This document shows positions 1-64,000 of a stretch of 64,000 nt of DNA, in pieces. The notes beneath the pieces were generated by a model. The model ran no database searches and was not told the origin of the DNA. It saw only the letters and a program-made list of their open reading frames with translations. The position numbers and the translations under genes are program-made. This DNA is from Nitrospirota bacterium (GTDB lineage: Bacteria; Nitrospirota; UBA9217). Within the stretch, counting starts at the first letter, position 1, and each line of letters starts with the position of its first letter. The DNA lies in NCBI GenBank assembly GCA_963737155.1, contig CAVTRN010000002.1:1920001-1984000 (forward strand). Reading direction: 5' to 3'.

Positions 1-138
1 CCCGCAGCAAGCTGCGGGGCATCGGAACTTGAAACCTTAAAAAAGCACAACAAAGAAGCTGAAGACTTATCCTGGCTTCGCCAGGATGTCCTTTTCATCC
101 CAGCAGCAAGCTGCTGGGTATTTCAGGACTGTTTTATA
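1..138. mobile_element. Probable IS200/IS605-derived MITE (left end cut by window edge)
   Basis: Two related hairpins CCCGCAGC-AA-GCTGCGGG (1-18) and CCCAGCAGC-AA-GCTGCTGGG (99-118) flank a third hairpin ATCCTGGC-TTC-GCCAGGAT (69-87); no ORF. Confidence 0.55.
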
Positions 139-263
139 AATTCATATTTCATATCGGTATTGCCGCCCTCGACCAAATACAGTTTTACATCCCTCGTTCA
201 CTATGTTAAATTGGTACACCTTTCGTCTTTTTTTCGCCTTTATGCCAACATTCCGGAGGCCTT

Positions 264-3200
264 ATGAAAGCGGACACCCCCCTAACAAAAATGAATTTAG
301 GCCCTTCGTTCCCGATCGTGGGCATTGGCGCCTCGGCGGGCGGACTTGACGCACTTCAGCGGTTCCTCTCCGTTCTTACGTCTGATTTCGGCTTTGCTCT
401 GGTTTTCATCCAGCATCTCTCCTCGAAGCACAAGAGCCTCCTCTCAGATCTCCTCTCCGCAAGGTGGCCCTCTCTCGTGATCCAGGAGATATCCGACGGT
501 CTCAAGGCACAGCCCGGGAGACTTTACTTGTCCCCACCGGGCAAGGAGGTCCGCCTCCGGAACGGTCTCTTTCAGACAACTGTGCATCCCGAGGGGCTCA
601 TCCACCTGCCGATCGATGAATTTCTCTCTTCACTGGCGGAGGACTCAGCCGACCGGTCCATAGCCGTGATCTTCTCAGGCGCGGGGACTGACGGGGCCAG
701 GGGCTGCCAGGCTGTCCGAAGCGCAGGCGGCATGGTGTTCGTTCAGGACCCGCAGACCGCAGAATTTAACAGCATGCCTCTTACAGCCATTGCAACGGGC
801 CAGGCGGATGCCGTGCTCTCGCCCGAGGGCATTGCAGCGGAGCTCCGCAAGCTCTCAGGAATTGGCCAAGCCGCTGTGAGCCGCGAGTATCCCATATCAC
901 CGGAAGAGTTCAGCGCCTTCTTCCGGATGCTACAGGAGAAGACAGGATCGCGCTTCAACCATTATAAAAAAAGCGTGGTCAGCCGAAGGATCAGAAGACG
1001 CATGTACCTTCACGGGCTTTCCACAGTCAAAGATTACCTGGACCTCATCACAGCCAGTGATCCCGAGGCTGCACGCCTCGCGTCCGATCTAATGATCGGC
1101 GTCACCTCGTTCTTCCGCGACCGGGTCGCATGGAAGGCCCTGAACCTGGAGGCGATCCGAAAAATCACGTCTGAAAAAGCCGATCTTCCCGTCCGCGTCT
1201 GGACTCCTGCAAGCGCCACGGGCGAGGAAGCCTACTCCATCGCCATGATGCTTCTGCGGGAACTCGCCCTTGCCGGAAAAAGGAGGGATATTCAGGTCTT
1301 CGCTACAGACGTGAATGACCGTGCGCTGGAACATGCACGTGAGGGCAAGTATCCCGTGAGCATCACTGCGGACATGCCACAGGAATATGGACAGAAGTAC
1401 TTCACTTCAACAGATGATGGCAACTTCCTCGTCATCAACAAGGAGGTCAGGGAATGCGTGGTCTTCGCCAAGCAAGACCTTTTGACCGACCCTCCCTTCT
1501 CCAAGCTCGACCTCATCATCTGCCGTAATTTCCTAATCTACCTGGAGCCTGAGGCCCAGGAAAAATGTATAAACCTCTTTCACTATGCACTTAATGAGGG
1601 CGGCTACGTCTTCCTTGGTAACGCAGAGACAGTGGGCAGAAAGAGCGCTCTCTTTAAGAGCATCGGCCACAAGCAATGCCGCGTTTACCGGAAGTTGGCG
1701 ACTAAACCTGCTTCAAGACCGCCTATCTCGATCCCTTACGCAAATGAACGTCAGGTGTCGTCTGCCAAACAAGCGCAAATGATAGAGCAGACCCGGTCTG
1801 TCATGGAAATCATCCAGGAAAAACTGCTTGAAGGATTTGGGCCTGCTGCCGTGGCCATAAACCAGAATTACGAGATTATCTACCACAACGGCCCCACGAA
1901 ACGGTATCTCAGCCAGCCGCGGGGAGCGCCGACGCAGAACCTCCTGGATCTAGTGCCCGAGAACCTCCGCAGCCGGATACGCGGGGCGCTCTACCAGTCG
2001 GGTCGCGAAGAAAAGCCAGTGGTTATCCGCACCAACATCGTCGGAGATGACAACCAAAAAAGACAGATCTCGCTCCAGTTCACGAAAGCGCAGGAGAACC
2101 TGTATCTCGTTGTTTTTCAGGAAGGGGGATTCACAAAACAAGAAGTAGCCGAGCAGATCGATGTCGCCGTAATTGAGGAGACAGCGATCCATCAGCTCGA
2201 AAGCGAACTTGCGGCGACACGCACTGACCTTCAGAGCAACATCGAGCAGTTAAAGAGCATGAACGAAGAGTTCCAGTCCTCGAACGAGGAATTGCAGGCC
2301 TCAAACGAGGAGCTTGAGACCTCCCGCGAAGAACTCCAGTCGTTGAATGAAGAGCTGATCACTGTAAACTCTCAGCTCCAGGGCAAGATTGAGGAGCAGG
2401 ATACCACTAATAACGATCTGAATAACTTCCAGGCGAGCACGAACATCCCGACAATTTTCCTGGACACGCACTTCCGCGTTAAGCGTTTCACACCCGCGAT
2501 ACTCAAGCTCATCAAGCTCCTTCCTTCGGACGTGGGCCGCCACATTATAGATATGTCCCAGGAGAATCTCGGACCTGACCTCACTTCCGACGCCCAGTCC
2601 GTACTGGAACAGCTCACGCCGTCGCGGCGGGAGCTTGAGTTAAGCGGCGTATGGTATGTTCGGACGATTCTTCCCTATCGCACCGCGGACAATCGCATAG
2701 AGGGTGTTGTCGTCACCTATAATGACGTTACCGAGCTCAAACGAGCCGAGGAACGAGCGTTGCACCTTGCCTCGTTTCCGCAGCTCAATCCGAATCCGAT
2801 CATCGAGGTGGATGCCTCCGGTAAGGTCATCTTCGCCAATCCTGGAACGGAAAGTATTCTGCAAAGCCTGGGCATGGACAAGGGGGAGGTAACGGTCTTC
2901 CTTCCAAGGGACCTGGATATCATCTTAAAAGACCTGGAGAAGAACAGCGAATCCTCCATCTCTCGCGAGATTTCGATCAAAGACAGAGTGTTTAACGAGA
3001 ACATTCAACTGATTACTCACTTCAAAGTGGCTCGCATTTACGCCTATGACATCACCAAGCGAAAGCGAGCGGAGGAGGCGCTGCAAGAGAGCGAGCAACG
3101 GGTCAGGCTGAAACTGAACAGCATACTTTCTCCCGAGGGAGACATAGGGAATCTGGAACTCGCCGACATTATTGATGCACCGGCGATCCAGTCGCTCATG

Positions 3201-6200
3201 GAAAAGTTCTACGAGCTTACCCATATTCCCCTGGCCGTCATCGACCTCAAAGGCAAGGTGCTTGTCGGCATGGGCTGGCAGGAGATCTGCACAAAATTCC
3301 ACCGGGTTCATCCCGAAACCTGCGGATACTGCATAGAAAGTGACACGCTGCTCACGGAAGGCGTGCCTGCGGGAGAATACAAACTGTACAAGTGCAAGAA
3401 CAACATGTGGGACGTTGCGACGACCATCGAGGTGGGTGGCAAGAATCTGGGTCATTTTTTTACCGGACAGTTCTTATTTGATGGCGAAGCGCCTGATTAC
3501 GAATTCTTTCGGGCTCAGGCGAAGCAGTACAGCTTTGATGAACAGGAATATCTTGCGGCCCTGGACAAAGTACCGCGGCTTAGTCGGGCGACCGTTGATA
3601 CGGTCATGGGTTTCTTCATGAAGCTGTCCGGTATGATTTCCCAGCTTAGTTACAGCAACATCAAACTGGCCCGCTCGCTCGTCGAACGCGATACTTTGAT
3701 GGATTCACTTCGGCAGAGCCAGCAGCAAAATGAATTCCTGGCCGATATCGTCAGGTATGCTGCCCAGCCCTTCGGTCAGGGATTTCCGGACGGCCGCCTC
3801 GGGCTCGTTAACAAGGCATTTGAACAGCTTACCGGATACAGAGAAGATGAGCTCAAGTCCATGGACTGGGCTCGGGTTCTCACGCCGCCGGAGTGGGAGG
3901 AGTTTGAACGACAGAAACTTGAGGAACTTCAGCGTACCGGCAAGCCGGTGCGATATGAAAAGGAGTATATCAGGAAGGATGGCACCCGCGTGCCCATTGA
4001 GCTGCTGGTTCATCTCGTGACCGGTCCGGACAGGACACCGTTGTATTATTATTCTTTCCTCATGGACATCACGGAGCGGAAACGAGCACAGGAGGAACGG
4101 GAGTCAATGGTTGAATTCCTGCGTCTTGTGAACGAATGCCGGGGAACAGCAGAACTGGTCCGGGGGGCGGCGGAATTTTTCCAGCAGCGCTCAGGCTGCG
4201 AGGCTGTGGGCATTAGGCTTCACGAAAAGCAAGATTACCCTTATTTTGAGACACGAGGCTTTTCGCATGAGTTCGTACAACTGGAAAGCAGGCTTTGCTC
4301 CTGCGACCAGGAGGGAAATCCCATCCTTGACAGCTCTGGCAATCCCATTCTGGCATGTATGTGCGGTAACGTGATCTGCGGACGGTTCGATCCAGCGAAA
4401 CCCTTTTTCACAAAAAGAGGGAGCTTCTGGAGTAACTGTACGACTGATCTGCTTGCCACAACCACTGACGCGGACCGCCAGGTACGGACGCGCAACCGGT
4501 GCAACGGCGAGGGGTACGAGTCGGTTGCCCTGATCGGCCTGACGCTTGGAGAGGAACGATTGGGCCTCCTCCAATTGAACGATAAGCGAAAGGGACGGTT
4601 TACTCTCGCGACGATAACCCTGTGGGAGCGTCTAGCTGATTATCTTGCTGTTGCGTTGGCGAAGTTCCGCGCCGACGAGGAACTACGCAAGAGCGAGGCA
4701 CAGTATCGCGGATTATTTGAGAATATGATCGAAGGATATGCCTACTGCAAGATGATCTTTGAAACGGGGAAACCGAAGGACTTCATCTATCTTTCGGTGA
4801 ATCGCGCTTTCGAGACGTTGACGGGATTGGAAAATGTCGTAGGGAAGAAAGTCACAGAAGTTATTCCAGGCATCAGGGAGGCCGATCCGGGACTTTTTGA
4901 GATTTATGGCAGAGTGTCCTTAACTGGCAAGCCCGAGAGATTCGAAATGTTCGTCGAGGCGCTGAAGATGTGGTTCTCCATCTCGGTGTACAGTCCGGAG
5001 AAAGAATTCTTCGTGGCCGTCTTCGATGTCATCACTGAGCGCAAGAAGGCGGAAGAGGCGCAGGGCCGTCTGGCTGCTATCATTGAGAGCGCGGAAGATG
5101 CGATCATCGGCAAGGACCTGAACGGCATCATTGAGACGTGGAATGTGGGGGCTGAAAATATCTTTGGATACAAGGCAGAGGAAGTGATCGGGAAACCGAT
5201 CTCTCTCCTCATACCACCGGGGAATACTGATGAAGTCCCCGAAATCCTGGCAAGGATCAAGCGAGGAGAACATATCGAGAGTTTCGAAACTGTACGCATG
5301 CGGAAAGACGGAACGATTATTCCCGTGTCACTGACATTCTCAGCTATCAAGGATACAACTGGCCATATTATTGGTGCGTCAAAAATCGCACACGATATAA
5401 CTGATCGCAAGCGGACTGAAGAGGCACTGCGAGAGAGAGAGGAGCGGCTTCGCCGCTTTTACGAGTCGAGCTTGATCGGCGTAATTTACTGGAACATGGA
5501 TGGCGTGATAATGGATGCTAACGATCAGTTCCTGCAGATGGTTGGCTATACGCGTCAGGATCTGGCAGCTGGTCGTCTCGATTGGATCAATATGACCCCG
5601 CCGGTGTATCGGCATCTGGATGAGCAGTCTGCTGCAGAACTTAAAGCCGCAGGTGTCAACAAAAAGCCTATTGAGAAGGAGTATATCCGAAAGGATGGTA
5701 CACGGATTCCAATCATCGTCGCTGGCGCCATGCTGGATGAGGCACGCTTCAATGGGGTTGCATTCGTCCTGGACATCACCGAACGCAAGAAAGCAGAGGA
5801 AGACGTCCTGAAATTGAGCGAAAACATGGCGGCGCGGAACGTAGAATTGGAATTCGCGAACAGGGAGATGGAATCCTTCATCTACTCGGTGTCCCATGAT
5901 CTGCGGGCTCCGCTCCGCACTATCGCTGGTTTCTCTAAAATGCTCATCGAGGATTGCGGCAACAAGCTGGAAAACCAGCCGAAGGACTATTTAAGACGCA
6001 TAACCAACGCCTCGAAAAAAATGGGCGAGCTCATTGAAGACCTGCTACGCCTTTCACGGATATCAAAACAGGATATGAACCGGATGGACTATGATCTCAG
6101 CATGTTGATTTCCACGATCGCGGCCGGTCTTCGCGAGGCCGATCCCGGCAGGAAAGTCGAAGTTGCTATTGCTGAAGGCTTGCGCGCCTCCGTGGACCCA

Positions 6201-6527
6201 AATCTGATCAGGATCGCGTTTGCGAACCTTCTTGAAAACGCCTGGAAATTTACCTCGAAAACGAAGGACGCCCGCATTGAATTCAGCGCCTTCGAACAGG
6301 ATGGGAAGACCGTCTACTCTGTCAGGGACAACGGTGCTGGGTTCGACCAGACCTACGCGGACAAGATGTTTCACCCGTTCCAGCGGCTGCATACTGAAAA
6401 GGAGTTCGAGGGTACGGGAGTCGGTCTTGCCATCGTCGAACGTATCATCCGCCGTCACGGCGGTGCGGTCTGGGCAGAGGGGGAAGTTGGGAAAGGGGCG
6501 ACGGTATATTTTACGCTGGGAGTATAA
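264..6527 (+). CDS. CheB methylesterase-CheR methyltransferase fusion with PAS, PocR and GAF domains and a C-terminal histidine kinase
   Basis: GIGASAGG/QH/GTDG (CheB); VTSFFRD, ATGEEAYS, CRNFLIY (CheR); EELQSLNEEL coiled coil; PocR-like LADIID..GWQEICTKFHR; H-box SVSHDLRAPL; G-boxes DNGAG, GVGLAI. Confidence 0.93.
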   Translation: MKADTPLTKMNLGPSFPIVGIGASAGGLDALQRFLSVLTSDFGFALVFIQHLSSKHKSLLSDLLSARWPSLVIQEISDGLKAQPGRLYLSPPGKEVRLRNGLFQTTVHPEGLIHLPIDEFLSSLAEDSADRSIAVIFSGAGTDGARGCQAVRSAGGMVFVQDPQTAEFNSMPLTAIATGQADAVLSPEGIAAELRKLSGIGQAAVSREYPISPEEFSAFFRMLQEKTGSRFNHYKKSVVSRRIRRRMYLHGLSTVKDYLDLITASDPEAARLASDLMIGVTSFFRDRVAWKALNLEAIRKITSEKADLPVRVWTPASATGEEAYSIAMMLLRELALAGKRRDIQVFATDVNDRALEHAREGKYPVSITADMPQEYGQKYFTSTDDGNFLVINKEVRECVVFAKQDLLTDPPFSKLDLIICRNFLIYLEPEAQEKCINLFHYALNEGGYVFLGNAETVGRKSALFKSIGHKQCRVYRKLATKPASRPPISIPYANERQVSSAKQAQMIEQTRSVMEIIQEKLLEGFGPAAVAINQNYEIIYHNGPTKRYLSQPRGAPTQNLLDLVPENLRSRIRGALYQSGREEKPVVIRTNIVGDDNQKRQISLQFTKAQENLYLVVFQEGGFTKQEVAEQIDVAVIEETAIHQLESELAATRTDLQSNIEQLKSMNEEFQSSNEELQASNEELETSREELQSLNEELITVNSQLQGKIEEQDTTNNDLNNFQASTNIPTIFLDTHFRVKRFTPAILKLIKLLPSDVGRHIIDMSQENLGPDLTSDAQSVLEQLTPSRRELELSGVWYVRTILPYRTADNRIEGVVVTYNDVTELKRAEERALHLASFPQLNPNPIIEVDASGKVIFANPGTESILQSLGMDKGEVTVFLPRDLDIILKDLEKNSESSISREISIKDRVFNENIQLITHFKVARIYAYDITKRKRAEEALQESEQRVRLKLNSILSPEGDIGNLELADIIDAPAIQSLMEKFYELTHIPLAVIDLKGKVLVGMGWQEICTKFHRVHPETCGYCIESDTLLTEGVPAGEYKLYKCKNNMWDVATTIEVGGKNLGHFFTGQFLFDGEAPDYEFFRAQAKQYSFDEQEYLAALDKVPRLSRATVDTVMGFFMKLSGMISQLSYSNIKLARSLVERDTLMDSLRQSQQQNEFLADIVRYAAQPFGQGFPDGRLGLVNKAFEQLTGYREDELKSMDWARVLTPPEWEEFERQKLEELQRTGKPVRYEKEYIRKDGTRVPIELLVHLVTGPDRTPLYYYSFLMDITERKRAQEERESMVEFLRLVNECRGTAELVRGAAEFFQQRSGCEAVGIRLHEKQDYPYFETRGFSHEFVQLESRLCSCDQEGNPILDSSGNPILACMCGNVICGRFDPAKPFFTKRGSFWSNCTTDLLATTTDADRQVRTRNRCNGEGYESVALIGLTLGEERLGLLQLNDKRKGRFTLATITLWERLADYLAVALAKFRADEELRKSEAQYRGLFENMIEGYAYCKMIFETGKPKDFIYLSVNRAFETLTGLENVVGKKVTEVIPGIREADPGLFEIYGRVSLTGKPERFEMFVEALKMWFSISVYSPEKEFFVAVFDVITERKKAEEAQGRLAAIIESAEDAIIGKDLNGIIETWNVGAENIFGYKAEEVIGKPISLLIPPGNTDEVPEILARIKRGEHIESFETVRMRKDGTIIPVSLTFSAIKDTTGHIIGASKIAHDITDRKRTEEALREREERLRRFYESSLIGVIYWNMDGVIMDANDQFLQMVGYTRQDLAAGRLDWINMTPPVYRHLDEQSAAELKAAGVNKKPIEKEYIRKDGTRIPIIVAGAMLDEARFNGVAFVLDITERKKAEEDVLKLSENMAARNVELEFANREMESFIYSVSHDLRAPLRTIAGFSKMLIEDCGNKLENQPKDYLRRITNASKKMGELIEDLLRLSRISKQDMNRMDYDLSMLISTIAAGLREADPGRKVEVAIAEGLRASVDPNLIRIAFANLLENAWKFTSKTKDARIEFSAFEQDGKTVYSVRDNGAGFDQTYADKMFHPFQRLHTEKEFEGTGVGLAIVERIIRRHGGAVWAEGEVGKGATVYFTLGV

Positions 6528-6860
6528 TACAAGGACTGAATGAAAAACTGAAGGCATGATGTAAGCCGTTTTTTCAGCGCATTTCTATCAGGTGCCACTA
6601 CAACTTAGCAGATGCTATCACAGAGATCCTACGTTTGATCGAGCCAAAGGATATCGTTTGTAACTCTCGAAGCGATAGCCTTTCCGTGTCTCATTTGAAT
6701 CTTTTTTAAATTGCATGATGCAGTTGAATAAGGCTGTCAAACACGCTTGTAGAATAATAGGCAATTCCTAATTGCAATCCGTCAGTTTCTCAACAAATTC
6801 ATTTCTGCTGCGTAACCCTCTAAACGCACTGCACAATCAGCGCACAAAAATGGCGGTTCG

Positions 6861-6914
6861 ATCACATGTCACAAGAGCCTGGGTGGACTGCTCAGATATT
6901 ACTACCGTGATGCC
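6861..6914 (+). pseudogene. C-terminal remnant of an rve/integrase-type transposase
   Basis: Translates to ITCHKSLGGLLRYYYRDA, resembling the CRERLGGLLKYYYR tail of IS integrase-core transposases. Confidence 0.5.
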
Positions 6915-7422
6915 ATAAGTTTAATGATACGAGGTTCGCACCAAGGTGTTCGTCGAGACAGACAGTTTTTCAGCCTTATGCAGGAAGGCCCTGTAACGCT
7001 TTGGATTTAGTTAGAAACAGCGACCATTAAGCAGGGAAATCATTCGGTCCGACAACAGCCTTACATAGATTTCAAACGATCACGGCTGGGAGGGCTGAGC
7101 GTTCAGTATAAAAAACTGGGTAGACAAAGCAACAGCACTACGGTACCGCGAGGTGACCGACGCGGTGCCCTTGATTATGGCTAAGGGCAGGGGGCTGGTC
7201 ACGGAGAGAATCATTGCGATCCCTTCATTACCTCGCTGTCCAGGATTTCATTCGATATAAAGTGAAATAAATCGTGACTATTTTGCGAGCTATGAAAAGA
7301 ATACGCACGTTTGCAGCAATAGCCAGAATTTTGACGCACGCGGGGTTAAGCTTTAATCCTGGGTGGTTTTTCAATAGGTTGTTTTTGCTTGCTTAATTGA
7401 CACGACGTCGGTTTTATATTTG

Positions 7423-7437
7423 TGGTATATATTTTGC
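7423..7437 (+). promoter_or_regulatory. sigma54 -24/-12 promoter
   Basis: TGGTAT-ATATT-TTGC fits TGGCAC-N5-TTGC; upstream of the kinase and sigma54 activator genes. Confidence 0.6.
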
Positions 7438-7519
7438 TTTAATAACGTCGAATAATGTTATCTATGTCGGCTGTTCTCCGAAGGGGGAAGACCGTTCGCT
7501 GCAATGCCAATCTGTGGTC

Positions 7520-7627
7520 AATCACTCTAAAAGTTATCTGATGAAACCCGTGGATTTCTCATAGTTCATGGAGACGATGGAAACGTCCGGCTACTGCTGA
7601 CTGGCTTTGAACCAGCAGATGTTCTAA
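7520..7627 (+). pseudogene. Decayed C-terminus of a single-domain (Rcp1-like) response regulator
   Basis: NHSKSYLMKPVDFS*FMETMETSGYC*LALNQ with two stops; resembles the ANSYLVKPVDF..F....GFYWL motif. Confidence 0.6.
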
Positions 7628-7630
7628 CCT

Positions 7631-10600
7631 ATGAAGGCGGTAACTATGGATCCTGCTCTTTTTCGAATCATTATTGTCGAGGATGACGTGACCCACGCCG
7701 AAGCCATCGTGCAATCTCTGAAAGACACGGGCATGAACGTGCATTCTGATGTGGTCGGGTCAATTGCCGAATATCATCGGTGTCTGGATGTGTGCCCGCC
7801 TGATATCGCACTTATCGATTTGAACCTTCCGGATGGAAGAGCGCTCGAATTGCTGACCTCTCCACCCGAGACCGGAACGTTCCCCATTTTAGTTATGACA
7901 GACCAAGGCAATGCACAGATGGCAGTGGAAGCCATGAAAGCAGGCGCTCTGGATTACGTGGTAAAATCACCTACGGTTATTGCAGAAATGCCGCGCATCG
8001 TAGTTCGCGCTCTTCGGGAATGGAGACTGCTTATCGAGCGCAGGCATATACAGGAGTCGCTTCGGGCAAACGAAGAGCGTTACCGTCATCTTTTCAAGAA
8101 CATGCTTGAAGGATATGCCCTTTGCAAGATGCTGTTCGTTGATGGGAAGCCGCAGGATTTTATTTACGTCGAAGTAAATGAGGCTTTTGAGCGGCTTACC
8201 GGCCTGAGTAATGTGGTCGGGAAAAAAGTCAGCGAGGTTATTCCCGGGATCCAGGAATCCGATTCAGACATGTTTGAGATCTATGGCAGAGTGTCGTCGT
8301 GCGGGAGCCCGGCACGCTTCGAAACTTTTCGTGCTGCCTTGGGCATCTGGTTATCCATAGCCGTATACAGCCCCGAAAAAGGATTTTTTGTAGCGTTTTT
8401 AGACAACGTCACGGAGCACAAAAAGGCGGAGGCTGCACTACGCGAGAGCGAGGAACGGTTTCGACAGATGGCCGACCAGCTTTTGGATGCACTTTTCGTC
8501 ACCGATATGAAAGGACTGATTACATATGTTTCACCTGCCTCTAATCGCATTTTTGGGTGGTCTCCCAAAGAAATGACTGGCAGGTCGTATACGGAATTTC
8601 TTCAGGTGAACGAGATCCCCGAAGCGCAAAACGCATTCCAGAAGGTTATTACAACTGGACAGGATTTACGCGACTTTGTCCTGCTCATGCTGCGCAAGGA
8701 CGGAAGCACATTCTACGGCGAACTGAATGGCTCTATTTACCGCGTGCAGGACCTGACCGTCGGAACCGTGGGCGTTATTCGGGATGTGACCGATCGTATG
8801 CTCTCTGAAAAGGCCATTCGAAAGAGCAAGGATTTGTTAAACAGAACAGAGCGGGTGTCCAAACTCGGTGGATGGGAGTACGATGTTGAGACTAAAATAA
8901 ATTCATGGAGCAATGAAGTCTACCGAATACATGAAGTTTCCCGTGATTATGATCCGAACGATATTAAACAGGATATGTCGTTCTATTACGGGGAAGATCG
9001 GGCGGTCCTTGAACAGGCATTTTGGAAGGCGGTGAACGATGGAACGCCGTATGATCTCGAACTGAAGTTTATGACAGCAACAGGAAAACCGCTTTGGGTT
9101 AGGACCATCGGCGAGACCGAACGCCGGGACGGGAGGATCGTACGTGTGTTCGGCAACATCATGGATATCACCGAACGCAGGCGTTCAGAAGAAGCACTGC
9201 GCAAGAGCGAGAAGAAGTACCGGGACCTGGTCGAGTTGACCCATGATCTCGTATGGTCGATGGACAGGGAGGGCCGGATCACATACATAAGCCCGGTTTC
9301 ACTGCGCATCTATGGGCGAGCGCCGGAAGAAATGATCGGTCGGTTGTTTACCGACTTTTTCCCGCCTGATGAGATTCAGCGCGGTTTGGATACACTCGAA
9401 AGAGCAATTGCAACCGAGAAATCTGTGCTCGGCTATGAGTGCCGGATTTTTCACCAGGATGGCCACGCGGTCAACCTGATGATCAATGCCTCAGTGCTCC
9501 GGGATGAAATGGGAAACATCGTGGGTGTCGCAGGCACATCGAAGGACATCACATATCGGAAACAGGCGGAGGATGCGCTGCGCAAGAGCGAGGAACGATT
9601 CCGGCAGTACTTCGAACTCGGACTGATCGGCATTGCAATCACATCACCCGCAAAAGGATGGCTGGAGGTCAACGACGAGATATGCCGGATCTTAGGATAC
9701 GAACGGAATGAGCTGATGCGTATGCATTGGGCAGAGTTGACCCATCCAGACGATCTGGCAAACGATGTATCACAATTCAATCGGGTTCTGGCTGGTGAGA
9801 TCGACGGGTATTCCATGGATAAACGGTTTATCCGGAAAGACGGCCATATAATTTCAACCACCATTTCCGGGAAATGTGTGCGTCGCCCTGACGGTTCAGT
9901 CGATTACTTGATTGTGTTGATACAAGATATTACGGAACGCAAACTCGCCGAGCAGATCGTTGCTGCGCAAAGGGCTGAGTTAGCAGCGATTTACGAGAAT
10001 GTGCCGTTCATCATGGTGCTCATAGATAAGGACCTAAGTGTGCGAAAGGTGAACAAGCTTGGCGCTGCGTTCACTGACTCGCTCGCTGCAGACATGATCG
10101 GAGCGCGGGGTGGAGAGGCATTGCGGTGTCTCTTCGCACTAGATAACCCGCAACGATGTGGCTCCGGCAAGGACTGCGCGCAATGTACTCTGCGTAGAAT
10201 TATCGAGGATACCCTCGAAACCGGCACGATCCATGATCAGGTAGAAACGACTATGCGGTTCTTTGTAAACGGTAAAGAACAGGAAACAGTGTTTCTACTA
10301 TCAACCACCAGGCTGATGTTCGGTTCGAAAATCATGGCATTGGTCACCATGCTGGACATTACCGATCGGAAACGGATTGAACAGGAAGTGAGGTTCGCGC
10401 AAACAAAACTGATCCAGGCGAATAAGATGTCCTCGCTTGGCATGCTGGTTTCGAGTGTCGCGCATGAGGTGAATAATCCGAACAATTTCATTATGTTCAA
10501 CAGCTCTCTCCTATCAGGTGCGTGGAAGGATATTGTACCCGTCCTCGATCGTAACGCGAAAGAGGAGACGGCCTTCCGCATTGCCGGCCTTCCCTATGCT

Positions 10601-11176
10601 GAGATGCGCGAGGCAGTTCCGAATCTGCTTTCGGGCATCACCGAAGGTTCGCGCCGGATCAAGGACATGGTGAACCGACTGCGAGAGATTTCCTGCGATG
10701 ACCGATCAGGTCTTAACGGTGTAGTTGATGTCAACGCCGCTGTTCGGAGTGCGGTGATGATACTGCAAAACCAGATCATGAAGTACGCGGAAAATTTTGC
10801 CTTGCTACTCGCCGAGTCACTACCCCCGGTAAAGGGTAGCAACCAGCAAATTGAGCAGGTAGTTATCAATCTAATCCAGAATGCACTGCAGGCGCTGGTC
10901 GACCGGCAAGATTTGATCATAGTGAAGACACTTTACGATAATGCGAAGCGCCAGATTGTTATCGAGGTGCAGGACAATGGCCGGGGGATATCACCTCAGA
11001 ATCTTAAGCATATCAGAGAGCCTTTTTTTACGACCAAAATGGATTCGGGTGGTACTGGTCTGGGGCTGTCCATATCAAGTTCGATCGTACAAGACCATCA
11101 CGGAACCCTTGATTGCCAGTCCCAGGAATCGATAGGGACCACGGTCCGGGTTATACTGCCGGAAAATGAAAGCTAA
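7631..11176 (+). CDS. Hybrid sensor kinase: N-terminal REC, multiple PAS domains, NtrB-type HisKA/HATPase
   Basis: VEDD..DLNLPD REC; repeated PAS-PAC (DITER/DVTDR); H-box VAHEVNNP; PFFTTK, GTGLGL. Confidence 0.92.
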   Translation: MKAVTMDPALFRIIIVEDDVTHAEAIVQSLKDTGMNVHSDVVGSIAEYHRCLDVCPPDIALIDLNLPDGRALELLTSPPETGTFPILVMTDQGNAQMAVEAMKAGALDYVVKSPTVIAEMPRIVVRALREWRLLIERRHIQESLRANEERYRHLFKNMLEGYALCKMLFVDGKPQDFIYVEVNEAFERLTGLSNVVGKKVSEVIPGIQESDSDMFEIYGRVSSCGSPARFETFRAALGIWLSIAVYSPEKGFFVAFLDNVTEHKKAEAALRESEERFRQMADQLLDALFVTDMKGLITYVSPASNRIFGWSPKEMTGRSYTEFLQVNEIPEAQNAFQKVITTGQDLRDFVLLMLRKDGSTFYGELNGSIYRVQDLTVGTVGVIRDVTDRMLSEKAIRKSKDLLNRTERVSKLGGWEYDVETKINSWSNEVYRIHEVSRDYDPNDIKQDMSFYYGEDRAVLEQAFWKAVNDGTPYDLELKFMTATGKPLWVRTIGETERRDGRIVRVFGNIMDITERRRSEEALRKSEKKYRDLVELTHDLVWSMDREGRITYISPVSLRIYGRAPEEMIGRLFTDFFPPDEIQRGLDTLERAIATEKSVLGYECRIFHQDGHAVNLMINASVLRDEMGNIVGVAGTSKDITYRKQAEDALRKSEERFRQYFELGLIGIAITSPAKGWLEVNDEICRILGYERNELMRMHWAELTHPDDLANDVSQFNRVLAGEIDGYSMDKRFIRKDGHIISTTISGKCVRRPDGSVDYLIVLIQDITERKLAEQIVAAQRAELAAIYENVPFIMVLIDKDLSVRKVNKLGAAFTDSLAADMIGARGGEALRCLFALDNPQRCGSGKDCAQCTLRRIIEDTLETGTIHDQVETTMRFFVNGKEQETVFLLSTTRLMFGSKIMALVTMLDITDRKRIEQEVRFAQTKLIQANKMSSLGMLVSSVAHEVNNPNNFIMFNSSLLSGAWKDIVPVLDRNAKEETAFRIAGLPYAEMREAVPNLLSGITEGSRRIKDMVNRLREISCDDRSGLNGVVDVNAAVRSAVMILQNQIMKYAENFALLLAESLPPVKGSNQQIEQVVINLIQNALQALVDRQDLIIVKTLYDNAKRQIVIEVQDNGRGISPQNLKHIREPFFTTKMDSGGTGLGLSISSSIVQDHHGTLDCQSQESIGTTVRVILPENES

Positions 11177-11275
11177 TTTAAGCTGCCGCTCACTCAGAAG
11201 AAATAATAACAGCACGAGTATCGGGTTCAAAACTCAAAACCTCTAAAACCTTTGCTTTTTCAGGAGACGTATCGC

Positions 11276-12682
11276 ATGAATGGGAAAAAAACCGTACTTT
11301 TGGTGGATGATGAACGACATATTCTCTACGCCGCGGACCTTACGATACGGTCCGCGGGCATCGCTGAAGTCGTTACCCTTGATGACAGCAGAAAGGTCAT
11401 GCCCCTGTTGGCGGACCGGAATATCGCTGTAATCGTTCTGGATCTCACGATGCCGTTCCTGTCAGGCAAAAAGTTGATGGAAGAAATTGGAAGGGAGTAT
11501 CCCGAAACAACCGTGATCGTCATGACGGGCTCGAATGATCTCGATACCGCTGTGCAATGCATGAAAGCCGGGGCTTTTGATTATCTCGTCAAGCCCGTCG
11601 AACAGGAGCGCTTTCTCACGAGCGTAACCAGAGCGCTCGAGGTGAGATCGCTTAAGGATGAAGTGATGTGCTTGAAACAGCATCTGCTGGATAACCGCAT
11701 CGAGTATGCACCGGCTTTATCGAGGATAATCACCGCCAGCAAGAACATCCAGTCACTATTCCAATACCTCATGGCGATTGCTTACTCAGGGCAGCCCGTG
11801 CTGATTACGGGGGATACCGGCGTAGGCAAGGAGTTGTTTGCACAGGCGGTGCACGACCTGAGCAAAAGGACCGGTCAGTTCATAGCGATCAATACAGCGG
11901 GTCTTGATGAGACAGTTTTCTCCGACACTCTGTTCGGCCATGTCAAGGGTGCTTATACCGGCGCGGACAGCAGACGACCGGGACTGATCGATAAAGCGGC
12001 AGGCGGTACACTTTTTCTGGACGAGATCGGTGATCTAAGGGAGGCGCTCCAGGTCAAGCTCCTGAGGCTTCTACAGGACAAGGTCTATTATCCGCTCGGT
12101 TCGGATGCGCCATCGCGGAGCGAGACGCGCATTGTGGTCGCGACAAATCAGAACCTTCAGGAGCGGATGGAAACAGGCATGTTCCGGAAAGACCTGTATT
12201 ACCGGCTCCGATATCATCATATTCACATTCCTCCGCTTCGAGAACGGAAAGAGGACATTCCTCTTCTGGTAGACCATTTCCTACAGGAAGCTGCGGTGGC
12301 ACTCAACAAATCAGTACCGACCGTCCCCATTGAATTGATAGCACTGCTCAATTCCTACGATTTCCCGGGTAACGTGAGGGAACTTGGCGCCATGGTCTAC
12401 GATGCCGTGGCACGCCACGGGCGCGGGGTCCTTTCACTCACGATTTTTCGCGAACACATCATGGAACTTAAACGTGCAACACGAAAAAAGAGCGGATCCA
12501 ACCACTCTGATCCGGGATCGTTTTTCGAGATCCAAGACAGATTGCCGACACTGAAGGAAGCAGAGGACTATGTGGTGTCGGAGTCCATGCGCCGCGCACA
12601 GGGAAACCAGGGGATTGCTGCTGCCATGATCGGTCTGACCCGACAGGCGCTGAACAAGCGGCTCTTGCGGGGAATGAAATGA
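11276..12682 (+). CDS. sigma54-dependent NtrC-family response regulator (REC-AAA+-HTH)
   Basis: LVDDE REC, Walker A GDTGVGKE, GAYTGA loop, FLDEIG, RKDLYYRL, PGNVREL, Fis-type HTH; start moved to ATG 11276 after AGGAG. Confidence 0.93.
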   Translation: MNGKKTVLLVDDERHILYAADLTIRSAGIAEVVTLDDSRKVMPLLADRNIAVIVLDLTMPFLSGKKLMEEIGREYPETTVIVMTGSNDLDTAVQCMKAGAFDYLVKPVEQERFLTSVTRALEVRSLKDEVMCLKQHLLDNRIEYAPALSRIITASKNIQSLFQYLMAIAYSGQPVLITGDTGVGKELFAQAVHDLSKRTGQFIAINTAGLDETVFSDTLFGHVKGAYTGADSRRPGLIDKAAGGTLFLDEIGDLREALQVKLLRLLQDKVYYPLGSDAPSRSETRIVVATNQNLQERMETGMFRKDLYYRLRYHHIHIPPLRERKEDIPLLVDHFLQEAAVALNKSVPTVPIELIALLNSYDFPGNVRELGAMVYDAVARHGRGVLSLTIFREHIMELKRATRKKSGSNHSDPGSFFEIQDRLPTLKEAEDYVVSESMRRAQGNQGIAAAMIGLTRQALNKRLLRGMK

Positions 12683-12953
12683 TTAAAAACAGTTGAGTAG
12701 TCCGAGTTGCGGGCCTTAGGTTTAAACTCGGAATTCAAGACGAACAACTCTCGCCTTCACCTCGGAACCGACCCTTACGACATTATTTGCGCGAAGACAT
12801 TTTTTGCTAACTTGCATTTCTCCATTCTTCCCGGTGTTTATCTCCTCTAAACCTCCATTACCTTTCCAGGGCGCGTTGTTCCGTCGCACGGTCCAACTAT
12901 AAACATCCTGGACTACCCTATCAAATAATTAAGAAAAAACGTCACCACTCTCC

Positions 12954-12968
12954 TGGCATAGTCCATGC
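12954..12968 (+). promoter_or_regulatory. sigma54 promoter upstream of the chemosensory operon
   Basis: TGGCAT-AGTCC-ATGC, just downstream of the sigma54 activator gene. Confidence 0.6.
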
Positions 12969-13091
12969 AATACCAATATCATGCGAGGTAATAAATTCTA
13001 TATCAAAAAACATATTGGTTGTTGCATAGTCCATGCAATACCAATATCACGCGAGGTAATAAGTACTATGTCAAAAAACATATTGGTTGTT
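12956..13091 (+). repeat. 68-bp imperfect tandem duplication covering promoter, RBS and start codon
   Basis: GCATAGTCCATGCAATACCAATATCA...AAAAAACATATTGGTTGTT at 12956 and again at 13024. Confidence 0.95.
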
Positions 13092-13442
13092 GATGATGAG
13101 GCATCCTTTCGATTTGCTGCAAGTTTATTTCTACGCCAGGAGGGGTATGAAGTGAGCCAGGCGAAGAACGGCATTGAAGCATTCGCAAAGATCATGAAGC
13201 GTCAAGAGCAGGGAAATCCCTTCGATCTAATCGTGCTTGATATCCAGATGCCGGAGATGACCGGGAACGAGGTATTTGACGCTATCAATGAGAATGGCGT
13301 TACAACACCGGTCATATTCGTATCAGGATACGCGGACGAACAATCCATCTGCACCCTGAACCAAAATGTAAACAGCAGACTGCTCAGCAAACCATTTGAA
13401 GCTAAGCAGATGATTCAGATGGTAGAATCGATGATAAATTAG
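13068..13442 (+). CDS. Single-domain response regulator
   Basis: [23 protein letters not shown]; ATG 13068 with GAGG RBS (the upstream ORF extension comes from the duplication). Confidence 0.9.
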
Positions 13443-13444
13443 CG

Positions 13445-14665
13445 ATGATACTATTAAAAGCGAAAATACTCGACCGATATACACTTCTTCAGGTGATTCT
13501 GCTACTATTTCCGGCGCTTTTGGCATCCTTGATTAATAATGGGCCTGTGCGCGTTCTCGTTATTACTGCTGCGATCATCACCGCTGCCATCGCGATCACG
13601 AGTATAACCGGCTTAAAGGTCCATAGGGAGAGGAAGACGGCCGCTGAGGCGAATGAGCAATCCCTTCTAATCGTTGATAGCTGTGTAGCTTCGGTCAGCA
13701 GGAAACTTGCTGAGCATACCTTGCTCATCCCCGTGCTGAATAATCAGTTGAAACAGGTGATCGACGAAACGGAGACCGCTGCTCTCGGTATGGGTGAAAG
13801 ATTCACTGAGATCGTATCGCGTGCGCGGAGTCAGGCGGGACAGGCTGAAGGGGCGGTGCAAAGTTTCTCGGGCAGCGGTGATGGAACAGATAATGTTGTC
13901 GATCTGAGCAGAAAGGCCTTGTCAGAGGTGACCTATCGGATAAATGGGATTTGCGGTATAGCGCGTCAGACTCTTAGCGACATGGAGATCATTCTTCATG
14001 AGGCGGGCGATACCAGGGCAAGCATCGACCAGATTCAGTATATCGCGGACCAGACCAACTTGCTCGCGCTGAACGCAGCAATCGAGGCGGCCCGTGCCGG
14101 GGACCACGGTCGCGGCTTTGCCGTTGTAGCCGACGAGGTGAGAAAACTGTCTCAGAAATCCAACGATACAGCTGAAAAAATAAGAAAACACGTTGAGAAA
14201 GTTGAAACCGACATACGAAACATTTATGAAAAGACTGAACGAAATACGACAGCGACGGGCACGCTCTCGACAGAGGCGGAAGCAGTAGTGCACGAGACGA
14301 TGAACAAAATCGATGCGTCCATGAACAGCGCACGTGACAAGCTGAGTGTGATCAAGCAGGAGACCGAACATCTTGCCAGCGACATAGGGTCTATCCTAGT
14401 CTCCATGCAGTTTCAGGACATAACGCGTCAACGTATCGAGCATGTGATTGGTCCGCTGACCTCGGTCATGTCTGAAATTGAGGATCTTTGCAGCAGGATG
14501 AAGAACATACACGAACAGGTGACGCATGACCACATCCCTGGGTCAAAGGCCGTAATGCTTGAGCAACTCTACACCATGGAGTCAGAACGGCAGGTCTTAC
14601 GTGAAACGCTTAGGAGCGGAAATAATGATGGCCGTGCCGAGGTAAGTAACGTGACTTTATTTTAA
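13445..14665 (+). CDS. Methyl-accepting chemotaxis protein with short hydrophobic N-terminus and QFQD tail
   Basis: [36 protein letters not shown]; two N-terminal hydrophobic segments. Confidence 0.9.
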
Positions 14666-14870
14666 GGGAATGTCATAGATCGTCCCTGCTATAAGGTCGG
14701 TCGCAATCGGTGGTGCAGTGCCAAGAAAATATACCATCTGCACCGTGCAGGGGAAGTTAACCGTATTGTACGGAGGTTTTCCGACTACGTATATTACTCA
14801 GAGCTTTCGCGTTTGGAACTCGTTAAAAACATGTCAGGCGGTTATGCCGCGGCTTTAGGAGGAGAATAAT

Positions 14871-15236
14871 ATGGCGAACAATATTCTTATAGTAGATGAC
14901 TCCGCTTCTATGAGGCAGCTTGTATCATTCACCATTAAGGACGCCGGATTCGGCGTAATGGAGGCGGTGAATGGGAAAGACGCCCTTACCAAGGCATCGG
15001 GTGCGAAGATGGACATGGTGATAACAGACCTGAACATGCCCGAAATGGATGGTATCGAGCTGATAAAACAGCTCCGGAGAAAAACGGAATACAAGTTCAC
15101 CCCCATCGTTATGCTCACCACGGAGTCGCAAGAGGGGAAAAAACAGGAAGGTAAACAGGCCGGGGCCAGCGGTTGGATCGTAAAGCCCTTCAAGCCTGAG
15201 CAGCTTATGGAAGTGGTAAAAAAATTTGTTAAGTAG
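14871..15236 (+). CDS. cheY: Chemotaxis response regulator CheY
   Basis: IVDDS, TDLNMPEMDG, MLTTES, GWIVKPF. Confidence 0.93.
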   Translation: MANNILIVDDSASMRQLVSFTIKDAGFGVMEAVNGKDALTKASGAKMDMVITDLNMPEMDGIELIKQLRRKTEYKFTPIVMLTTESQEGKKQEGKQAGASGWIVKPFKPEQLMEVVKKFVK

Positions 15237-15291
15237 CCAAGCATTTCATCAGCCGTATACAACTATGTCGTTAGACAACAAGGAGTGAGGA

Positions 15292-15642
15292 ATGATCAAC
15301 ATCGACACTCAACAAGGCGAGGACCGCGAAACTGTTAACATTGGCGGCAGCCTCACGGTGGAACATGCCAGGGAAATGAAAGACGCGATCCAAAGCGCAC
15401 TGGAACAACGAGGCAAGAACATCGTGCTTTCGCTCGGGACAGTAACCAGGGCGGATCTAACGTTTTTCCAATTGGTCTGCTCTGCCCATAAGACAGCAAT
15501 AACAGCTGACAAGACCTTTAGTGTTGAACAATATCAACAGGATGTCCTGATGCGTGCTCATCGATCCATGGGATTCACCCGACGAGTTGGTTGTGCACTC
15601 GATAAAACGAAATCGTGCGTCTTCATGCTGATGAGCGCTTAG
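15292..15642 (+). CDS. STAS-domain protein of the chemotaxis cluster
   Basis: GSLTVEHA..VTRADLTFFQLVCSAH; position between cheY and cheA. Confidence 0.82.
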   Translation: MINIDTQQGEDRETVNIGGSLTVEHAREMKDAIQSALEQRGKNIVLSLGTVTRADLTFFQLVCSAHKTAITADKTFSVEQYQQDVLMRAHRSMGFTRRVGCALDKTKSCVFMLMSA

Positions 15643-15651
15643 GAGGCTTTC

Positions 15652-17760
15652 ATGTCAATGATGGACAAAGGTAACGAGGTCTTCCAGGAGGAAGCGAAGG
15701 AACTGCTTGCTGAACTCGAAGCGTCGCTTCTTGAACTGGAGGACAATCCGAATGACAACGACCTGATCAGCCGCGTGTTCCGGGCGATGCATACTATCAA
15801 GGGCTCAGGATCCATGTTCGGCTACGATGCGATCGCCAAGTTCACCCATGAGATCGAGACCGCATTTGACCAGGTCAGGAGCGGCAAGGTCGTCATGACG
15901 AAGGACTTAAGTTCCGTCAGCCTTGAAGCACGTGACCTGATCAAATCCATGCTGGAATCAGCTGATGGTGGGGCCGGACCGGTACATTCGGCCCGGGTCG
16001 CAGTAATCCTATCACGGCTGCGGAAGATCATGCCCGCCGCGCGAGAACAGGTGAAAAGAGACCCGGAAATGGCTGCCCGGGCGGCATCCGATTTCGGTGA
16101 GCCCGTTACGTATCGCATTTATTTCAAGCCTCATATAGATGTATTCAAAACTGGGAATAATCCTGCAGTACTTGTTGAGGAACTCGCCGCGCTGGGCGCG
16201 TGTACGGTAGTGGCAAGCACCGATGATGTCCCACGTTTTCAAGAGATGGATCCGGAGCTATGTTATACGGCCTGGAACGTCACGCTCACCACAGACCGTG
16301 GCAGAGATGCCATCCAGGATGTATTCATCTTTGTCCAGGATGACGCAGAAATCAAGATTGATCTGATCGGGACAGCCGAGGATGCCGGGCAAAAGAAGTT
16401 GGGCGAGATCCTCGTCGAGCAGGGAGCGGCTACGCCTGAGGCCATAGAGGCTGCTCTTGCCAAACAAAAAAGATTGGGTGATGTATTGCAGGAAGATGGT
16501 GTCGTGAACGCAGGCGCAGTGGAAGTCGCCCTGGCCGAGCAGCAGCACTTAAAGTCAATAAACGCTAAAAAGCAGAATGAAGAATCCGCCATGAGTGTAA
16601 GGGTCGCAGCGGACAAGCTGGACCGGCTTGTGGATCTCGTGGGTGAGCTGGTGACGGTTCAGGCGCGTTTTAGTCAAGCAGCGGATGAGAAGCTCTACCG
16701 TCAGACCCCTTTCCGGGCCATATCGGAAGAAGTCGAACGTCTTACTTCCGAACTTCGTGACAATGCCATGAGTATACGCATGATGCAGATCGGCTCGACG
16801 TTCAGCAAATTCAAGCGTCTGGTCAGGGACCTCACCAAGGACCTTGGTAAAGAGATCGAGATGACCACAGACGGCGCTGAAACCGAGCTGGACAAGACCG
16901 TGATCGAGAAACTGAATGATCCCCTTGTTCATCTGATCAGAAACAGCATAGATCACGGTGTGGAAATGCCTGCGGATCGCGAAGCGAAGGGCAAGCCGAG
17001 GGGCGGCGTCGTCCATCTTTCGGCCCGGCATTCGGGAGCTCAGGTCCTGATCACAGTGGAGGATGATGGGGCTGGTCTGGATCCGGAACGTATTCGGGCG
17101 AAAGCGCTAGAGAAGGGACTGATTCAGCCGGATGCGGTACTCACTGAAAAAGAGATATTCGCTCTCATTCTGTTGCCAGGTTTTTCGACTGCGAAGACAA
17201 TCACCAGCGTGTCGGGCCGCGGTGTAGGCATGGACGTTGTTAATAGGTCAATTGACGCTCTCAGAGGCACGATCGAGATTAAAAGCGAAAAAGGCGTTGG
17301 GTCGGCCATAACACTTCATTTGCCGCTTACCCTGGCGATCATTGAGGGGCTCATGGTCAAGATCAATAGTGACAATTTTATCATTCCTCTTTCTAATGTC
17401 GAGGAATGCGTAGAGCTGACTCGCAAGGACGTGTTGAATGCTCATGGACGGGATTTGGCGAAAGTGCGTGGCCAGATTGTGCCATATATTCGTTTGAGAG
17501 AGCGATTCTCATTCAGCGCTGATCGGCCCGACCGTGAGCAGATCGTGATCACAAGATCCGGCGATTACCGCGTCGGCCTGGTGGTGGATGCGGTTATCGG
17601 CAACCATCAGACCGTGATCAAGCCGCTGGGAAACTTTTACAGACATGTTGAGGGACTCTCTGGAGCCACCATTCTGGGAGACGGCAGCGTGGCGCTGATT
17701 CTTGATGTAGCAAAACTGGTACAGCTAGTGGAACAGCAGGAAATAGCAATTGCGAATTAG
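15652..17760 (+). CDS. cheA: Chemotaxis histidine kinase CheA
   Basis: HPt FRAMHTIKG; DPLVHLIRNSIDHG; SGRGVGMDVV; C-terminal CheW-like domain GATILGDG. Confidence 0.96.
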   Translation: MSMMDKGNEVFQEEAKELLAELEASLLELEDNPNDNDLISRVFRAMHTIKGSGSMFGYDAIAKFTHEIETAFDQVRSGKVVMTKDLSSVSLEARDLIKSMLESADGGAGPVHSARVAVILSRLRKIMPAAREQVKRDPEMAARAASDFGEPVTYRIYFKPHIDVFKTGNNPAVLVEELAALGACTVVASTDDVPRFQEMDPELCYTAWNVTLTTDRGRDAIQDVFIFVQDDAEIKIDLIGTAEDAGQKKLGEILVEQGAATPEAIEAALAKQKRLGDVLQEDGVVNAGAVEVALAEQQHLKSINAKKQNEESAMSVRVAADKLDRLVDLVGELVTVQARFSQAADEKLYRQTPFRAISEEVERLTSELRDNAMSIRMMQIGSTFSKFKRLVRDLTKDLGKEIEMTTDGAETELDKTVIEKLNDPLVHLIRNSIDHGVEMPADREAKGKPRGGVVHLSARHSGAQVLITVEDDGAGLDPERIRAKALEKGLIQPDAVLTEKEIFALILLPGFSTAKTITSVSGRGVGMDVVNRSIDALRGTIEIKSEKGVGSAITLHLPLTLAIIEGLMVKINSDNFIIPLSNVEECVELTRKDVLNAHGRDLAKVRGQIVPYIRLRERFSFSADRPDREQIVITRSGDYRVGLVVDAVIGNHQTVIKPLGNFYRHVEGLSGATILGDGSVALILDVAKLVQLVEQQEIAIAN

Positions 17761-17895
17761 GAATTAAATTTATAATTCTTATCCGCCGGGACGTTGCATA
17801 GCTGGTGCCCTCACCGTGAAATGGGGAGAGCTTGAAGGCAGCGCGGTTTATGACGAGCCAATGCTACTTGTAATGCTTAAATTGAGGTTAAAATT

Positions 17896-18504
17896 ATGGC
17901 TTTTACGTATTTTTTCAGAGATCTGCCGATACTTGAATTGATCACCAAGCATATGGTTCCCTATGTTTCGGGCCGCAGCAGGATCAAGGTCTGGGACGCA
18001 GGCTGCGCCATGGGACCGGAGCCGTATTCGCTCGCGATCATGTTAGCTGAGAGTATGAACAAGTTCGCATTCAAGAACCTGAAGATATTCGCCTCGGATC
18101 TCGATAATTGCGGCACTTTCGGTGATATCATTGCGAAGGGCGTATATCCCGAAGAGGAGGTCAAACGGATCCCTCCGGAGATCTTCGGAAAGTACTTCAA
18201 GCCAAACGGCAAGCCAGGGCATTTCGAGATTAGTCAGGAGGTGCGTGACTGCCTCATGTTCCAAAAACATGACCTGCTGTCCCTCCAGCCGATTGGACAG
18301 GACTTTAGCCTCGTCATGTGCAAAAACGTGCTGCTTCATTTTCAGCAGCCTGAGCGGATAGAGGTGATCAAGATGTTTCATGCCTCACTTGCTGAGGGAG
18401 GATATTTTGCTTCAGAGCAGACGCAAAAAATGCCGGTCGAGCTCAGCCATCTGTTTGAGCAGGTTAGCGGTGATGGACAGCTATACAAGAAGGTAAGTGT
18501 ATGA
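17896..18504 (+). CDS. cheR: Short CheR-type methyltransferase lacking the N-terminal helical domain
   Basis: Begins directly at TYFFRD; WDAGCAMGPEPYS; CKNVLLHF. Confidence 0.85.
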   Translation: MAFTYFFRDLPILELITKHMVPYVSGRSRIKVWDAGCAMGPEPYSLAIMLAESMNKFAFKNLKIFASDLDNCGTFGDIIAKGVYPEEEVKRIPPEIFGKYFKPNGKPGHFEISQEVRDCLMFQKHDLLSLQPIGQDFSLVMCKNVLLHFQQPERIEVIKMFHASLAEGGYFASEQTQKMPVELSHLFEQVSGDGQLYKKVSV

Positions 18505-19154
18505 GAGTCGTATGTTTGAAACGCGACAAGAACGTATACTCTTGCAATTCCTACTTTGTGCGGGGAGACTGGAACCGCATCGAGGACATGAATACGCTGA
18601 TAGACGCAGGTTCAAAAGACACACTAATTAACGATATTGAATGCACTTCAACAGGGCTCGGCAAACAGCCGCTCACGCAGATCGTCCTGACCCACAGCCA
18701 CTCCGATCATATTGCGGGGCTTATGGAGATAAAAAAGAGATTCAATCCGACTGTGTACGCATTCACAATGTTTGAGGGCGTTGACGAACTGCTAGTTAAC
18801 GGTCAGGTACTGGTAATTGCCGACCGTGAATTCGAGGTGATCCATACGCCGGAACACTCGAATGATTCGGTCTGTTTATATTGCGCTAAAGAAAAGGTCC
18901 TGTTCTCCGGAGACACCCCGCTCCACATCATGACTCCGGGGGGATCCTATGAAGAACATTTTATTTCAGTTCTCGAACGGATGGACCGGTTTGGTATTAA
19001 GACCATATTTTCGGGACATGACGATCCAGTAATCTCGTCTGCTTCTGATATGATACGCAACACGTTGGCGAATGTAAGAAAAAGCATCATCAAACGAAAG
19101 GAGGAATACTATCCTAATTCCATCGTTCAGGGGATTGATGAAGCAGGGTATTAG
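18501..19154 (+). CDS. Metallo-beta-lactamase-fold hydrolase
   Basis: THSHSDH (HxHxDH), HTPEHS, FSGD, SGH; ATGA overlap with cheR. Confidence 0.88.
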   Translation: MRVVCLKRDKNVYSCNSYFVRGDWNRIEDMNTLIDAGSKDTLINDIECTSTGLGKQPLTQIVLTHSHSDHIAGLMEIKKRFNPTVYAFTMFEGVDELLVNGQVLVIADREFEVIHTPEHSNDSVCLYCAKEKVLFSGDTPLHIMTPGGSYEEHFISVLERMDRFGIKTIFSGHDDPVISSASDMIRNTLANVRKSIIKRKEEYYPNSIVQGIDEAGY

Positions 19155-19191
19155 ACACCACAATAAACACGGCAGCCAGGACATCAAAATA

Positions 19192-19385
19192 AAGGAGGAG
19201 CGTAGGCAGTGGTTTGATAACATGAAGGTGTAGATAATGTTATTGTTTGGATCCCTTATTGTGGAAGTCATCGCAACGGCGATAGGCTTCTGAGGTATCC
19301 AGGGCCTTCGAAGATCGATGAGATGGACGCCGAGCCTCATGAGATCAAAATCGTGTCGATTTCGCAGATCTCCGATGCTCAATTA
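19192..19385 (+). pseudogene. Decayed MCP N-terminus (TM1 and start of four-helix-bundle sensor)
   Basis: AAGGAGG RBS, AGG in place of ATG, QWFDNMKV*IMLLFGSLIVEVIATAIGF*GIQG, then a frameshift into KIDEMDAEPHEIKIVSISQISD. Confidence 0.6.
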
Positions 19386-19569
19386 AGGTTCAAGCAAAAA
19401 AACACGAAGTTGCTGGTGGTGGCTATCAAAAAAGAGGGGATGTCAGCGGCAGCTTTGCGGATGATGAAAACAGTGAAAGCGGCGTAGGACGGCTTTTAAA
19501 AAGGAGAAACATAATTTTAGAAGCATATGTTCGACATGTTTAAAAAACAATATTTAAAAGGAGGTTACT

Positions 19570-22500
19570 GTGGCTAGGAAAAACGCAACGACTAAAATTA
19601 GTAAGGCATCATTGCTTGATGAAGTAGAAATGCTGACAAAGGCAGCGGTTGAAGGCAAGCTTGCAACAAGAGCAGATGCAACAAAGCATGAAGGAGAAAA
19701 CAGGAAGGTGATTGAGTGTATCAATAGCATGCTCGATTCAATCATCAAGCCATTGAATGTGTCAGCGGAGTATGTGGACCGTATCTCCAAGGGAGATATC
19801 CCGCCGAAGATCACGGACGCCTACAACGGCGATTTCAACGAAATAAAGAACAACCTGAACCAGGCGATTGACGCAGTAAATCGACTGGTAACCGATGCAG
19901 GCATGCTTTCTAAGGCTGCCGTTGAAGGCAAACTGGCTACGCGCGCGGATGCCACCAAGCATCAGGGAGATTTCCAGAAGATCGTTGCAGGTGTTAACGG
20001 GACACTGGACGCGGTGATCGGACCCTTGAACGTGGCAGCGGAGTACGTAGACCGTATCTCCAAGGGAGATGTCCCGCCGAAGATCACGGACACTTACAAC
20101 GGCGACTTCAATGAGATAAAGAACAACCTGAACCAGGCGATCGACGCCGTAAATAGACTGGTAACCGATGCGGGCATGCTTTCTAAGGCTGCCATTGACG
20201 GCAAACTGGCTACACGCGCGGATGCCACCAAGCATCAGGGAGATTTCCAGAAGATTGTTGCAGGTGTGAACGGGACCTTGGACGCAGTGATCGGACCCTT
20301 GAACGTGGCAGCAGAGTATGTTGAGAGAATCAGCAAAGGAGATATCCCGCCGGTCATCACAGATAATTATAACGGCGACTTCAATGAAATCAAAAACAAT
20401 CTTAACTCTGTCGTGAAGATGATGACCGAACTCTTGCAACAGACAGACTTCATCATCAAGGCCGCTGCGGATGGAGAACTCGACAAGCGTGCCAATGCGG
20501 ACTTGTTCGTAGGTGGCTGGAAGAAGCTTGTGTCAGGCGTAAACGATACGATCACCAATATCGTGAATCCTCTGATGGTGACTGCCGATTATGTGGACAA
20601 GGTGTCCAAGGGCGTGATACCGCCGCAGATCACGGCCGAGTACAAGGGCCAGTACAATGTCATCAAGAACAACCTGAATGCGGTGGTCAAGATGATGGGT
20701 GATCTGTTGCAGGAAACAGATGTCATCATCAAGGCAGCGGCGAATGGCGAACTGGATAAACGTGCCAACGCGCAGTTGTTCCTGGGCGGTTGGAACCAGC
20801 TGGTCAAGGGCGTCAACGATACGATTACCAATATTGTTGACCCGCTCATGGTGACCGCCGACTATGTGGATAAGGTGTCCAAGGGTGTGATACCGCCACA
20901 GATCACGACTGAATACAAGGGCCAGTACAACGTCATCAAGAACAACCTGAATGCGGTGGTCAAGATGATGAGCGAACTGTTACAGCAGACGGACATCATC
21001 ATCAAAGCAGCGGCTGACGGCAAGCTGGATGAACGTGCCAATGCGGACTTGTTCCTCGGCGGCTGGAAGAAGCTTGTGTCAGGCGTGAATGACACGATTA
21101 CCAATATCGTGAATCCTCTGATGGTGACAGCCGATTATGTGGACAAGGTGTCCAAGGGCGTGATACCGCCACAGATCACGATTGAGTACAAAGGGCAGTA
21201 CAACGTCATCAAGAACAACCTGAACGCGGTGGTCAAGATGATGAACGAGCTGTTGCAGGAAACAGATGTCATCATCAAGGCAGCGGCGAATGGCGAACTG
21301 GATAAACGTGCCAACGCGCAGTTGTTCCTGGGCGGCTGGAACCAGCTGGTCAAGGGCGTCAACGATACGATTACCAATATTGTTGACCCGCTCATGGTGA
21401 CCGCCGACTATGTGGACAAGGTGTCCAAGGGCGTGATACCGCCGCAGATCACGATTGAGTACAAAGGGCAGTACAACGTCATCAAGAACAACCTGAATGC
21501 GGTCGTGAAGATGATGACCGAACTCTTGCAGCAGACGGACATCATCATTAAAGCAGCGGCTGATGGCAAGCTGGATGAACGTGCCAATGCGGACTTGTTC
21601 CTCGGCGGCTGGAAGAAGCTTGTGTCAGGCGTAAACGACACGATCACCAATATCGTGAATCCGTTGATGGTGACAGCCGATTACGTGGACAAGGTGTCCA
21701 AGGGCGTGATACCGCCGCAGATCACGACTGAGTACAAGGGCCAGTACAACGTCATCAAGAACAACCTGAATGCGGTAGTCAAGATGATGAACGAGCTGTT
21801 GCAGGAAACAGATGTCATCATCAAGGCAGCGGCGAATGGCGAACTTGATAAACGAGCCAACGCTCAGTTGTTCCTGGGCGGCTGGAACCAGCTGGTCAAG
21901 GGCGTCAACGATACGATTACCAATATTGTTGACCCGCTCATGGTGACCGCCGACTATGTGGACAAGGTGTCCAAGGGCGTGATACCGCCGCAGATCACGA
22001 CTGAGTACAAGGGCCAGTACAACGTCATCAAGAACAACCTGAATGCGGTCGTGAAGATGATGACCGAACTCTTGCAGCAGACGGACATCATCATTAAAGC
22101 AGCGGCTGACGGCAAGCTGGATGAACGTGCAAATGCGGACTTGTTCCAGGGCGGCTGGAAGAAGCTTGTGTCAGGCGTAAACGACACGATCACCAATATC
22201 GTGAATCCGCTGATGGTGACAGCAGATTACGTGGACAAGGTGTCCAAGGGCGTGATACCGCCACAGATCACGGCGGAGTACAAGGGCCAGTACAACGTCA
22301 TCAAGAACAACCTGAACGCGGTGGTCAAGATGATGAACGAGCTGTTGCAGGAAACAGATGTCATCATCAAGGCAGCGGCAAATGGCGAACTGGATGAACG
22401 TGCCAATGCGGACTTGTTCCTCGGAGGCTGGAAGAAGCTTGTGTCAGGCGTAAACGATACGATCACCAATATCGTGAATCCTCTGATGGTGACCGCCGAT

Positions 22501-23910
22501 TATGTGGATAAAGTGTCCAAGGGCGTGATACCGCCACAGATCACGACTGAGTACAAGGGCCAGTACAACGTTATCAAGAACAACCTGAATGCGGTGGTCA
22601 AGATGATGAGCGAACTATTACAGCAGACGGACATTATCATTAAAGCGGCTGCAAATGGCGAGCTCGACAAGCGGGCGAACGCCGATCTGTTCCTGGGCGG
22701 CTGGAAGCAACTGGTCCAGGGCGTGAACGACACAATCACCAACATTGTGAACCCGCTGATGGTCACGGCCGATTACGTGGACAAGGTGTCCAAGGGTGTG
22801 ATCCCGCCACAGATCACGGCCGAGTACAAGGGCCAGTATAACGTCATTAAGAACAACCTGAATATGCTGATTGTGGCCACGAATGATGTCACCTTAGCAG
22901 CGGAAGAGATCGCCGACGGCAACCTCCTGGTCAAAGTGAAAGAGCGGTCACCCGAGGACAAGCTGATGCAGGCCTTTACATCCATGCTCGCAAAGCTGAC
23001 GGTCGTCGCCACCAACATTAGTGAGGCCGCAAACCAGGTTGCAGGCGGGAGCCAGGAAATGAGCTCTTCATCTGAGCAAATGTCTCAGGGAGCAACCGAG
23101 CAGGCTGCGTCTGTGGAGGAGGTATCATCGTCCATGGAACAGATGTCATCGAACATCAAACAGAACGCAGATAATGCGCAGCAAACTGAGAAGATCGCCA
23201 TTAAGTCCGCCGAGGATGCGATCGAAGGTGGCAAGGCTGTTACGGAAACAGTCGCGGCCATGAAGGATATTGCGGGCAAGATCTCGATTATCGAGGAGAT
23301 AGCGCGGCAGACGAATCTGCTAGCGCTGAATGCCGCGATTGAAGCGGCGCGCGCTGGCGAGCACGGCAAGGGTTTTGCCGTAGTGGCATCTGAAGTAAGG
23401 AAGCTTGCCGAGCGGAGCCAGGAGGCAGCGGGAGAGATCAGCCACCTTTCGACCACCAGTGTCCAGGTAGCGGAGAAGGCCGGAGAGATGCTAAAGAAAC
23501 TGGTGCCTGATATTCAGCGGACAGCTGACTTGGTGAAAGAGATCACTGCGGCAAGCAATGAGCAGAATTCCGGGGCCGACCAGATCAATAAGGCTGTCCA
23601 GCAGCTTGACAAAGTCATCCAGCAGAATGCGGGAGCGGCGGAGGAAATGTCGGGTACGTCAGAAGAGTTGGCCGGACAAGCGGATCAACTGCAAAATACC
23701 ATTACCTTCTTCAAACTGGGTAACACCAATATCAAACAGACGCCAGTATCGCGCGCAGCGAAACCGCAGATGAAGACCAAGGTTTCACACATTGCACACG
23801 CAGCCGTTGGCGCCGGAAAAACGGAGCAGAAAAAATCGAATGGTGGTGTTGCCATTGCTCTGGGAGACAACGGGAATAACGGGCATGATGACGAGTTTGA
23901 AAAATATTAA
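19570..23910 (+). CDS. Cytoplasmic poly-HAMP methyl-accepting chemotaxis protein
   Basis: No TM segment; 12 units of about 91 aa; [30 protein letters not shown]; C-terminal DEFEKY tether-like peptide. Confidence 0.94.
19600..22865 (+). repeat. Intragenic 273-bp tandem repeat array (3 type-A plus 9 type-B units)
   Basis: KGD(I/V)[15 protein letters not shown] x3, then [23 protein letters not shown] x9. Confidence 0.93.
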
Positions 23911-24025
23911 CTAAAGCAGGGTTTGGGGCTATGGGGTCTGGATCCAAGGCCAGTAAAAGCGAAGCAGTCAATGCAGTCACCTGGCCTGCCCCACGCCATT
24001 TACTTGCACAGATTAAGGAGGTGCC

Positions 24026-24529
24026 ATGAGCATCGAATCGGTAACGGAAACGGGCCAGTACCTTACATTTAAATTGTCGGACGAGATATTCGCTCTGGAC
24101 ATTACAAAAGTACGCGAGGTTCTGGATTATACGACGATCACAAAGGTCCCCCAGACGCCAGAGTTCATGTGCGGAGTGATCAACCTCAGGGGCAGTGTCG
24201 TGCCCGTGGTGGACATGAGACTGAAGTTTGGAATGTCGAAGACAGAGAAGTCAGTGAACACCTGCATTATCATTGTGGAAATCATTGTCGACCAGGAGAC
24301 CACAATCCTAGGATGTCTCGCTGACTCCGTGCAGGAGGTCATGGACCTTGAGCCGAACCAGATTGAGCCGGCGCCGAAGATTGGAACGCGACTCAAGACT
24401 GACTTCATCAAGGGCATGGGCAAGCGAAGCGAAAATTTCGTGATCATCCTCGACATTGACAAGGTCTTTACGGGCGAGGAGTTGAGCCGGGTACAGCCCA
24501 CGCATGAGGAAAATGCGGTGATGGCTTAG
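24026..24529 (+). CDS. cheW: Chemotaxis adaptor CheW
   Basis: QYLTF, GVINLRGSVVPVVD, LADSVQEV. Confidence 0.95.
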   Translation: MSIESVTETGQYLTFKLSDEIFALDITKVREVLDYTTITKVPQTPEFMCGVINLRGSVVPVVDMRLKFGMSKTEKSVNTCIIIVEIIVDQETTILGCLADSVQEVMDLEPNQIEPAPKIGTRLKTDFIKGMGKRSENFVIILDIDKVFTGEELSRVQPTHEENAVMA

Positions 24530-25147
24530 AACAAAATAGATTTATGAAATGAAGCACATTGAACCGCGGAGGACGCAGATGATAACTGACATGTTTAGAG
24601 AAGATATATGCGTTCTCTGCGGTATTTATTTGTAACAATCTAGATCATGGGGCAAGTAAATAACGAACTGGATCGCAAAGGCACAATTGAGAAACGCCCG
24701 ACACAATGTAGGTGAAAAAGGGTTTTTTGGATTGGAAATGGGCCCTGGGTCTCAAAACGCGAAAATTATAATCTAAGAAACGACAGTAATGATTTAATTC
24801 ATTTTAATTTATTGATGTTAAAAAAACACCGGGTAGCCCAGCTGCAGTGATGATTTAGACATATACAGGTCTTGTAGATTGGAAAGATCATAAAAACGAT
24901 ACTCCTCATAGGTTGAAGGAGCTGGACAATATTGTAAAGGCGGCCTTTTTAAGCTCGTAATAATTCCGCATGAAGGGCATGATGATTTCTTTACTGGCAT
25001 GCATCGAGAAGGATTAAGATCTTATGCTAACGATATACACTAACAATATTGGTTCACGTCCGGCAAGTACATCGTAGTGTGCGGCAGGAGCAGGGATGTC
25101 CATGTGCCGAGGACAAGCAGTTAAAACACGGATAAAGGGAAAGAAGA

Positions 25148-29111
<3,964 letters not shown>

Positions 29112-29418
29112 GGAATGTATCATGCGCGAACAGTGTATCAGATTCATGCATGAATCTCAGCATGTCTTTCTCATAATCTCGAAGCCGCTTCAGAAGGTTT
29201 CTTGCTTTAGAACGAGAAACCTCATCCCTGATCTCTTGTTGTTGTGCTATTTTCGGGGTTAGAGATCGCGGTGTATTTGCAGAACGACCCTGCTATGGAG
29301 ACTGGGTATCTCGGGTGGAAAGAAGAAGTGCTATAAAGTGAGGAGAGACGGTGGTCGAAGCATTGAAAATACATAAGCAGTTTAACCATGAGGTCTGCCC
29401 TCTTACAACCACGAAACC

Positions 29419-30018
29419 ATGCAGATAATCGAACGTGAATCCGAAACTCAGGTTATGATCATGCCCGGTGAATATTATGCGACCAACCGGAACGCTATGA
29501 TACGTACCTTGCTCGGCTCGTGCGTGGCAGCCTGCCTGTATGATTCGGAGAGAGGAATCATCGGGATGAATCATTTTCTCCTGAGCAACCGCCGGTACGC
29601 CAAGAACCTGCCGGTCTGCCTGAGCGAAGCAGGGAGATACGGCATCCATGCTATGGAACTGCTCATCAACGAGATGCTACTAAAGGGTGCGAAGCGGGGA
29701 AACCTGCGTGCCAAGGCTTTCGGCGGCGGCACCATGTACGGGGTGTCGGCGTCGCAGGACAATTTTTTGTGCGTCGGCGAAGTCAACATCCGCTTTATTC
29801 GCGAGTTTCTAAAAAACGAGGATATACCACTGATTGCGGAGGACCTTGGCGGTGAGTCCACGCGGGTCATCCATTTTATGCCCGAAGATTATTCGGTCCA
29901 CGTGAAGAAAATCTGGAAAATATCGACTTCTACAGTCTGTCAGGAAGAACGGCTGTTCTGGAAAAAGAGCATTGAGGCCCAGGAAAGCTCAAAGCCGCAA
30001 GTCGATCTCTGGGAGTAG
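29419..30018 (+). CDS. cheD: Chemoreceptor glutamine deamidase CheD
   Basis: PGEY, TLLGSCVA, GMNHFLL, AKAFGGG, EDLGG. Confidence 0.93.
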   Translation: MQIIERESETQVMIMPGEYYATNRNAMIRTLLGSCVAACLYDSERGIIGMNHFLLSNRRYAKNLPVCLSEAGRYGIHAMELLINEMLLKGAKRGNLRAKAFGGGTMYGVSASQDNFLCVGEVNIRFIREFLKNEDIPLIAEDLGGESTRVIHFMPEDYSVHVKKIWKISTSTVCQEERLFWKKSIEAQESSKPQVDLWE

Positions 30019-30136
30019 ATTAGACAGGCCATTGAAAAAGGCCACCATATAAAGAAAACCCTCGCTCTTTGTACTCCATCGTGGAGTATTTAAGGCTATG
30101 TAACACCTTGAAAAACAAAGCTAATGCGAACCACCA

Positions 30137-30290
30137 CGTAATTCGAGAGGAGTTGAACCTCCGACCAGCTGATTACGTCGGCTCCATTTTCAAGTACTTA
30201 TGAAAGTACTTACGGCAAAATTCCCAGGCAAAATTATTCTAAATACTCCACATTCGTGATCAGCAGGTCGTTAGTTCAATCCTGACCGTC
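30137..30290. pseudogene. Two tRNA-Thr(CGT) 3'-half fragments (att-site scars), one internally inverted
   Basis: revcomp(30144-30177) plus 30178-30186 gives CGTAATCAGCTGGTCGGAGGTTCAACTCCTCTCGTCGGCTCCA; second degenerate copy TTCGTGATCAGCAGGTCGTTAGTTCAATCCTGACCGTC at 30253-30290. Confidence 0.7.
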
Positions 30291-31609
30291 CTGCCGAAGC
30301 CGGGAAAGCCCTTGGAGCTGTTGAGCAAGGTCAGGGAGGTGCTAAACCGGGAATAATAAGGGCAAAACAAAAGATTGGGTAATGAATATTGTCCCTAAAC
30401 TCAATATTCACATGTATTCTACAAACTGAAATGATGAATTGTATCGCTTTATACACTACATATTTACACTTTAACTTTCATTTTCGAACTTAGAACCGAC
30501 TCGTGATGTTAAATGTCGAGAGCGGCTCAGTGGTTTCTTGAATATTAATGCATTGGTACTGTATGAATTTGGTTGAGGGTCAAGTCCCTATCGAGTGGGT
30601 ATAAATGAGATAAGCAACTCATAGAACCCGCTCTGCGACAGTGTTTTATGCATATAATGGCATGTAAAAAAGTGGTACAAACTGAGCCGGAATAGAAATG
30701 CCTTTTAGCTCACTGCGCGCTTTTATTTATCAATCTTAAAGGCACCATCGAGTGCGTATTGATGCCTATTTATGCGGGTATCGCTGAACATGTTCAGATT
30801 ATTGCACCGGTCAAATCTGAAATCCTTGACTATTTTCACGAAAAGTACCCACTCAATAAGGACTTGAGCCCTTGTTGATAATCATATGAAGGCACTTTAG
30901 CATGCCAAACGGATATCAATGATGATTTCAGAGATTACTGGTGAAGCCGGTTTCTCAAAGAATTTAATGAAAAAATCAGAACACCTCTGGATAGTCAATG
31001 AAATATAATTTTGCGGAAAATTATATATTTACACATTAAGAAGTTATGATTATTACCGATAAGAAGTATGGCAACTGCAATTATCCTTGCTAGCGAAGGT
31101 AGTTTTACGTCTAAAATAGGGCTTTATTTTGAGCTTGATCGTCTCAAAACGGTTGGGAAAGCGGAAATGTATGAAAGCAGGACGATCTTGATACTTATCG
31201 TTGTAACGTTGTTTGCACAATCCGTTATTCAGCCTTATATCATCTCCAGGTTCTAGTAGCAAAGAAGAAGTTATGGATAGATTCCTTATAAAATTATTCA
31301 AAAAAAGTTAATTATTTAATATTGAGATTACCTGCCAGGATACCATTCCTGTAAAATAGCCACCGCACTCCGTATCGGTTAAGGTCTTTTGGTGACGCTC
31401 TGATAAATAGTAAATGCTATGATGATGACGAAGCAGAAGCTAATAAAAAAAAGACGAATATTGATACGGGGCCTTTATTTTGAACCCGGATATGTAATTC
31501 ATTGAAATTATAATTTGAATTTACATTGCTGAGATAAAGGGACTCAACAATCTTAAACGACATGTAATTCACCCACTGTAAAGGTGCTTTTGACTGAAAG
31601 AAAGGCTAT

Positions 31610-33211
31610 ATGAAAATCAGGGACATATCAATAAAATGGAAGCTTGCTGCGCCGATTCTTTTTTTTATAGTCGTGGGAGTGACTATCACAACCGTAGTGA
31701 CGGGGTATAAAACAGAATCCATTGTTCTTCATGAAGTGGAGCGTTCGACTCTTTCGGGATACAGGGATACTATTCTGAATACCCTCACGACTATGATGAT
31801 AGCAAACAATATTAAAGATACCAAAAAGCCGTTCCTCGAGCAGATGCAGAGCATCGTGGATCTGCGTGTCATCCGGTCGGAGAACGTCGACAGAGACTTT
31901 GGGAAAAGTAATGCCGAAGATTACACCGCCGATGACCTGGACCGTGATGTTATCGAAAAAGGAGTGGAAAGGGTCGTCGTGGAAGGAGATTCCATCCGGG
32001 GAGTATATCCTTATATTGCAAAAGAAAATTTCATGGGCAAAAATTGCCTTTCTTGTCACAACGTGAAGGAAGGAACGGTACTGGGAGCCATCAGCATCAA
32101 AGTGCCACTCAGTGAATCCTTCGGCAGGATACGGGCGATGCAGTATCTTTATGGTGTGCTGGGGCTGTGCGGCATTATTGTAATGACCATCATTGTCTTG
32201 GTTCTTGTCCACTTAAACCTTTCACCCATGAAGGACCTGATCGCAAAGGTGAGGCGGGTCGGGGAAGGATATATCGATACATCACTCTACCGAGAAGGCA
32301 AAGACGAAATAGCTCAAATGTCGCAGAATGTGGACATGGTCATCAAACATTTTTCACACATGCTTAATACCATCATTAAGACTTCCGCCAAAATAATGCC
32401 GGCGGTAGACATAGTCAGGGGTCATGCTAATGTCACTTCGGAAGGGGCGAAAAAACAGGCGGGCCAGGCACATGCGATTGCGGCGGCTGCCGAAGAGATG
32501 AACCAGACCATCGCGGACATAGCAAAAAATGCGGGGGAATCCGCCGACAACTCAAAGGAAGCCTTGGAAATAGTGGAAAGCGGGAAACAGATAACGAACA
32601 TTTCCGTAGACACGATCAATGAGCTTAACGGCTCGACACTTGAGCTCTCAAATACAATCGAAAAGCTGAACAAAAGGGCATCGGAGATCGGAAACATCGT
32701 GACAGTCATCAAAGGCATCGCGGACCAGACGAATCTCCTTGCTTTGAATGCAGCAATAGAGGCTGCACGGGCCGGGGAACAGGGAAGAGGGTTTGCTGTA
32801 GTGGCTGACGAGGTAAGAAAACTGGCGGAAAGGACTATTCAGGCGACCGAGGAGATCTCAACGGAAATCGGCGCTATACAGTCGGAGTCCAGCCAGACAG
32901 CAGCTTCGATGGCAGAATCAGCAAAAGGGGTGACAAAGGCCGGTGGACATATCAAGAACCTGAACAATGTTCTTGAGACCATCGTGGAGTCGATTACGAA
33001 GGTGAAGGACCAGATCAATCAGATTGCAACGGCAGTAGAAGAGCAATCGGCAACGGCGGCAGAAATATCTAAAAATATTGAATCCACCTCAACCATTTCA
33101 GGGGACATGGAAAAAATGGCGGACAATGTTGCCAGTGAAGTGCAGCATCTTTCGGATATCGCTGCGGAGCTGGGCAGAGCTACCGCCAATATTAAAACTA
33201 TGAGCAGCTAA
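31610..33211 (+). CDS. Membrane MCP with periplasmic c-type heme sensor domain
   Basis: TM1, CLSCH in the periplasmic region, TM2, [24 protein letters not shown]. Confidence 0.92.
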
Positions 33212-33882
33212 CATATTTACGATGGCCGGAATGACCGTCGGTGACCTCTACCCTAAGTGATGGCCATAGTTCTGAGTTCACTGGTCACAAATATTATGGT
33301 CTGCGGAGATGTGATAAATCTTCATCCCAAGCTGAATCGTCGGGAATATGCCGGGCCAACATTTGTACAGCCAGCCACGTGATGTGCCCAGTAAGGCGCA
33401 GATACATTCAGGATCTTCTCCGGCAAGAAACCGTTGCACAGTAGCTGCTCGTTACTGCTGATATTTCTTTTCCATGAACACCTCTCTATTGATTCAGTGG
33501 TGTTATGATACTGCAGTATGTGGATACCGATTGTCAAAGAACATTTGTCCGAGATGTCGTGGCACAAAAATGTGTTCACGATGTCGTGACCCTTTAACAC
33601 AGGAAAACTACTGACCATTATTGCTGAAGGTTCGGAAAATGGTATGACATAGAAGGCAAACATCAACGCTGCATTTAGTCGAGCTACAGGGCAATAGAGA
33701 ACCTTCATTCGCAGCTCCTTGCTCAAGCACGAAAGGTAACGTCTGCCCATAGTGCTGGTGATAATGCCCAAGCCGAATGAAAGTATTTGGAAATGAAGGA
33801 TGTTTCTAAACATATTTTGACTCATTTGGCCGCCTTGAAGCAGGAATACAAAAGCTAATAGCGGTGCAATTATAAAAATAGT

Positions 33883-34266
33883 ATGAATGAGAATATAATG
33901 CCAGACCACTCGATTGACGCAGCCATTGTGGACGGCGATAAATTAAAGGAACTTATCGGTGCTTTTAAAACATTAAACATAAGATGCCGACTCTTGGTCG
34001 ATGACAAAGAACTGACTCTGGATAACGCAGGACGGTTTTCTGAATCCATTACTCAGGTGAGAGTATTATTAATATACCTGGAGTCGAATTTGGTGAAGTA
34101 CATAAAAGTAATAAACGCACTGAAAGAAGTGCCAAATAAATTAAATATCGCAAATAATAGCTGTCAAAACATTTTGCTGTCGATCCGAGATCTGAAAGAG
34201 CAATATTCGGAACTTGACGGGATAGTTAAAGAAGCAAGGAATGATCTTCAAAATAACCATTTATAA
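33883..34266 (+). CDS. Hypothetical helical/coiled-coil protein
   Basis: 127-aa AT-rich ORF with plausible composition; no motif recognised. Confidence 0.4.
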   Translation: MNENIMPDHSIDAAIVDGDKLKELIGAFKTLNIRCRLLVDDKELTLDNAGRFSESITQVRVLLIYLESNLVKYIKVINALKEVPNKLNIANNSCQNILLSIRDLKEQYSELDGIVKEARNDLQNNHL

Positions 34267-34789
34267 GAAGAATCAATTGACCTATCAAGCAGCTGTAAAA
34301 AACCTACTTGAAGCTGTAAGTCTGTCTGCTTCAAAATCATTGGCCACTCGACCATCGCCGTTGTACGCACCTGCCGTGGCGACGATAGAAGTGATGATAT
34401 GAAATAAAGCGACAATACAAATGGCGGGATCAGAGAAGAACACAGCACAATAGCTGACAGATATTTCCGTTTTGAAGGCGGAATCATAAGAATGCGCCCT
34501 ACTTTTGTGTGTATAGTTCCGGTGACATGAACTATGAGGCAACACTAGTGCAATTTTCATCTTGTATATTTGACCTTGTTACAAAATAGACTATACAACC
34601 TTGTAGGTGAAGACCGGATGAAAAGTATTGTTGGAGAGGTGATAAAAAAATCTGTTTAATTATGTACATTATCTTATGGTTTTTTTGGCGACAATAACTT
34701 CCTGGTTTATTGTTGTCAAGTATTTTTGTAATAAAATAGCGTTTACTTGATGTATGGTTTTTTGTTCATGTTCACGAAAAGTATACCAG

Positions 34790-35090
34790 TAAGGGATATT
34801 CCTCCGAAGTGATGGTTTAAGAGGTCCTCAGTCCTTCGGGGTAAAAATTTTCTCTCACAAATGCCCCAGGATCGGTTTCCCACTGGCAGTCCATATCCTG
34901 ATATCCCCCTAAACATTAATCTTGCGCGGCACCTTGTCCAACCCTGGTAATTAGAGGGTCTCAAGAGAGCCCTGACCTTGCTTCATAGGGACAAAGGTGC
35001 AAGCGGGGATTATTGACTCTGTACTGGAAGGTCGGCTTGGCCGCCTTAGTGGAAGGAGAGATATTTCCCCGCCTACACGCCAAGATTTTG
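34790..35090 (-). ncRNA. Candidate IS110 bridge/seek RNA
   Basis: Two stem/internal-loop/hairpin domains enclosed by a long-range stem, plus a third multi-stem domain, directly after the recombinase stop. Confidence 0.6.
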
Positions 35091-35092
35091 AG

Positions 35093-36349
35093 TTATGCAG
35101 CCTCCTTGAACTGAAATGATGTCCTGGAGTAATCAAAAACACTATTATCTCGCACGATGGCAAATATGATCCGGAGAAGCTTGCGTGCGACAGCGATCAA
35201 GGCCTTGGTCCTTAGCATGCCCCGATCAAGGTATCTCTGATACTGATGTTCCATAACGCAACCCTGACGAACCATATTCATCGCGGCAAAATATAAGAGT
35301 TTCCGCATCAGGGGACGACCACGCTTGGAAATACGACGAGTCCCCCGGTATTTGCCGGAGCTGACTTCAAATAGATCCAGACCGGCGAGTTTCATAATTT
35401 CCCCGATGGTGCTGTACTTCCGAAAGTCGCCCACTTCACCAATGAGGCCAGCAGCGGTAACTTCACCGATTCCTTTGATCGAAAGAAGAGAATTGCTGTA
35501 GGGAATCTGTTTAAGATGATGACTCATTTCCTTTTCCAAACCTTCCGTAAACTTTTCAGAGGCTTCCATGGCAGCAAGAATTGCTTGGGTCTCGAGGAGG
35601 ATGCTTGCTTGGCCCTCAACCACGCCTATGGACGCTCCCGCTGCCTCGTAGAGTGCTTTGGCACAGTCTTCCTTCAGTCTTCCCCGGCTCACCTTTCTCA
35701 TTGTTCCGGTCAGATTATCAAGACCGTATGCGACAAGACTCTGAGGTGCCGGGCAGTGCTTCAATAAGTAGTGTGCGGTTGCAGTCTTTACATTTTTCAC
35801 CACTTGGAGAAACTCGGGGAAGATGATCGCAATCAAGCTCTGGAGTTGGTTCACCAACGCCGTATGGCGCTCCGTGCTCCTTTCCCTGGCCTGAGTAAGC
35901 CTTCGAAGCTCAGCAGCAGGCCCTTCCGGGATCACGACCGTAAGGGCACGGCCAAGCTCTATGATATCTGCGATTATCTTTGGGTCTTTCTGATCGGTTT
36001 TGTTCGGAGAATTACCCTGGAGCTCCTTGACTCTTTTGGTATGCATGGGATTCACTTGCACAAGTCGCACACCCCGTGCTTGCATAAAATGTACGAGAGC
36101 CTCTCCATACGGGCCGGTGGACTCATACCCAAAAACAATCTCATCAAGGCGATGAATCTCCTTTGCTCTTGATATCCGCTCCCAGAACTCCCAGCAGCCG
36201 GCTCCGTTATTTGGAAAGGAGAAGGGCTTCACGTCAGTCCCATCTGGGCAGCGTCAGTATCCAAAATGCTTGTCTTTGCTGATGTCTACCGTCACGATAA
36301 GAGCCTTCCCATTGACTATCTGTTGCTTTTTTGTTTTAATGATCTTCAA
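35093..36349 (-). pseudogene. IS110 (DEDD/Piv) recombinase with premature TGA at codon 32
   Basis: TTG start 36349 after GGAG; VTVDISKDKHFGY*RCPDG in frame with YESTG, KTDQKD, SIKGIG, SSGKY, SKRGRPLMR, AVARKL. Confidence 0.88.
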
Positions 36350-36569
36350 GGCTATACTCCTTTCTCTGATTTATTTACCAACTTGCCAGCTGGTTTTAAA
36401 TCAAGAAAGAGTATAGCCTTCTAACTAAACTTTTTCTACTCTTCTACAATATAGCAAGCTGTAGCAAACGATATAACATTCTTTGCAACAATGCAATTTT
36501 TAACCTGTATTCGATAACATCTTGTCTGAGAAATAGTTCCCCTCACTCAGAACCACACACGAAAATAAC

Positions 36570-36598
36570 TTGACATGTGTAACTTTAAGGGTTACACT
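36570..36598 (+). promoter_or_regulatory. sigma70 promoter with overlapping palindromic operator for higBA
   Basis: TTGACA-N17-TACACT; GTGTAAC-N7-GTTACAC at 36577-36597. Confidence 0.75.
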
Positions 36599-36605
36599 TC
36601 TATAG

Positions 36606-36884
36606 ATGATAATGGCCTTCACGCACAAGGGACTTGAAGACTTCTTTTTCGACGGAACGAAGAAGGGAATTCAGGCGTCTCACGCTCACAAGCTTGCGGA
36701 TATTTTGGATAGACTCGATGCCTCTCACCTTGTGGAGGACATGAGATATCCGGGTTCAGATCTGCATCAGCTAAAAGGACTGTTAAAAGGCTTTTGGGCT
36801 GTAAAGGTTTCCGGCAACTGGCGTGTTGTCTTTGCCTTTAAAGAAGGCAATGCCTATCAGGTAAGCTATCTCGATTATCATTAG
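36606..36884 (+). CDS. higB: HigB-type RelE/ParE toxin
   Basis: FTHKGLEDFF..G, LHQLKG, WAVKVSGNWRVVF, YLDYH. Confidence 0.92.
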   Translation: MIMAFTHKGLEDFFFDGTKKGIQASHAHKLADILDRLDASHLVEDMRYPGSDLHQLKGLLKGFWAVKVSGNWRVVFAFKEGNAYQVSYLDYH

Positions 36885-36896
36885 AAAGGTGAAAAC

Positions 36897-37190
36897 ATGA
36901 GAACGCGAAAGAGAATACCTACCCATCCGGGTGGCATATTGAGAAGGCAGTATATGGAGCCCTTATCCCTCACGGTTTCCGAGCTCGCCAAAACTCTCGG
37001 CGTGTCACGAAAGACTCTGTCGAAAATAGTAAACGAACACGGCGATGTGACGCCTGACATGGCACTTCGTCTCTCCAGGGCATTTAACACTACCCCGGAA
37101 CTTTGGATCAATCTTCAGCGCAATTATGACCTCTGGGAAGCCGCACACAAGTCGAATGACTGGAAGTTGGTTGAGGCGATAGCTATTTAG
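36897..37190 (+). CDS. higA: HigA antitoxin (XRE HTH)
   Basis: PTHPGGIL, VTPDMALRL, TPELWINLQ. Confidence 0.92.
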   Translation: MRTRKRIPTHPGGILRRQYMEPLSLTVSELAKTLGVSRKTLSKIVNEHGDVTPDMALRLSRAFNTTPELWINLQRNYDLWEAAHKSNDWKLVEAIAI

Positions 37191-38024
37191 CCGGGAGTTG
37201 GGTCACCGTTTCCTGCAATAACGAATTATCGGTATTTTAGGTACGGATTTTGTACCTAAAAGGATTTGGTGGATTGGAATGATATGAAATTACCTAGATT
37301 GAAAGGGGGCAGAAGCTTTTACTCCGAAAAAAGTATTGTGCCCTTGGTGTGAGAAAAACAAGGTATTAGAACCGCACTCTTTTGCCATATTAGGCGGTGG
37401 TGCTTTATTAATGAATAGGTAAGATGATTCAGGCGGACCTGATGACAAAATTGACGGTTTTCTTCACTTGTCTTGGCATGGCGCTCACGATGAAGGCCTT
37501 GGCAAAGACAAGGGATTGGTGCAAGTATTGAAATTTGTCGTGACCTTTATTTGTGTGCACGATGTCCTGTCCTTTATCACCTAATGCCTATTTAAATGAA
37601 TAACGTGGTTTCGGGGACCTGACCCGAGAACACAGGACTCTCAAGTCAGTTAATGTCTGCGTTAAAATATCCCCGCCACCTGAAATTCCAGCTTTACATT
37701 GACTTCATATTATACAGTGATAAACTTTACCTATATAGTAATCGTTTATATCCTTTAACAGTTACTCATCTTCATAATATATATATCTCTCTCTTAAAGC
37801 ATAAGCTAAGAGTATAATTCTGATCCTAAATACAGCTAAAGAGATCTGTATTCAGTCTTTGTTAACGGTTTACGGAGATGCACCGATTTAGAGAAGTGCT
37901 GCCGTTGTTGTAATCTGTATTAACTCTGTAGGCCATATATGAAGACACAAGTGCATGGTGCCTTGCTGAACCATTCGGAATGCGAGACACCCTATTCACG
38001 GCACTATGGATAAGGAGGAGCATT

Positions 38025-40433
38025 ATGAAACAGTACTACATGCATTTGACCGTCTTTTTTCTTGCTGTGACTCTTGTAGCTGTAGGGTATCCTGCTTCCG
38101 CGCAATCGAAGGTTCTATATAACTCTGACCCTCCCTTCGGACATAGCCTCGCTCAGCAGGTGACAGTCAAGGACGGGGCAGGAAAAAGCGAGATGTTCTA
38201 TGATCCTAAAGACCCCTATGCCATATTCATTAATTACGAGCTTGGGATGCACTGCGTGGGGTTTGATATTTCCTACTGCTGCGTGATTCCGCCTTACAAC
38301 AGCATCCAGGCGCAGGCGGTCAAAACAGGAGAACAGGGCCGGATGCCAAGTCTGCTCTCACCCGACGACGGGATAAGGCTTGTCTACTCAGTCGAGGACA
38401 ACAGCTACAGTGAAGGGAACAAAATGCGCTACTGGCAGGTGAGCAAGGACGTCTACGGAACGGGCAGGAGCAATGATCCTGGCGACACCATGGCGAATTA
38501 CGTCTGGACCCACCTTTTCATCTATAAGGATCTCGAGGGCACGATCCCCCCTGGCGTGACCGATGCACAGCGGCTCTTTGTGGGGAAGCAAATTCAGGTA
38601 CCCATCGACTCCGGACCGACGGGGAAAAATCTTTCCGGCGGCGATCTTAGCTACGCTGGCAGCGCGGGCAGCAACAAAGTTTTCACCGACTCTCTCATCC
38701 CCGAAGTCAAGAACATTCAATTGACGCTTACGGCATCGTACCTGTGGGATGCGCTTGGTCTTCCCCTAACCGCGTTTAACGACAGCAGGAGGAGAGGGAC
38801 CATACGCACCATATCAGATCTCGATTTCCAGCCCTACCAGCACTCCGTGGTCCGGTTGCAGGATAAGGACGGTAAACCAATTCTTGCCAAGGGAAAAACG
38901 GTCGAGTTCTTCGGCACAAACCCCATTGATATCCCTAACTGCTATGTGTGCCACTCGGGTGATGGCAAGGCGGCGAAATTGTCCCGGCAGGAAGGGTTGC
39001 CCCTTTTTGATAAGGAATACACCTACTGGAAGAAGAATTATTCCGATATGTCGGAATTCATGGCGCGGTCGTCGGCTGCGACCATCAACGTTCTTGAATT
39101 GCATGACCGGCATTACGGCACCGTATTCCTCAAGGATTACCGGTCCGATGCTTCCACGAACCGTCTCGGGTCCGTGGGCCCCGTGTACTGCGCTGATTGC
39201 CACGGCGACAACGTTTCCGGCAACCTGCAGTCCCCGCGGCCGACGGCAACGGGGTACAAAACGGTAAAAGCAAAGGCGCTGTCTGTTGCGATCCATGGAG
39301 TGCACGCCAAGTTTATCTCCATGCCCGATAAGGCGGGTAGAACGCAGAGCTGTCAGGCATGCCACCCGACTCATTGGCAGCCTGAGAAAATGAACAACCT
39401 GTCTGCAAACCCCTATGTCATCGTCGACATGGAAGGGAACCCGCGATTTTCGAACGCCGATGTACGTACAGCAGGCGGCGGGTGCTACCTGCGCCGCGAT
39501 GCCCATACGAACCCGAACGTGAAACCTCCCTTCTTCCTGAACAGCATCGGGAAATGGTATCTTCGTGAAGTAAGCATGAAAGACGAACTGGGGAAGCCAG
39601 TCAGGGGAAAAAGGGGCCTCTACTGTTCCAATTGCCATAATCAGCTGTCGCGCGAGCTGTACAACAATGATGATCTGCAGAATGCAGCCACCCAGGAAGG
39701 GGCTTCTCTCAGGAATAAAACCCTTGCTGAGGTCGTCACGACTGTGGCAAACGGAGATGAGAAAAAGTTCAGACAATACTATGCCGATCCTGTCGTGGGC
39801 GCGGAGGGGGACCCCCTTTACGCATATTACGGGAAACATACCGGCGCAACGCTCGTGAAGGCCTCAAAGGACAGCACAGGTAAGTTGCAACTTCTTCCCT
39901 GGAACGCAAAGGAGGGCGATGCTGTGCCTTATGATGGGGCTTCAGCAGGCCAGGATTGGTGGCTCGCGGCAGGGGAGCCGCACTGCGCCGACTGCCATAT
40001 TGCGCCTTTTGTCGAGAGCGAGGGAGGAGCTTATTTTCCCATCGACCAGCCAAACAAGTATTCTCTATATCGTTATTCGAAGGCGCATGGGAATTTTGCT
40101 TGCCAGTCATGTCACGAGTCGATTCATGGACTCTATCCGGTGCGCTTTGAAGGAGAGGATGGCACCGTGGACAGAACGACTCATCAGCAGGCTCTTCAAT
40201 TTAGTCCTGATGGGAAGTATGCCGGGCCGGTTACCTGCGGGGCATGCCACCGGGTGAATAAAAAAGGAGTGCCGATTCAGCTGAAAAATACGGCGTACTA
40301 TAACGATTACTGGGCATCGGTGGCGCTGCTCCATTTCATGCGGGCCGGAGACGAGAAGATACCGATCGCCAAGCTGATGGAAAAGTTCCCCTATCAGCAA
40401 ACCAGAAAGATCGTGCAAGAAGGATGGGAATAA
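38025..40433 (+). CDS. Exported multiheme c-type cytochrome (7 CxxCH)
   Basis: Signal peptide after AGGAGG/ATG 38025; CYVCH, CADCH, CQACH, CSNCH, CADCH, CQSCH, CGACH. Confidence 0.88.
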   Translation: MKQYYMHLTVFFLAVTLVAVGYPASAQSKVLYNSDPPFGHSLAQQVTVKDGAGKSEMFYDPKDPYAIFINYELGMHCVGFDISYCCVIPPYNSIQAQAVKTGEQGRMPSLLSPDDGIRLVYSVEDNSYSEGNKMRYWQVSKDVYGTGRSNDPGDTMANYVWTHLFIYKDLEGTIPPGVTDAQRLFVGKQIQVPIDSGPTGKNLSGGDLSYAGSAGSNKVFTDSLIPEVKNIQLTLTASYLWDALGLPLTAFNDSRRRGTIRTISDLDFQPYQHSVVRLQDKDGKPILAKGKTVEFFGTNPIDIPNCYVCHSGDGKAAKLSRQEGLPLFDKEYTYWKKNYSDMSEFMARSSAATINVLELHDRHYGTVFLKDYRSDASTNRLGSVGPVYCADCHGDNVSGNLQSPRPTATGYKTVKAKALSVAIHGVHAKFISMPDKAGRTQSCQACHPTHWQPEKMNNLSANPYVIVDMEGNPRFSNADVRTAGGGCYLRRDAHTNPNVKPPFFLNSIGKWYLREVSMKDELGKPVRGKRGLYCSNCHNQLSRELYNNDDLQNAATQEGASLRNKTLAEVVTTVANGDEKKFRQYYADPVVGAEGDPLYAYYGKHTGATLVKASKDSTGKLQLLPWNAKEGDAVPYDGASAGQDWWLAAGEPHCADCHIAPFVESEGGAYFPIDQPNKYSLYRYSKAHGNFACQSCHESIHGLYPVRFEGEDGTVDRTTHQQALQFSPDGKYAGPVTCGACHRVNKKGVPIQLKNTAYYNDYWASVALLHFMRAGDEKIPIAKLMEKFPYQQTRKIVQEGWE

Positions 40434-40546
40434 CATTCCGCCGGGCCGCGATACGTGCCCTGTTGTCGAGTGCGGGTTATTAAGAATGGCTGATGACTTC
40501 GAGAAGGAGAGGAAACATGTGTTGATGCAAGTCCAGGGTTTACTAA

Positions 40547-41645
40547 TACAAACACACTAGGTCATGTTACAAAGTCGTTTGATTTTATGCTTTGACCACG
40601 AATCGATCGTTTTCTGGACTGTATCCCAGATTGCATCAAGATTATCAAACCATCCGTTGGTGGTTGATTCATAGCGAATCTGTCGCCATATCCTTTCCTG
40701 CATATTCAAAGCAGGCTGATATGGAGGTAAGTACGCTATCCGGAGTCGTTCATGCTTTTTTAGAAACTCCCGGATCGGATCACCCCTATGCCAACGTGCT
40801 CGGTCAATATACAACCAAATAGTATAGCCACGAAGCCTGCTATACAGGTGCTGCAACACCTTGAGGAAGGCCTCTCGGTTGCCACGTTCCGTTTGGATCA
40901 CCCCTGCGCGCCCCAGAAGAGGCGCTACCCAGCCGGAAACATTCAAGTGTTTCTGATGCTGACTTGTTGTAGGGATATTCAACCGCTTTCCAATGAGCGC
41001 CCAACCACGACCAAGCCGAGGATGGAGGGTAAAACCGCTTTCGTCCTGAAAAACAACCGTTTCCCTAGGACCCAGCGTTTTGAGTTTTTTTTTGGCTCTT
41101 GGCGAACTTCTTCGCGTCTTCTGCCTTTGCCTGGAGATACACATGACTGGCCCGCTTTAACCGATACCCGAGTCGATGCATCCAATACTGGGCTTGACGG
41201 ACTCTCAACTTTATTCCGAACTGTCGCTGTAAGTGAGTCGCCAAGGTGGGGCCATCCCACCGGACACGGTTCAAACCGAACTTCTGGGGCGATTCCTCCA
41301 GATGATGTTCCAATTGAGCTGCGATCTTCGGCGTCATGCGTGCCGGACGTCCCGGCTGCCTTTTCGGGATCAGGGCGTCTACCCCATCCTTGTTTACCGC
41401 TCGTGTCCAGCGGTTTATGTTCATCCGGTTCTGGCCCAGAACCTCAGAAATCCAGCCAGGGCGTTGACCCTCCAAGACCAAAAGAAGAGTGGCGATCTTT
41501 ACGCCGACCCAAGCGCCTGGGATTCTCTCGGCCAGAGCCAAGAGCCGTTCTTTCGAAGCTTTATCAGGGTTCAACGGGAAGGTATTCATGCCTCCTAGTA
41601 TAGCACAATGCCAGCTAAATTGTAACAATATTTAGCGCGTTTGTA
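40547..41645 (-). mobile_element. IS630-family element, transposase split into two ORFs by a probable programmed frameshift
   Basis: Imperfect terminal IRs TACAAAC(A/G)C(A/G)CTA...TGTTACAA starting at TA; orfA 41589-41065 (HTH), orfB to 40557 (QDESGF, IDRARWH, LPPYQPALNMQE); A9 run at 41085-41093. Confidence 0.9.
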
Positions 41646-41890
41646 TAAATTAAGTACGCTTTTGATAAAATATTCAAAAGTTAATAACTTTATTATTAAT
41701 TCGAGACTTTAGACCGTACTTCGCCTCTCATTCTTTGACGGTGCTTGAAGCACTGATCCAACTCGAAAAGTCAGGACGCATAGCTTCCCTTCCCCCGATC
41801 CCCAAAAACTGTGTTTTCAAGGAAAGAGCACCTCTTGTTGAGGAAACCATTTCTTGAGAAATTCCCTCAAGGCTCTCACATGTCAATAGA

Positions 41891-42496
41891 TCACGATGTG
41901 GCATGAAGTATTTTTTTTACCATGGCGCGCTGTTTCTTGTGCTCATGCCGCTCCATTGCATAGAACATGATGCCGGCCAACACATAGGCGAGAGCAAGTA
42001 GCGCCCAGTGGTCCACATTTAGCAGCCCCGGCAGGGTGGATGTTCCCATATCGCCCGTTTTGTAAAAACCTTCAAGCTCGGGGTAGAAGGCGGAGAACAG
42101 CAGTGTCCCACTTCCCATACCGGCCATCGTAACCAACGCATCCAGCCTGCCTGACGCCAAGCCGACAACGGCTGTACCCGGGCAGTATCCGCTGACAAGG
42201 TACCCGAGTCCAAACAGGGCGCCTCCGACCAACTGGGGCCAGAGGAATGTAGGAATGATCCAAACCCTGCTCATGTCGAGGACCTTGAGATCGGATAAAA
42301 GGCAGAGCCCGGTTGCGGCCACCAGGATTGCGGAGAACATCATCTTGGGCACGGCAAAATCGGTTCGATAGAATACGCCAGTGAGCCTGTGGGGGTTGCC
42401 CATTCCTCCCCGTTCAAGGAAGAAGCCGAAGAACAGGCCGATGACTACGGCCATTGCAAGATTAACGGTATCGCTCAAGACAAGGGGTGTGCTCAT
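41891..42496 (-). CDS. YeeE/YedE-family sulfur-compound transporter subunit
   Basis: GLFFGFFLERGG, GYCPGT; start ATG 42496 overlapping the upstream stop. Confidence 0.88.
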   Translation of the reverse strand: MSTPLVLSDTVNLAMAVVIGLFFGFFLERGGMGNPHRLTGVFYRTDFAVPKMMFSAILVAATGLCLLSDLKVLDMSRVWIIPTFLWPQLVGGALFGLGYLVSGYCPGTAVVGLASGRLDALVTMAGMGSGTLLFSAFYPELEGFYKTGDMGTSTLPGLLNVDHWALLALAYVLAGIMFYAMERHEHKKQRAMVKKILHATS

Positions 42497-42999
42497 GACC
42501 ATAACCTCCTGAACAGCGCCGCGAACAGAAAACCACTCGTGAACATGGCAATCACAAAGACCCATCCGGACAGGGCGAACTGGGCGCCACCGGTCAGGGC
42601 AACGCCGCTTGTGCATCCGCGCGCGAGTCTGCTGGCAAACCCGAGGATAATGCCGCCGCCGAAAGATGTTATCACCCGAATCCCCATAGACATTGACGAT
42701 CCGCGGTCAAATCGAACCCTGAAACCGCGCGATATGAGCACGCCGATCAGCGCTCCGATCAGGACCCCGGTGACTTCGAGAAAGGTCCAGTCCTGAAAAG
42801 GAGGGCGCTCAAGATATTTCGACAGAGAGGTGAGGGTCGCCGTATATCCAGGGGCCAAGTTGTTTAGTGCCGTCCCTGCAGCCACTGTAAAGGCCCGTGA
42901 TGCACCGAGTCCCTGTCCCGCAATGATGAACGATGCGAGAAGCGTGAGCCCGAGACCGGCTCCCGCAAGATAGGGAGACCAGAAACCATGTTTATTCAT
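42493..42999 (-). CDS. YeeE/YedE-family sulfur-compound transporter subunit
   Basis: WSPYLAG, SRLARGCTSG; GGAGG RBS. Confidence 0.88.
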   Translation of the reverse strand: MNKHGFWSPYLAGAGLGLTLLASFIIAGQGLGASRAFTVAAGTALNNLAPGYTATLTSLSKYLERPPFQDWTFLEVTGVLIGALIGVLISRGFRVRFDRGSSMSMGIRVITSFGGGIILGFASRLARGCTSGVALTGGAQFALSGWVFVIAMFTSGFLFAALFRRLWS

Positions 43000-43475
43000 A
43001 ACCACCTCCGCGTTGAGGACTTAATAGCCGCCATCACAACGTTGGTTCTTATATTGTAAGACTCGTGCCCCGAGACACAGCGAAAACATCCGGAGGGAAA
43101 TCAAGAATTGCTCCCTTCTTCGTTTCTTGATCGAAAACACATGAGCCGTGCTTCGTGGTTATTTTGTTAGTAAACTTCTTACTTAAATTGTCGCGCCCGC
43201 TCTTTCCTTTGTCAAGAGTAAACTTATTACTCGACGGGGTGCAGCAATAAATCGTTGTGTCCATTAGCTGCGTGTGCATGTTTATTTACAAGCCGTAATC
43301 ATTGATAGTGTCAAATGGTGGAAAGTACAAGTTTGTAGGTGAAGAGTTGGACGCAATCCGATTATTACATACTCATCTATGGGTTGAAACATGCAACACC
43401 AAAACATGATTTTTTTGCCTAAATATTATTTGCGCGATAAATTTACCTGATTCACTGGTAAAAAAAAACCGAAAT

Positions 43476-43618
43476 TGGTGGATGATTTCAATCAGAATCA
43501 ACACTGGTAAAATTGAATCGGAATGATTGGAAGAAATCATTTGTAACGTGTGGTAGATTTACTGGATTGACCGGAAGGAATCACCCGGAATGAGTGGAAG
43601 GATTCATCGGAATGTGCA
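43476..43618. mobile_element. Orphan IS21-family end with internal repeats
   Basis: Repeated TGG/CGG-N(8-10)-CGGAAT units ending CGGAATGTGCA. Confidence 0.55.
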
Positions 43619-43638
43619 ATATGCGTGGTGGGTTCTCG

Positions 43639-44346
43639 GCCCGGCTCTGCACCATGAACCTGATGCTACACAGCATCGGGACCGATAAAGACCTTCCTAT
43701 CATCGTTTCGGACTCTCTTGTCGCCGATCCTGGAGACCGATTCGATATCGTGCTGACCAATCCTCCCTTCGGCAAGAAGAGCAGCACAACCATCGTAGCC
43801 GATAACGGTAAGATATCCAGGGAAACCGATTTCATCGAGCGCGAAGACTTCTGGGCCACGACATCGAACAAACAGCTTAATTTCATCCAGCATGTAAAAA
43901 CTCTTTTAAAGCAGAATGGCCGTACAGCAGTTGTTGTCCCGGATAACGTCTTGTTCGAAGGAGGAGCAGGGGAGACGGTCAGGCGAAAGCTCCTGCACGA
44001 GTGCGACGTGCACACGCTCCTGAGCCTGCCCACGGGTCTGTTCTACGCTCAGGGCGTTAAGGCGAACGCGCAGTTCTTCGACAAGAAACCGGCAAGCGAA
44101 ACGCCCTGGACAAAGATGCTCTGGATCTACGATCTCCGCACGAACATGCACTTCACGCTCAAAACCAACTCCCTCCAGCGCTCCGATCTTGACTAGTTCG
44201 TGAAATGCTTCAATCCCGGGAATCGCCATCAGCGCAACGCCACGAGGTCCGAAAAGAAACCCGAAGGCCGCTGGCGATCATACAACTACGATGAACTTGT
44301 TGCCCGAGACAAGGCAAGCCTCGACATCTTCTGGCTCGATCTCTAA
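43639..44346 (+). pseudogene. hsdM: Type I R-M methyltransferase (HsdM) C-terminal fragment
   Basis: RLCTMNLMLH, TNPPFG, VPDNVLFEGGAG; in-frame TAG at 44194 followed by homologous-looking sequence to DKASLDIFWL; N-terminus absent. Confidence 0.88.
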
Positions 44347-44688
44347 GGCAATAATCTAGGAATCTGGAAGGTTGTCGGAAGCTTCGAGGGATTTGTCCTT
44401 GTAAATGACCATATCATCATCAGCAGCATCAGATCAGATCAGCAGCAGCAGTGTAACCTTACCAATAAGTTTGCCGGATCTGGAAGCATAAGATTGCCGG
44501 AAAAGCCGCTTTAACGTGTTCCTTTATTATCATTTTTTCGATCACTGTGGAACCATAAGATTGCCGAAAGTGCAGAATGGAACCATAAGTCTGCCGAAAG
44601 TGCAGCAATTGAGAATTAATAATTTTAAATGACCGGGTAAATTATTTTAACTTGTAATATATCGAATATCGGCATATAGTATATATTA

Positions 44689-44979
44689 ATGATTCAGAAC
44701 ATTTCCAGCAAAACAGCGCAGGATGTATATGATGGAGTAAACAGTCGGAATGCTCGCAGGCTTCCACGGGAGCTACATGCTAAGGCACAACGGCTTCTCG
44801 ATCAATTGAATGCTGTCATTATTTTGGAGACTTTAAAAACCCCACCAGGAAACAAGCTGGAAAAAATGAAAGGCAACTTAGATGGGTACTGGAGTTTGAG
44901 GGTTAATGACCAGTGGCGAATCATCTTCCGATGGGAGAAAGGTGACGCTTTTGACGTGGATATTGTCGATTACCATTGA
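44689..44979 (+). CDS. higB: HigB-type toxin
   Basis: PPGNKLEKMKG, WSLRVNDQWRIIFRW, IVDYH. Confidence 0.92.
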   Translation: MIQNISSKTAQDVYDGVNSRNARRLPRELHAKAQRLLDQLNAVIILETLKTPPGNKLEKMKGNLDGYWSLRVNDQWRIIFRWEKGDAFDVDIVDYH

Positions 44980-44990
44980 GGAGAAATACT

Positions 44991-45281
44991 ATGCTGCCAA
45001 AGAAAAGACCACCTACACATCCGGGAGAGATGTTACTCAAGGAGTTTTTAGAACCAATGGGCATGACTCAAGTAGAGCTTGCCAAACATCTTGGTTGGAC
45101 CTGGGCTAGACTAAACGAAATTGTCAACGGCCGAAGAGGGATGTCCGCAAACTCAGCACTCACTCTCGGAGAGGCTTTCGGCACAGGTCCTGAGTTCTGG
45201 CTTAACCTTCAGCGGGATTGGGATCTGTGGCAGGCACTGCGGAAACATAAACCCGTAATGGCGCTGAAGAAAGCAAGTTGA
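44991..45281 (+). CDS. higA: HigA antitoxin
   Basis: RPPTHPGEMLLKEFLEPMG, GTGPEFWLNLQ; ATG 44991 after GAGGAG. Confidence 0.92.
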   Translation: MLPKKRPPTHPGEMLLKEFLEPMGMTQVELAKHLGWTWARLNEIVNGRRGMSANSALTLGEAFGTGPEFWLNLQRDWDLWQALRKHKPVMALKKAS

Positions 45282-45675
45282 GATTTGTGAAAAATAAAGT
45301 TAATTCACCGTTAGAGCTAATCGTTGGCTTATCCAATAATGGTTCAATAAAAGGATCGTCAATAGGAGGAACTACTAGTTATTACGAATTTACAGCTGCA
45401 ACATCAATTGGTGATCATAATAGGTAAACTTACAATACTCGTGCTCAATCGCATTTCCGCTCAATTTTCTGGAAGTATAAGCTTGCCGCTATCGTTTTCG
45501 ATTATTGCAATTAAAGTTATTTCAAGCCCTTACAACTTACCCTGAGCGAACACATACTAATTGGAAGCAAAAGTCTGCCGGAGGGGATTGGAACCATAAG
45601 CCTGCCGCAGCGGCAAACTTATGGTTCTAGTCACAAGCAGCAGCAAAACAGGATTGAAAGCATAAACCTGTCGTA

Positions 45676-45703
45676 ATTTGACATAATATACATTATCAGA
45701 CAT
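45676..45703 (-). other. dif: XerC/XerD dif recombination site
   Basis: Minus strand ATGTCTGATAA-TGTATA-TTATGTCAAAT versus E. coli GGTGCGCATAA-TGTATA-TTATGTTAAAT; coding-strand bias flips here. Confidence 0.88.
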
Positions 45704-45904
45704 TATAATATTTATACAATTACTTTATAATAACTATATATATATTTGATTTTATTAATTTAAATTAAATTTTTTTATAACCAGCGCACTACCAATTTTT
45801 ATCGGCTAATTTATGTTTCCAACCGATATTCTTCTGGATGAAAATGACGAGAAATAATTAAGTCCGGATGGGTACCCACCAAAAAACTTATGCTTCCATA
45901 AAAA

Positions 45905-45959
45905 ATGAACCCTCCCGCCACTAAACCGTAAGAACGGTTATAGTGGCGGGAGAGTTCAT
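45905..45959 (-). terminator. Long GC-rich hairpin with T tract on the minus strand
   Basis: CTCCCGCCACTA-AACCGT-AAGA-ACGGTT-A-TAGTGGCGGGAG preceded by an A run on +. Confidence 0.55.
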
Positions 45960-46321
45960 CGTAAGCTGTCCGAAGCCCCTAGGAAGTTCGGCGAATAATT
46001 AAAAGGCAAATACAAAGGTTTTTGGAAACAGAAAAGACGTGTACCGATAACTTTAAATGACCGAGGGCATAAGCATGCATAGCTGCCGACATCGATCCCA
46101 CGGGACCCTGTTATGATCGCTTCAGAGCCTCGATTCGGAATGGATGATAATGTTCCCGTATTGTCTGGCAGGGATGAATCGGAAATGCTGATCGGTATAT
46201 ACTGATAAATAAAGAGTATGCCCTTGACCTCACCTATTTCATCAAGAACACTCCGGGATCCGGAGTTATTACCCATTTCCGGATGAATTTGAAGGAATAA
46301 TCTGATCAGTGACTGAAAATA

Positions 46322-47221
46322 TCAGAATTTCAAGCTTGTCATTGCTATAATTCGATTGGAATTGTTGTATCCTTCGTTTTGCTTGTCCAAAAATTGTGTT
46401 CCGACAGTCAAATTAAGCCTTTCGCTAACCATCCTGAAACCATAAGTAACTCCGTAATAATCGCCTCCGGTGAGCGTTGTTACATTCATTCCGTGAACCA
46501 TTGAATATTCGAGAAACATCTGAAGGTTATTTTCTTTACTTATAGGAAACAGGATTCCGGCATTGAAGAGTTCATATACGTCGCGTAGCCGTTTTTCAGA
46601 TAGATCATCGCCGGCCAGTTGACCATCGGCGTAAATCCCGAGAATCTGATTCTTCACGTAGAATTCTGTCCCGATCGATATCCCGGCACGCACGCCCCAG
46701 TAAGTCGCACTGTTGATACGCACATTGGAATATTGCTCAATAGGAACAATACCGGTAGAGAAAAACGACACAGCGGGCAGCAGTGAATCTTCCTGCTGAA
46801 CTAATAATGTCCTTTTGTAAGAAAGCTCTACGTTCCCCGCCTGTCTCGCCGTCTGTGCTGTTAGGGTTGGGCCTTCCTTAATGCTTGAAAAAGATCCTCG
46901 CAAGGCCAGTTCCGACTTCGGCGAAAGACCAGTTGTTATGACGATAGGATATTCCGTGATCGTATAGTCTGGAATGGTACTGTTTTCAGACAGTACGGCA
47001 ACGCCTATTTCAACAGAGCCCGTCTGGAGCGTATAAGGCTGCGTGGTAAAAAGGAGGCCTGTCAAGCCGTTCGTGTTGACTGGATGATTGATCATGTCAG
47101 TCTCATCACCAAATGCGATTTGAGAAAGGAAAAGGAAGAGAACGATGAATAGGGCAAGGATACAATGATGTACGACCGAGTTGATTTTATGGTGAGGCTT
47201 CGAAAATGCGGTTTGTTTCAT
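46322..47221 (-). CDS. Hypothetical exported protein, possibly an outer-membrane beta-barrel
   Basis: Signal-like N-terminus, GLTGLLFT, amphipathic strands, C-terminal F. Confidence 0.6.
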   Translation of the reverse strand: MKQTAFSKPHHKINSVVHHCILALFIVLFLFLSQIAFGDETDMINHPVNTNGLTGLLFTTQPYTLQTGSVEIGVAVLSENSTIPDYTITEYPIVITTGLSPKSELALRGSFSSIKEGPTLTAQTARQAGNVELSYKRTLLVQQEDSLLPAVSFFSTGIVPIEQYSNVRINSATYWGVRAGISIGTEFYVKNQILGIYADGQLAGDDLSEKRLRDVYELFNAGILFPISKENNLQMFLEYSMVHGMNVTTLTGGDYYGVTYGFRMVSERLNLTVGTQFLDKQNEGYNNSNRIIAMTSLKF

Positions 47222-47246
47222 TCCGGCCTTCTCGTTTTCGGTTATT

Positions 47247-47672
47247 TTACCGGGAAAGATAATTTTCTATTTCGAAAATATAATTCGAGTACAATTCTTC
47301 AGCCTGTTTCGCCGCGTTGAGGATCAAATCATGATCTAAAGCGTCGTATTCGTGAACCAGGCGGTTTCTTAATCCCGCCGACGGGGCGAGTTTCTCGGCT
47401 AGGCCGGCCGGAATCACGGCAAGCTCGCCAGCCTTTATAAAGCTCTGGAAATAATCGTCTGGTGCATCATTTCCGGTTTGTACTATGATATGGGTATTGA
47501 TGTCTATGGCCGCTTCTATCATTTCCTGCAAAAGCCTTTCAGATGCTTTTCTTTTATAGACATCTCTATCGTATTCTTCCCTGCTGATACCCCGGTACAG
47601 TTCAAGAGCTTTGAGGTTTTCAATAATAACCCCCATTTTTTTTCTGATAACGCTTTTTTCCAAAGGGCTCAT
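47247..47672 (-). CDS. hepT: HEPN (DUF86/HepT-like) RNase toxin
   Basis: RNRLVHEY (Rx4H) motif; overlaps the MNT gene. Confidence 0.88.
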   Translation of the reverse strand: MSPLEKSVIRKKMGVIIENLKALELYRGISREEYDRDVYKRKASERLLQEMIEAAIDINTHIIVQTGNDAPDDYFQSFIKAGELAVIPAGLAEKLAPSAGLRNRLVHEYDALDHDLILNAAKQAEELYSNYIFEIENYLSR

Positions 47673-48091
47673 CGCATTCCCCTTGCGTCAAGAAAAAGCT
47701 TGATTGAGTGGGCACGTGCGTCGCGCAATTTCTTTGTATCGACATACATCCTGAATGCGAGTGAATAAAACTCATGAAATATTCCGGGGGTCTTCTCATA
47801 AAGGACTAGTCCGTGCTTTACGGCGGAATATTTCAAGATAGGACTTGCCGTTCTAAGGTCAACCACATCAACATGATCGGTCCGTAACAACACTGTAACT
47901 CTGTTGGTAAGGACCAAAACATCCGCTAGGCCACTAAATAGAAAGGCAAGGTCGATGTCGCTTCGCCTGTGTACATTTCCCGTCGCAACCGAGCCGAAGA
48001 GAAGAACAAGATAGAGTTCACGGTCGAGAAAAAGAGGCGCAAGCTTCAATTTTAAGGCATCAGGCGGCGGGAAAGATACAATTTGTTTCAT
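47669..48091 (-). CDS. mntA: Minimal nucleotidyltransferase antitoxin (MntA-like)
   Basis: FGSVATGNVHRRSDIDLA (GSx10DxD), VDVVDL. Confidence 0.88.
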   Translation of the reverse strand: MKQIVSFPPPDALKLKLAPLFLDRELYLVLLFGSVATGNVHRRSDIDLAFLFSGLADVLVLTNRVTVLLRTDHVDVVDLRTASPILKYSAVKHGLVLYEKTPGIFHEFYSLAFRMYVDTKKLRDARAHSIKLFLDARGMR

Positions 48092-48242
48092 GCAGATATA
48101 TTAGTATAAGCTAGTAGGAAATGCAAGGAGGGAAATAAGAGGCAGGTGAAAAATAAACGAATTCCTAATAATAAGTTTTAGGTTGTGAGTATAGACAGTT
48201 CCCAAACAGCATAATAAGATATTAAATATTAGAAAACCGAAG

Positions 48243-48989
48243 TCAAGTAGTGCGCTTTTTATGCTTCGCAAGGAATTCAAGAAAAAATGCGAAAAAAATG
48301 CTGATAAATAGGCTTGTAATGCCAGCGAACATCATATTCAGGCTTGTCTTGGGGCGGTATTTCCGCTCCGCAGGCACTGCGCGATCTACTACTTGGACGG
48401 TGATGTTTATGGATTTATCTTTAAGAAATTCTGTGAGGGCATATACATAATAGTTAGCTATTTCCGCAGCGAGCTTAGGGTCTTTCCATTCAACAGAGAT
48501 TGTGATAGCCCCCTCCTTACTTTTAGTAAATTTTACAACGTCTTTTACAAGGTAATTTACGGCATCTTCAAGATAAGGATGTTTATTCGGATTTATCCAG
48601 GCACCTTTTTCTGAGTCCCACTGTTTGTCATAAAAAACCTTCATCAGGTCGAATTTGCGAATTATATCTTCAGATATGGTCCTACTATTCAATAGCATCA
48701 CAAGTTTATCCGCTGGGCTCTGAATGCCAGCACCGACACCAAGAGCTCCGGCAAAAGGCAGTGCGGAGAGGGCTGAGGCCAACCCCCCCGCCTCTGAACC
48801 AGTAGATATGAACATAGTCTCGGACTTGTAGAATTTAGGCGATCGAATACTAATTACCATTGTCGTAGCGACAGCGACACAACATATAAGAATAATCATG
48901 ACCTTCCTGTGCCAGAGAACGCTCCAGTAATCGAGGAGATTTATTTCGTATTCTTTTTTTTGTATTGTTTCATGTGGTTCTTGAGACAT
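48243..48989 (-). CDS. Polysaccharide chain-length determinant (Wzz/GumC-like)
   Basis: EINLLDYW, two TM segments, WKDPKLAAEIAN, VVDRAVPAE..RP. Confidence 0.85.
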   Translation of the reverse strand: MSQEPHETIQKKEYEINLLDYWSVLWHRKVMIILICCVAVATTMVISIRSPKFYKSETMFISTGSEAGGLASALSALPFAGALGVGAGIQSPADKLVMLLNSRTISEDIIRKFDLMKVFYDKQWDSEKGAWINPNKHPYLEDAVNYLVKDVVKFTKSKEGAITISVEWKDPKLAAEIANYYVYALTEFLKDKSINITVQVVDRAVPAERKYRPKTSLNMMFAGITSLFISIFFAFFLEFLAKHKKRTT

Positions 48990-49128
48990 GTGGGTTGAAA
49001 TCCTTTGGTATTTCTTAGTTTGTTCCTCTGAGTTTAACGTTAGTGTTATCTTTAATCATCCCCTTCTGATTATTGAAAGTATTTTCTTCATCCCCTGTTT
49101 CGCAGCTAAACATTAAAAAATCCAATAC

Positions 49129-51471
49129 CTAAAACAGAATTCTCGTCGTTGCTGCTATAACCGCGGTCTTGAACAGGATGTCTAGGGTGTCCTTCAGAAA
49201 ACGCATGAAAGCGTGCCGCTCCACTTGCTGTGGGACGAAAACGGCATCGCCGGCCGCGAGCTCAAGATTCCCGAGATTTTTTCCCACTGAAGGCGAGTCT
49301 TTGCTTACTGCGAAACCATTTGCTTTGAGCACGTATATTTCATCTTTGTCTGCGTACTTGGTGATGTTTCCAGAATTAGCGATATAATTATTTACCGTAA
49401 GGCCATCAACATATATCTGAGCGCTCGGATTATGGACTTCGCCAATGACCAGAATATCCTGCGGACGCTTAGGAATTGTAATGCTGTCTCCGTTCTGAAG
49501 CAAAAGATCGTCTTTTGATTTAGCCCATACATCTATGTTTAGGGTGATATTAATGGCAATTCTGCCTTCCGAGGTTTCTTGGAGGGCCTTCAGACTATCG
49601 ATAAGACTTTTATTGGCCATTGCTTCTGTTTTTGCGGCCTCTGCTTCTTCCGCACTCACAGCGGTTGCCACACGTTCAGAACCCACCTGTGCAACCTGGG
49701 TCTCAAGTTTGTTGATAAAGATCTGGAAATTCTTAGCTTGGGTATTTTTTACGGATTTGCGTGCGAATATTGTCCCATAAGGATACGCTTCCGTCGTGAA
49801 GCCTCCGGCTCGTTTCAAGACATCGCTGAGATGTTCTCCATTATAGACTTCATATTCACCAGGCTTGAGGACCTCGCCCGACAGAAAAACTTTTTCCACT
49901 TCACGATAAGTCGTATAGACCCTGATATCGTCTTTTGGCTGGAGCAGAATGTTCTGTTTTGCATCGCCTTTTAGAAGTGCCTCCAAATCTATAGGGATGA
50001 CTTCACGGTCTGTAAAATCTTTAGTAAGGCGGATAATTTCAGCCCTCTGTAGATCGGATGTGGGTAGGAGCTGCCCCTGGTCGATTATTTCTTTGAGCCT
50101 AAGATCAGGTCGCCATTGATAATTTCCGGGATTCCGCACATCTCCTTTTAGGTTTACTGTGTCCCATACTTTGTCGTATATTGGGAATACCGATATAGTG
50201 TCCATGTTATAAATTTTTTCGCTCAGCTCCGGCACTTTTTCTTGCCCAGTAACGGCTGCTGCGGAGAGCTTTACGTCCAGTGCAAGCTTCCTATCATAGC
50301 CGCTAAATCGTGAAATTTGGACCCTGTTCGCAAGGCCGAAAGGCATGATCCCACCCGCGAGTTGAAGGAGATCTCCCAGCGTTTCGCCCTTACTTGTATA
50401 TTCATAAATCGCCGGACGATAAACCGACCCGGAAACGCCAGCAACAGGTCCGATAAGTGGCACAAATATTGTGTCTTCATTCTCAAGTCTGGCATCCTGA
50501 CTGCGGTCACCATTAAGCAAAAAATCGTACAGATCCATATTTTTTATGACCTTGCCATTCCGCAAGATCTGAATCTTACGCATAGTGCCCTTTTTGGTAG
50601 GACCACCAGCCGCGAACAATGCGCCGTAAGCAGTAGTCAGAGAATTCAAAGCATAGCTTCCCGGCTTTACAACCTCACCTACGACATATACAGTGATAGT
50701 CTTAAGTGAACCCATGGCTACGCTTAGGTTGAAATTGCTGTAATACCTCGATAGGTGACGGCTTAGTGTGTTTTCCAATTCCCCGAAGCGTACGCCTGCT
50801 ACTCGCACAACACCCACTTTGGGCAGTGTAATGTTCCCTTCCCGGCTTACTTTAAAATTATATATACCTTCAGCCGTTCCCCATATAGTAACCGTGAACT
50901 GGTCACCTGGACCAATGATATAATCGGAGCCCACTGAAACAGCGGTCAATGGAGTGAAGGAAGAGATTGATTTTAGGAAGAGGTTATAGCCGAATTGTTT
51001 CAGAGGGTTTAAAAGGATATAAGTTGGAAATTCGCCAGACATTGTTCGTTCAAATATGGACTGTTCAGTGACTGTCGGCTCGGTCTGCAGTTGCTGTTTT
51101 TTGAGCGCCTCAGCTTTTTTCTTATTGAAGTCTTCCCAGATTTTTTTAGCAGTTTCAAAGTCACCTCGTTGGATTGCTTCCGACATCTCTTGAGCTAACT
51201 GGGGGTCCAGCATTCGTATCTGCTGAATAGCATCTCCGGCCATTTCCTGCTGCGTTCCGGAGATGCCCTGTTGTGTACCGGAGATGCCCTGTTGCGTTCC
51301 GGAGATGCCTTGTTGCGTTCCCGAGATACCCTGTTGCGTTCCGGAGATGCCTTGTTGCGTTCCCGAGATGCCCTGTTCTTCGGGGACCTCCTGACCGTAT
51401 GCAGGATACGATCCGACAACCGGGATGATGAATAGAGTAAAGCAAATAAAATAAATCAAATGTCGCTTCAA
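49129..51471 (-). CDS. Polysaccharide export protein with SLBB repeats (Wza/KpsD-like)
   Basis: DYIIGPGD, VYVVGEV, AAGGPT, GEVHNP SLBB motifs; signal peptide. Confidence 0.9.
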   Translation of the reverse strand: MKRHLIYFICFTLFIIPVVGSYPAYGQEVPEEQGISGTQQGISGTQQGISGTQQGISGTQQGISGTQQGISGTQQEMAGDAIQQIRMLDPQLAQEMSEAIQRGDFETAKKIWEDFNKKKAEALKKQQLQTEPTVTEQSIFERTMSGEFPTYILLNPLKQFGYNLFLKSISSFTPLTAVSVGSDYIIGPGDQFTVTIWGTAEGIYNFKVSREGNITLPKVGVVRVAGVRFGELENTLSRHLSRYYSNFNLSVAMGSLKTITVYVVGEVVKPGSYALNSLTTAYGALFAAGGPTKKGTMRKIQILRNGKVIKNMDLYDFLLNGDRSQDARLENEDTIFVPLIGPVAGVSGSVYRPAIYEYTSKGETLGDLLQLAGGIMPFGLANRVQISRFSGYDRKLALDVKLSAAAVTGQEKVPELSEKIYNMDTISVFPIYDKVWDTVNLKGDVRNPGNYQWRPDLRLKEIIDQGQLLPTSDLQRAEIIRLTKDFTDREVIPIDLEALLKGDAKQNILLQPKDDIRVYTTYREVEKVFLSGEVLKPGEYEVYNGEHLSDVLKRAGGFTTEAYPYGTIFARKSVKNTQAKNFQIFINKLETQVAQVGSERVATAVSAEEAEAAKTEAMANKSLIDSLKALQETSEGRIAINITLNIDVWAKSKDDLLLQNGDSITIPKRPQDILVIGEVHNPSAQIYVDGLTVNNYIANSGNITKYADKDEIYVLKANGFAVSKDSPSVGKNLGNLELAAGDAVFVPQQVERHAFMRFLKDTLDILFKTAVIAATTRILF
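51251..51376 (-). repeat. In-frame 21-bp tandem repeat x6 encoding QGISGTQ
   Basis: TGCGTTCCGGAGATGCCCTGT-like unit x6. Confidence 0.95.
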
Positions 51472-51798
51472 CGTATTATCAACCTCGCTTTTTGATTGAT
51501 TTTATTATAGAAAACAGGTGTGAGTATAACAAATAACCGATCGATTTGCAACGCAAATTCAGGTTGGGACAGACGTTGTCCTCACGTGGAGGCGCATAGA
51601 CAGCAGAATAAATCATTTACGATAACTAGGTATCCTTGCATTTTTTTGGAAAAGTCACGGGATTCCGGATCAAGAGAGTCTGGAACGGAGGATGAGGAAT
51701 TACTAATGTTATTCTTGTTCGTGGTGTTATAGCTAAAAAGTTACATTATTTCGTTTCTTTGGATTGCATTCCGGTTTGACTAGAATTTCTATCGTAAA

Positions 51799-53748
51799 TC
51801 ACGGATGCTGATAAGGGTTCTGCTCGCTCGGAATATCTTGAATAACCCCGTAGTTTGGATCTTGTATATCCCGTACGTCGGCTAGTCGACCGCCTTTTTC
51901 GGGTTCAAAATCAGGAACGATTTCTTTCACTTTCTCAACTATTTTGAACGTGAAACCATCTTCTTCCAAAATATGTGACAACTGATCCAGTTTTGCCATC
52001 AAAGTCGTTTCATCAACCTCTTCCCTTCCCGCTACATATATTTTTTCATGTAAGGTTGACTTTATTTCCTCACTATCGGTTAAAAGCTCTTCGTAAAGCT
52101 TTTCTCCCGGTCTAAGGCCACTGAAGATGATCTTAATATCGCGATCCGGCTCAAGTCCGCACAGTGTTATCATATCCCTAGCTAGATCGACTATCCTAAC
52201 CGGTTCACCCATCTCAAGAATAAATATCTCGCCACCCTTTCCCATAGCTCCTGCCTGCATAATGAGCTGGACCGATTCGGGAATTGTCATGAAATAACGA
52301 TATATTTCGGGATGTGTAACTGTTATCGGTCCACCTTTCTCTATTTGGCGTTTAAACAGCGGGATTACGCTGCCAACACTGTTCAGAACATTTCCGAACC
52401 TGACCGTGACGAATTGGGTCTTGCTGTGATTTCCAATGCTCTCACAAATAATCTCGGCAATCCGTTTGCTTGCACCCATGATGTTTGTTGGACGGACTGC
52501 CTTGTCCGTGGAAACCATCACGAATTTATTGACACCATAAGCTCGTGCAGATTTAGCAACTACCAATGTGCCGAAAATGTTATTTCGGATTGCCTCACCA
52601 GGGTTCATCTCCATAAGTGGTACATGTTTGTAAGCCGCTGCATGAAAAATGACTTGCGGCATAAAACGACCGAGTGTTCTCTCCACACGATTCCGGTTCG
52701 TAACATCTCCAATGACCGGCTGAAGGTCGAGATCAGGAAACAGTTCCTGCAGATTCAAGTGGATCTGGTAAAGATTGTATTCTGAATGATCGAAAAGGAC
52801 GAGTCGTCTTGGAGAAAATTTTGCTACTTGTCTGCAAAGTTCAGAACCGATCGATCCACCTGCTCCTGTAATCATGACGGTTTTATTACGCAAATAAGAT
52901 TTTATCGCTGCGGTGTCGAGCTTTGCGGAATCTCTCCCGAGCAAGTCCTCGATCTGAAATTCTCTGAGCGCGCTAACCTTCACCTTGCCGTCGAGAATAT
53001 CACCTACTGTGGGCAACGTCTTAAATGTAATCTGTGCACGTTTACAAATTAATGCGATTCTGCGTTTGGCTTTGGCGGAAGCAGAAGGTATTGCAAGAAA
53101 TATTTCTTCAACCTTGTGTTCTTTTACAATAATCGGGATAATTCGAGTATTTCCAAATACACGATAGCCATGAATTGTCATGTTCCGTTTGTTTCTATCA
53201 TCGTCGACAAAACCAACTGGTGTATAACTCAAGCGGTAATTTCCGAGGATCTCTCGAAGAATCGCTTCACCGGCCCTTCCTGCTCCTACAATAAGTATCT
53301 TTTTGTTCGGATCTTCAATCGTTTTCCAAAGCTTAAATCCACCTTCACGATAAAGCCTGTAGCCAAAACGGCTTCCTCCCACGAGAACGATCATAATAAA
53401 CCAGTCGATGATGAAAACAGAACGAGGATATTCGTCAAAACGAAGGAAGAGCACCAGCATGCCTACAATGAACAACGAGCCAAACGTTGTCGCTTTGATA
53501 ATTACGACAAGATCTCGAACACTCACAAATCTCCACATTCCCCTGTATAACCCATGGGTCTGAAACATAAATAGTCTTACGATGACGACCAACGGCAAGG
53601 TGAATAGTATCTGTCTCATGTGTGAATCTAGCTGCACAGTGTTGAATCGAAGTACATAGGATATAAACAAGGATATTGATATCAAAACAGTATCGTTTAT
53701 AACCACAAGGATTTGTTTAAAGCGTCTTTCAATTAAAAATGATAACAT
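51799..53748 (-). CDS. Membrane-bound UDP-GlcNAc 4,6-dehydratase (PglF/WbpM/CapD family)
   Basis: Four TMs, GAGGSIGSE, HAAAYKHVP, STDKAV, MGASK, VRFGNVL, GLRPGEKLYEEL. Confidence 0.93.
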   Translation of the reverse strand: MLSFLIERRFKQILVVINDTVLISISLFISYVLRFNTVQLDSHMRQILFTLPLVVIVRLFMFQTHGLYRGMWRFVSVRDLVVIIKATTFGSLFIVGMLVLFLRFDEYPRSVFIIDWFIMIVLVGGSRFGYRLYREGGFKLWKTIEDPNKKILIVGAGRAGEAILREILGNYRLSYTPVGFVDDDRNKRNMTIHGYRVFGNTRIIPIIVKEHKVEEIFLAIPSASAKAKRRIALICKRAQITFKTLPTVGDILDGKVKVSALREFQIEDLLGRDSAKLDTAAIKSYLRNKTVMITGAGGSIGSELCRQVAKFSPRRLVLFDHSEYNLYQIHLNLQELFPDLDLQPVIGDVTNRNRVERTLGRFMPQVIFHAAAYKHVPLMEMNPGEAIRNNIFGTLVVAKSARAYGVNKFVMVSTDKAVRPTNIMGASKRIAEIICESIGNHSKTQFVTVRFGNVLNSVGSVIPLFKRQIEKGGPITVTHPEIYRYFMTIPESVQLIMQAGAMGKGGEIFILEMGEPVRIVDLARDMITLCGLEPDRDIKIIFSGLRPGEKLYEELLTDSEEIKSTLHEKIYVAGREEVDETTLMAKLDQLSHILEEDGFTFKIVEKVKEIVPDFEPEKGGRLADVRDIQDPNYGVIQDIPSEQNPYQHP

Positions 53749-53763
53749 AATGAGACCACCTTA

Positions 53764-54005
53764 TCAGCAGAATTTGTAAAGGGTTTTCGGTTCTTTCGTT
53801 TGATATAAAGCAATTTGTAGAGTATCCATGTTCCAAAAACCATACGCTTTACTCACGGCGAGATTCGCTTAAAGGTTGTACCCTCAAACGTACCCTTTAA
53901 GACCTCACCATTTAGCTGGAACCACTTCAGAGTAAGCTCCCCATGGTTCCGCATCATCTGCAACACTATTTTCACAGTCTCGATATTCGTGGACATCACC
54001 CGCTT
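53764..54005 (-). pseudogene. ISL3 transposase C-terminal remnant (frameshifted)
   Basis: RVMSTNIETVK..MMRNHGELTLKWF..GTFEG then SKAYGFWNMDTLQIALYQT..YKFC*. Confidence 0.65.
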
Positions 54006-54446
54006 AATTCAGTAATCAGGATATTTCTCCGCACTTCCTATACTATATACTATGCATAGTATAATACTTATAAACAACGGAATAAAATATATGATCAATG
54101 CCGATCTATTCGATTTTTTCCTTCCTGCACTGGGCTAGATCATATTCCGCTACACAAGCGACGACCCGATGCACACTGTCGCTACTGTCTTGATAATATC
54201 AGATACTTTCTTCCACGATAGCAATCGTTCCCAATGTGCCAGTTACATCTTCTCCTGAGTCGTCTGATGCCATTCCCTTCCTGACCGAAGTAAATGCTAT
54301 TCTATTGGCCGTTGAATCGTACAATCCGCATAATGCAACGCATAAAGAACAGACGTCTTTAACGACTAGATCGAAATTATACCCTCTGCCGATGTTTTCT
54401 ATTTAACATTTCTACTAAATAACAGCATCCAAAAATCATTACGTTG

Positions 54447-55007
54447 TTAATGTGCCACTCCCTCTCTCATCAGCACTTTAAATAAAGTCATAAAAAGAAT
54501 CTTGAGGTCAAGCAGGAATGAGCGATGTTTAAGATAATAGGCATCGAATTCTACTTTAATAGGAATCGGGAGTTCGTCTCTTCCGTTAATTTGTGCCCAA
54601 CCAGTGAGGCCGGGAACGAGCTCGTGGATGCCCTTCTGCCTTCTCAATGAAATCAGATCATCCTGATTAAACAATGCTGGCCGTGGCCCTACAAAACTCA
54701 TGTCCCCTTTCAAGATACTGAAAAGTTGTGGCAATTCATCCAAGCTCGATTTGCGCAGATATTTACCTATGGTAGTCACATACTTCGCAGGGTTCGATAT
54801 TAGATGCGTAGCCACTGCCGGGGTATTGATCATCATAGTCCGGAATTTGGGCATTCTGAAGATGGTATTATGCCTTCCTACCCGGTCGGACCAGTAGAGC
54901 GCTGGTCCACGCGAGGTAATTTTCACTAGAACAACAATAAATAACATGGGCAGACTAAATAAGGCGATAAACAATAGCGATATGCTAAGATCAAATAATC
55001 TTTTCAT
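54447..55007 (-). CDS. Initiating undecaprenyl-phosphate sugar phosphotransferase
   Basis: MKRLFD, KFRTM, SLDELPQL, GDMSFVGPRP, PGLTGWAQING. Confidence 0.93.
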   Translation of the reverse strand: MKRLFDLSISLLFIALFSLPMLFIVVLVKITSRGPALYWSDRVGRHNTIFRMPKFRTMMINTPAVATHLISNPAKYVTTIGKYLRKSSLDELPQLFSILKGDMSFVGPRPALFNQDDLISLRRQKGIHELVPGLTGWAQINGRDELPIPIKVEFDAYYLKHRSFLLDLKILFMTLFKVLMREGVAH

Positions 55008-55055
55008 AATGGCTTGTGGAGCGAACCCAGCCGACTACTCCAGAATATCAGCAAA

Positions 55056-55835
55056 TTAATATATTTTCCAGCCCCATTTGTTAAAATATCTAAACATACT
55101 TACAATCATTACAAAAGCCATTCTGTAATTTTTATGTGGTTCTCTGCCCCACTCATGAGTTACAGTTGCCCCCGGAAAATAAACAGTTCTATAGCCAATA
55201 CTCTGGACCATGCGTCCAAGGTCGCAATCTTCAAAATGAAGGAAATATCGTGGATCAAATCCCCCAACCCGCTTCAATACATTTGTCCGGCAAAACATGA
55301 AGCATCCCGTTGTAAACTCTATGTCACAAACCGAAAGATATCCGACATCCTTCATTTCATAACGATCTAATCGTTTTTGAAATAAAGGTAATAACGACTT
55401 TGGCAAAAAGCGTCTAATCAATAGATCAAATACTGTCGGATACCGCTTGTTCAGGTGCTGCGTAGTCCCATCAGGATTCAAAACCTTAGGACAAGCTATA
55501 CCTATATCAGGATTCTCATCCATAAAAGCTGTCAACAGCTGAATAGCCGAAGATGCAACTATGATATCGGGGTTCACAATAATGTGGTATTTACTATCTG
55601 AAGACTTACTAAGTGCTTTATTATGCCCTCGTCCATACCCTGCATTACGACCATAAAAATGGTACTTGATCGGTAAATCAAGAAGTGATGACTTAATCGA
55701 CTGCGTTTCGGAATTATCTACGATGTGAAGTTCTATATCGTGCGAGCACAATAATAAACTATTTATTGCACGTTTAATCATAGCAGATGGGCTATTATAA
55801 ACAACGATTGATGCGCTGCATTCTATGGTTTTCAT
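55056..55835 (-). CDS. GT2 glycosyltransferase (WbbL rhamnosyltransferase-like)
   Basis: VDNS, NAGYGRGHN, VNPD, GGFDPRYFLHFED. Confidence 0.88.
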   Translation of the reverse strand: MKTIECSASIVVYNSPSAMIKRAINSLLLCSHDIELHIVDNSETQSIKSSLLDLPIKYHFYGRNAGYGRGHNKALSKSSDSKYHIIVNPDIIVASSAIQLLTAFMDENPDIGIACPKVLNPDGTTQHLNKRYPTVFDLLIRRFLPKSLLPLFQKRLDRYEMKDVGYLSVCDIEFTTGCFMFCRTNVLKRVGGFDPRYFLHFEDCDLGRMVQSIGYRTVYFPGATVTHEWGREPHKNYRMAFVMIVSMFRYFNKWGWKIY

Positions 55836-55867
55836 GAAGTCATCCGGTTTTAGATAATCAATACATA

Positions 55868-56455
55868 TTAAGGCGATGTCTTTTTATAAATTGCTACTAA
55901 GCAGTATTGCCTAACAGAATTTGATAGCTTCTTGTTTGCTAATAAAAATGGCAACGAAAATAAATTAATCAATGACCAACGATCATCAAGCCGTTTTAGT
56001 TTATCCTCATCATAGTAAACTTTATGATCAGGGTCTAAACTAAATCCCATAATACCAGGTACTGCAACAACAAGTCCTCCTCTTCGACTAGTAATTCGAT
56101 AGCACTCATCTAAAGTTTGCTGTGGATCAACAACATGCTCCAAAACACTATCAAGAATGCACGAATCAAATGTATTGTCCGCTACAGGAAATGAACCATT
56201 GTCGTTAATAAGTTGAGCATTTAACCCGATGCTCCTGCAATATTCTACTGTAATTGGATTTACATCCAATCCACTCACAAACGAAGGGAAAGTCCCCAGC
56301 ACTCCACTTCCGGTACCAGATCCAACCTCAAGAATACGCGGGCCAAAACGACGCGCGAATAAAAATAATATCGGTGAAGAAATAAGTCGCTTATACGCAC
56401 GTCCAGCAAAGCTTATTTTTCTCAGATGGTGGTAATAATCTTTAAATTTGTCCAA
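55868..56455 (-). CDS. Class I SAM-dependent methyltransferase
   Basis: ILEVGSGTG, VLEHVVDP. Confidence 0.85.
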   Translation of the reverse strand: MDKFKDYYHHLRKISFAGRAYKRLISSPILFLFARRFGPRILEVGSGTGSGVLGTFPSFVSGLDVNPITVEYCRSIGLNAQLINDNGSFPVADNTFDSCILDSVLEHVVDPQQTLDECYRITSRRGGLVVAVPGIMGFSLDPDHKVYYDEDKLKRLDDRWSLINLFSLPFLLANKKLSNSVRQYCLVAIYKKTSP

Positions 56456-56493
56456 GACATGTCCTTTTTATCAATTTGATCTAATAATTAGGG

Positions 56494-57603
56494 CTAAGAT
56501 AAGTATGATTTCAGAAGTGAATCTCCCAAATATCGGCAGGGCTCGATTGCAGCTCCTTCTGACCACTCGTTCCAAGCATTACACAACAACGGGAGATTAT
56601 CCGAATAAACTGAATCAGCAAGCGACGTACTCAGCATAACTGAAAATTGTTCTTGAGTTGGAACCTCAATCGCCGTAAAACGATCACGATATCTCGGAGC
56701 ATTATTCCAGCCACATGTCAATACGTTTTGAACTGGGCACTTCAATGTATCAGTTAGACGTTTTCGATCTGGCGAGTGGAAGTAGTCTAAAAAATATGAG
56801 AATGGATATGTTTTCGAAGTGATATTTAATAATTTGCCAACCTTATCTGACAAGTATTCAGCTTTTGTGTACGGCATTGAGTGAATAATGCGTCTAAATA
56901 CTGAATGTATGAGCTTGTATTTTCGTAATCCATGATAATTTAAGAACAACCTCGGCTCAAACAGGTAACAAAAATCGAAAATATCTGAGTATTCAACATC
57001 TGAGGCACTCTTTAGACAGTAACCAATTAATGCATTAACTCCAACTCGATTAAACTCATCGCGATAACAATTTATTGTTTTAACAGGGTCGTGAAAAAAT
57101 TCTGGGCGATAGATAACAAAAAGCGGACGATTCATAACCGTGGTATAAGATACTGACTCCATAAATGGCTTCAAATAGTTCACATGGCCGCGTATTTGAT
57201 CATTACTTGGCGATGTAGAAACAAATTTTAGAATCTCAGTATCTTTTCCAGCCCAACGTTTTGACCAACTTTCATTTGCCCAAATAAAGAAGTAATTAAA
57301 TTTCTCTGGTGTCCGAGAACATTGTAAATAACGTTCAACAGCATTCAATTCAGGTCCTTCTTCAAACCAATAATGATAGATACCAAAACCATCTAATCCG
57401 GCATTGGCAGCTTCTTCAAACCTTGCTGCAATATCATTGGTTTTAGATAAATCATAAAAACCAGCAACAGGAGAACGCCGTCTCCAATAATCGAACGCAT
57501 TTGCTGCAGAAACTAATGTCCAATCTGTAAAGCCGTAACCCCAAGCAATATCATTAACTTGGATTTGATGGAATTGAGGAAAAAAAATAGCATATCGCTT
57601 CAT
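56494..57603 (-). CDS. WbsX/GH99-like glycosyltransferase
   Basis: FFPQFH..ND..WGYGFTDW, WANESW, NAWNEWSEGA..EP. Confidence 0.87.
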   Translation of the reverse strand: MKRYAIFFPQFHQIQVNDIAWGYGFTDWTLVSAANAFDYWRRRSPVAGFYDLSKTNDIAARFEEAANAGLDGFGIYHYWFEEGPELNAVERYLQCSRTPEKFNYFFIWANESWSKRWAGKDTEILKFVSTSPSNDQIRGHVNYLKPFMESVSYTTVMNRPLFVIYRPEFFHDPVKTINCYRDEFNRVGVNALIGYCLKSASDVEYSDIFDFCYLFEPRLFLNYHGLRKYKLIHSVFRRIIHSMPYTKAEYLSDKVGKLLNITSKTYPFSYFLDYFHSPDRKRLTDTLKCPVQNVLTCGWNNAPRYRDRFTAIEVPTQEQFSVMLSTSLADSVYSDNLPLLCNAWNEWSEGAAIEPCRYLGDSLLKSYLS

Positions 57604-58337
57604 TTAGTTGACAACCTTCCTTTGCACATTCTCCAAGACTTCAACAACACTCTGCGAAATATCACAAGACAATAGGAGATAAAGCCGATCTGCTTCAGTA
57701 CAATTGCAGGATAAGCTTGTCTAAATATAAGATCCGGCGAGCGAGAAGATAAACCATCCGCTGAATACCAAGCTACACAGCCATTATATTTCGTGAACTT
57801 TAAATGAGGAGTTGAACTAAAATAAATATTAACATAATGATCAGCCTGTGTTTTGAATTGAACGGGATATTTACCGATCTCTTTCAGAAATCGCAAACGG
57901 TTGTAAAAAAGGCCTTGGTGGCACCAATTTGTCCATGCAAGACTCTTTCTGAAAATATTGTTCTTAAATATTCTATTCTTGCCCCAAAATACATCGGCAA
58001 GAATAAGATCCGCTTCATTTTCCTTGCCCTGTATTATGGCATTAGCAGCTACTGGGAGTAATATATCATCTTGACCAATAAAGTAAAGATAACTGCCCCT
58101 AGCCTTAGTAATGCCGATATTCATAGCTTGATAGATTCCGGGTACGTCTTCACCATAAATTTGCAGGTTATCAATACAAGCAATATCACTAAAAGATAAC
58201 ACATCTGGTGTTATTATAATTATTTCGTATGCTATTTTTCTGTTTAGTGCGCTCCTAATTGAATAAATGCATCTTATGAGGTCATCATTTAGCCGAAGTG
58301 CTGGTAATATTATTGATAAATCAGGAGGTAAGTTCAT
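57600..58337 (-). CDS. GT2 glycosyltransferase
   Basis: GIYQAMNIG, FIGQDD, CHQG. Confidence 0.85.
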   Translation of the reverse strand: MNLPPDLSIILPALRLNDDLIRCIYSIRSALNRKIAYEIIIITPDVLSFSDIACIDNLQIYGEDVPGIYQAMNIGITKARGSYLYFIGQDDILLPVAANAIIQGKENEADLILADVFWGKNRIFKNNIFRKSLAWTNWCHQGLFYNRLRFLKEIGKYPVQFKTQADHYVNIYFSSTPHLKFTKYNGCVAWYSADGLSSRSPDLIFRQAYPAIVLKQIGFISYCLVIFRRVLLKSWRMCKGRLSTK

Positions 58338-58352
58338 AAGATAATCTGTCGG

Positions 58353-59648
58353 TTAAGAAACGATAGTATGAATAGCTTTATGGGGTACATTACGTACCGA
58401 TGTAACTATTAGCTTACTTGAAAATATAATGAGCATCCACACAAACAGGAGTTCAGCTGTTAGCACAAATGCCTGAAAGTCTTGCACAAAAGTTAATAAC
58501 ATCGTAAATAAAAAGGAAAATGAAATTAACTTCCTGAATGGACCTTGAGATATATAAAGTGTTAGATAACCAACAGCAATAACAACGACGATAAAGAGCA
58601 TGCAAAAAAAGATAGCAAATAAATCTGATAAATTTCTGTAGTAAGTTAGAATATGGGAGCTAAGACCTGCATTGGCTCCGACAAATAAGTCTATGGAATA
58701 TGCAGCTGCGTACTGTGCTCTCCCGATGGGTAATTCTGAAACTTGGACACCTAGTTTATAAGAAAACCCCTTAAAGATTTCTGCCAGCAAATTGCCGTGA
58801 ATGTTTGTCATCATTGCATTATTAATTAATGAATCGCTGGCAAGGGCACGACCATCTGCCGACAAAACAAACCTTGATAGTGCAAGATTGATAGATTGTT
58901 CAAAAGAAGAATTTAGAAATACACTCATCAAATAAATATATGCAATGATAGAAGCACTAAAGACAATAAATGAAAGGATTTTTACGGTCAAAGAGATTTT
59001 GTTTAATTTATACCCTAAACCAAAAGCCAGGATGAATATTGTCAGAATAATCATAAAAACATTCCCCTTCGATCCTGATAAAAGGCTTATCATAAAAGTG
59101 ATAAGAAATGCTAAGATGTCCAGCCATGAAAATTTATTTTTATACAACCTAGTACTTATTACTATTATAATTGCATTTTGAACAACAGCAGAAAAGTATG
59201 TCAATAATAGCGGTAAACCACCATTTGAAAGATAATCAATCCGTGAACCCCCTGATAATAATCCAAAACTATTTGGATTCGATAATAATAAATAAAGCGA
59301 TATGCTAATAGAGAGAAATAATAGTTTTTTTAATATTCCATCTGAGATAAATGCATTGATTGATGAAATGATTCTATAGATTAAATCGCAAAGAAAATAG
59401 GTTGTGAAGAACAGCAATATTAGTTCAAGTGCTATGACAAATAGTATTAACTTGCTGTTAGATACTGTGTCGCTGTATATTAAAATATAAATTAGGGCAG
59501 ATACTCCAACCACTGACGTCCAGTTTATCAATATTAAAGAGGCTGCTACTTTTCTATAATTAAAGAAAAACAATAAAGCCATGCCAATAAGCAAACTAAT
59601 TGCATAGATTGAGAACTGATTAGCTAATATCAAGTCAATGTTATTCAT
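58353..59648 (-). CDS. Polytopic membrane protein, probable O-antigen polymerase Wzy
   Basis: Many TM segments, very AT-rich, LSGSKG, glycan-cluster context. Confidence 0.65.
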   Translation of the reverse strand: MNNIDLILANQFSIYAISLLIGMALLFFFNYRKVAASLILINWTSVVGVSALIYILIYSDTVSNSKLILFVIALELILLFFTTYFLCDLIYRIISSINAFISDGILKKLLFLSISISLYLLLSNPNSFGLLSGGSRIDYLSNGGLPLLLTYFSAVVQNAIIIVISTRLYKNKFSWLDILAFLITFMISLLSGSKGNVFMIILTIFILAFGLGYKLNKISLTVKILSFIVFSASIIAYIYLMSVFLNSSFEQSINLALSRFVLSADGRALASDSLINNAMMTNIHGNLLAEIFKGFSYKLGVQVSELPIGRAQYAAAYSIDLFVGANAGLSSHILTYYRNLSDLFAIFFCMLFIVVVIAVGYLTLYISQGPFRKLISFSFLFTMLLTFVQDFQAFVLTAELLFVWMLIIFSSKLIVTSVRNVPHKAIHTIVS

Positions 59649-60152
59649 TATTTATTGATGTTCTTTATTGTTTTATTTAAAGTTCGATAAGAACGAAAAG
59701 ATGTTTCCAAGCACGATTCTGGAAAGTGTTTCCACTATCATTATTACTTCGTAGATAAGTCATTCGGCCTACGTTTATGTTCTCATTTCCATCTGGGCGT
59801 ACCTTCGACTCCAGCACTACATGAATGGCCACAACTGTCTGGCATCAAAACTAATAAAACCGATGATTTCCTCTACTTTTGGGAATAGCTATTCTCTCTA
59901 GAGACAATTTATCCGAGGCCTAGAAGCCTTCCGACGCAGGATTAGCCATTAGAAATACATCTGTAATCACACAATTGCTGAATATATGATACGATGTTTT
60001 AGTAATAAGTTTTAACCAGCTTAAGAAGATTATTATTCTTTACTTACTAATGCATTGTCTTATAACCAGCTGATGTCCCTCGCTTTTATTTACCCCTGCA
60101 CGAAGTTACAGCCATGCTGATAATTCTCCAGAAAATACACTTCACTTAAAAA

Positions 60153-60641
60153 CTATAAAAAGCGATTTGGGGCATCGTTTATAAAATAATACTTGGTAAA
60201 ATTGTGCACAGATGGATCTGAGAGAAGGTCCTCTATAGGCATGAATTTCATTTGCTCATGCTGATCATCATTGTGCGCCGTCCATTTCCCACATACAGTT
60301 ACGCGACATGCAACTATGATGTAATGAGTATTGAATGTCGGATCTCCAAAAACATTATCGTCATATATATGGTCATATATTCCATGTAACGCAATGTCTG
60401 ATATTTTTTTCGAAGGCAAATTAATTTCATCGTTTAATATTCGATTAAGAGATTCATGCAGCCGTTCATTCTTGAAAACTCGTCCACCAGGAACGAACCA
60501 TAAACCTTGTGCCGGTGGATTTTTTCTCAGGCCTACTAAAACCCTGTTATCTTTATCTTGTACAATTAGGTCAAGGGCAATGAGATTCGTCGTCCGCACT
60601 ACTTTCCTAAATTCTTCGGTAGATAAATAAAACTTCAACAT
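60153..60641 (-). CDS. gmm: GDP-mannose mannosyl hydrolase (Nudix)
   Basis: RKNPPAQGLWFVPGGR..KNE, HIYDDN, THYI, DDQH. Confidence 0.88.
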   Translation of the reverse strand: MLKFYLSTEEFRKVVRTTNLIALDLIVQDKDNRVLVGLRKNPPAQGLWFVPGGRVFKNERLHESLNRILNDEINLPSKKISDIALHGIYDHIYDDNVFGDPTFNTHYIIVACRVTVCGKWTAHNDDQHEQMKFMPIEDLLSDPSVHNFTKYYFINDAPNRFL

Positions 60642-61810
60642 AATATCCTTGTATTAATAAAGTCCAAATAACGCAATGCTGCATTGTCCCAACTATAATA
60701 TCCAACAGCTTCGTGGTTATGAGAAATGTGTTCAGAAATCAATAAATTATCATCCCAGACACGCAATAGTAGCTCAGCAAGATCCTTGTCATCTAATGGT
60801 TTAAATAATTCGCATTTAAGCAGTTGTGACATCTCTCTGTTAGGAGAAGTATCCGATGCGAGAACCGGACAGCCAGCAGCGGCGGCCTCCAAGAATGGAA
60901 GACTGCTTGATTCATAAAGTACAGCCGTTATTAAAAATTTGGATCTTTGATACAGGGCAATCATATCTTCATAAGGTACGATCCCCAGATAATGCACATG
61001 CGACAAGTCGTGATCGGTAATATATCTGAAAATTGGGTCAGAACCAGAATATTTTGCACCAGTAAGCACTAGTGGAATGCTTAGTTTGTGCTCAAACTTC
61101 AGGCGTTTAATTGCCTTAAGCACAGTAATGTGATTTTTGTGTAACCATAGCTGGGCCGGATAGAAAAGAAATTCAGATGGTAAACCGTATTTATCTACAA
61201 CATCAATATCAGTTGGTGTTGAAAATGTTTTAATATCAACACCTTCATGAATAACCACTATCTGCTCTGGTTTTAGATGCGTAAAATGAGAAAGAAGGTC
61301 CTCTTTAATAAATTGACTGCTTGCTTGTATGTATGTTGCCAACTCAGCACTGAGATTAAAGCGCACATTACGATTGATACGTTCTCGCCAACGGAAATAT
61401 TGTGGGTAGTGCACTTGTTGGATGTCGTGCATGGAAAGTAACGTGGGCTTCAAAAATGTATATGGAAAGAGAGTTGTAGTAGGGATATATATTAAGTCAG
61501 AACACTCATTCATAATCTTGGAATATGGGCTAAAAGCTAAATCTGAAATTACACGATGAAGGATTTTGCCAATGTAAATAGATCGTCCTACCGCGCGATT
61601 CAACTTTTCCGTTACTGGGAAGGATATTATTTCAATACGTGGATCGAATTTAAATGAATCAAATAAACCACGATTATATTCCGTAACATATAACTGAATT
61701 TTGTTGTTGTGGCTTACACTGGCGAGTCCTTTCAATAAACCAAGCGTGTATGAGTTTACCCCGCCTCTATACGTTGGATCTGTTGCTATGCAGTTAATTC
61801 CTATGTTCAT
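60635..61810 (-). CDS. GT4 glycosyltransferase
   Basis: HDIQQVHYP, YPAQLWLHKNH, YESSSLPFLEA. Confidence 0.87.
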   Translation of the reverse strand: MNIGINCIATDPTYRGGVNSYTLGLLKGLASVSHNNKIQLYVTEYNRGLFDSFKFDPRIEIISFPVTEKLNRAVGRSIYIGKILHRVISDLAFSPYSKIMNECSDLIYIPTTTLFPYTFLKPTLLSMHDIQQVHYPQYFRWRERINRNVRFNLSAELATYIQASSQFIKEDLLSHFTHLKPEQIVVIHEGVDIKTFSTPTDIDVVDKYGLPSEFLFYPAQLWLHKNHITVLKAIKRLKFEHKLSIPLVLTGAKYSGSDPIFRYITDHDLSHVHYLGIVPYEDMIALYQRSKFLITAVLYESSSLPFLEAAAAGCPVLASDTSPNREMSQLLKCELFKPLDDKDLAELLLRVWDDNLLISEHISHNHEAVGYYSWDNAALRYLDFINTRILC

Positions 61811-62900
61811 AGAAAGCTTTTATCTCCTGAATGACAGTATTTTGTTCATTATCTGTCAATATGTACGATGATGGCAGAGATAATCCCCTGTGATAGATAT
61901 CTTCTGTTACAGGAAATGGGCATGAGTTATTCGCTAATATGAGGGGATCTTTTATATAACAAGGCTGCCAATGTAATGGATAGAAGAAGCGACGAGTCTG
62001 AATCTGGCGGTTTTGTAGCCAAGTGGCAAGCTCGTCTGTTGTATCACTTAGAAATGATGTAAACCAAAATACCGGTTCAGTCCGTGGATCAATCTTACAG
62101 GGAACCAGTCCTGCAATGCCAGAGAGCTCCGAAACATATCGATCATGGATTTCTCGCTTGCGTGGAATAATGCGTGATAGTTTTTTCAATTGCGCAACTC
62201 CAACGGCAGCTTGCATCTCGGTAAAGGAAAAATTGAAACCAATCTCTTCATGGACAAAGACACCTTTACGTTCACGCCCATGGTTCTTGATTCGATAGCA
62301 TGCCTTAGCAAGTACATCATTATCAGTTAGGACCATACCACCTTCTCCACAGGTAATAGTTTTATTGCCGTAGAATGAAAGAATCCCCAATTCTCCAAAA
62401 GTGCCGACATGGCGTCCGTTGAAACGAACACCCACTCCCTGGGCTGCATCTTCTACGACGGCGAGCTTGAATTCCAATGCTAGTGCCGTAACCGCTTCCA
62501 TATCAGCACTTTGACCATAGAGGTGTACCGGCATAATTGCCTTTGTCTTAGGCGTTACTCGACTTCGCGCCGAGGCTGTATCGATACAAAATGTGTCTGT
62601 TAAAACATCACAGAAGATTGGTAGTGCTCCCGCCAAAATTACGGCGTTGGCAGTAGCCACGAATGTCAAATCTGGAACAAGTACCTCGTCACCTGGCCCT
62701 ACGCCAAGTGCTTTTAAACATGAGTACAGCGCTAACGTGCCATTGATCATAGCTATTGCGTGTTTCGCACCAGTTAGTTCACGGCACATATCCTCGAACT
62801 GCGCAGTCATAGTGCTTTCAGTGACAAAAGTGCTCGTAATTACCTTTTTTAATTCGTCTAATTCCTCGTGGTCAATCCACGGTTCAATCTGAATGATCAT
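61794..62900 (-). CDS. DegT/DnrJ-family aminotransferase (perosamine synthase-like)
   Basis: GTLAL, TFVATANA, PVHLYG, EDAAQ, SFYGNKTITCGEGG. Confidence 0.9.
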   Translation of the reverse strand: MIIQIEPWIDHEELDELKKVITSTFVTESTMTAQFEDMCRELTGAKHAIAMINGTLALYSCLKALGVGPGDEVLVPDLTFVATANAVILAGALPIFCDVLTDTFCIDTASARSRVTPKTKAIMPVHLYGQSADMEAVTALALEFKLAVVEDAAQGVGVRFNGRHVGTFGELGILSFYGNKTITCGEGGMVLTDNDVLAKACYRIKNHGRERKGVFVHEEIGFNFSFTEMQAAVGVAQLKKLSRIIPRKREIHDRYVSELSGIAGLVPCKIDPRTEPVFWFTSFLSDTTDELATWLQNRQIQTRRFFYPLHWQPCYIKDPLILANNSCPFPVTEDIYHRGLSLPSSYILTDNEQNTVIQEIKAFYEHRN

Positions 62901-62920
62901 AAATATCTCCTTAATAAACC

Positions 62921-63631
62921 TTAATTCAGATCCGTTTTCTGCGGTTGAAAATAGAAGAGCACCTGGTTCCCTACTCGCCTTCTCAGAAATCTTAAATGAT
63001 TTGTAATATAATAGATCCCCGGAAGATATGTATATCGATGATTGCGCAGGTTTAGAACCTCGATTGCAAATAGTTTATACCTCCCCACACGTTGGAACAT
63101 CTCGAGAAGTCTTTCTTCGGTGAAATACGGGGATCCAGTAATAGGACCTGATACAGCTATTGATGCGTTCGGCAGTAAAGTGACTAAATTTAACAATGCT
63201 TGGTCTTGCTCATGCTCTTTCAGGTAATAAAGACACTCTAATAGCAAAATTACTGATATATTATTTAACACGTTATTGCCAAAATCATTTTTTGAGATGT
63301 GCAGGGAATCTTTTAATATAAACTGTGTTCTTTTTCTGAGCCCAGGACAGAGAACAACTGCCTTTTGGGCTTGCTGTAAAGCAACAGCAGAAATATCATT
63401 TACAACAACTGTCGCATTCGGAAATGCTCCGCCAAGCTGTGTCGTAAAACTGCCGTCATATGCGCCGATTTCAAGAAAGCCCCCTTTAAAATCAGAGCCA
63501 AGGTGGTTTAACAGGAACTTGATTGTTTTTCGTAGTCTATTCAAAACCGTTTTTTCTTTATATGCCCATGGATCTCCAACTTTGTTGAACCATGAATCAA
63601 AATCTTCCGCAGTTCTCGGTCGGTTTGCCAT
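62921..63631 (-). CDS. SAM-dependent methyltransferase (NodS-like)
   Basis: DPWAY, LEIGAYDGSFT, DISAVAL, ECLYYL. Confidence 0.75.
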   Translation of the reverse strand: MANRPRTAEDFDSWFNKVGDPWAYKEKTVLNRLRKTIKFLLNHLGSDFKGGFLEIGAYDGSFTTQLGGAFPNATVVVNDISAVALQQAQKAVVLCPGLRKRTQFILKDSLHISKNDFGNNVLNNISVILLLECLYYLKEHEQDQALLNLVTLLPNASIAVSGPITGSPYFTEERLLEMFQRVGRYKLFAIEVLNLRNHRYTYLPGIYYITNHLRFLRRRVGNQVLFYFQPQKTDLN

Positions 63632-63781
63632 TAATTATCCTTTAATTCTGAAACAGAAGTTGACGCGGCCATTTATTACTAAATCAATAAGATACTGCAG
63701 TTTATCATTAAGCCAATGGAGATAATTTAAAATGTTACTAAGAACTTCACAAGTAAAGCCTCATATGCTATACTATGAGGC

Positions 63782-64000
63782 ATGAAATGCAAAAAAACTA
63801 CCGACGGACGAGCGTACTCTCACACGACTTTGGAAGAAATGCGACTGGGCGCGGTAAAGCGCATTGAAGCCGGGGAAAGCCCAGAGTTTGTTGCGTTGGG
63901 GCTTGGTATCAACCGCAGAACAATCTATCGATGGCTTTCGGGATACCATTACCAGGGTGAAGCGGGGTTGAGAGCCAAACCGATCCCTGGTGCGCCGACG
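63782..64000 (+). mobile_element. IS630-family transposase N-terminus (cut by window edge)
   Basis: MKCKKTTDGRAYSHTTLEEMRLGAVKRIEAGESPEFVA..INRRTIYRWL..GLRAKPIPG. Confidence 0.82.

What the first reader, a model, noticed from the sequence alone, without database searches (positions are those of the whole stretch)
34782..35092. Bridge-RNA-like architecture at the 3' end of an IS110 element
Seen (+ coordinates): outer stem AATCTTG 34918 / CAAGATT 35081 encloses domain 1 (GCACCTTGTCC 34929 / GGACAAAGGTGC 34989, two 15-nt loop strands, hairpin 34955-34973) and domain 2 (GCGGGGA 35003 / TCCCCGC 35066, hairpin 35028-35047). A third domain spans 34792-34910. Loop hexamers CTGGTA and CTTGCT are reverse complements of TACCAG and AGCAAG at the two putative TATA junctions. 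Circularisation would create TG-G-TATATT, an extended -10. Known: IS110 recombinases use bispecific guide RNAs. Inference: an RNA-guided recombinase whose guide layout may differ from IS621. The hexamer matches are short and could be chance.
Basis: partly seen in the sequence, partly recalled or inferred. Interest (0 to 1): 0.75.

Follow-up and report, generated by a model that had tools for sequence, protein, structure and literature searches.

The report
Bridge RNA of an IS110-family element

Summary
They belong to a real bridge RNA, read on the minus strand and starting about 6 nt after the stop codon of an IS110-family recombinase gene (35093-36349). In 58 homologous sequences, 27 of 38 base pairs show compensatory changes. 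Domain 2 (35003-35072) is the target-binding loop: its two hypervariable strands track the DNA flanking each element in 33 lineages (0 of 5000 permutations). Domain 1 (34929-35000) is the donor-binding loop: it matched the element's own ends in 47 of 47 and 51 of 52 rows, and all 16 variant ends were compensated. The core is AG. That TACCAG match is a coincidence inside an optional ~140-nt "third domain", and the predicted empty site does not exist. Joining the ends would build a TTGACA-17-TATATT promoter. This copy's recombinase has an in-frame TGA, but a sister copy 38 kb away is intact. The layout (3' location, reversed strand order of the guides) is already described for IS1111-type elements. 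This is a new member of a known kind, of modest interest.

The parts
34702..36460 (-). Whole IS110-family element, including the AG core copy at each junction (about 1757 bp)
   Evidence: Similarity among the copies begins and ends here, allowing for a few conserved target bases. Conserved ends in 80 homolog loci: xxxxAG|CTTGCTATATT at the left and AATAAACCAG|G at the right. Metagenome contigs stop matching at 34698-34702 and 36460-36462.
36461..36466 (-). Left target flank (LT) TGCTAC, followed by core AG at 36459-36460
   Evidence: Shared with sister copy L002 (TGCTTC). Matches the 3' strand of the target-binding loop.
34696..34701 (-). Right target flank (RT) GAAGTT, preceded by core AG at 34702-34703
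   Evidence: Identical in all 3 copies, which then diverge. Complementary to the 5' strand of the target-binding loop. A paralogous uninterrupted site reads CAGCTCAG|GAAGTT.
36453..36458 (-). Right donor half (RD) CTTGCT at the element's left end
   Evidence: Complementary to donor-loop strand AGCAAG. 51 of 52 rows match, and 4 of 4 variant ends are compensated.
34702..34708 (-). Left donor half plus core (AAACC+AG) at the element's right end
   Evidence: Same sense as donor-loop strand ACCAG. 47 of 47 rows match, and 12 of 12 variant ends are compensated.
35093..36349 (-). Recombinase gene (418 codons, TTG start). In this copy an in-frame TGA at 36254-36256 interrupts it, where the sister copy has TGG
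   Evidence: Pfam PF01548 + PF02371. NCBIfam NF033542, 216.7 bits (on the sister protein). TGA versus TGG. Distant match to the IS621 transposase 8wt6, E 1.6e-13.
36348..36420 (-). Left-end inverted repeat that can sequester the ribosome-binding site and start codon
   Evidence: Self-inverted match. The GGCTATACTC...AGGAGTATAGCC motif is conserved in homologs. The function is inferred.
34899..35087 (-). Bridge RNA core as matched by the covariance model
   Evidence: R1 hit, 161.6 bits, E 1e-37, minus strand.
35081..35087 (-). 5' strand of the outer stem P1 (AAUCUUG), pairing with 34918-34924
34918..34924 (-). 3' strand of the outer stem P1 (CAAGAUU)
35003..35072 (-). The 5' loop strand at 35049-35059 contains CUUCC (35051-35055), which reads the top strand of core-G+RT. 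The 3' loop strand at 35019-35026 contains UACAG (35019-35023), which has the same sense as LT+core
   Evidence: Stems covary (helices 1 and 3). The loop segments are hypervariable and track the flanks in 33 lineages.
34929..35000 (-). AGCAAG at 34977-34982 reads RD, and ACCAG at 34944-34948 matches LD+core
   Evidence: Stems covary (helices 4-6). The loop strands are conserved and co-vary with the element ends.
34770..34912 (-). Optional 'third domain' module.
   Evidence: In most homologs the right terminus lies 196-260 nt after the recombinase stop codon, against 391 nt here. Metagenome contigs skip 34721/34727 to 34928/34929. The module is shared with two unrelated IS110-family elements.
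34714..34719 (-). TTGACA in the right end, which would be the -35 of the junction promoter
   Evidence: It is conserved as CTTGAC in homologs.
36448..36453 (-). TATATT in the left end (preceded by TGC), which would be the -10 of the junction promoter. It lies 17 nt from the TTGACA once the ends are joined
   Evidence: Sequence. It is conserved as GCTATATT in homologs. The spacing was counted from the coordinates; promoter activity is inferred.

Best explanation
Window 34702-36460 (minus strand) is an IS110-family insertion sequence. Its 3' non-coding end encodes a bridge RNA. The RNA starts about 6 nt after the recombinase stop codon and folds into an outer stem that encloses two stem-loops, each with an internal loop.

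The first loop (35003-35072) binds the target. [quoted passage not shown] Its 3' strand has the sense of the top strand to the left of the core, so it pairs with the bottom strand. The second loop (34929-35000) reads the joined ends of the element in the same way: AGCAAG pairs with the left end CTTGCT, and ACCAG matches the right end AAACC+AG. Recombination occurs at an AG core, between a circular donor junction (...ATAAACC-AG-CTTGCTAT...) and a target of the form xxxxAG|Gxxxxx. For this copy the target was TGCTACAG|GAAGTT.

Joining the ends also assembles a TTGACA-17 nt-TATATT promoter in front of the recombinase gene.

Shown here: the RNA structure, which strand it lies on, the element boundaries, and the guide-to-target and guide-to-donor correspondence. 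Inferred from the family: that the RNA is expressed, that it binds the recombinase, and that the promoter works.

This particular copy has a nonsense codon in its recombinase. Its target guides fit its own site less well than those of a diverged third copy do. It probably depends on the intact sister copy 38 kb upstream.
For: Recombinase family: Pfam PF01548 + PF02371, NCBIfam 'IS110 family RNA-guided transposase' at 216.7 bits against a cutoff of 140, and a distant match to the IS621 transposase structure.

Structure: 58 homologous 3' regions give 38 consensus pairs, 27 of them with compensatory changes. 97.6% of cells pair. Shuffles reach the observed counts in 0 of 500 cases, and slid controls pair at 49% or less.

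Strand: frequent G-U pairs, for example 18 of 58 at two basal pairs and 42 of 58 at pair 133-180. These would be C-A on the other strand.

Target loop: across 33 distinct guide pairs, the mean longest match of LT to the 3' strand is 5.6 nt against 3.2 permuted. For RT against the reverse complement of the 5' strand it is 6.2 against 3.5. Both give 0 of 5000 permutations. Swapped or opposite-sense controls give 2.6-3.3.

Donor loop: 47 of 47 rows match for the right end and 51 of 52 for the left end (the one exception is a G.T wobble). All 12 + 4 variant ends are compensated.

Boundaries: the alignment of the three copies, conserved termini in 80 loci, contig loose ends at 34698-34702 and 36460-36462, and a collinear uninterrupted paralogous site.

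Covariance model: it hits 34899-35087 on the minus strand at 161.6 bits.

Literature: a 3' location and a top-then-bottom strand order are reported for IS1111-type seekRNAs (PMC11187229, sections 6 and 9). Bridge RNAs in the right end are reported in PMC11208160, section 12.
Against: - There is no expression evidence. No RNA run holds the sequence.
- No promoter or terminator for the RNA itself was found by the simple scan.
- The window's own guides match its own site over only 5 + 5 nt.
- The genome holds no exact site for the present guides.
- The recombinase of this copy is interrupted by a TGA.
- The single-sequence fold is unremarkable on the RNA strand: z = -1.39, with 9 of 100 shuffles as good. 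It is better on the opposite strand, z = -2.46.
- Rfam has no match.
- The covariance model finds nothing in the nearest named relatives tested (a Cytobacillus IS, ISBth13, ISEc20), so the RNA model is specific to this clade.
Confidence: 0.93

Rival explanations
1. The element ends at TATA junctions (34788 and about 36450). The two strands of domain 1 read the flanking target DNA there, and the empty site is GAAAAGTATAGCAAGC.
For: The hexamers are truly complementary, and TATA occurs at both places.
Against: All three copies remain alike for 92 nt past 34788. That 92-nt stretch occurs nowhere else in the genome. The empty site is absent with up to 3 mismatches. The domain 1 loop strands are conserved across homologs that have different targets, and they co-vary with the element's termini instead. 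The TACCAG lies in a module that most homologs lack, and there it pairs with the module's own 5' end.
Confidence: 0.01
2. The structure is an ordinary 3' untranslated element of the recombinase mRNA (terminator, stabiliser or translational regulator) with no guide function.
For: It directly follows the stop codon. No separate promoter was found. There is no expression data.
Against: Two loop segments vary in step with the flanking DNA on both sides. Two others vary in step with the element's ends. All are in the strand sense expected for a bridge RNA. A stabiliser would not do this. No terminator-like site was found.
Confidence: 0.03
3. The bridge RNA is real for the family, but the window copy is a decaying relic that no longer moves, even with help in trans.
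For: There is a nonsense codon in the recombinase. Its target guides fit its own site (5 + 5 nt) worse than the guides of the diverged copy on contig 1 do (7 + 7 nt). No exact site for its present guides exists in the genome.
Against: Its ends, donor loop and all helices are intact. Apart from one base in an apical loop, its bridge RNA is identical to that of the sister copy, whose recombinase is intact. One exact and 14 one-mismatch sites of the ancestral target type exist in the genome, against 10 for the reversed-pattern control.
Confidence: 0.35

Closest known systems
IS621 bridge RNA and recombinase (IS110 group; Durrant et al. 2024, PMC11208160; structures 8wt6-8wt9)
   Same: A DEDD + Tnp C-terminal recombinase. 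One RNA carries a target-binding loop followed by a donor-binding loop, and both are simple internal loops. Each loop reads both DNA strands around a 2-nt core. A short ATA...TAT inverted repeat brackets the donor (here ATA-AACCAGCTTGC-TAT). A junction promoter forms on the circle.
   Different: Here the RNA is in the right end, 3' of the gene, not in the left end. In each loop the 5' strand pairs with the top DNA strand and the 3' strand with the bottom strand, the reverse of IS621 (passage read). An outer stem encloses both loops. The core is AG. The recombinase has 418 aa, and the PDB match (8wt6, a 328-residue chain) is weak at E 1.6e-13.
IS1111-type seekRNA / right-end bridge RNA (ISEc11, ISPa11, ISKpn4; Siddiquee et al. 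2024, PMC11187229)
   Same: The non-coding region and the guide RNA lie downstream of the recombinase gene. The segment complementary to the top strand lies 5' of the one complementary to the bottom strand. The two target matches overlap at the crossover point.
   Different: There are no 7-17 bp subterminal inverted repeats here: the longest perfect repeat is 5 bp in the window, and only 2 of 43 lineages reach 7 bp. The recombinase has 418 aa, not 330-350. The donor is read by a simple internal loop, whereas Durrant et al. note a multi-loop for many IS1111 members.
ISPpu9 with its ssr9 small-RNA module (Pares-Guillen et al. 2025, PMC12288879; abstract only)
   Same: An extra, dispensable RNA-like module sits downstream of the recombinase gene of an IS110-family element. 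It is present in some copies and relatives and absent in others.
   Different: No solitary copies of the window's module were found in this genome. No second set of element ends flanks it. There is no evidence that it is transcribed or that it moves on its own.

Membership tests
IS110-family bridge-RNA recombination system | Recombinase with a DEDD (RuvC-like) N-terminal domain and an IS116/IS110/IS902 C-terminal domain | tested here: met
   PF01548 at 1.8e-21 and PF02371 at 3.9e-21. NF033542 at 216.7 bits, above the cutoff of 140. The window copy carries an in-frame TGA; the sister copy is intact.
IS110-family bridge-RNA recombination system | Structured non-coding RNA with two guide-bearing loops in a non-coding end of the element | tested here: met
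   38 pairs, 27 with compensatory changes, 97.6% paired, 0 of 500 shuffles.
IS110-family bridge-RNA recombination system | One loop co-varies with the flanking target DNA, one strand per side, in opposite strand senses | tested here: met
   33 lineages, 0 of 5000 permutations on each side. Swapped and opposite-sense controls are at background.
IS110-family bridge-RNA recombination system | The other loop matches the two ends of the element (the donor) | tested here: met
   47 of 47 and 51 of 52 rows. 16 of 16 variant ends are compensated.
IS110-family bridge-RNA recombination system | A short core shared by donor and target, present at both junctions | tested here: met
   AG precedes CTTGCT at the left junction and ends AAACCAG at the right junction in the window and its homologs. 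A collinear uninterrupted paralogous site has a single AG.
IS110-family bridge-RNA recombination system | The RNA is expressed, binds the recombinase and is needed for recombination | not testable with these tools
   No RNA run holds the sequence.
IS1111 group of the IS110 family | Long non-coding region and guide RNA downstream of the recombinase gene | tested here: met
   The left end is about 109 nt and the right end about 390 nt. The RNA lies at 34899-35087, just after the stop codon at 35093-35095.
IS1111 group of the IS110 family | Subterminal inverted repeats of 7-17 bp | tested here: not met
   The longest perfect inverted repeat next to the donor is 5 bp in the window (ATTGT). Over 43 distinct end pairs the distribution is 3 bp (12), 4 bp (13), 5 bp (14), 6 bp (2) and 7 bp (2), barely above a same-sense control.
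IS1111 group of the IS110 family | Compact recombinase (330-350 aa) related over its full length to that of IS1111 | tested here: inconclusive
   The protein has 418 aa. Full-length tblastn hits on plasmids carry the names IS116, ISBth13, ISEc20 and ISRel25 (24-27% identity). The abundant Klebsiella plasmid IS110-family genes align only over residues 271-408. No named IS1111 reference was compared and no tree was made.
IS1111 group of the IS110 family | The guide segment complementary to the top strand lies 5' of the one complementary to the bottom strand | tested here: met
   read against PMC11187229 section 9.
IS110 group (IS621-like) | Bridge RNA in a long left end, upstream of the gene, with the 5' loop strand pairing to the bottom DNA strand | tested here: not met
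   The RNA is in the right end and the strand order is reversed.

The most novel reading that the evidence does not exclude
The ~140-nt 'third domain' (34770-34912) may be an exchangeable accessory nucleic-acid module. It has been passed between at least three unrelated IS110-family elements, whose recombinases are about 22% identical, within one bacterial family. It is always found on the recombinase strand, downstream of the gene. It could be a host-adapted helper of bridge-RNA maturation or stability, or a hitch-hiking selfish RNA like ssr9. A second point: this clade combines an IS110-type long recombinase and a short ATA/TAT repeat with a right-end RNA and the IS1111-type strand order. 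That would mean the strand order follows the RNA's position in the element rather than the recombinase lineage.
Probability: 0.25. Interest if true: 0.5.

Novelty: new member of a known kind. Interest (0 to 1): 0.3.

Why it matters
The finding adds a well-documented natural family of bridge RNAs. It covers 33 distinct guide pairs with their targets, and 16 compensated donor variants. The two loops are simple and IS621-like, but the RNA lies 3' of the gene. This gives a clean comparative data set on which loop positions are programmable and on how strand order relates to the RNA's position. The mechanism itself has been in print since 2024, so it would not surprise a specialist. The only open element is the optional third module shared among unrelated elements.

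Tried and rejected
- Rfam scan of 33000-38000 at E up to 1: only a chance snoRNA-like hit on the other strand.
- An orthologous empty site in the genus: the right flank gave only repeats and paralogs, with no ortholog. One uninterrupted paralog was used instead.
- RNA evidence: no RNA holder was listed. Four DNA runs were laid as contigs. They gave boundaries and module-less variants, but no circle junction and no empty site.
- Third domain as a structured RNA: only 5 of 28 predicted pairs have a compensatory change in 14 mostly close sequences, so this is unresolved.
- Third domain as a small protein gene: 19 of 20 distinct copies start with ATG and read MDCPGKIDPGAFVR.... This was rejected because minimum changes per codon position are 22/21/21, and the synonymous share in that frame (292 of 1104) is lower than in the other two frames (358 of 891; 308 of 926).
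- Covariance model R1 on the nearest named relatives (a Cytobacillus IS, ISBth13, ISEc20, a Klebsiella plasmid IS) and on the two other IS families of this genus: no hit.
- Search for sites matching the window's present guides: none exact, 26 with up to 2 mismatches against 93 for the control.
- Simple promoter and terminator scan: no promoter for the RNA and no terminator.
- A tree placing the recombinase among named IS110 and IS1111 references was not made.
- Supplementary files of the papers were not opened. The ISfinder-wide tables in them may already list this clade.

Full report
WHAT IS THERE. The window carries an IS110-family recombinase gene on the minus strand, from a TTG start at 36349 to a TAA stop at 35093-35095. 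It matches Pfam PF01548 and PF02371. The sister protein matches the NCBIfam model 'IS110 family RNA-guided transposase' at 216.7 bits, and it matches the solved IS621 transposase only distantly, at E 1.6e-13. In this copy codon 32 is TGA. A 97%-identical copy 38 kb upstream, outside the window, has TGG there and an open 418-codon frame. A third, fragmentary copy of about 92% identity lies on the other contig.

THE OBSERVATION. On its own the fold is not striking: z = -1.39 on the recombinase strand and -2.46 on the other. Rfam has no match. The evidence therefore had to come from relatives.

RELATIVES. A scan of species-representative genomes found 136 relatives among 175 candidate stretches, and the best 80 were kept. 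They are 49-91% identical in protein and come mostly from Nitrospirota and Desulfobacterota-type metagenome bins. I took the DNA after each stop codon. 75 sequences had at least 200 nt, and 59 of these were distinct.

STRUCTURE. For 58 sequences (the window, the sister copy and 56 distinct loci with at least 195 nt; L115 was dropped because its stop codon was misplaced), RNAalifold gives 38 pairs, 27 of them with compensatory changes. Counting on that structure shows 97.6% of cells paired and 269 double-change cells against 65 in shuffles (0 of 500 shuffles reach this). Partners slid by 1-3 columns pair at 49% or less. Frequent G-U pairs place the RNA on the recombinase strand. The outer stem aligned badly, so I tested it as a duplex between the 5' and 3' tails. 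In 49 distinct pairs the cognate mean is -6.9 kcal/mol against -5.2 for non-cognate pairs, with 0 of 2000 permutations as good. It is clear in the window's clade and weak in the L114-L129 clade. A covariance model built from the alignment hits the window once, at 34899-35087 on the minus strand, at 161.6 bits.

BOUNDARIES. The three genomic copies stay alike down to 34696 and then diverge. In all homologs the left end reads xxxxAG|CTTGCTATATT and the right end reads CTTGACxxCAATAAACCAG|Gxxxx. The element is therefore 36460-34702, with an AG at each junction. For this copy the target is TGCTAC-AG-GAAGTT. There are two independent checks. Soil-metagenome contigs of related elements stop matching at 34698-34702 and 36460-36462. 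An uninterrupted paralogous site in the same genome reads ...CAGCTCAG|GAAGTTTTTG... and is collinear with both flanks without a gap, although the left-side similarity is weak at E 0.14.

WHICH LOOP READS WHAT. In domain 1 the loop strands are conserved across the family (...AAGCAAG... and ...UACCAGG...). They match the element's own ends. ACCAG has the sense of the right terminus AAACC+AG, and 47 of 47 rows match, including 12 of 12 variant termini (ACTAG, ACAAG, ATAAG, ATCAG). AGCAAG is the reverse complement of the left terminus CTTGCT, and 51 of 52 rows match (the exception is a G.T wobble), including 4 of 4 variants (CGTGCT, CGAGCT, CTTACT). Domain 1 is therefore the donor-binding loop.

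Domain 2 has conserved stems and two hypervariable loop segments. I extracted both segments and both flanks by pattern from 81 rows. I then kept one representative per distinct guide pair that had all four fields. Rows cut by contig ends, rows where the pattern failed, and duplicates were dropped. This left 33 lineages. The 3' segment matches the left flank plus core in the same sense: the mean longest match is 5.6 nt against 3.2 when flanks are permuted. The reverse complement of the 5' segment matches core-G plus the right flank: 6.2 against 3.5. Both give 0 of 5000 permutations. Swapped or opposite-sense pairings give 2.6-3.3. Domain 2 is therefore the target-binding loop.

THE WINDOW COPY ITSELF. 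Its guides match its own site over 5 + 5 nt (UACAG; CUUCC against GGAAG). The diverged copy on contig 1 carries guides that fit the same sites over 7 + 7 nt, and over 8 nt at the sister copy's right flank. This explains why GAAGTT and GCTxCAG are shared by the flanks beyond what the window's guides cover. The window and sister guides have therefore drifted since insertion, or the insertions were guided by a contig-1-type RNA. The genome has one exact and 14 one-mismatch unoccupied sites of the ancestral type, against 10 for a reversed-pattern control. It has none that exactly fit the present guides.

PROMOTER. The right end carries TTGACA (34719-34714), conserved as CTTGAC in homologs. The left end carries TGC-TATATT (36456-36448). 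Joining 34702 to 36458 puts them 17 nt apart, which is a near-consensus promoter in front of the recombinase gene. Promoter activity is inferred (and the sequence). No separate promoter or terminator for the RNA was found, so co-transcription with the gene followed by processing is my inference.

THE THIRD DOMAIN. In most homologs the right terminus lies 196-260 nt after the stop codon. Here it lies 391 nt after it. Metagenome contigs join 34721/34727 directly to 34928/34929, or to 34839. The extra DNA contains a block conserved at the nucleotide level (34848-34912). The block also occurs downstream of the recombinase genes of two other IS110-family elements. Their recombinases either share about 22% identity with this one or give no local hit. 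One element is 1755 bp, has six copies in this genome and has a 12-bp subterminal repeat. The other is about 1640 bp, is found in sister genomes and encodes a 356-aa recombinase. The block was found in 11 of 401 genomes sampled across the phylum, 8 of 63 in the window's family. Fold evidence is weak: 5 of 28 pairs. A small-ORF reading was rejected on codon-position statistics. I could not assign a function. The nearest precedent is the dispensable ssr9 module of ISPpu9 (abstract only).

COMPARISON WITH WHAT IS KNOWN. In IS621 the bridge RNA lies in the left end. [quoted passage not shown] Here the position and the strand order are both reversed. Siddiquee et al. report exactly that for IS1111-type seekRNAs (PMC11187229, abstract and sections 6 and 9). 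Durrant et al. predict right-end bridge RNAs for 93% of IS1111 members (section 12). Yet this clade does not meet the criteria that define IS1111. Its subterminal repeat is 3-7 bp (5 bp in the window; 2 of 43 lineages reach 7). Its recombinase has 418 aa rather than 330-350. Its full-length plasmid relatives carry IS110-type names such as IS116, ISBth13 and ISEc20. Siddiquee et al. note that some IS110-type elements have a 3' non-coding region (section 6). This clade looks like one of those. I therefore file it under the IS110 family. It works like an IS1111-type element in RNA position and strand order, and like IS621 in having two simple internal loops. I did not see the papers' supplements, which may already list the clade.

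VERDICT. This is a real bridge RNA, correctly spotted. The mechanism is known, so this is a new member of a known kind. Interest is 0.3. The third module is the only unexplained part.

Noticed in passing
G000 contig 2: 925k, 233k, 2320k, 498k, 172k; contig 1: 842k (loci L006, L007, L009-L012): A second IS110-family element of about 1755 bp, in six copies that are 99.6-100% identical. It has a perfect 12-bp subterminal inverted repeat, GGTTGACAGTTG, and a 530-nt 3' non-coding region. It carries the window's 65-nt third-domain block right after its stop codon.
   Followed up: partly
L027, L028, L034-L036, L040-L047, L049 (sister genomes G001, G009, G010, G011): A third IS110-family element of about 1640 bp, with a 356-aa recombinase and a 460-nt 3' region. 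It carries the whole third-domain module about 70 nt from its 3' end.
   Followed up: partly
window 36348-36420 (-): A long inverted repeat in the left end (GGCTATACTCTTTCT...AGAAAGGAGTATAGCC) that could hide the ribosome-binding site and the TTG start codon. It is conserved in all homologs seen.
   Followed up: no
L016 / G000 contig 1: 837898-839064: The fragmentary, ~92%-identical copy carries target guides (GGCUACAG; UCAACUUCCAC) that fit the insertion sites of all three copies better than the window's own guides do.
   Followed up: yes
L005 / G000 contig 2: 2089597-2089686: An orphan, decayed bridge-RNA remnant (donor loop plus a right terminus ...CAACAATACACCAG) with no recombinase gene and no third module. 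The covariance model scores it 63.5 bits.
   Followed up: partly
L051, L053, L072-L082, L079, L080, L084, L087, L088, L095, L098, L099, L107: In one subclade the targets lie in runs of about three tandem octamers (such as CACCGCAGAG|ACGCAAAGGACGCAGAG), sometimes with an inverted copy about 40 nt away. This looks like REP-type palindromic repeats. The two strands of the target loop are then complementary to each other.
   Followed up: partly
window 34691-34719 (-): In the integrated state the right-end TTGACA sits 17 nt from a flank TATTGT. This is an outward-facing promoter-like site (10 of 12 matches) pointing into the neighbouring DNA.
   Followed up: no
window 34447-34543: A ~97-nt stretch just outside the element is a multi-copy repeat in sister genomes (13 places in G002, up to 8 in G011), 74-82% identical. 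Its nature is unknown.
   Followed up: no
window 36606-37190 (+): A HigB-like toxin (PF05015, 2.2e-22) and an HTH antitoxin-like gene (PF01381, 5e-12) lie directly beside the element's left end.
   Followed up: partly
window 31610-33211 (+): A methyl-accepting chemotaxis protein (PF00015, 1.1e-45) lies on the element's right-flank side. The 127-aa ORF at 33883-34266 has no Pfam match.
   Followed up: partly
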